Source: Gemmata obscuriglobus (GTDB taxonomy: Bacteria > Planctomycetota > Planctomycetia > Gemmatales > Gemmataceae). Taken from it: a stretch of DNA of 32,000 nucleotides. The DNA is taken from positions 6,270,001-6,302,000 of the forward strand of contig NZ_CP042911.1 in the NCBI RefSeq assembly GCF_008065095.1, given 5' to 3'. The notes beneath the pieces are model-generated. The model was not told where the DNA came from. It worked only from the letters and a program-made list of their open reading frames with translations, and did no database searches. The position numbers were made by a program, and so were the translations under genes. This document shows, in pieces, positions 1-32,000 of this stretch. Position 1 is the stretch's first letter, and every line of letters begins with the position of its first letter.

Positions 1-579
1 CGCGAGTTCGTACCCCTGGTCAGCGTATTTGGGGAACTCGGCCTTCAGATTCGCCAGCGCCGCCCGCACGTCCGCGATCATCTTCGTGTAATACGGCCCC
101 ACCTCTCCGCCCGAACTCGGCGGCCGGAAGTCCTTGTACAGGCTCTTCCCGCCCCACGCGGTCTTGATCAGGAGCACTTGGTTCTCGAAGTGATCGCCCA
201 GCACGTGCCCGAACTGTAGTTCCGGACCGAAGTGGTGCTTGTCGCCGTACACACTGAACCCCATTCCGAGCGGCCCGGCCAAGAGCGGTCCCCTCTCGCG
301 CTGGTACCGCACCCACACGTCGTCACGCGTGCCCCAGTCGCCCCGGTCGTTCCGCAGGTGCCTCACCAGCTTCGCCCGGTCGGGGTCATCAAGGAGGGTC
401 TTGAGCGTCCCCTTGCCGTCGTTGTAGTCCTTGCCGCTGAGGTCCGTTACCGAGTGCCCCTCCATGTTCGACTGGCCGGCAAGCACGAACACCTTCACCG
501 GTTTGGTTGCGTCCCCGGCCCAGATGTTGGGTGGGCAAGCAAAGAGGATCAGCAGACATGCGAGGCGGGTTGCGCGCAT
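1..579 (-). CDS. SGNH-type carbohydrate esterase, sialate O-acetylesterase-like (N-terminal part; gene runs off the window start)
   Basis: The minus-strand frame is open from ATG at 579 to position 1; it is absent from the ORF track because there is no stop in the window. My translation is MRATRLACLLILFACPPNIWAGDATKPVKVFVLAGQSNMEGHSV...FGPELQFGHVLGDHF...LLIKTAWGGKSLYKDF. It shows a signal-peptide-like N-terminus followed by the GQSNMEG block typical of sialate O-acetylesterase/DUF303 SGNH esterases. Confidence 0.75.
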   Translation of the reverse strand, partial: MRATRLACLLILFACPPNIWAGDATKPVKVFVLAGQSNMEGHSVTDLSGKDYNDGKGTLKTLLDDPDRAKLVRHLRNDRGDWGTRDDVWVRYQRERGPLLAGPLGMGFSVYGDKHHFGPELQFGHVLGDHFENQVLLIKTAWGGKSLYKDFRPPSSGGEVGPYYTKMIADVRAALANLKAEFPKYADQGYELA

Positions 580-746
580 GAGGACGGAACTCGTGAGGTG
601 ACCGGGGCGGGATGCCGACCGTTTTACCGCGCCGCCGGGTCGGTACGCAAGAATTCGTCTGACGGCTGTCTCCGGCACGTGCGGAACCCGTTTCGAGTGA
701 TGGGTTCACTTCGACTCGCTGCTTTTAAACACACCAGGAGAGCGCG

Positions 747-1136
747 ATGAAGCGTGCGTTGTTCGGGCTGGCCGCATTTGTGGCAGGGGTGGCGCTGATG
801 ACTTCGTCGGCGGTGTCCCAGCCACCCGACGGCAAGGGCGGTAAGGGAGCGGGCAAGGGTGGCATGCGCGCCGGGTTCAAATTGGGCACCATTCTCCCCC
901 CGTTCATGGTCGAAGAGCTGAAGCTGACCGACGAGCAGAAGACCCAACTGGCGGATCTCGAAAAGGACGTGAAAACGAAGCTCGACAAGCTCCTCACCGA
1001 CGAGCAGAAGAAGTCGCTCGAGAACGCCCGTCCGGGCGGCGGCTTCCCGGGTGGGCAAGGCGGCGACAAGGGCGGCAAAGGCGGTGGCAAGGGCGGCGAT
1101 AAGGGGGGTAAGGGCGATCGCCAGCCGGGTGAGTAA
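747..1136 (+). CDS. secreted LTXXQ-motif (Spy/CpxP-like) periplasmic protein with Gly/Lys-rich tails
   Basis: 129-aa ORF with a signal peptide (MKRALFGLAAFVAGVALMTSSAVS). Two LTDEQK motifs (LKLTDEQKTQL, LLTDEQKKSL) match the LTXXQ/Spy/CpxP family. They are flanked by G/K low complexity (GKGGKGAGKGG; GGDKGGKGGGKGGDKGGKG). Confidence 0.6.
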   Translation: MKRALFGLAAFVAGVALMTSSAVSQPPDGKGGKGAGKGGMRAGFKLGTILPPFMVEELKLTDEQKTQLADLEKDVKTKLDKLLTDEQKKSLENARPGGGFPGGQGGDKGGKGGGKGGDKGGKGDRQPGE

Positions 1137-1307
1137 CTCGCGTGCCAGGTGCGAGCGTGCCGCGCGTTGCCCATAAGTGAGCAACGCCGCGCTTCAAACT
1201 CGGCTGAATAGTTACAGTCTTGGAGCGATTGGTGAAGCGTCTCGCTCCCGAATTCTGCACCCGAGCGGCAGTCCATTCAGATCGCGCCACTGATGCAGCG
1301 TCAAGTT

Positions 1308-1792
1308 TTAATTTGGGGTCGAGCGAGTGAGCGAGTTCAGTTCGGCCCTCGCGTCTTCGAGGCGGAATTGCCACTCGACACCGCGTTGCTGGCCGTTGAC
1401 ATACTCGTGCCACGCGACCGCCTCCTTGCGCAACTTTTCGATCCTTGAAACTGCCGGCATCCCAATGACCTGAGCCTCTTGCCGTCGAGCACCTCGGGCC
1501 GTGACGCGTGGTCACGGGGTCGGCCGTGGGGGACTACTTCGAACCTCGACGTGACGAACCGTCCGCGGACGTTTTCGACAGTTCCGGCCCGGCACCCCAC
1601 GGCCTCGGCGATCTTCGCGTCTGTCCCTGGGCCGCCTGCGTCGGCCTTCGGCAGGACGTGCGCGCGACGCACCATCGGCGACCAGCCATTGAGCTTCTTG
1701 ACCACGTCCGCCACCGTCGCCCGCTCATTAGCGGTGGGCCGAACGATATACTTCTTTTGCGTGACGGAGCCCGGGGGCACAGCGTCCCACAA
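1308..1792 (-). pseudogene. IS630-family transposase relic (HTH N-terminus joined out of frame to the C-terminal tail; DDE core missing)
   Basis: ORF 1337..1792(-) reads KKYIVRPTANERATVADVVKKLNGWSPMVRRAHVLPKADAGGPGTDAKIAEAVGCRAGTVENVRGRFV, the helix-turn-helix N-terminus typical of IS630-family transposases. Another frame of about 1308-1460(-) reads GMPAVSRIEKLRKEAVAWHEYVNGQQRGVEWQFRLEDARAELNSLTRSTPN*, the usual C-terminal tail of that family. Only about 150 aa remain where roughly 340 are expected. An imperfect inverted match, 1295-1306 versus 1822-1833 (10 of 12), may be the terminal repeats. Confidence 0.6.
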
Positions 1793-1823
1793 GCCGGGCT
1801 CAGTAACATCCTAATTCCTGGAC

Positions 1824-2819
1824 TTGACACCGCACTCGTCTGTGAACGCCTCATTCACTCCGCCGCCGTCCAGCCCCATCGCTCGCTTCGGCCCCGCGAC
1901 CGCAGGATTGGTGTGGCAGCCCGCGCCGGCCGGGTTCAGCGGGGCGGTCGTCTGGCGCGGTGATGATTCATCAGGTGTGCCGCAAGTGGCCCTGAAGGGG
2001 TGGCCGCTCAACACCACACTCGAACGCGTTCAAGAGGTTCATTCTTGGCTGGCGCAGGCGTCCGCGCTCCCATTCGTACCGACCGTGCTCCGAAGTGCGT
2101 CCGGGGGCACGGTGGTTTCCGCGGACGGGCGCGTCTGGGACGCGTGCCGGTGGCTCCCGGGAGCACCAGCCGCTTCACCGACCGGGGCGGAGGTGCGGGC
2201 GGCGTGCGAAGCGGCCGCTCGACTGCACCTCGCGTGGCCGGCCGGCCCGGTGAAGCGCCCGTGTCCCGCGGTCGACGCGCGGCTCCGATTGTTGGTCGAT
2301 CACCAAGCACTCTATGCGGTCGGTACGATCCTTCCGGCCCGCGCGCCGCAACTCGATGCGATCTTGGCTTGTGCCGCCACGGAAGTCGGTCGGCGTGCCG
2401 GTGCGGCGGTTGAAGCGCTGCGGCCATGGGCCGCGTGGCCGGTCGGGGCGGGGCCGTGCGTGCGTGACCTCCGGCGCGAACACGTGCTTTTCCAGGGGCC
2501 GGTCGTGACCGGCATCATCGATTATGGCGCGATGGCGGTCGACACCCCCGCCGGCGACCTCGCCCGGCTCCTCGGTGACTTCGCCGAAGCCGATCCCGCG
2601 CTCTTTGAGGACGGCCTGAACGCGTACCGACGCGCCGGCGGACCGCTCGACGTGCCCGACGAGTTCGTTCGGCTGCTCGCGACCACGGGCACGCTGTGCT
2701 CGTTGCTCGGGTGGCTGTTCCGGCTCTTCGTGCGCGCGGAACCGATCGCCGACCCCGTCACACTGGCCCGCCGCCTCACGCAGTTGATCGATCGAGTATC
2801 ACACCTGGTCCATTTCTAG
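1824..2819 (+). CDS. phosphotransferase-family protein (aminoglycoside/choline-kinase-like fold)
   Basis: 331-aa ORF. It has an N-terminal FSGAVVWRG...VALKGWP lobe, then RDLRREHVLF (catalytic-loop position) and GIIDYGAMAVDTPAGDLARLL (DFG-like metal-binding position), the order seen in APH/ChoK-type kinases. The start is uncertain: TTG 1824 lies inside the putative IS terminal repeat, with alternatives at TTG 1908 and GTG 1911. Confidence 0.5.
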   Translation: MTPHSSVNASFTPPPSSPIARFGPATAGLVWQPAPAGFSGAVVWRGDDSSGVPQVALKGWPLNTTLERVQEVHSWLAQASALPFVPTVLRSASGGTVVSADGRVWDACRWLPGAPAASPTGAEVRAACEAAARLHLAWPAGPVKRPCPAVDARLRLLVDHQALYAVGTILPARAPQLDAILACAATEVGRRAGAAVEALRPWAAWPVGAGPCVRDLRREHVLFQGPVVTGIIDYGAMAVDTPAGDLARLLGDFAEADPALFEDGLNAYRRAGGPLDVPDEFVRLLATTGTLCSLLGWLFRLFVRAEPIADPVTLARRLTQLIDRVSHLVHF

Positions 2820-2951
2820 AGCGTCTCCGTCCGGGCCGGTCTCAGCGCGGCTGCGGGGGCCACCGGCCGGGGTGCGCGGGGCCGCGCTCCCGGAATATCC
2901 GACACAGTCGGAATAACAGTCAAAGTCGCTGAAAATGACGGCTGCGCGGAT

Positions 2952-2979
2952 TTGACACCCCCGGCGCGCGCTCTACGGT
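2952..2979 (+). promoter_or_regulatory. candidate sigma-70-type promoter upstream of the flp genes
   Basis: TTGACA (2952-2957), a 16-nt spacer, then TACGGT (2974-2979). It lies about 175 nt upstream of the first flp start. Pattern match only. Confidence 0.3.
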
Positions 2980-3154
2980 TCGGGTGTGAACGGGTCGTCT
3001 GGCAACGCCGGTTCGGTTTCGAGACGACGGCCCGGTAATTTTCGGTCGCCGGTCCGTCGCAGCGGCGCCGGGACACGAAAAGTTGACCGGTAGCGACGCC
3101 CGCGTGACCGAGTTCCGGCGACCGGCCGGCTCGCGAAGCACACGGAGAGATGTC

Positions 3155-3352
3155 ATGCTCGGCCGGTTCACACGGCGGGTCGTCGAGTTTCTGAAAGGGG
3201 AAGACGGTCCGACCGCCGTCGAGTACGCCGTCATGCTGGCGCTGATCATCGTCGTGCTCGTCGCGGCGATCAGCAACATCGGCGGTACGACGAGTGCGAT
3301 GTACAACGATTTGAGCCTTCAAGGGGTGAAACCCGGCGGCTCGGGGTCCTGA
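3155..3352 (+). CDS. flp: Flp-family type IVb pilin (copy 1)
   Basis: Internal ATG at 3155 of ORF 3083..3352, preceded by GGAGAGA. The 65-aa product is MLGRFTRRVVEFLKGEDGPTAVEYAVMLALIIVVLVAAIS..., showing the Flp signature (G followed by xxxxEY and a hydrophobic helix). Confidence 0.9.
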   Translation: MLGRFTRRVVEFLKGEDGPTAVEYAVMLALIIVVLVAAISNIGGTTSAMYNDLSLQGVKPGGSGS

Positions 3353-3449
3353 CCTGGTGGGTGGGTTTCGGTTCGTGGCGCCGTGCGGGGCGGGGAACCC
3401 GGTGCGGCGTCGGTTCGGTGGTTACCAACTTTTTACGGGAGATCGGATC

Positions 3450-3650
3450 ATGCGCAGTCTGACCAAGAGCCTGGTGAACTTCCTGAAGGCCGAAGACGGG
3501 CCGACCGCCGTGGAGTACGCGGTGATGCTGGCCCTGATCGTGGTGGTGTGCATCGCCGCCATCACCACCCTGGGCTCCAACGCGAACAGCACGTTCAGCT
3601 TCGTCGGCTCGTCCATCAAGCCGCCGACCGGTGGCGCCGCCGCCAGCTAA
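3450..3650 (+). CDS. flp: Flp-family type IVb pilin (copy 2)
   Basis: Internal ATG at 3450 of ORF 3357..3650, preceded by GGGAGA. The 66-aa product is MRSLTKSLVNFLKAEDGPTAVEYAVMLALIVVVCIAAITT..., with the same Flp signature. Confidence 0.9.
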   Translation: MRSLTKSLVNFLKAEDGPTAVEYAVMLALIVVVCIAAITTLGSNANSTFSFVGSSIKPPTGGAAAS

Positions 3651-3653
3651 GTG

Positions 3654-3715
3654 GCCTGCGGGACCACCGCGCAGGCGCGACACGGGCCGGGACGCTACGG
3701 CGGCCCCGGCCCGTG
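3654..3715 (+). terminator. two stem-loops just after flp2 (candidate attenuator or mRNA-stabilising structure)
   Basis: Hairpin 1 is GCCTGCG (3654-3660) paired with CGCAGGC (3670-3676). Hairpin 2 is CACGGGCCGGG (3681-3691) paired with CCCGGCCCGTG (3705-3715), 11 bp perfect. There is no U tract, so this is not a classical intrinsic terminator. Confidence 0.4.
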
Positions 3716-3785
3716 CCGCGCGCCGAACACACCGGTGCGAGCGCCCCCTGCCCGTAACCCCAACCCCGTGACAAGAGAACCTGTA

Positions 3786-4574
3786 ATGAGTAACGCCGCA
3801 CCCGTCCTGCCGACTCCGGTAACCGCCGCGGACGACTCGCTCGGGATCGACCGCGCGTTCGTCCTCCAGATGGCCAAGATGCCGCTCCTCGCGCTCGCGT
3901 GGCTGGCCGCCGCGGTCGCGGCCCACTTCCTCTGGGCCGCGGTCTGGCCCGAGGGGCTCAACGGCGGCCCGCTGGTGGTCATCTGCGTGGGCATGGTCCT
4001 GGCCGCGGTCATCGACGGGTGGGCGCTGAAGGTGCCCAACTGGCTCACGATGCCGCTGGTCCTGAGCGGCTGGATGCTGGGCGGGCTGCACGACCTCGGG
4101 GTCCCGGTGGACGCCGGAACCGGCGGGCTCGCGCTCGCGGTGCTGGGCACCGTGTTCGGGTTCGCGCTGCTGCTGCCGATGCTGGCGATTGGCGGGGTGG
4201 GCGCGGGCGACGTGAAGATGCAAATGGGGTTCGGGGCGTGGGTCGGGGCGTTCTTCGGAACCGGGGGGACGACCGCCGTGACGGGCACCCCGCTGCACGG
4301 CATGAGCGTTGTGTTCGGCGCGTTCTGCTTCGGTGCGGTCGTGGGCGGCGCGTTCGGGCTTATCATCATCCTCATCCGCCGCCAGTTCAAACAGAACGCC
4401 GGCATCGTGCGGGAGATCATGAGCGACCTCCACATGTTCGGTACCGGCCAGGTGAGCGCCGCCAGCAAGCGGGCGCACGACCGCCGCAGCCGCTGGACCA
4501 AACTGCCCTACGGGATCCCGCTGTGCGTCGGGTTCCTGCTTTACCTCGGCTACAAGCTGTTGCTTGTGGGGTGA
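3786..4574 (+). CDS. cpaA: prepilin peptidase, A24 family (CpaA/TadV)
   Basis: ATG 3786 within ORF 3651..4574. The protein is polytopic, with the two aspartyl-protease motifs AAVIDGWALKVPNWLT and GGVGAGDVKMQMGFGAW. Its position directly after the flp genes fits this role. Confidence 0.85.
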   Translation: MSNAAPVLPTPVTAADDSLGIDRAFVLQMAKMPLLALAWLAAAVAAHFLWAAVWPEGLNGGPLVVICVGMVLAAVIDGWALKVPNWLTMPLVLSGWMLGGLHDLGVPVDAGTGGLALAVLGTVFGFALLLPMLAIGGVGAGDVKMQMGFGAWVGAFFGTGGTTAVTGTPLHGMSVVFGAFCFGAVVGGAFGLIIILIRRQFKQNAGIVREIMSDLHMFGTGQVSAASKRAHDRRSRWTKLPYGIPLCVGFLLYLGYKLLLVG

Positions 4575-4602
4575 CGGCCTGTTGAACCGGGACGCGGCGC
4601 CT

Positions 4603-4618
4603 CATCCGCGTTCCGAAC
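4603..4618. repeat. copy of the intergenic repeat core TCCGCGTTCCGAA
   Basis: CATCCGCGTTCCGAAC sits about 30 nt after the cpaA stop. The 14-mer ATCCGCGTTCCGAA is identical to 14735-14748. Confidence 0.6.
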
Positions 4619-5067
4619 CGCCGGGCCGCATTACGGCGCGGCAGCACTCCACGTTCGCAATTCGGGGCCGGTCTCAAACTGTTACGCGTAATCGGAAGAA
4701 TCGCTCGTTTCACTCCCGCGGTGCGAGTTGCGGTGATCTATAGAACTGGCAAGCTGCGAGTTTTTGGCGCAGACCAGAAACTCCGAAATATTGAAGGAAC
4801 CCGACCCGCCCGGTCGATCCAGAGGGCGGGGAGAATGGCGTCACAACACATCAGTTCGGCAAACTCGGTAGGATTCGACGAATCGGCGCTCCCGCTTCGA
4901 GCGCCCGGATCTCGACCACCGGATCGGACCGATGGCGCCTCGGGTCTCGACCAGCAGCGGGCTTCGCGTGCCCTCCCGGGTGGGATCGGCGGCGCGCGCC
5001 GCCGAAGCGCCCGATCGGGCGCGGCCGCAGGGCCGTTGAACCAACAATCCCCGAGGTTTTTGCACCC

Positions 5068-6396
5068 ATGAAGCAGAAGAACGTGATTCTGATGGTGGTG
5101 GCGGTCGGGTGCGGCCTGGTGGCCGCGTTCCTGACCGCACAGATGAGCGCCAAGCCCATCGAACAGATGGAGGTCGTGGTCGCGGCCAAGGACCTGCCGG
5201 TCGGCACCATGCTCGGGAAGGAAGACCTGAAGGCCGCGGTCAAGATCGTCAAGCGGCCGAAAGAGGGGCTGCCGCCGACGGTGGTGCTGAACCCGGAGGA
5301 GCTGGTGGACAAGCGCCTCTCGCGCCCGATCCGGGCCGAAGAGGTGATCAACTCGCAGGACCTCAGTAAGGGCGGGGTGATTACGCTGCCCGAGGGGTAC
5401 CACATGGTGTCGCTCCAGTTGGGGGCGGGCCAGGCCGCGGCCGGGTTCGTCGGGCCGGGGAGCCGGGTGAACGTCCACGCCACCATGCGGCTGGGGAACA
5501 AGATCGAGGCGTTCCCGCTGCTGGTCGACATGCTCGTGGTCGCGGTCGGGACCGAGACGGCGTACAGCAAGGAGGGGACGTTCCCGAACCTGAACATGGT
5601 GTCGTTCGCGGTGCAGGAAAAGCAGGCCCTGCTGCTGTCGCTGGCCAAGAGCCGCGGTTGCAACATCGAGCTGATGCTCCGGCACCCGGGAGAGTCGATC
5701 GAGAGCGACAAGGCTTTCAATATTGACGAGGTGATCAAGAAGCTGTCCGACGAAAAGAACCCGGCCCAGGTGACCGGCGCGGGCGAGAGCACGCCTAAGG
5801 GCAAGTCCGGCGAGCCGGCCGAGCCGGCCCCGAAGGCCGAACCGCCCGCGAAGGAGACGCCGCCGGCGCCGCAGCAGAAGCCGGAACCGCCCCCGATCCC
5901 GATGGTCAAAGTGCTGGTGGCCAAGAGCGACATCAAGCCGAACACCGAGATCACCGCGGACCTGATCCGCGAGGAGTTCGAGGAGGCGACCCTGCCCAAG
6001 CAGTTCGCCGGCGGGGCGCTGGGCGACCTGAACGAGGCGCTGGGCCAGTTCCTCCGCACCGGCGTGGCCAAGGGCCAGTGGGTGACGCCGGGCATGGTCG
6101 GCATCCAGAGCCCGAAGTCGTCGCCGCCGCCCGCGGAGCCGAAGCCGGCCATCGAGCCGCCGAAGCCGGCCGAGCCGCCGAAGCCGGCCGAACAGCCGAA
6201 GCCCGCGGCCCCGGTGGCCAAGCGCAAGACGCTCGACGTGACGCTCCACACGGCCAACGGCACCGTCGTTCACCGGTACGAGGAATTGGCGTCGGGCAAA
6301 TGGAAGAAGGTCGCCGAACTGACCCCCGAGCGGGCCAACCAGGGTGAAGCCTCAGAGGCGCCCGAGCCCCCGAAGGGCGACCGCAAGGTCGACTGA
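5068..6396 (+). CDS. cpaB: Flp pilus assembly protein CpaB/RcpC, extended form with a second SAF-like domain
   Basis: N-terminal TM segment (VILMVVAVGCGLVAAFL). A SAF-like segment follows (VVVAAKDLPVGTMLGKEDL...RPIRAEEVINSQDL), then an RcpC-type segment (LPEGYHMVSLQLG...GFVGPGSRVNVHAT). Unusually there is then a Pro-rich linker, a second SAF-like block (VKVLVAKSDIKPNTEITADL...GQWVTPGMVG) and PKPAEP repeats. Confidence 0.85.
   Translation: MKQKNVILMVVAVGCGLVAAFLTAQMSAKPIEQMEVVVAAKDLPVGTMLGKEDLKAAVKIVKRPKEGLPPTVVLNPEELVDKRLSRPIRAEEVINSQDLSKGGVITLPEGYHMVSLQLGAGQAAAGFVGPGSRVNVHATMRLGNKIEAFPLLVDMLVVAVGTETAYSKEGTFPNLNMVSFAVQEKQALLLSLAKSRGCNIELMLRHPGESIESDKAFNIDEVIKKLSDEKNPAQVTGAGESTPKGKSGEPAEPAPKAEPPAKETPPAPQQKPEPPPIPMVKVLVAKSDIKPNTEITADLIREEFEEATLPKQFAGGALGDLNEALGQFLRTGVAKGQWVTPGMVGIQSPKSSPPPAEPKPAIEPPKPAEPPKPAEQPKPAAPVAKRKTLDVTLHTANGTVVHRYEELASGKWKKVAELTPERANQGEASEAPEPPKGDRKVD
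6136..6207 (+). repeat. in-frame 18-bp tandem repeat (4 units; units 2 and 3 identical) encoding EP(P)KPA
   Basis: The units are GAGCCGAAGCCGGCCATC, GAGCCGCCGAAGCCGGCC twice (6154-6171 and 6172-6189), and GAACAGCCGAAGCCCGCG. They lie inside cpaB. Confidence 0.9.
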
Positions 6397-6609
6397 CGAA
6401 GCACCCGTTCCCCGGCTGTGGTGGCGAGACCGCATCCGGGGGACACAACCCGACGGCCGCGCACCGGTCAGGAAGACCTGTGAGGCCGGCGGGCGCCCAG
6501 GCGGGGCGGAGCCGCCACGAGATTGGAACCCGGTCGGGGCCGCACCCGCACCGGCAACAGTGCAGCGAGGGCGGAGCGATCCGCACTCACTACGAGGAGA
6601 GGTGACAGG

Positions 6610-8343
6610 ATGCACCGTAACCGTACCAGCCGGCGATTCTTGCCGTGGGCGCTCGTTGTTACACTCGGCTTGGCGGCCGTAACGACGGGCGCCGGCCAGC
6701 CGCCCGATCCCAAGGGCGCCGCTCCGGCAGACCTTGACAAGAGCGGCGCCGTGGTGGTGCCGCTCGGCGGGCTCCGGTCCTTCGACCCGAAGCTCAAAGG
6801 CGGCGTCCCGCCGACCGACATTCTGAACAGCCGCGAGGACGTGCTGGGCGCGCGCCCGGACCCGAACGACCCGACCAAACTGCTGCTGACCGGTAAAACG
6901 GCCGGCCTGAGCCAGCTGACCATCGTCCAGAAGGACGCGCCGCCGCTCAAGTTCGACGTGGTGGTGAAGCCCGACCTGGCCCAGCTCCGCAAGCTGATCC
7001 GCGACACGGTGCCCACCGCCAGCGTGACCGTCGAGCCGGGCCTCGGGAACGTGATCGTGCTAAGCGGGTACGTGACCAGCCCCAGCGACGCGGACATCGT
7101 CCAGCGGCTCGCGAACAGCGCCGTGGGCGGGGCCAACGCGAACGTGATCAACGCCGTCCAGATCGGCGGCGTGCAGCAGGTGCAGATCGACGTCGTGGTG
7201 GCGTCGGTGGACCGCAACCAGCTCCGCAGCCGCGGGTTCGACTTCGCCCTGCCGGGCCGCGGGAGCTTCTCGTTCAGCAGCCTGGTGAGCGGGCTCCTCG
7301 GCGTGCAGTCGGCCGGCGGCGTCACCACCGCGACCTTCAGCCCCGACTCCAACTTCCAGTTCGCGGTGGTGCCCAACCGGTTCTTCGGGGCGCTGCGGGC
7401 GCTCCGCACCGAGGGCGTGGCGAAGTTCCTCGCGGAGCCGCGGGTCGTCACCCAGACCGGGCGCCCGGCGTTCTTCCGGGCCGGCGGCCAGCAGGCGATC
7501 ATCAGCGGGTCGTCCGGGATCACCGGCCCCGGCGTGACCCTGCAGCCGTTCGGGACCGAACTCACGGTGGTGCCGATCGTGTACGGCAACGGGATGATCT
7601 GGTTGGACATCAACCCGCGGATCACCGCGGTGAGCCAGGGGCTCGGGATCACCGTCGGCGGGTCCAGCAGCCCGGGCTTCACGGAGCAGAGCGTGCAGTC
7701 CACGGTGCTGCTGGAGTCGGGCCAGACGTTCGCCATCGGCGGGCTGATCCAGAACAGCGTGAACGCGTCCGCCTCGAAGGTGCCGGTGCTCGGCGACCTG
7801 CCATTCGCGGGCACCTACTTCAGCCGCGTGGAGCACACGGTCCGCGAGAGCGAGCTGGTGATCCTGGTGACCCCGCGGCTGGTCCACCCGATGGACCAGT
7901 GCCAGGGGCCGAAGCGGCTGCCGGGCCAGGAGACCCGCAGCCCGGACGACTACGAGCTGTTCCTGGAAAACGTGCTCGAAGTGCCCCGCGGGCAGCGCAA
8001 GGTGTGGAACGGCAAGTGCTACAACGCCCCGTACAAGGCCGACCCGACCGCGAGCAAGTACCCGTGCATCGGCGGGGCCTGTGCCGGCCCCCTGCCCGGG
8101 ACGGCCGGTGCCCTGATCGCCCCGCAGTACGGCTCGCACTCGCTCCCCATGACGGGACCGGGCCAACCGGCGGTCGCCCCGACGGCCCCGGTTCGGACGG
8201 GCGGCGCACCGGCGGCCCCCGCGCCCGAGACCCCGGCCCCTGTTCCGATGACGCTGCCCCCGGTGGCCGGGGCGACGCCGGCCGAGCCGGCCCCGGTGCA
8301 ACTGCCGCCGCTGCCCCCGGTCGGCGGCTCCCCGGTGCCCTAA
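6610..8343 (+). CDS. cpaC: Tad secretin CpaC/RcpA
   Basis: ATG 6610 within ORF 6523..8343, preceded by GAGGAGAGG, with a signal peptide (MHRNRTSRRFLPWALVVTLGLAAVTTGAG). Secretin blocks include GVAKFLAEPRVVTQTGRPAFFRAGGQ and VPVLGDLPFAGTYFSRVEHTVRESELVILVTPRLV. A Cys- and Pro-rich C-terminal extension of about 150 aa follows. Confidence 0.9.
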   Translation: MHRNRTSRRFLPWALVVTLGLAAVTTGAGQPPDPKGAAPADLDKSGAVVVPLGGLRSFDPKLKGGVPPTDILNSREDVLGARPDPNDPTKLLLTGKTAGLSQLTIVQKDAPPLKFDVVVKPDLAQLRKLIRDTVPTASVTVEPGLGNVIVLSGYVTSPSDADIVQRLANSAVGGANANVINAVQIGGVQQVQIDVVVASVDRNQLRSRGFDFALPGRGSFSFSSLVSGLLGVQSAGGVTTATFSPDSNFQFAVVPNRFFGALRALRTEGVAKFLAEPRVVTQTGRPAFFRAGGQQAIISGSSGITGPGVTLQPFGTELTVVPIVYGNGMIWLDINPRITAVSQGLGITVGGSSSPGFTEQSVQSTVLLESGQTFAIGGLIQNSVNASASKVPVLGDLPFAGTYFSRVEHTVRESELVILVTPRLVHPMDQCQGPKRLPGQETRSPDDYELFLENVLEVPRGQRKVWNGKCYNAPYKADPTASKYPCIGGACAGPLPGTAGALIAPQYGSHSLPMTGPGQPAVAPTAPVRTGGAPAAPAPETPAPVPMTLPPVAGATPAEPAPVQLPPLPPVGGSPVP

Positions 8344-8380
8344 AGTCCTGAGCAGAAGAGGTCTGTCAGGTGCCGAAACG

Positions 8381-8427
8381 GGCCGGGGGTGAGCGGCGGC
8401 GAGCTTCTGTCGCCGCTCACCCCGGCC
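8381..8427 (+). terminator. strong GC hairpin 38 nt after the cpaC stop
   Basis: GGCCGGGGGTGAGCGGCG (8381-8398) pairs with CGCCGCTCACCCCGGCC (8411-8427), about 17 bp with one bulged G and a 12-nt loop. No U tract follows, so it is more likely an intra-operon processing or stability element than a full terminator. Confidence 0.45.
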
Positions 8428-8575
8428 GTTCGGAACGCAACACACCCGCGGCCGCGTCGAAAGCTAGCGCGGGGCCAAATGGTGTGCTAGCCTTCCCCTG
8501 ACACCGGCTCGGCGCCGGGGCCAGGGGTGACGGACAGGAACGGTCCCCCGCGACACAACACACCCGGTGCCGGCC

Positions 8576-9796
8576 ATGCAACGCGTCGCGATCGTCGACC
8601 CCACGGAATCCACCCGCGAGTCGCTCCGCACCCTGCTGCTGGGCGTGGATTTCGTGTGGCTCGAGGCCGAGTGCGCCCGCTACGAGTACTTCTTTGAGGT
8701 GATCCAGGCCTCGACACCGGACCTCGTGATCGTCACGCTCGACGCCGACAAGAACAAAGCCCTGCAGATGATCGGGCAGCTCTCCGTCGAGCACCCGAAG
8801 CTCCCCATCCTGACCATCAGCCACGACCACCAGGCCCTGCTCCAGTCCCTCCAGAAGGGCGCGAAGTACTTTCTGACGCACCCGGTCGGGCTCGAGGACA
8901 TGCTGGCCGCGCTGCGCCGGGCGCTGGGCGAGGCGGGCGGCGAAGCGCCGTCGGCCGGGGGGACCGCCTCGGCCCGCCAGACCGGCGCGTCGTCGATGAT
9001 CGCGGTGCTCGGCTCCCGCGGCGGGGTCGGCACCACCACCCTGGCGGTCAACATGGCCGCCACCCTCGCCTCGGACCCGACCAACGCGGCGGCGCTCATC
9101 GACCTCGACCTCGCGCTGGGCGACGCCGACATCGCGCTGGAGGTGAACGGGTTCGAGAACATCAGCATCTCGGACCTGGCCCGGAACATCGAGCGGCTGG
9201 ACATGAACTTCCTCAAGCGGGCGATGGCCAAGCACGAGCCCACCGGGCTCGCGATCCTGCGCCACCCGCTGGAGATCGCCGAGGTGGGGCTGATCCACGA
9301 GCAGCACGTGGAGCGGGTGCTGAACCTGCTGAAGATCAGCTACACGCACCTGGTCCTCGACCTCAGCAAGTGCCTGCTGCCGACCGACCTGATGGCGCTG
9401 CGCATGGCGGACATGATCATCCTCGTGGCCCAGCTCGAGCTGAGCAGCCTGCGGAACGTGGTCCGGCTGATCCACTGCCTCGGCGGCGAGGAGAACCTGG
9501 CCGACAAGATCCGCGTGGTGATCAACCGGCAGGGGGCCGACTCGGTCGAGGAGGGGATCAGCCTGAAGAAGGCCGAGGAGGTGATCGGCAAGCCGATCTT
9601 CTGGCAGGTGCCCAACGACACGAAGGCGGTCATCGGCGCCCGCGTGGCCGGGCACCCGCTGGTGAAGCACGCGCCCAAGAGCCGGGTGCAGCAGAGCATC
9701 TACGGGCTCACACAGGCCCTGTACGGCAAGCCCGTCGGCGGCGGCACCGACGCGAAGGGCAGCAAGGGCGGCTGGGGCTTCTTCGGGAAGCGCTAG
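8576..9796 (+). CDS. cpaE: CpaE/TadZ-type pilus localisation protein (receiver-like N-domain plus ParA/MinD-like ATPase domain)
   Basis: ORF 8567..9796; ATG 8576 is preferred over GTG 8567. The N-terminal CheY-like fold reads RVAIVDPTE...PDLVIVTLDAD...LPILTIS...GAKYFLTHP. The MinD/ParA-like domain carries a deviant P-loop, IAVLGSRGGVGTTTLAVNMA. Confidence 0.85.
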   Translation: MQRVAIVDPTESTRESLRTLLLGVDFVWLEAECARYEYFFEVIQASTPDLVIVTLDADKNKALQMIGQLSVEHPKLPILTISHDHQALLQSLQKGAKYFLTHPVGLEDMLAALRRALGEAGGEAPSAGGTASARQTGASSMIAVLGSRGGVGTTTLAVNMAATLASDPTNAAALIDLDLALGDADIALEVNGFENISISDLARNIERLDMNFLKRAMAKHEPTGLAILRHPLEIAEVGLIHEQHVERVLNLLKISYTHLVLDLSKCLLPTDLMALRMADMIILVAQLELSSLRNVVRLIHCLGGEENLADKIRVVINRQGADSVEEGISLKKAEEVIGKPIFWQVPNDTKAVIGARVAGHPLVKHAPKSRVQQSIYGLTQALYGKPVGGGTDAKGSKGGWGFFGKR

Positions 9797-9797
9797 G

Positions 9798-9925
9798 TTC
9801 GTGTTTGACGCTCGGCGTTTGGTGTTCAGCGTTTTTGGACCGCGGGGGCGAACCGGGGCCGGCGCGAGCCACCAACCACTAAACACACAACGCCAAAGAC
9901 TGAACACGGAACACCAAACACCAAC
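9798..9925. repeat. long imperfect inverted repeat (GT-rich arm / AC-rich arm) filling the cpaE-cpaF spacer
   Basis: The left arm is TTCGTGTTTGACGCTCGGCGTTTGGTGTTCAGCGTTTTTGG (9798-9838). The right arm is ACTAAACACACAACGCCAAAGACTGAACACGGAACACCAAACACCAAC (9878-9925). The blocks GTGTTCAG/CTGAACAC and TTTGGTGTT/AACACCAAA are complementary. Confidence 0.6.
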
Positions 9926-9936
9926 GACGACGCACC

Positions 9937-11325
9937 ATGAGCCGACTCCAACAGGGCATTTCGAAGCTCAACAGCCTGAACGCCGGCGGCGGCCCGAGCG
10001 GCATCTCGCGGCTGTCCAGCCCGAGCATGGCCGGCCCGGGGGGCGGGGGCAAGAACTTCGACGAGCTGAAGCGCCAGATCCACTCCAAGCTGGTCGAGCG
10101 GCTCGACTTCACCCGCGTCAAGGACCTGTCCTCGGACGCGATGCGGCGCGACATCCGCCGCGTCATCGAGCACCTGTGCGACACCGAGAACCCGCTGCTC
10201 AACCGCATCGAGCGGGAGAAGCTGATCGAGGAGGTGCTCGACGAGACCCTCGGGTTCGGGCCGCTGGAGGTGCTGCTCAAGGACCCGACGATCTCGGACA
10301 TCCTGGTGAACGGCCCGCACAAGTGCTACGTGGAGCGGCGCGGCAAGCTCGAGAAGACGGACGTCAAGTTCCGCGACAACGACCACCTGATGCAGATCAT
10401 CGACCGCATCGTGTCGAAGATCGGCCGGCGGGTGGACGAGACCAGCCCCATGGTGGACGCGCGGCTCCCGGACGGGTCGCGCGTCAACGCCGTGATCCCG
10501 CCCATCGCCCTGGACGGCCCGAGCCTCTCGATCCGCCGGTTCGGGGCGAACCCGCTGAAGCTCGAGGACCTGCTGAACTACAAGGCGTTCACGCCCGAGA
10601 TGGCGATGCTGATGGAGGCGTGCATCAAGGCCCGCCTCAACGTGCTGATCTCCGGGGGCACCGGGTGCGGTAAGACCACCCTGCTGAACACGCTGTCGAG
10701 CTTCATCCCGGGCGACGAGCGGGTGGTCACCATCGAGGACGCGGCCGAGCTCCAGCTCCAGCAGGACCACGTGGTGCGGCTCGAGACGCGGCCGCCCAAC
10801 ATCGAAGGCAAGGGGGCGGTGAGCACCCGCGACTGCGTGCGGAACGCGCTGCGCATGCGGCCCGAGCGGATCATCATCGGCGAGGTCCGCGGGTCCGAGG
10901 CGCTGGACATGCTCCAGGCCATGAACACCGGCCACGGCGGGTCGCTGGCGACGCTCCACGCGAACACCCCGCGCGAGGCGCTCACCCGCCTCGAGACGAT
11001 GATCATGATGGGCGGGTTCGAGCTGCCGGTGAAGGCGATGCGGCAGCAGATCAGCTCCGCCATCGACCTCATCATCCAGGCCAACCGGCTCCAGGGCGGG
11101 CCCCGCAAGATCACCCACATCACGGAGGTGATGAACATGGAGCAGGACATCATCATCATGCAGGAAGTGTTCCGGTACAAGCAGCTCGGGATCGACCAGA
11201 ACGGCCGCGCGTACGGCCAGTTCGAGGCCACCGGGGTGCGGCCGACGTTCATCAACCGGCTCGAGTCGAAGGGCGTGAAGCTGCCGAGCAACATGTTCGC
11301 CGAGCGCATCCTGATGCGCGACTGA
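9937..11325 (+). CDS. cpaF: Tad secretion ATPase CpaF/TadA
   Basis: 462 aa of the T2SS-E/VirB11 type. Walker A is [15 protein letters not shown], the Asp box and Walker B read [11 protein letters not shown]...[12 protein letters not shown], and the His box is [12 protein letters not shown]. Confidence 0.95.
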
Positions 11326-11350
11326 CCGGACCGGACGCGGACCCCACCGG

Positions 11351-11489
11351 ATTCGGAACGCGGAGTTCGGGATCCGGAGCGACCGACAGGCAGCAAACAC
11401 GAGACGACGGCCGGAAGACAGGTCGGGGCGGGTGCGGCGGGAGACACGTGTCTCCGTTCCGCATTCCGCGCTCCGCGTTCCGAACTCCC
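11351..11489. repeat. intergenic inverted-repeat element (core TTCGGAACGCGGAG) with a central 16-bp palindrome
   Basis: TTCGGAACGCGGAG (11352-11365) is the perfect reverse complement of CTCCGCGTTCCGAA (11471-11484). The perfect palindrome GGAGACACGTGTCTCC lies at 11440-11455. The element sits in the cpaF-tadB spacer. Confidence 0.7.
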
Positions 11490-11502
11490 AAGGTTGACCC
11501 CG

Positions 11503-12462
11503 ATGAGCACGCTCCTCCTTCCGGTCCTGATCGGCGGCCTGGTGATCGCGATGGTCGCCCTGCTGTACCTCGCGCTGCGCGCCAACCCGGACGGGGCCGC
11601 GGCCGACCGCCTCGACCAGCTGGTCGGCCGCAGCTCGCGGAAGGACTCGTCCGCCGACATGCTGCTCAAGCAGGCGCTGCAGGAGGTGGACAAGAAGACG
11701 CTGATGGACAAGCTGATGCCGGAGTTCTTCAACCTCACGAAGACCTTCGAGCAGGCCGACTGCAACATCAAGCCCAGCGCCCTGTTCGGCATCTCGCTGG
11801 GGCTGAGCGTGCTCGGCGCGGCGATGAGCATCTGGCTGGTGAACCTGTACGTGCTCCCGATCGGGGCGCTGACGTGCTTCGCGCTGCCGTGGGTCTGGCT
11901 GCACATGAAGCGGTCGTCGCGGCTCAAGGCGTTCGCGGCCCAGCTCCCCGACGCGATGGAGCTGGTGGCCCGGGCGCTCCGCGCGGGCCACTCGCTGGCC
12001 GCGGGGATGCACGTGGTGGCGGAGGAGATGCCGGCCCCCATTTGTAAGGAGTTCGGCCGGGTGTACGAGGAGCAGAACCTCGGCATCCCGCTGGAGGAGG
12101 CGCTCAAGGGCATGTGCGACCGGGTGCCGAACCTGGACCTGAAGTTCTTCGTCACCTCGGTGGCGATCCAGCGCCAGACCGGCGGCGACCTGGCCGAGAT
12201 CCTCGACCGGATCGGGCACATCATCCGCGAGCGGTTCAAGATCCTCGGGCAGGTGAAGGCGCTGACCGCCGAGGGCCGGCTCTCGGGCGTGGTGCTGATC
12301 GCCCTGCCGATCGGCCTGTTCGTCATGATGCTGTGGACGAAGCCGGACTACGTCGAGATGCTGTGGAAGGACGACCTCGGGATCAAGATGTCGATCGGGG
12401 CCATCGTGCTGATGCTCATCGGCTCCTACGCCATCAAGAAGATTGTGGACATTAAGGTTTAA
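11503..12462 (+). CDS. tadB: Tad inner-membrane platform protein TadB (T2SS-F family)
   Basis: ORF 11494..12462; ATG 11503 is preferred (AAGG lies 9 nt upstream). It has an N-terminal TM segment, a cytoplasmic T2SSF domain ([22 protein letters not shown]...) and C-terminal TMs. It follows cpaF. Confidence 0.85.
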
Positions 12463-12551
12463 CTGTCGCCGCTCGGCGTTTCGTCCCGCGCCCCGCCCAC
12501 GGAACCGCCGCACCGACAGCCGATACGCCAGACACGCACCCGGAGCCACCT

Positions 12552-13511
12552 GTGGAACTGCTCGCGCTGTTGTCCGCCGCCGAACTCGCACCGATCCTCG
12601 TGTTCGTCGCCATCATGGCGGGCACGTTCTGGCTGCTGTCGCTGATCTCCAGCCGCAACAGCCAGGCCGAGGAGCGGCTGGAGCGGATCGGCCGGCCCAA
12701 GTCGCTGGTCGAGATCGAGATGTCGCAGGGCGAGAGCGGGAACCGGTTCAAGGGGATCAAGGACGCGTTCTCCAACCTGGGCGGGGTGATGGAGCCGCGC
12801 ACCGAACTGGAGAAGAACTCGATCCGCATCCAGCTCGCCAACGCCGGGTTCCGGAGCGAGAACGCGGCGGGCGTGTACCAGGGCATCCGCGTAGTTTGCC
12901 TGGTCGTGTTCCTCCTTCCCGCGCTTTTCTTCTTCTTGCTCAAAGACGGGTTCACCCTGAAGTCGATTGAATGGACGGTGGCCCTCGGCGGGATGGGGTT
13001 CTACCTCCCGCAAATGGGGCTGTACCACCTGCGCAGCACGCGGCAGAAGGAGATCTTCCTGACCCTGCCCGACGCGCTGGACCTGCTGGTGGTGTGCGTC
13101 GAGTCCGGCCTCGGCCTCGACGCCGCGCTGCGGAAGGTGACGGACGAGATGAAGGGCCACGCGAAGACCATCTGCGAGGAGTTCTCGCTGGCGAACCTCC
13201 AGCTCCAGATGGGCCGCCCGCGCCGCGAGGTGCTCCACGACCTGGGCGTGCGGACCGGGGTGGACGACGTGCGGTCGCTGGCCGCGATCCTGATCCAGGC
13301 GGACCGGTTCGGGTCCAGCATCGCCCAGGCGCTGCGGGTGCAGTCCGACTCGATGCGGGTGCGCCGGCGGCAGATCGCCGAGGAGAAGGCCGCCAAGACC
13401 GCGGTGCAACTGATCTTCCCGCTGGTGCTGTTCATCTTCCCGTCGATCTTCGTGGTCCTGGTCGGCCCCGCAGCCATCCAGATTCACAAGAACCTGCTGA
13501 AGCCGGGCTAG
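12552..13511 (+). CDS. tadC: Tad inner-membrane platform protein TadC (T2SS-F family)
   Basis: GTG start with GGAG 6 nt upstream. The T2SSF domain reads LPDALDLLVVCVESGLGLDAALRKV, with TM segments at both ends. It is a paralogue of the preceding gene. Confidence 0.85.
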   Translation: MELLALLSAAELAPILVFVAIMAGTFWLLSLISSRNSQAEERLERIGRPKSLVEIEMSQGESGNRFKGIKDAFSNLGGVMEPRTELEKNSIRIQLANAGFRSENAAGVYQGIRVVCLVVFLLPALFFFLLKDGFTLKSIEWTVALGGMGFYLPQMGLYHLRSTRQKEIFLTLPDALDLLVVCVESGLGLDAALRKVTDEMKGHAKTICEEFSLANLQLQMGRPRREVLHDLGVRTGVDDVRSLAAILIQADRFGSSIAQALRVQSDSMRVRRRQIAEEKAAKTAVQLIFPLVLFIFPSIFVVLVGPAAIQIHKNLLKPG

Positions 13512-13643
13512 CGGCTGCCAGGGGTGGGACGGCCGCGGGGGGCGGGGCCGCGGCTCAACGGGGCGGAACTGACGGACGCCATTGTGACAGAGTGAAGGTA
13601 CTCGGGCAGGACGCCCGATTTCGTTCTCAAGGAGGAGAGTGCG

Positions 13644-14309
13644 ATGACCAAGTCGATGCGTGCGGCCGCCGCGGCCGCGATTCTGACCGCCGGGCTCGGG
13701 TCCGTCGGGTGCGTGGGCACCGGCTCCCACCGGGGCGGCGAGGCCACCCTCGGCGACCGGTACCGCAACTACGTGGACCCGTGTTACCCGGAGCGGTACA
13801 ACCACGCCGCCCGGCAGGCGACGATTGCTCCGTTCGCGCAACAGGTGCACAACGGGCACGTGCTGAACCAGACCATTTTCACCTACAACTTCGAGCAGGG
13901 CACCGACAAGCTCACGCCGGCCGGCATGGCCAAACTGGACTCGATTGCCCGCACCCGTCCGGCGCCGGACCCGAAGCTGTACATCCAGGCCGCGACCGAC
14001 GACATCCTGCTGACCGACGCGAACGCGGACAAGATCGTCGAGCTGCGGGCCGAGCTCGACGCCAAGCGCGCCGCGGCGGTTCAGAAGTACCTGGCGACGG
14101 TGCCCACGTACGTCCCGGTCCAGTACGAGATCGCGGTCCACAACCCGGCCACCCCGGGCGTCAACGCCGAGTTCGCGACCGGCGCCTACCGCACCTCGGC
14201 ACAGAACTACTCCGGGGCCCGCGGTAGCGGCAGCGCCAACGGCGCCGCGATCGGCACCGGGGGCGGCGGCACCAGCCTGACCACGCCGCCCGCCGGCACC
14301 CCGCGGTAA
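13644..14309 (+). CDS. lipoprotein-like hypothetical protein, last gene of the tad operon (possible CpaD analogue)
   Basis: Strong RBS AAGGAGGAGAG. The signal peptide ends in a Cys (AAILTAGLGSVGC). The segment LTPAGMAKLDSIAR...KLYIQAATDD...LDAKRAAAVQKYL is weakly reminiscent of OmpA-C/CpaD-type lipoproteins. The terminator at 14340-14380 follows it. Confidence 0.6.
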   Translation: MTKSMRAAAAAAILTAGLGSVGCVGTGSHRGGEATLGDRYRNYVDPCYPERYNHAARQATIAPFAQQVHNGHVLNQTIFTYNFEQGTDKLTPAGMAKLDSIARTRPAPDPKLYIQAATDDILLTDANADKIVELRAELDAKRAAAVQKYLATVPTYVPVQYEIAVHNPATPGVNAEFATGAYRTSAQNYSGARGSGSANGAAIGTGGGGTSLTTPPAGTPR

Positions 14310-14339
14310 TTCGTAAATCGGACAATCAGATAACCCGCC

Positions 14340-14380
14340 CGGGGCCGGGCGCCAATCGTTGGCGCCCGGCCCCGATTTCG
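14340..14380 (+). terminator. intrinsic terminator ending the flp-tadC-lipoprotein operon
   Basis: A perfect 14-bp GC stem, GGGGCCGGGCGCCA (14341-14354) with TGGCGCCCGGCCCC (14360-14373), plus a C14340-G14374 pair. The loop is 5 nt, and the stem is followed by GATTTCGTGT. Confidence 0.7.
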
Positions 14381-14422
14381 TGTCCTAAGCTTAACGCGCC
14401 CGCCACACCCGGGGTTCACACG

Positions 14423-14650
14423 ATGTCCACCCGATCGATCCTGCCTTTCGCGCTGGCCGTCGGCCCGGCGCTGGCCGCCGCACTGCCGGTGACCGCGGCT
14501 GAACCCGGCGCGCTCGTCGCCGGGTACGGGACCGAGTTTTACGAGTACTGGACCGGGCTGCTGAAGCAGCAGAACGGCGTGGTGATGGCCGCGCTCGGCT
14601 TCGGCGCCGTGTGCCTGTTCATCATCACCCGCGGGAAGTGGCGGAAGTGA
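14423..14650 (+). CDS. small membrane protein (signal peptide plus C-terminal TM and basic tail), function unknown
   Basis: 75 aa: MSTRSILPFALAVGPALAAALPVTAAEP...VVMAALGFGAVCLFIITRGKWRK. By my hand count 69 of 75 codons end in G or C, as in the surrounding real genes, which supports coding. Confidence 0.6.
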   Translation: MSTRSILPFALAVGPALAAALPVTAAEPGALVAGYGTEFYEYWTGLLKQQNGVVMAALGFGAVCLFIITRGKWRK

Positions 14651-14764
14651 GAGTTGCGGAGTGCGGAGTTCGGAACCCGGAATAAACGGCGTTCCCAATT
14701 CCGCGCGCCCGATTCTGCGTTCTTCGTGCTTTCAATCCGCGTTCCGAATTCCGCACTCCGAATT
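14651..14764. repeat. intergenic inverted-repeat element of the same family as 11351-11489
   Basis: CGGAGTGCGGAGTTCGGAAC (14657-14676) against GTTCCGAATTCCGCACTCCG (14741-14760) is 19 of 20 complementary. The pairing extends inward by CGGA/TCCG. It contains AATCCGCGTTCCGAA (14734-14748). Confidence 0.7.
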
Positions 14765-14772
14765 GGTGCAAT

Positions 14773-16122
14773 ATGGGTCTGAGCCGCAGCGCGGTCGTCG
14801 CGGACTGGGACGGGAACCCGGCGCCCGAGGCGCCGGCGTCGCCCGAGTCGCTCAAGGAGTCGGGGCTGACGCAGGGCTTCATCTGCGACATGCTGCTCCG
14901 CACGGTTTACACCCGCGGGGTGATGCTCGGGCGCGACCTGGGGCAGTTCCTGTGCCTGCCCTTCAAAGTGATCCGCGAGCCGCTCCGGTTCTTGAAGGAC
15001 GAGAAGCTGATCCAGGTGGACGGCGGCGACCTGGTGGGCGAGGTGAGCTACCGGTTCAGTCTGACGGATTTGGGGCGCGACCGCGCCCGGGCCGCGATGG
15101 AGCAGTGCGCGTACGTCGGGCCGGCGCCGGTGCCGCTCGAGGACTACGTCGAGCAGTGCTACCGGCAGACCGTAACCGGCCTCACGTGCTACCCCGAGGC
15201 GCTGAAAGCCCCCTTCGGCCACCTGGTGCTGAAGGAGGAGATGTTCAACAACATCGGCCCGGCCATCATCAGCGGCCGGAGCGTGTTCATTTACGGGCCG
15301 CCGGGCAACGGGAAGACCGCGATGGCCCGCGCCATCGGCGACTTCATGAACACCGCCGGCGGGTCCATTTACATCCCCTACGCGTTCGTCGCGGACAACA
15401 ACATCATCACGGTGTTCGACCCGTCGCTGCACGTCATCGACGACACCGCGGCCGAGTACGGGGACGAGGCCGACGCGGCCGTCCGCCGGCTGCTCTCGAC
15501 CGGCTCCGTGGACCAGCGGTGGGTGCGCATCCGGCGGCCCGTCATCGTCACCGGCGGCGAACTGAACCTGCCGATGCTCGACCTGAAGTACAGCGCCGAG
15601 TCGAAGTTCTACCAGGCGCCGATCCACTTCAAGGCGAACGGCGGGGTGTTCCTGATCGACGACTTCGGCCGCCAGCTCGTGAGCCCCAAGGACCTGCTGA
15701 ACCGGTGGATCTTGCCGCTCGAAGACCGGCACGACTTCCTCACGGTCGCGAGCGGTAAGAAGTTCCAGGTGCCGTTCGAGCAGCTCATCATCTTCAGCAC
15801 CAACCTGGACCCGAAGGCGCTGGTGGACGACGCCTTCCTGCGCCGCATCCGCCACAAAGTGGGCATCCAGGCCCCGCAGCGGGACGTGTACGAGAAGATC
15901 TTCGCGTCCAACTGTAAGCGACTGGGAATGAACTTCGACCTGGGTGCGGTGGATTACTTGTACGAGCGGTACTACACCAGGGGCCGCGTGCCGCGGGCGT
16001 CGGACTGTCGCGATTTGCTGGAAACGGTCCAGTCCATCTGCCGATACAGACGGCAACCCGTGCATCTTACGCGCGACCTGATGGTCGAAGCTTCGGCCAG
16101 TTTCATCGCCGAGTTCACGTGA
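14773..16122 (+). CDS. AAA+ ATPase with an N-terminal winged-helix-like domain
   Basis: 449 aa. The N-terminal segment FICDMLLRTVYTRGVMLGRDLGQFLCLPFKVIREPLRFLKDEKLIQV looks like a wHTH. Walker A is FIYGPPGNGKTAMARAIG (15295-15318), Walker B-like is GGVFLIDDFGRQ, and the sensor/arginine region reads IIFSTNLDP..LVDDAFLRRIRHKV. Confidence 0.8.
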   Translation: MGLSRSAVVADWDGNPAPEAPASPESLKESGLTQGFICDMLLRTVYTRGVMLGRDLGQFLCLPFKVIREPLRFLKDEKLIQVDGGDLVGEVSYRFSLTDLGRDRARAAMEQCAYVGPAPVPLEDYVEQCYRQTVTGLTCYPEALKAPFGHLVLKEEMFNNIGPAIISGRSVFIYGPPGNGKTAMARAIGDFMNTAGGSIYIPYAFVADNNIITVFDPSLHVIDDTAAEYGDEADAAVRRLLSTGSVDQRWVRIRRPVIVTGGELNLPMLDLKYSAESKFYQAPIHFKANGGVFLIDDFGRQLVSPKDLLNRWILPLEDRHDFLTVASGKKFQVPFEQLIIFSTNLDPKALVDDAFLRRIRHKVGIQAPQRDVYEKIFASNCKRLGMNFDLGAVDYLYERYYTRGRVPRASDCRDLLETVQSICRYRRQPVHLTRDLMVEASASFIAEFT

Positions 16123-16165
16123 CCCGGTCGCGCGTCGGAGCGCGAACACATATTCGAGGTGGGCC

Positions 16166-17032
16166 ATGGACGGCCGAGTTTGTTTCCGGTGGCTCGCGTT
16201 CGGGTGCGCCGTCGCTGCCGCGCTCGGGTGCAACCGCAACGCGGTGCAACCCTCACCGTTCGGGCAGATGCCGAACACGACCGGTACACCCGCCCCTACT
16301 GCGACGGCCAAATCGATGTGGGGCGGGGGGGCGAACGCGGCCACGCCGTCGGGACCGGTGGAGCTGACCCCGCCGCCGTCGACGGAACCCCCCAAGGCGG
16401 AAACGCTCGTGGCCCTCGCCGACGTGCGCATGGACGCCGCGTTCGATGAGAAGACCGCACCGGGGAGCCGGGAGCCGCTGCTCGACATGGCTCGCGAGGG
16501 GTACCAGAAGGCGCTCAAACAAGATCCGAAGAACCCGAGCGCCATGCTCGGGATCGCACGCTTCTACGCCAAGGTCGGGGAGAAGGAGAAGGCGCTCGAG
16601 GCGTACAAGAAGTACCTGACGGCGCACCCGAAAGACGTCAAGGTGGCGCACGAGGTGGCGATCGTGCACGCCCGCTGGAAGGATTGGCCCGGGGCGGTGG
16701 CGTGGTGCCAGTTCGCGCTCACCCACATCGACCCCGAGAACCGCGACGTGAAGAAGTTCCTCGGGTTCTGCCAAGCCCGGATCGGCAAGTGGGACGAGGC
16801 GCTCGCGACCCTGAGCCAGATCATGCCCGAGGCGCAGGCCCGTCACAACCTCGCCGGGCTGCTCGACCACATGGGGTATCCGGAGCACAGCAAGCAGCAA
16901 CTTCAGCTCGCCATGCAGGCGGACCCGAATTACGCCCAGGCCCGTGATTTCTTCACCGAACTCACCCTGCCGCGCGGCGCGGCCGACCCCGAGCCGGTTC
17001 GGCAGGCGTCCGGCGAGCAGCCCGCGCCGTAG
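16166..17032 (+). CDS. TPR-repeat lipoprotein (TadD-like candidate)
   Basis: The signal peptide has a lipobox-like AALGC. A Pro/Thr-rich linker follows, then TPR-like repeats (YQKALKQDPKNPSAMLGIARFYAKVGEKEKALEAYKKYLTAHPKD...). TadD pilotins are TPR lipoproteins. Confidence 0.65.
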   Translation: MDGRVCFRWLAFGCAVAAALGCNRNAVQPSPFGQMPNTTGTPAPTATAKSMWGGGANAATPSGPVELTPPPSTEPPKAETLVALADVRMDAAFDEKTAPGSREPLLDMAREGYQKALKQDPKNPSAMLGIARFYAKVGEKEKALEAYKKYLTAHPKDVKVAHEVAIVHARWKDWPGAVAWCQFALTHIDPENRDVKKFLGFCQARIGKWDEALATLSQIMPEAQARHNLAGLLDHMGYPEHSKQQLQLAMQADPNYAQARDFFTELTLPRGAADPEPVRQASGEQPAP

Positions 17033-17037
17033 TCAGA

Positions 17038-17072
17038 ACGCGTTCGGCCCGCCGCGCGCGGGCCGAACGCGT
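17038..17072. terminator. bidirectional hairpin between convergent genes
   Basis: A perfect 15-bp stem, ACGCGTTCGGCCCGC (17038-17052) with GCGGGCCGAACGCGT (17058-17072), and a 5-nt loop. It lies between the TPR gene stop (17032) and the minus-strand gene stop (17080). Confidence 0.6.
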
Positions 17073-17079
17073 CACCCCG

Positions 17080-20000
17080 TTACTTCTTCAGTTCAATCAG
17101 CACCGCGGAGCCGTCCGACAGCGGGACCAATGCCGTCCCGCCGGCGACCCCGCTCGCGGCCGCGGGAACGGCTCCGGGTAGTCCCACGCTCTTGGTGTCG
17201 AGTGCCGCCCCGGTCGCGCCGTCGAGCAACAGTACGCGCCCGGCCAAATCGGTGACGACCCACCGGTTCGCGCCCGCCGGTTGCGGGGCTCCGACCGGCG
17301 TGCCGTTCGCGTCTTCGCTCAGCGGCACCGCCCAGAGCACCTCGTCGCGGTCTGGGTCGAGTGCCGCGACCGCTTTCCCGTCCACAACGTAAGCGACCAC
17401 GGTTTTGTTGCCCTCCCCGGACTGAACCGCGAACGCGGAACTCAGCTTCCCGGTGGGGAGCCGCGCGCCGCCCGCCTTCCACCGCCGGAGCGGCGCGCCG
17501 GGCTTGTCGGGCGCGAACATCCACACGCTACCGCTCACGTCGCCGACGATCAGCCGTGGTGGCCCGTCGGCGTCGCCCGGCACCGCGGCGCCCGGCCCCG
17601 CGACCGCCTCACGGAGGACCCACTCGCCAAGCTCCTTGCGGGTCGTGTTGGCCCCCGGGAGCCACTCCCAACGGGTCAGCTTCTTGCCCCCGTCGGAGGT
17701 CACGAACGTCGTATCGGACAGCGGGGTGATGCCACCGGCTGCGGCCGCGGCGGGGCGGTCGCCGCGCCACTTCGGTCCCGCAACCAGCACGGCCGGCACG
17801 GTCACCCCGGCGCCCGGAATGAACCGGTGCACGAACCCGTCCGCCGTCGGGATGTGCAGCGCCCCGCCGACCACCGCGGGCTGACCGGCCAACTCGCCGG
17901 GCGCGCCGATTTCGTCCTCGCCCAGCAGTTTCCCGCCCGCGACCCGCCGGACCACGAACTTGGGGCCGTCCTTGGTTGTAACGGGGGTGACCGCGAACAC
18001 CGTTTGTCCGTCCGCCGTGGCCGCCACCACGGTCGGCCCGCTGGCGCCCGCGGGTGCCGACGCGACCAACCACTCCGGTTTCGCGGCGAGCGACTGACTC
18101 GCGGCGACCTCGCCCCCCGCGGGCACGACCACGATGCCCCCGTCTTCGTCCACCAGCACGAACGCGTCGCCCTGACGCACGGGACCGGCACACCGTTCGG
18201 CCGACGACTGCTTGGCGGGCACCAGCCCGAGTTGCCGCTGCCACCGCACTTCGCCGGTGCGCAGGTCGAACGCCACCGCGCGGCACCCGGACGAGTTCGC
18301 CGACCGCACGACCACGCACGCCGCGTCCTTTCGCGCGCTGATTTGCGGGCCGTGAACCGGCTCGCCGACGCTGGCCCGCGTCCCGGCCAGTACGACGTCC
18401 TGGCCTTTGTTCGGCACGAGCACGAGCCGCGCCTGCTGCAAGTGCCCCCCGGCCAGCAGCCAGTACTCCGACTCCCCGACCGGGATCACCAGCCCGCGCA
18501 CGGGCCGGTCGTCCGGCGGGTTCGGGAGGGCCGGCGCCGCCATCGGAAACAGGGGCTTGTCCAGGTTCCCGGCCTGGTTCACGCCGAACACGCGGAACTG
18601 GCCGGTGTCGGACGCGACGGCGAGGCGCTCGCCGTCGCACACCGGCGGGTACCACACCCACCCCGGGACCGGCACCTCGGCGGCCGGGGCCGCGGGCGTT
18701 TCCGGCACCGTCGCGCCGTCGGCCGGGGGCTCGACGGTGCCGACCGGGAATGCGCGCAGGTTGGTGACGGCGGGGCCGTGAGCCTGCGAAAGCACGAGCC
18801 ACCGGTCGGCCGGTTCGGTGCCCTCGGGGCCGACGAACAGCGGGGGCACGCGCAGGGTGCCGGCGAGGTGCCCGGTGGCGATGACTTGTACGCACCGCGG
18901 GTTGATGCGGTTGCCGGCGTCGTCCTTGCCGCCCGCGTCGATGACGTACAGCCGTCGCGCCTCGGCCGCGATGTAAAGCAGGTTCGTTCCGGGGCGGAGG
19001 ACGGCCCCGCTCTCCGCCAGGGGTTGCCCCAGGCGAAGGTGTCCGATCCGTTGCCCGGTCGTGAGGTCGAACTCGTACACCGTCCCCTCGGGGTCGCGGA
19101 GCGGCACGAACGCGCGCCCGCCCACGACCACCGCCGGCCCGGCGGCGGCCGGAAGGGGCTGGTACCAGAGCGGCGCGCCCGTTTTCAGAACGTGCCCCGA
19201 CACCGCCGCGGACCCGCCCACGTTGGACGCAACGACGGCGACGTCGGTCGGCCCGCCGGCCAGCGTCACGCGGGTCACAACGGGCGGGTCGGTGATGTCG
19301 GCCCCGACCCGCGTCGCCCAGAGGAGGGTCCCGGTGTCCTCGTCGAGCGCGTACAAGATGCCGCGGGCCACGCACAGGAACACGGTCGAAGGCGCGGCAC
19401 CCACGCCGGGTTCGTGCAGCTTGGTTTTGCCGACGGGGGTGACGAACAGCAGCGACGTGGCCGTGGTCGGCGGGACCGGCTCCGGGGGGGCCGGGTCGTC
19501 CGTGTAGCGGACCAGCTTGCGGAGGTTCCCCTTCGCGGTCGCGATGAGCGCCCGCACCTCGGGGTCGTCGATGAAGCCCGCGGCCCTGAGTTCGGCTTCC
19601 GCGCTCTGGATCAGTGCGTCGGTGGGGCTTTCGAGCTGCGCCTTGGCCCGCGCGAAGGCGGCCGAGCGGTCCCGCTCCCGCTTGACGCTTTTCTCCGCCT
19701 GGTCGAAGCGCCCCTTCAACTTGTCCAGGGGCTGGTCGTCGGGGCCGCGTAGCGGGTCGAGTGCCGCGACGAGCTCACGCCCCTTCGCGACGGCCGCGTC
19801 GGCGTGCGAAAGTTCTTCGGACTTGGCGCGGTCCGCTTGGTACGCGGTCACCCGGTCACCGGCGTACTCGGCGATGTCTTCGCAGAGCTTTTTGCCGGCT
19901 TCGAGCACGTCGCGCCCGTACTCCGTGGGCTTCATCAGGTCGGAACTTTTGTGCGATTCGAGGAACGCCGTCAACCGCTTCAGGGCCGGCTCGTAGTCCT

Positions 20001-20721
20001 GACGGTTGGTCACCGCGCGAACGGTCGTCTGCGTGGAGGACAGGTCGGCAAAGAACTTGTACTTGTTGATCCGGTTGCTGCGCGGATAATCCTGCGCGAG
20101 CTTTTCGTACAGCTTGCCGGCGGCGGCGTATTCGGCCTTCTGGTACTCCGTTTGGGCGCTGTCCGCGAGCTGATCTTCCTTCTTCCCCTCGGTCTGCAGG
20201 ATGTAAACGATCGCGAACCCGAGCGCCGCGACGATGAAGATTCCCATACCCGCGAGGAGCAGCGGGGCGCGGTTGCTCTTCTTCTTCTTCCGGACAACGA
20301 TCTCGTCGTCCGGTTCGTCTGCGGGTACGGGCTTAAGCGGCTTCTTGTCTTTCTTCGGGGGCGGCACGTCGGTCCCTTCGGACCACACGACCTCTTTCAC
20401 CCTGGGCGGCTTGACGACCGCCGCCGTCACGATCGCGGCCTCGACGATGTCGGGCTCGGCCGGTTTGGGCGGCCTCTTCGGTGCGGGCTTGGGCTCCGGT
20501 TTCGGGACGGGCTTGGGCGGGGCTTTCGGCTCGGGCGGCGGTTCGGGTGCCGCCGCCGGCGGGGCGGTGGCGACCATCGGCCGCACCGTGAACACCTGGC
20601 GGCACTCCAGGTTCGGGCACCGCATCGACTTCCCGCTCATCTCCGACTGGAGGGTGAAGCGCGTTTCGCAGTGTGGGCACTGAGCAACGATCGACACAGT
20701 GTGCCTCGTGGGGCGGAGCAA
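17080..20721 (-). CDS. large zinc-ribbon / single-TM / PQQ-like beta-propeller repeat protein
   Basis: 1213 aa. The N-terminus carries an MJ0042-type zinc ribbon (CPHCETRF...CPNLECRQVF), followed by a Pro/Lys-rich linker and a TM segment (APLLLAGMGIFIVAALGFAIVYIL). A helical TPR-like segment comes next. After that come about 800 aa of repeated beta-strand units (LLWATRVG..., PLWYQPL..., VRWQRQLG..., VLWAVPL...) typical of BamB/PQQ-like propellers. Confidence 0.75.
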   Translation of the reverse strand: MLRPTRHTVSIVAQCPHCETRFTLQSEMSGKSMRCPNLECRQVFTVRPMVATAPPAAAPEPPPEPKAPPKPVPKPEPKPAPKRPPKPAEPDIVEAAIVTAAVVKPPRVKEVVWSEGTDVPPPKKDKKPLKPVPADEPDDEIVVRKKKKSNRAPLLLAGMGIFIVAALGFAIVYILQTEGKKEDQLADSAQTEYQKAEYAAAGKLYEKLAQDYPRSNRINKYKFFADLSSTQTTVRAVTNRQDYEPALKRLTAFLESHKSSDLMKPTEYGRDVLEAGKKLCEDIAEYAGDRVTAYQADRAKSEELSHADAAVAKGRELVAALDPLRGPDDQPLDKLKGRFDQAEKSVKRERDRSAAFARAKAQLESPTDALIQSAEAELRAAGFIDDPEVRALIATAKGNLRKLVRYTDDPAPPEPVPPTTATSLLFVTPVGKTKLHEPGVGAAPSTVFLCVARGILYALDEDTGTLLWATRVGADITDPPVVTRVTLAGGPTDVAVVASNVGGSAAVSGHVLKTGAPLWYQPLPAAAGPAVVVGGRAFVPLRDPEGTVYEFDLTTGQRIGHLRLGQPLAESGAVLRPGTNLLYIAAEARRLYVIDAGGKDDAGNRINPRCVQVIATGHLAGTLRVPPLFVGPEGTEPADRWLVLSQAHGPAVTNLRAFPVGTVEPPADGATVPETPAAPAAEVPVPGWVWYPPVCDGERLAVASDTGQFRVFGVNQAGNLDKPLFPMAAPALPNPPDDRPVRGLVIPVGESEYWLLAGGHLQQARLVLVPNKGQDVVLAGTRASVGEPVHGPQISARKDAACVVVRSANSSGCRAVAFDLRTGEVRWQRQLGLVPAKQSSAERCAGPVRQGDAFVLVDEDGGIVVVPAGGEVAASQSLAAKPEWLVASAPAGASGPTVVAATADGQTVFAVTPVTTKDGPKFVVRRVAGGKLLGEDEIGAPGELAGQPAVVGGALHIPTADGFVHRFIPGAGVTVPAVLVAGPKWRGDRPAAAAAGGITPLSDTTFVTSDGGKKLTRWEWLPGANTTRKELGEWVLREAVAGPGAAVPGDADGPPRLIVGDVSGSVWMFAPDKPGAPLRRWKAGGARLPTGKLSSAFAVQSGEGNKTVVAYVVDGKAVAALDPDRDEVLWAVPLSEDANGTPVGAPQPAGANRWVVTDLAGRVLLLDGATGAALDTKSVGLPGAVPAAASGVAGGTALVPLSDGSAVLIELKK

Positions 20722-20864
20722 GTGGGACGAGCGGCGATGGGCCTATTCTAAGTCCGAACCGCTCCCCGGGTGAACCGCCTTTTTCGCCCCGTAGCGGGTA
20801 ACGGACGGCGCGGGGCGTCCTGTGCCGTATGGCTGAAGTAATCCGCGCGTGTCGGGCCGCGTTC

Positions 20865-21055
20865 AGTCCAGTCGTTTCAAGTTTGTTGGTTGTTTGTCGG
20901 CCCGGCGCGTGTAACCTCGGCGTGTTCGGCTCTCCCGCCCGATCGCCAAGACCGCGCGAACGGGAAACGACTGGACTCGGTACACGCTCCGGACCATTCG
21001 TGTACCGTTTGGCTTTGCGTGGAACTTGGAACCTGGAGCGTGAAACGACTGGATT
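20865..21055. promoter_or_regulatory. three copies of GAAACGACTGGAYT in the divergent promoter region (candidate operator set)
   Basis: AGTCCAGTCGTTTCA (20865-20879, reverse orientation), GAAACGACTGGACT (20964-20977) and TGAAACGACTGGATT (21041-21055). A 9-bp perfect hairpin CGGTACACG/CGTGTACCG (20978-20986 / 20999-21007) also lies here. Confidence 0.5.
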
Positions 21056-21184
21056 TGGTAGGAGGCGCTGTGGGGCGGTGCGCACCCGCTGGTCTGCCGA
21101 ACGTGTTTGTTCGGATCGGCGTTCCGTTTAGAATGGCCCCACCGCGAGAGTCGCCTACGCCACTTTTTTGAGGGAGAACCCGTC

Positions 21185-23269
21185 GTGCCGAGCCGTGTCG
21201 TCGTCGTTGCCGTCGTACTATTCGCCGCGAGCGCCCTGCGCGCCGCCGACCCCGCCCCGTGGTGGGACGCCGAGGTGGAGTCCGCGCTCACGGGCGCGAA
21301 GGACAACCGCAAGGAACTGGAGCAGGCGCTGCGCGCCGTCCCCCCCGAGCAGCGCAAGGGGATGGCGTTCCTCATCGCCAACATGCCGGACGCCGACCGC
21401 GCCGCGCTGAAGGCCGAGTTCCTGCTCACGAACGTGGACCTGGCGTACAAGGCCCGCAACGAAACGCGGTGGGGCAAGGACGTTCCCGAGGAGCTGTTCC
21501 TCAACGACGTGCTCCCCTACGCGAACGTGGACGAGAAGCGCGACGCGTGGCGCAAAGAGTTCTACGAGCTGTGCATGCCGATGGTGAAGGACTGCAAGAC
21601 GCCCACCGAGGCGGTGCAGGCGCTCAACGCGGAACTGTTCAAAAAGCTGAAGCTCGGGTACTCGACGCAGCGGCGGGCGCCGAACCAGAGCCCGAAGGAG
21701 TCCATCGAGCAGGGGAAGGCGTCCTGCACGGGGCTGTCGATCGTGCTGAGCGACGCGTGCCGGTCCGTGGGCATCCCGGCCCGGCTGGTCGGCACGCCGC
21801 TGTGGGTGGACAAGCGCGGGAACCACACCTGGGTCGAGATCTGGGACCGGGGCTGGCACTTCACCGGCGCCTGCGAACCGGACCCGGCCGGGCTGGACCG
21901 CGGGTGGTTCGTCGGCGCCGCGGCGCAGGCCAAGAAAGATGAGCCCCAGCACGCGATTTACGCCGCGAGCTTCAAGAAGTCGTCGCAGCACTTCCCGCTG
22001 GTGTGGGCGCCGCGGAACCACGGCGTGCCGGGCGAGAACGTGACCGACCACTACGCGCGGAAGGCCGCGCCGGACGCGAAGGCCGAGACCGCCAAATCGG
22101 AATCGGCTCTGAAGGAGCTCCGGGCGGCGCTCGAAGCCAAGCCGGCGGCGCTCGCGGACCTCGCCAACAAGCCCTTCGCGAAAATCCCGCTGACGAAGGC
22201 CGACGCCGCGACCGCCCGCCAACTGCTGTGGGACGCGCACGCCGCGACCATCAAGACGGACCGCGCGGCCGAGATCAAGGACCGGGTCATCAAAGAAGAC
22301 AAGCTCGAGATGCCGTTCTCGTACAAGACGTTCGGGGCCAAGCCGAAGGACGGGCGGAGCCTGTGGATCTCGATGCACGGCGGCGGCAACGCCCCGAAGC
22401 AGGTGAACGACGGCCAGTGGGAGAACCAGAAGAAGCTGTACACGGTGGAAGAGGGCATTTACCTCGCCCCGCGCGCGCCGACGAACACCTGGAACCTCTG
22501 GCACGAAGCGCACATCGACCGCATGTTCGCCCGGCTCATCGAGGACCTGATCGTGCTCGAGGACGTGAACCCGAACCGCGTGTACGTGCTGGGGTACTCG
22601 GCCGGCGGCGACGGGGTGTACCAGCTCGCCCCGCGGATGGCGGACCACTGGGCCGGCGCGGCGATGATGGCCGGGCACCCGAACGGCGTGCCGCTGCTGT
22701 CGCTGCGGAACGTGCCGTTCGCGCTCCAGGTGGGCGGAAACGACTCGGCGTACAACCGCAACAAGGTTGGCAAGGAGTACGGCGAACAGCTCGACAAGCT
22801 CCAGAAGGACGACCCGAAGGGGTACGAGCACTTCGTGAAGATCCACAAGGGCAAGCCCCACTGGATGGGACTCGAAGACAAGGTGGCGCTGCCGTGGATG
22901 GCGAAGTTCACCCGCAACCCGGTGCCCGAGAAGGTGGTGTGGAAGCAGACCGGGGCGCCGCACGATCGGTCGTACTGGCTCGCGGTCCCGAAGAGCGAGG
23001 CGAAGGGTGATTCGCTCGTGGTCGCGACCCGCGCCGGCCAGACGGTCGAGATCGCAACCGCGGAAAAGGTGTCGAAGCTCATCGTCCGGTTCGACGACCG
23101 GACCGCCGACCTCGACAAGCCCGTGGAGGTGAAGCAAGGGGGCAAGACACTGTTCGCCGGAATCGCGCCCCGCACGGTCGGCACGTTGGTGAAAACCCTC
23201 GCTGGCCGCGGCGACCCGGGGCTGGTGTTCGATGCCGAGGTGGAAGTGGAACTGCCTGAGAAGAAATGA
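21185..23269 (+). CDS. secreted transglutaminase-like cysteine protease domain fused to an alpha/beta-hydrolase (esterase/peptidase) domain
   Basis: GTG 21185 within ORF 21107..23269, preceded by GAGGGAGA, gives the signal peptide MPSRVVVVAVVLFAASALRA. The transglutaminase core reads GKASCTGLSIVLSDACRSVGIPARLV...GNHTWVEIWD. The C-terminal hydrolase has SLWISMHGGG and the nucleophile elbow VYVLGYSAGGDG. Confidence 0.75.
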   Translation: MPSRVVVVAVVLFAASALRAADPAPWWDAEVESALTGAKDNRKELEQALRAVPPEQRKGMAFLIANMPDADRAALKAEFLLTNVDLAYKARNETRWGKDVPEELFLNDVLPYANVDEKRDAWRKEFYELCMPMVKDCKTPTEAVQALNAELFKKLKLGYSTQRRAPNQSPKESIEQGKASCTGLSIVLSDACRSVGIPARLVGTPLWVDKRGNHTWVEIWDRGWHFTGACEPDPAGLDRGWFVGAAAQAKKDEPQHAIYAASFKKSSQHFPLVWAPRNHGVPGENVTDHYARKAAPDAKAETAKSESALKELRAALEAKPAALADLANKPFAKIPLTKADAATARQLLWDAHAATIKTDRAAEIKDRVIKEDKLEMPFSYKTFGAKPKDGRSLWISMHGGGNAPKQVNDGQWENQKKLYTVEEGIYLAPRAPTNTWNLWHEAHIDRMFARLIEDLIVLEDVNPNRVYVLGYSAGGDGVYQLAPRMADHWAGAAMMAGHPNGVPLLSLRNVPFALQVGGNDSAYNRNKVGKEYGEQLDKLQKDDPKGYEHFVKIHKGKPHWMGLEDKVALPWMAKFTRNPVPEKVVWKQTGAPHDRSYWLAVPKSEAKGDSLVVATRAGQTVEIATAEKVSKLIVRFDDRTADLDKPVEVKQGGKTLFAGIAPRTVGTLVKTLAGRGDPGLVFDAEVEVELPEKK

Positions 23270-23273
23270 AGTG

Positions 23274-23520
23274 ATGAGTGGCGAGTCCGCGTGTCTGCGT
23301 TCCGTTGTTGCAACACCAACCGATAAAACCCCGCGGTTGGTGTACACTGACTGGCTTGATGAAAATAACCAGCCGTGTAAGAGGCTGTACGGAAAGCAGA
23401 ACTCCTGAGTCGCTCCGGTTGCGCACTCGAATAGCAGATTACAGCCGAACTTGGTTCGGGGGGCGCATGGCTGTCGGCCGCGATCCGCGATACGTCCTTC
23501 TGCCTCCAGGCACTACGTAG
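23274..23520 (+). pseudogene. decayed fragment of a TIGR02996-like (Gemmata repeat-companion N-terminal domain) gene
   Basis: My translation from ATG 23274 is MSGESACLRSVVATPTDKTPRLVYTDWLDENNQPCKRLYGKQNS*. The block D.TPRLVY.DWL.EN matches the N-terminal domain I recall as TIGR02996. A shifted frame continues PESLRLRTRIAD, the AEFIRLQ-like position. By hand count 17 of 44 codons end in A or T, which is atypical here. Confidence 0.4.
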
Positions 23521-23760
23521 ACTCGCCGCAAATACCCCGATCATTGCGTGCCCGCTCTGGTCCCGGAACAAGCGAGATCACATCCGCGTCAGAACCGCGG
23601 CTTCGTCGGTCGGGTCCAAAATGGGGCCGGCTGATCGGGCGCATTACTTGCGCGGTCCGTTCCTGAGTCTTCGATTGCTGTTGCGAGGACAAGGGTTCGG
23701 ACGTTACGCTTGCCGAAAGGCGATTGGCGTGCCCAGGTGACCGCACAAAATGAGATTCGG

Positions 23761-23997
23761 CTACGGTTTCGGGCCGAAATCCGGTGGCGGGAGCTTGTCG
23801 TCGTCCTTATTTTTCGGCAGTCCCCCGTCTCCGCCCGGTTGCACCGACGGGCCGGGGTTCGGCGCTCCATCTGCCCGTACCTTGCTCGGGAAGCAGTTGT
23901 CGAGGAACCCTGCCACCGGAGCGTTGCTGCAACCGGTCGTGTATACGACTAGCGCCGCCGCGGCCGCCAGTGTGCCCTGCTTCAACCGATGGTTCAT
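23761..23997 (-). CDS. small lipoprotein-like hypothetical protein
   Basis: Internal ATG 23997 of ORF 23761..24048(-). The product is MNHRLKQGTLAAAAALVVYTTGCSNAP..., followed by a Pro/Gly/Asp-rich tail. Third-position GC is somewhat lower than in neighbours (about three quarters by hand count). Confidence 0.45.
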   Translation of the reverse strand: MNHRLKQGTLAAAAALVVYTTGCSNAPVAGFLDNCFPSKVRADGAPNPGPSVQPGGDGGLPKNKDDDKLPPPDFGPKP

Positions 23998-24108
23998 CTC
24001 GCGCCCCTCAGCGTGTACCCGGACGGATTCCGCGACCGTGAATAGCACCCGGCGGTCGCGCCGTCTACACTAGGCACCGCCCGCTTCGCCCCACACCCGA
24101 GGTTTCGC

Positions 24109-24684
24109 ATGAAGGCGCTGTTAGTCGCGGCCGTCGCCGCCGTCGCCGGGTTCGCGCTCGTCGGTCACGCGGAGGACAAGAAGGTGAGCCCGCTCGACTA
24201 CAAGATGAAAGACATCGACGGAAAAGACGTCGAGCTGTCGAAGTACAAGGGTAAGGTGGTCCTGTTCGTGAACGTGGCCAGCAAGTGCGGCCTCACCCCC
24301 CAGTACAACGCCCTCCAGGCGCTCCACGAGAAATACGAGAAGGAAGGGCTCGTGCTGATCGGCGTCCCGGCCAACGAGTTCGGCGCCCAGGAGCCCGGCA
24401 CCGACACAGAGATCAAGAAGTTCTGCAGCACCGAGTACAAGGTCACGTTCCCGATGCTGGCGAAGGTGGCCGTGAAGGGCGACAAGCAGGTGCCGCTGTA
24501 CAAGACGTTGGTCGAAGCCACCCCGAATAAAGAGGGGAAAATCGAACCGGTGAGTTGGAACTTCGAGAAGTTCCTGGTCGGCCGTGACGGCACAGTGGTG
24601 GCGCGCTTCAAGCCGCAGACCAAGCCGGACGCACCCGAGATCACGAAGGCGATCGAAACCGAACTCGCCAAGAAGGTCAAGTAA
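24109..24684 (+). CDS. gpx: glutathione peroxidase family protein (secreted form)
   Basis: Signal peptide MKALLVAAVAAVAGFALVGHA. GPx blocks are LFVNVASKCGLTPQY, LIGVPANEFGAQEPG and WNFEKFLVGRDG. Confidence 0.9.
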   Translation: MKALLVAAVAAVAGFALVGHAEDKKVSPLDYKMKDIDGKDVELSKYKGKVVLFVNVASKCGLTPQYNALQALHEKYEKEGLVLIGVPANEFGAQEPGTDTEIKKFCSTEYKVTFPMLAKVAVKGDKQVPLYKTLVEATPNKEGKIEPVSWNFEKFLVGRDGTVVARFKPQTKPDAPEITKAIETELAKKVK

Positions 24685-24700
24685 GCACGATCGGTTCCTC

Positions 24701-24781
24701 GGCGGCCGCAGTGGGGGTGGACTTTGAAAGACACGGGGCAACTCCGCGTCTCCTTCAAAATCCGCCCCCACTGCGGCCGCC
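24701..24781. terminator. very long hairpin between gpx and folP
   Basis: GGCGGCCGCAGTGGGGGTGGACTTTGAA (24701-24728) against TTCAAAATCCGCCCCCACTGCGGCCGCC (24754-24781) gives 28 positions with 26 Watson-Crick pairs, 1 G-U and 1 mismatch. The inner segment AGACACGG/CCGCGTCT can pair further. Confidence 0.5.
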
Positions 24782-24801
24782 TGCGGATAAGTTCTTCTGT
24801 A

Positions 24802-25650
24802 ATGTCTCCACTCGTGTGGCACCTCCGGAATCGCGTCATTCACTTCGGGCGGCGCCCGCTGGTGATGGGAATCGTCAACGTCACCCCCGACAGCTTCTCC
24901 GACGGCGGGCGGTTCTTCGACCCCTCTGCGGCTGTTGCGCACGCCCTACAACTGATCCGTGATGGCGCCGACATCCTCGACATCGGCGGCGAATCCACAC
25001 GTCCGGGGGCGGCGCCCGTTTCTCTCGCGGACGAGTTACAGCGGGTGGTGCCCGTCGTCGCGGAGCTGGCGCAGCGGACGGACGTGCCGCTCTCCGTAGA
25101 CACGATGAAAGCCGAGGTCGCACGCGCGAGCCTTGCAGCCGGAGCAGCGGTCATTAACGACGTGGCCGGGTTTCGCGATCCGGCGATGGTCGCAGTCGCA
25201 CGCGAGTTCCGCGCCGGTGCGGTCGTGATGCACATGCGGGGCGAACCGGCCACAATGCAGCACAACCCGCAGTACAGCGACGTAGTTGCGGAGGTCACCG
25301 GCTACCTGCAAGAGAGGTTGCGGGTTCTGGGCGAATCCGGTATCCCTCCAGAAAGGGTGTGCCTCGACCCCGGTATCGGGTTCGGGAAGACGCTGGAGCA
25401 CAACCTCACCCTGCTTGCGAACCTGAACACGGTCGCGGACCTCCATCGACCGGTGTGTCTGGGCGTGTCCCGCAAAGGTTTCATTGGGAAGCTCTGCGGG
25501 CGCGAGTTGACCGAACGCGACCCCGGTTCGTTGGCCGTCGGGTGTTTCGCGGCGGCCCGCGGTGCGGCCCACATCCTTCGCGTTCACGACGTGAGGGGCG
25601 CCCGCGACGCCGCTGTTCTGCTCGACGCCATCGACCAACACAAGCACTGA
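24802..25650 (+). CDS. folP: dihydropteroate synthase
   Basis: ATG 24802 within ORF 24724..25650; the upstream part of that ORF lies in the hairpin. Blocks are LVMGIVNVTPDSFSDGG, DILDIGGESTRPGA, SVDTMKAEVA and DPGIGFGKT. Confidence 0.9.
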   Translation: MSPLVWHLRNRVIHFGRRPLVMGIVNVTPDSFSDGGRFFDPSAAVAHALQLIRDGADILDIGGESTRPGAAPVSLADELQRVVPVVAELAQRTDVPLSVDTMKAEVARASLAAGAAVINDVAGFRDPAMVAVAREFRAGAVVMHMRGEPATMQHNPQYSDVVAEVTGYLQERLRVLGESGIPPERVCLDPGIGFGKTLEHNLTLLANLNTVADLHRPVCLGVSRKGFIGKLCGRELTERDPGSLAVGCFAAARGAAHILRVHDVRGARDAAVLLDAIDQHKH

Positions 25651-25662
25651 GGCGATTTCACC

Positions 25663-26955
25663 GTGTCCGCCGCTCTCCCCGCGAGCACGCTCGCGCCCGA
25701 CGATCTGTCCGCCCTCTGCCTCGGTCTCGCCCAGCGGGCAAAGGCCGCGTCCCGCGTACTCACCACCGTCCCGACCGCCGCGAAGAACCGGTGGCTGCTG
25801 TTGGCCGCTGACGCACTGCTCGCGCATCAGGACGAGTTGATCGCGGAGAATGCGAAAGACGTCGCCGCCGCGCCCGGGTTCGGGCTGAACGCCGCAGCGA
25901 TCGACCGCCTCACACTCAACCCGAAGCGCATCGCCGCTGCCGCAGAGGGACTGCGCCAGGTCGCGGCGCTCCCCGATCCTGTCGGGGAAGTGCGCGAAGC
26001 GACCGAGCGACCGAACGGGCTGCAGGTGCTCAAGGTCGGCGTGCCGCTCGGCGTGGTGTTCTTCATTTACGAATCGCGCCCGAACGTCACCACCGACGCG
26101 GCGGCGCTGTGCGTGAAGAGTGGCAACGCAGTCATCCTCCGCGGCGGCAAAGAGGCCCTGCACTCGAACACCGCCCTGCACCACCTTCTGAGCATCGAAC
26201 TGGTGCGCGCGGGGCTTCCTGCGAACGCGGTGCAACTCGTACCGACCACGGACCGCCAAGCGGTCGGCCACCTGCTCGCGATGAACGACTTGATTGATCT
26301 GGCCATTCCCCGCGGCGGGAAGTCGCTGATACAGCGTGTCGCGGCCGAAGCCCGCATGCCGGTCATCAAGCACTTCGACGGCGTGTGCCACGTGTACGTC
26401 GATGCCGCGGCCGACCTCGCGGTCGCCGAGCGCATCATTGTGAACGCCAAGTGCCAGCGCCCCGGGACGTGCAACGCGGCCGAGTGCCTGTTGGTTCACG
26501 CCGGGGTGGCCGACGAGTTCCTCCCCCGCGCCGGGGCCGCGCTTCAGGCAAAGGGCGTCGAGCTGCGCGGGTGCCCGGAAACGTGCCGACGGGTCCCGGG
26601 CGCGCGGGCCGCGACCGAGGACGATTACCGGACCGAGTACCTGGACCTCGTCCTCTCGGTCAAGGTGGTCGCCGGTTTCGACGAAGCGGTGGAACACATT
26701 GCGACTTACGGCTCGCACCACACGGACGCGATCGTGACGCGGGACATCGGCGCGGCCCGGGCGTTCACCCGTCGGGTCGATTCGGCCGCGGTCATGGTGA
26801 ACGCCAGCACGCGCTTCAATGACGGGTTCGAGTTGGGGTTAGGCGCAGAAATCGGTATCAGCACGAACAAGTTTCACGCGCGCGGCCCGTGTGGGCTGCG
26901 CGAGCTGACGACCTACAAGTTCGTCGTCACCGGCGACGGGCACGTCCGCGAGTGA
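25663..26955 (+). CDS. proA: gamma-glutamyl phosphate reductase
   Basis: 430 aa with a GTG start. ProA blocks are [45 protein letters not shown] and [30 protein letters not shown]. Confidence 0.9.
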
Positions 26956-27176
26956 GTAACGGCCGATGATGTACGGCGCGTTCGTCCTGATCACGGGCGT
27001 ATCGGGCGTGTCTTGCACCGTCCCGTCAATAGAGTCGCTGCACAATAGCTACAGGCTTGCCACAAGTGCAGTTTGTTGGTGGAGTTGTGGTAGCTTTAGC
27101 CACCTCGTAGACTTTCGGTCGTAAAGTCAGACGCAGCAACAGTTACGGCAAGAATGCGAGTAATTGCGCAGGGACT

Positions 27177-27520
27177 CTAATACTACAGCGCCTCGGCAGT
27201 TGCCCTTTTATGCCCGTGGCGTGCCGTGATACAAGACGAGCCTCATGCTCGTTGGGAGATGCGTACATGGGCGTGCCGGCCGCGCCGCCAGGCCGCGTTG
27301 AGCGCAGCCGATGTCGAGCGGCGGAGTCGGGGACAACCAGAGGCGCTGTATTATGCCAAAGTCCGAGTGCCAAAACCTACAGGGGCACCCTTAGTACTAC
27401 AACGTAGGATCGCCGTAAGTCCTTATTTCATGGCCGCAGTTGCGGTCGTAAGTCCTGATTCTTCGTGGGCACAGGCCCTGAAGAATCACCACTTGCGCCA
27501 ACCCTGCGCTGTAGTATTAG
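27177..27520. other. inverted-repeat-bounded non-coding element (candidate structured RNA or MITE)
   Basis: CTAATACTACAGCGC (27177-27191) is the perfect reverse complement of GCGCTGTAGTATTAG (27506-27520). Related half-sites and several local hairpins lie inside, and there is no credible ORF. Confidence 0.5.
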
Positions 27521-27556
27521 CAAAGGACCTGATCTCGGTCGGCGCCGTGCGGGCAC

Positions 27557-27910
27557 TCACGGCCCGATGGCTTCGGAGCCGCGTTCGCCCGTGCGGATGC
27601 GGACACAGTCCTCGAGCGGCAGCACGAAGATCTTGCCGTCGCCAATGGTGCCCGTGTCGCCGGTGCGGGCCGCGTGGACGATCGCCTCAACGGTCGCCTC
27701 GACGAACGCCTCGTTGATCGCGATCTCGAGCTTCAGCTTGGGGATCAGGCGGATCTGCACCTCGGTCGCGCGGTACACCTCGGTGTACCCGCGCTGGCGA
27801 CCGCACCCGCGGACGTCGCTGACGGTCATCAGGTACACGTCGCGCTCCGCGAGCGCCTTTTGCACGTCTTCGAGCTTTTCGGGGCGGATGATCGCAACAA
27901 TAAGTTTCAT
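27557..27910 (-). CDS. glnK: P-II nitrogen regulatory protein
   Basis: 117 aa: MKLIVAIIRPEKLEDVQKALAERDVYLMTVSDVRGCGRQRGYTEVYRATEV...GDGKIFVLPLEDCVRIRTGERG. This is the canonical P-II fold signature. It lies directly downstream of amt. Confidence 0.92.
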   Translation of the reverse strand: MKLIVAIIRPEKLEDVQKALAERDVYLMTVSDVRGCGRQRGYTEVYRATEVQIRLIPKLKLEIAINEAFVEATVEAIVHAARTGDTGTIGDGKIFVLPLEDCVRIRTGERGSEAIGP

Positions 27911-27951
27911 GTATTTGTGTCTGTGTGGGTGAAAGCAACGGTGAGTGGGGA

Positions 27952-28006
27952 GCGTGAGTAAAAGGCCGACCGGCGGGGGCGCGGACCGGTCGCCTTTTAC
28001 TCACGC
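27952..28006. terminator. intercistronic hairpin between amt and glnK
   Basis: GCGTGAGTAAAAGGCCGACCGG (27952-27973) pairs with CCGGTCGCCTTTTACTCACGC (27986-28006), about 21 bp with one bulge. The inner GC stem is followed by TTTT on both strands. Confidence 0.5.
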
Positions 28007-28018
28007 GCGCACCCGCGG

Positions 28019-30529
<2,511 letters not shown>

Positions 30530-30622
30530 TACGCACCTTGGTTACGCACACCGCGGCGGGAAAGCACCAGTTTCTCAGCACTGATGCTAACTGGTAAACG
30601 GGAGGGAACAGGGGTGCTGGAA

Positions 30623-30638
30623 GGCAGACGAGGTGCCA
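30623..30638 (-). promoter_or_regulatory. candidate sigma-54 (-24/-12) promoter for amt-glnK
   Basis: The minus strand reads TGGCACCTCGTCTGCC. GG (30637-30636) and GC (30625-30624) have the canonical spacing of TGGCAC-N5-TTGC. The site is about 95 nt upstream of the amt ATG (30529). Confidence 0.4.
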
Positions 30639-31019
30639 CGTGCGAGAAAAGAAGAAAATTGGTTGCAAGATACTAATTGATAGATACTTACAGCAAATTG
30701 GCACTCTTCGACTTATTGCTACACCACTGGGCATTCGCCTATTTACTGCGCATTGGTGCCTGCTATTTCAACTTCAGGCTTTAGCCCATAAATGAGGCTA
30801 ATGCTAATCCTCACCGGAACAGCCGGTACAACCGGTACGTGGGCAAAGTAATTTCTTCGCAGTCGATCGCTTCCGCTGCCTGTTCCGCACGTTGTTGGTC
30901 GATCCGAAATCTCGCTGGAAGTTCGCGAGTCAACCCGAACGACGGCTCAGGAAGGGCCGACGCAAGGAACAACCGGGAGCGCCCGACGCGACCTCCAATC
31001 CAGCCCAAGGAAGGATCAC

Positions 31020-32000
<981 letters not shown>

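Follow-up and report, generated by a model that had tools for sequence, protein, structure and literature searches.

Mobile-element remnants probably occupy a rearrangement junction that separates proA from glnK in Gemmata obscuriglobus

The 601-bp gap between the convergent genes proA (+) and glnK (-) of Gemmata obscuriglobus is very probably not a gene, but mobile-element debris lying at a rearrangement junction specific to this lineage. Two of the elements within it, which we designated E1 and E2, carry IS701-type ends, and E2 is, by every criterion that could be applied to it, an IS701-derived MITE. A third element, D0, would belong to a second family, distinct from that of E1 and E2. The original prediction had placed two readings side by side, a structured RNA and a MITE flanked by TA. 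The MITE reading was right as to the kind of element, but not as to its family (IS701, not IS630), its target duplication (4 bp, not TA) or its boundaries.

The gap and its three elements

Coordinates are those of the window, i.e. the whole 32-kb stretch of DNA that was analyzed, and the features in and beside the gap are as follows.

25663-26955, + strand: proA (glutamate-5-semialdehyde dehydrogenase), left neighbor of the gap; Pfam Aldedh match, names of homologs, and the exact protein in G. obscuriglobus assemblies (GCA_000171775.1)
26966-26998, + strand: stump of a HEAT-like gene, its 5' ~10 codons (MMYGAFVLI), the remainder missing here; homology to other Gemmata
27027-27179, no strand: D0, a foldback of ~150 bp with terminal repeats CAATAGAGTCGCTGCACAAT / ATTGCGCAGGGACTCTA; inverted repeat I2
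27181-27353, no strand: E1, 173 bp, with IS701-type termini, left TACTACAGCGCCTC and right (reverse-complemented) TAaTACAGCGCCTC; inverted repeat I5, end alignment and motif scans
27354-27390, no strand: linker of 37 nt between E1 and E2, holding CAAAACCTACAGG, which resembles CAATAGCTACAGG at 27043 (direct repeat D6)
27391-27394, no strand: TTAG, left copy of the 4-bp target-site duplication of E2; read from the sequence
27395-27516, no strand: E2, a 122-bp MITE with IS701-type termini, left TACTACAACGTAGGAT and right (reverse-complemented) TACTACAGCGCAGGGTTGG; inverted repeat I1
27517-27520, no strand: TTAG, right copy of the target-site duplication of E2; read from the sequence
27537-27556, - strand: ancestral 3' flank of glnK, the sole part of the gap common to G. 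algarum JC717; BLASTN homology to contig L007 begins at 27537
27557-27910, - strand: glnK (P-II protein), right neighbor of the gap and last gene of amtB-glnK; Pfam P-II and Ammonium_transp matches

The gap was predicted to be non-coding and low in GC, and both statements are borne out. Its GC content is 57.7%, against 68.5% for proA, 65.5% for glnK and 67.2% for the whole window, and a recount of 27061-27120 returned the same 30 of 60 nt as before. The ORFs of the gap have no Pfam match, a search of 1.84 billion representative proteins with a 119-aa pseudo-translation found no relative, and a pseudo-protein scan for dispersed copies of the gap in species-representative genomes returned no match. 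ARAGORN detected no tRNA or tmRNA, and a promoter and terminator scan found no promoter-like or terminator-like site. The gene upstream of glnK is amtB, which was found on CP025958.1. The encoded AmtB (28019-30529, - strand) is 836 aa long, and its transporter domain is preceded by an N-terminal extension of ~180 aa that shows a weak Mucin-like match (E = 4e-4) and is conserved in length across Gemmata homologs.

Both strands of D0 fold better than expected (z = -4.3 for the + strand, -5.2 for the - strand), and its last three nucleotides appear to have been replaced by E1. A very strict two-arm pattern recovered one further copy of D0, at 2214-2368 of metagenome contig L176, where the terminal repeats are perfect over 20 bp; the interior and context of that copy are unrelated to D0 here, and it lies downstream of an unrelated gene. 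The ends of E1 are self-complementary but variant, forming an inverted repeat (I5) of 15 nt that is 93% complementary, with one mismatch. E1 is flanked by CTAA and TGCC and so has no intact target duplication, as is expected if the rearrangement, or an adjacent deletion, ran through one side of it. The right end of E2 and the left end of a full-length IS701 element on contig L146 (see below) share an identical 19-nt sequence. The likeness of E1 and E2 to other members of the family is limited to ~20 nt at each end, their interiors resembling none of them, and among D0, E1 and E2 no homology was found beyond shared ends. For the 37-nt linker, and for positions 26999-27026, a plain decaying-spacer origin is possible.

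All of the repeats listed in the original prediction are present: the perfect 15-bp inverted repeat at 27177-27191 / 27506-27520, with 314 nt between its arms (repeat I3); the direct repeat CGTAAGTCCT at 27414 and 27447 (repeat D3); and, read from the sequence, the half-sites at 27044, 27343 and 27390 and the local hairpins at 27110-27128, 27235-27253 and 27456-27488. Several were assigned differently. The 15-bp outer repeat, previously taken for the two ends of one element, consists of the left end of E1 and the right end of E2, each with three bases of the CTAA/TTAG flank, and the TA read as its target duplication is the middle of the 4-bp TTAG. The half-sites at 27343 and 27390, described as related to the outer repeat, are the inner ends of E1 and E2. 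The motif TAATACTACAGCGC, with up to three mismatches, occurs four times in the 32-kb window, always within the gap, whereas 0.45 occurrences are expected, and none of 100 shuffles reached four. Its copies face inward as two pairs, one at 27181 and 27343-27353, the other at 27395 and 27501-27516.

The IS701-type end in other genomes

Members of the IS701 family are 1400-1550 bp in length, have ends of the form ---YACT-Y--YR, and duplicate exactly 4 bp of their target (De Palmenaer, Siguier and Mahillon 2008, PMC2266710). The sequence TAGTACTACAGCG fits every specified position of this signature, as do both ends of E2 (TAGTACTACAACG and TAATACTACAGCG) and the left end of E1 (TAATACTACAGCG). A clear match to an IS end had been named beforehand as grounds for reclassifying the gap, and the termini of E2 provide it. 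Further features of an IS701-derived MITE were considered: a 4-bp duplication is present at E2 (TTAG on both sides) but not at E1, and both elements, at 122 and 173 bp, are small and non-coding.

The 19-nt consensus of the two arms of E2, TARTACTACARCGYAGGRT, was used as a pattern to scan one genome per prokaryotic species. It matched 83 loci, 74 of them in records titled Planctomycetota and up to 26 in one MAG; a uniform-composition null (our own rough estimate) also gives some tens of matches to this pattern. Since the degenerate positions are nearly fixed and subfamilies recur inward of the motif, the matches are not attributable to chance. An inverted partner within 3 kb was found for 37 of 87 ends, giving 33 unique elements, of which 32 are 89-409 bp long, a range that includes E2, and one is 1548 bp. 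Identical 4-bp flanks are present in 24 of the 33 (the chance for any one being 1 in 256), the duplications being TTAG (10), CTAG (8), CTAA (3), GTAG (2) and TTAA (1).

The 425-aa product of the 1548-bp element (L146, 3673-5220) is a transposase of the IS701 family, with matches to the NCBIfam model 'IS701 family transposase' (NF033540, 322 bits; cut-off 150) and to Pfam DDE_5 (4.8e-68), and a second copy of this IS element is present on contig L097. In a Syntrophorhabdaceae MAG (L148, 57-2382), the same 19-nt end adjoins an IS701-type transposase that is 32% identical to that of L146, indicating that the end sequence is conserved far beyond the transposase sequence. Transposases of the IS701 family with these ends were thus seen in other Planctomycetota and in one other phylum. 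The few records outside the Planctomycetota that carry the 19-nt end are L100, L108, L112, L118, L121, L129, L147, L148 and L157. Single Planctomycetota MAGs hold 6-26 loci each, namely CALBSZ01 (L095-L174), JAADGV01 (L098-L169), JAADGD01 (L122-L163) and CBDFMC01 (L107-L161), and the MAG loci represent several MITE subfamilies with unrelated cores. A number of loci lie within ~100 nt of true contig ends, which suggests that the repeat breaks assemblies. A 15-mer scan of viral contigs gave 79 single matches and no paired copies; being unpaired, these were read as chance level and served to calibrate noise. Keyword searches of the literature found no description of a Planctomycetota IS701-type MITE superfamily.

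An IS701 transposase acting in trans would bind the ends of E2, insert the element at a YTAR site and duplicate the 4 bp. No further copy of E1, E2 or D0 was found in the ~40 kb of G. obscuriglobus that was read, and no Gemmata record is among the 83 matches, so that the inserted elements are now probably relics rather than mobile. The window's own copies were also not returned by the scan, and the window or the whole genome may be masked or absent in that collection.

The evidence from this family bears directly on the idea of a single IS630/Tc1-mariner MITE of 338 bp (27180-27517), bounded by 12-bp terminal repeats (ATACTACAGCGC) and by a duplicated TA, which we regard as extremely improbable. 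The perfect 15-bp inverted repeat does have TA on both sides, and Gemmata does have transposases of the IS630 type, at L009 1-587 and, as a weak remnant, at L089 7243-7455. Against this, the duplication in the 24 of 33 family members is 4 bp (NTAR), and the transposase of the full-length element that has these ends is of the IS701 type and not DDE_3. Moreover, the flank CTAA is the reverse complement of the flank TTAG, so that the two do not make a direct duplication, and the inward ends at 27343 and 27395 split the proposed unit, its right part having a perfect TTAG duplication of its own. The IS630 end on L009 was also compared with the motif and does not resemble it; the comparison gave only an 11-nt match (TGCCAAAACCT), compatible with chance.

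Gene order, folding and contig ends

A HEAT-like gene coding for 455-508 aa comes after proA in three relatives, Gemmata sp. JC673, G. palustris G18 and ERZ26867449. Homology on the left side of the gap extends up to 26996 in JC673 and across 26963-26992 in G18 and ERZ26867449, and tblastn searches with the 455-aa and 508-aa HEAT-like proteins matched only residues 1-9 in the window. On the right side, similarity to relatives stops at 27537, 20 nt past the stop codon of glnK, and in G. algarum JC717, G18 and SH-PL17 the amtB-glnK pair is followed by cheA-cheW-MCP. The ~540 bp in between (26997-27536) have no counterpart in other Gemmata, either downstream of proA or downstream of glnK, and the single syntenic copy that had been proposed as the mark of an ncRNA is not found. 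In G18, proA and amtB-glnK lie ~8 kb apart on a single contig and point the same way, from which it follows that G. obscuriglobus carries an inversion and that 26997-27536 is DNA specific to the junction. The inverted block comprises ABM(3' end)-BBP2-amtB-glnK (26966-27910 together with L089 7976-12993; relatives L004-L009, of which L005 and L008 are G. palustris G18), and its inversion brought glnK to face proA. The other breakpoint, located in 10 kb of sequence that follow the window (L089), lies inside the ABM gene, next to BBP2, and only residues 67-107 of ABM survive there (L089 7976-8097); the HEAT-like and ABM genes are thus both truncated at the breakpoints. We can only infer the order of these events, and whether the elements brought about the inversion.

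Several other features were noted around the two breakpoints. Direct repeat D4 (CCTGATCACGGGCG / CCTGATCTCGGTCG, 26986-26999 / 27528-27541, 12 of 14 nt identical) brackets the 540-bp junction DNA, and the rearrangement may have exploited it as microhomology. An IS630-type remnant (L089 7243-7455, - strand) lies ~500 bp from the second breakpoint and ~5 kb past the right end of the window; it has the motif SPNLNVIEWLW and a Pfam DDE_3 match (E = 5e-5) that is below the curated cut-off. It adjoins an AT-rich stretch of ~120 bp (L089 6940-7060; ATTTATGTAATTGATTTTGAAAAGATTTATGATCATTATTCATTTTG...) in a genome of 67% GC. The cheA-cheW-MCP cluster that follows glnK in three relatives occupies L007 8207-12511, L008 8175-12514 and L009 8729-12478. 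The best non-self match in a protein search with JC717 CheA was 73% identical, and G. obscuriglobus therefore seems to be without a close ortholog. In the glnK-cheA spacer of three Gemmata (L007 8060-8110, L008 8030-8060, L009 7995-8030), the sequence TTGTAGGGCCG is followed by CTTGCA, a site that is absent from the window and may be part of the cheA promoter region.

A rearrangement of this kind also raises the idea that the gap is no more than decaying spacer, or a pseudogene remnant of the event, with repeats that arose by chance or local duplication and have no mobile origin. Its first ~40 nt are indeed the stump of a gene, no second copy occurs in 40 kb of the same genome, and the pseudo-protein scan of species-representative genomes was empty. 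We consider this highly improbable for the gap as a whole, given that the motif TAATACTACAGCGC is enriched in the gap and that the 19-nt motif recovers a large and taxonomically coherent transposon family. The perfect target duplication of E2, and the recurrence of the 20-bp ends of D0 in an unrelated metagenome contig, contradict it for these two elements.

The fold of the gap is what terminal inverted repeats give by themselves. On the + strand, the whole gap folds better than its shuffles (z = -4.6), and the strongest value belongs to segment 27389-27523 (z = -8.7 for the + strand, -4.8 for the - strand). The folding energy of E2 is -60.1 kcal/mol on the + strand against -53.6 kcal/mol on the - strand, and this difference counts to some extent against a MITE, since the two strands of a pure DNA element need not differ. 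Also to be set against the MITE reading are the unmatched interiors, the lack of a duplication at E1, the single other copy of D0, and the finding of no further copies in the ~40 kb read and of no Gemmata record among the 83 matches.

The contigs of other assemblies also end within the elements. Logan assemblies of three independent runs (SRR5887367, SRR5887567 and SRR6844241; contigs L001, L090, L091, L092) stop at the same base inside E2, 27478, which is 79 nt past the stop codon of glnK, while the other ends of those contigs differ. A contig from the proA side (L002) stops at 27344, inside the right terminal repeat of E1. No repeat was found that explains the stops at 27478 and 27344. They could be the 3' ends of transcripts, if the runs are RNA-seq, or an assembly effect. 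Literature searches for Gemmata repeats, Gemmata transcriptomes and the motif itself returned nothing relevant.

These observations are the ones that speak for a species-specific structured ncRNA, either from a stand-alone sRNA gene or derived from the 3'-UTR of proA or glnK: a strong fold at 27389-27523, a + strand more stable than the - strand, and contig ends at 27478 (three runs) and 27344 that would be transcript ends if the data are RNA-seq. Rfam, which the original prediction had put forward as a check, gave nothing at gathering scores across the whole window and nothing at E<=10 across 26850-27650, and the scan described above showed no promoter-like or terminator-like site. The sequence is absent at the homologous positions of four other Gemmata genomes, the closest relatives included. 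The fold itself is explained by its closing stems, which are the terminal repeats of a transposon family whose members show target duplications, and we judge an ncRNA to be very unlikely.

On the preferred reading, of transposon relics at a junction, the contig ends would acquire a different meaning. That the assemblies of three runs end at an identical base inside E2 hints at co-option of the element, and if these are transcript 3' ends, the relics would serve secondarily to terminate or process transcripts. Two broader proposals can be made: that the IS701-type end of 16-19 nt defines a large Planctomycetota MITE superfamily, having many subfamilies with unrelated cores of 89-409 bp, dozens of copies per genome and one conserved transposase-end interaction; and that the relic cluster may have been co-opted to terminate or process the convergent transcripts of proA and amtB-glnK. 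Both are speculative, and rather unlikely to hold.

For annotation, the outcome is the removal of a candidate ncRNA. The gap marks a gene-order breakpoint of G. obscuriglobus relative to other Gemmata, and the cheA cluster no longer adjoins glnK. The 16-19-nt signature (TACTACAGCGCAGGGT plus a 4-bp YTAR duplication) finds IS701-type elements and MITEs across the Planctomycetota, and would explain many contig breaks in Planctomycetota MAGs. The gap itself is ordinary mobile-DNA debris, with no bearing on any open mechanistic question.

Comparison with known mobile elements

The insertion sequences of the IS701 family share their end signature with E1 and E2, and their 4-bp duplication with E2. 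They differ in size (1400-1550 bp, compared to 122-173 bp) and in their interiors, which are unrelated, and E1 and E2 carry no transposase. The interiors of other MITEs with the same ends are likewise unrelated to those of E1 and E2.

REP sequences and REPINs are palindromes of ~20-40 nt that produce no target duplication and depend on a Y1 (HUH) transposase, RAYT. They have in common with the elements of the gap a GTAG/CTAC near the end, an arrangement in paired inverted copies and a location between convergent genes. The gap elements differ in their length of 122-173 bp, their classical terminal repeats, their 4-bp duplications and their partnership with a DDE transposase. A REP/RAYT identity, prompted by the GTAG, was abandoned after target duplications and a DDE transposase had come to light.

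The Stowaway-like MITEs of IS630/Tc1-mariner transposons resemble E1 and E2 in their small size, their terminal repeats and the TA next to their ends, whereas here the duplication is 4 bp, the ends are of the IS701 type and the transposase is of the DDE_5/IS701 type. Correia elements of Neisseria, ERIC/IRU, RUP and Nezha are non-coding foldbacks of 100-200 bp that have terminal inverted repeats, duplicate a short target, lie in intergenic DNA and can give stable hairpins in transcripts. E1 and E2 share this small foldback form but differ from them in the parent transposase family, and the target, which is TA for Correia elements, is a 4-bp TTAG or CTAG in the IS701-type family.
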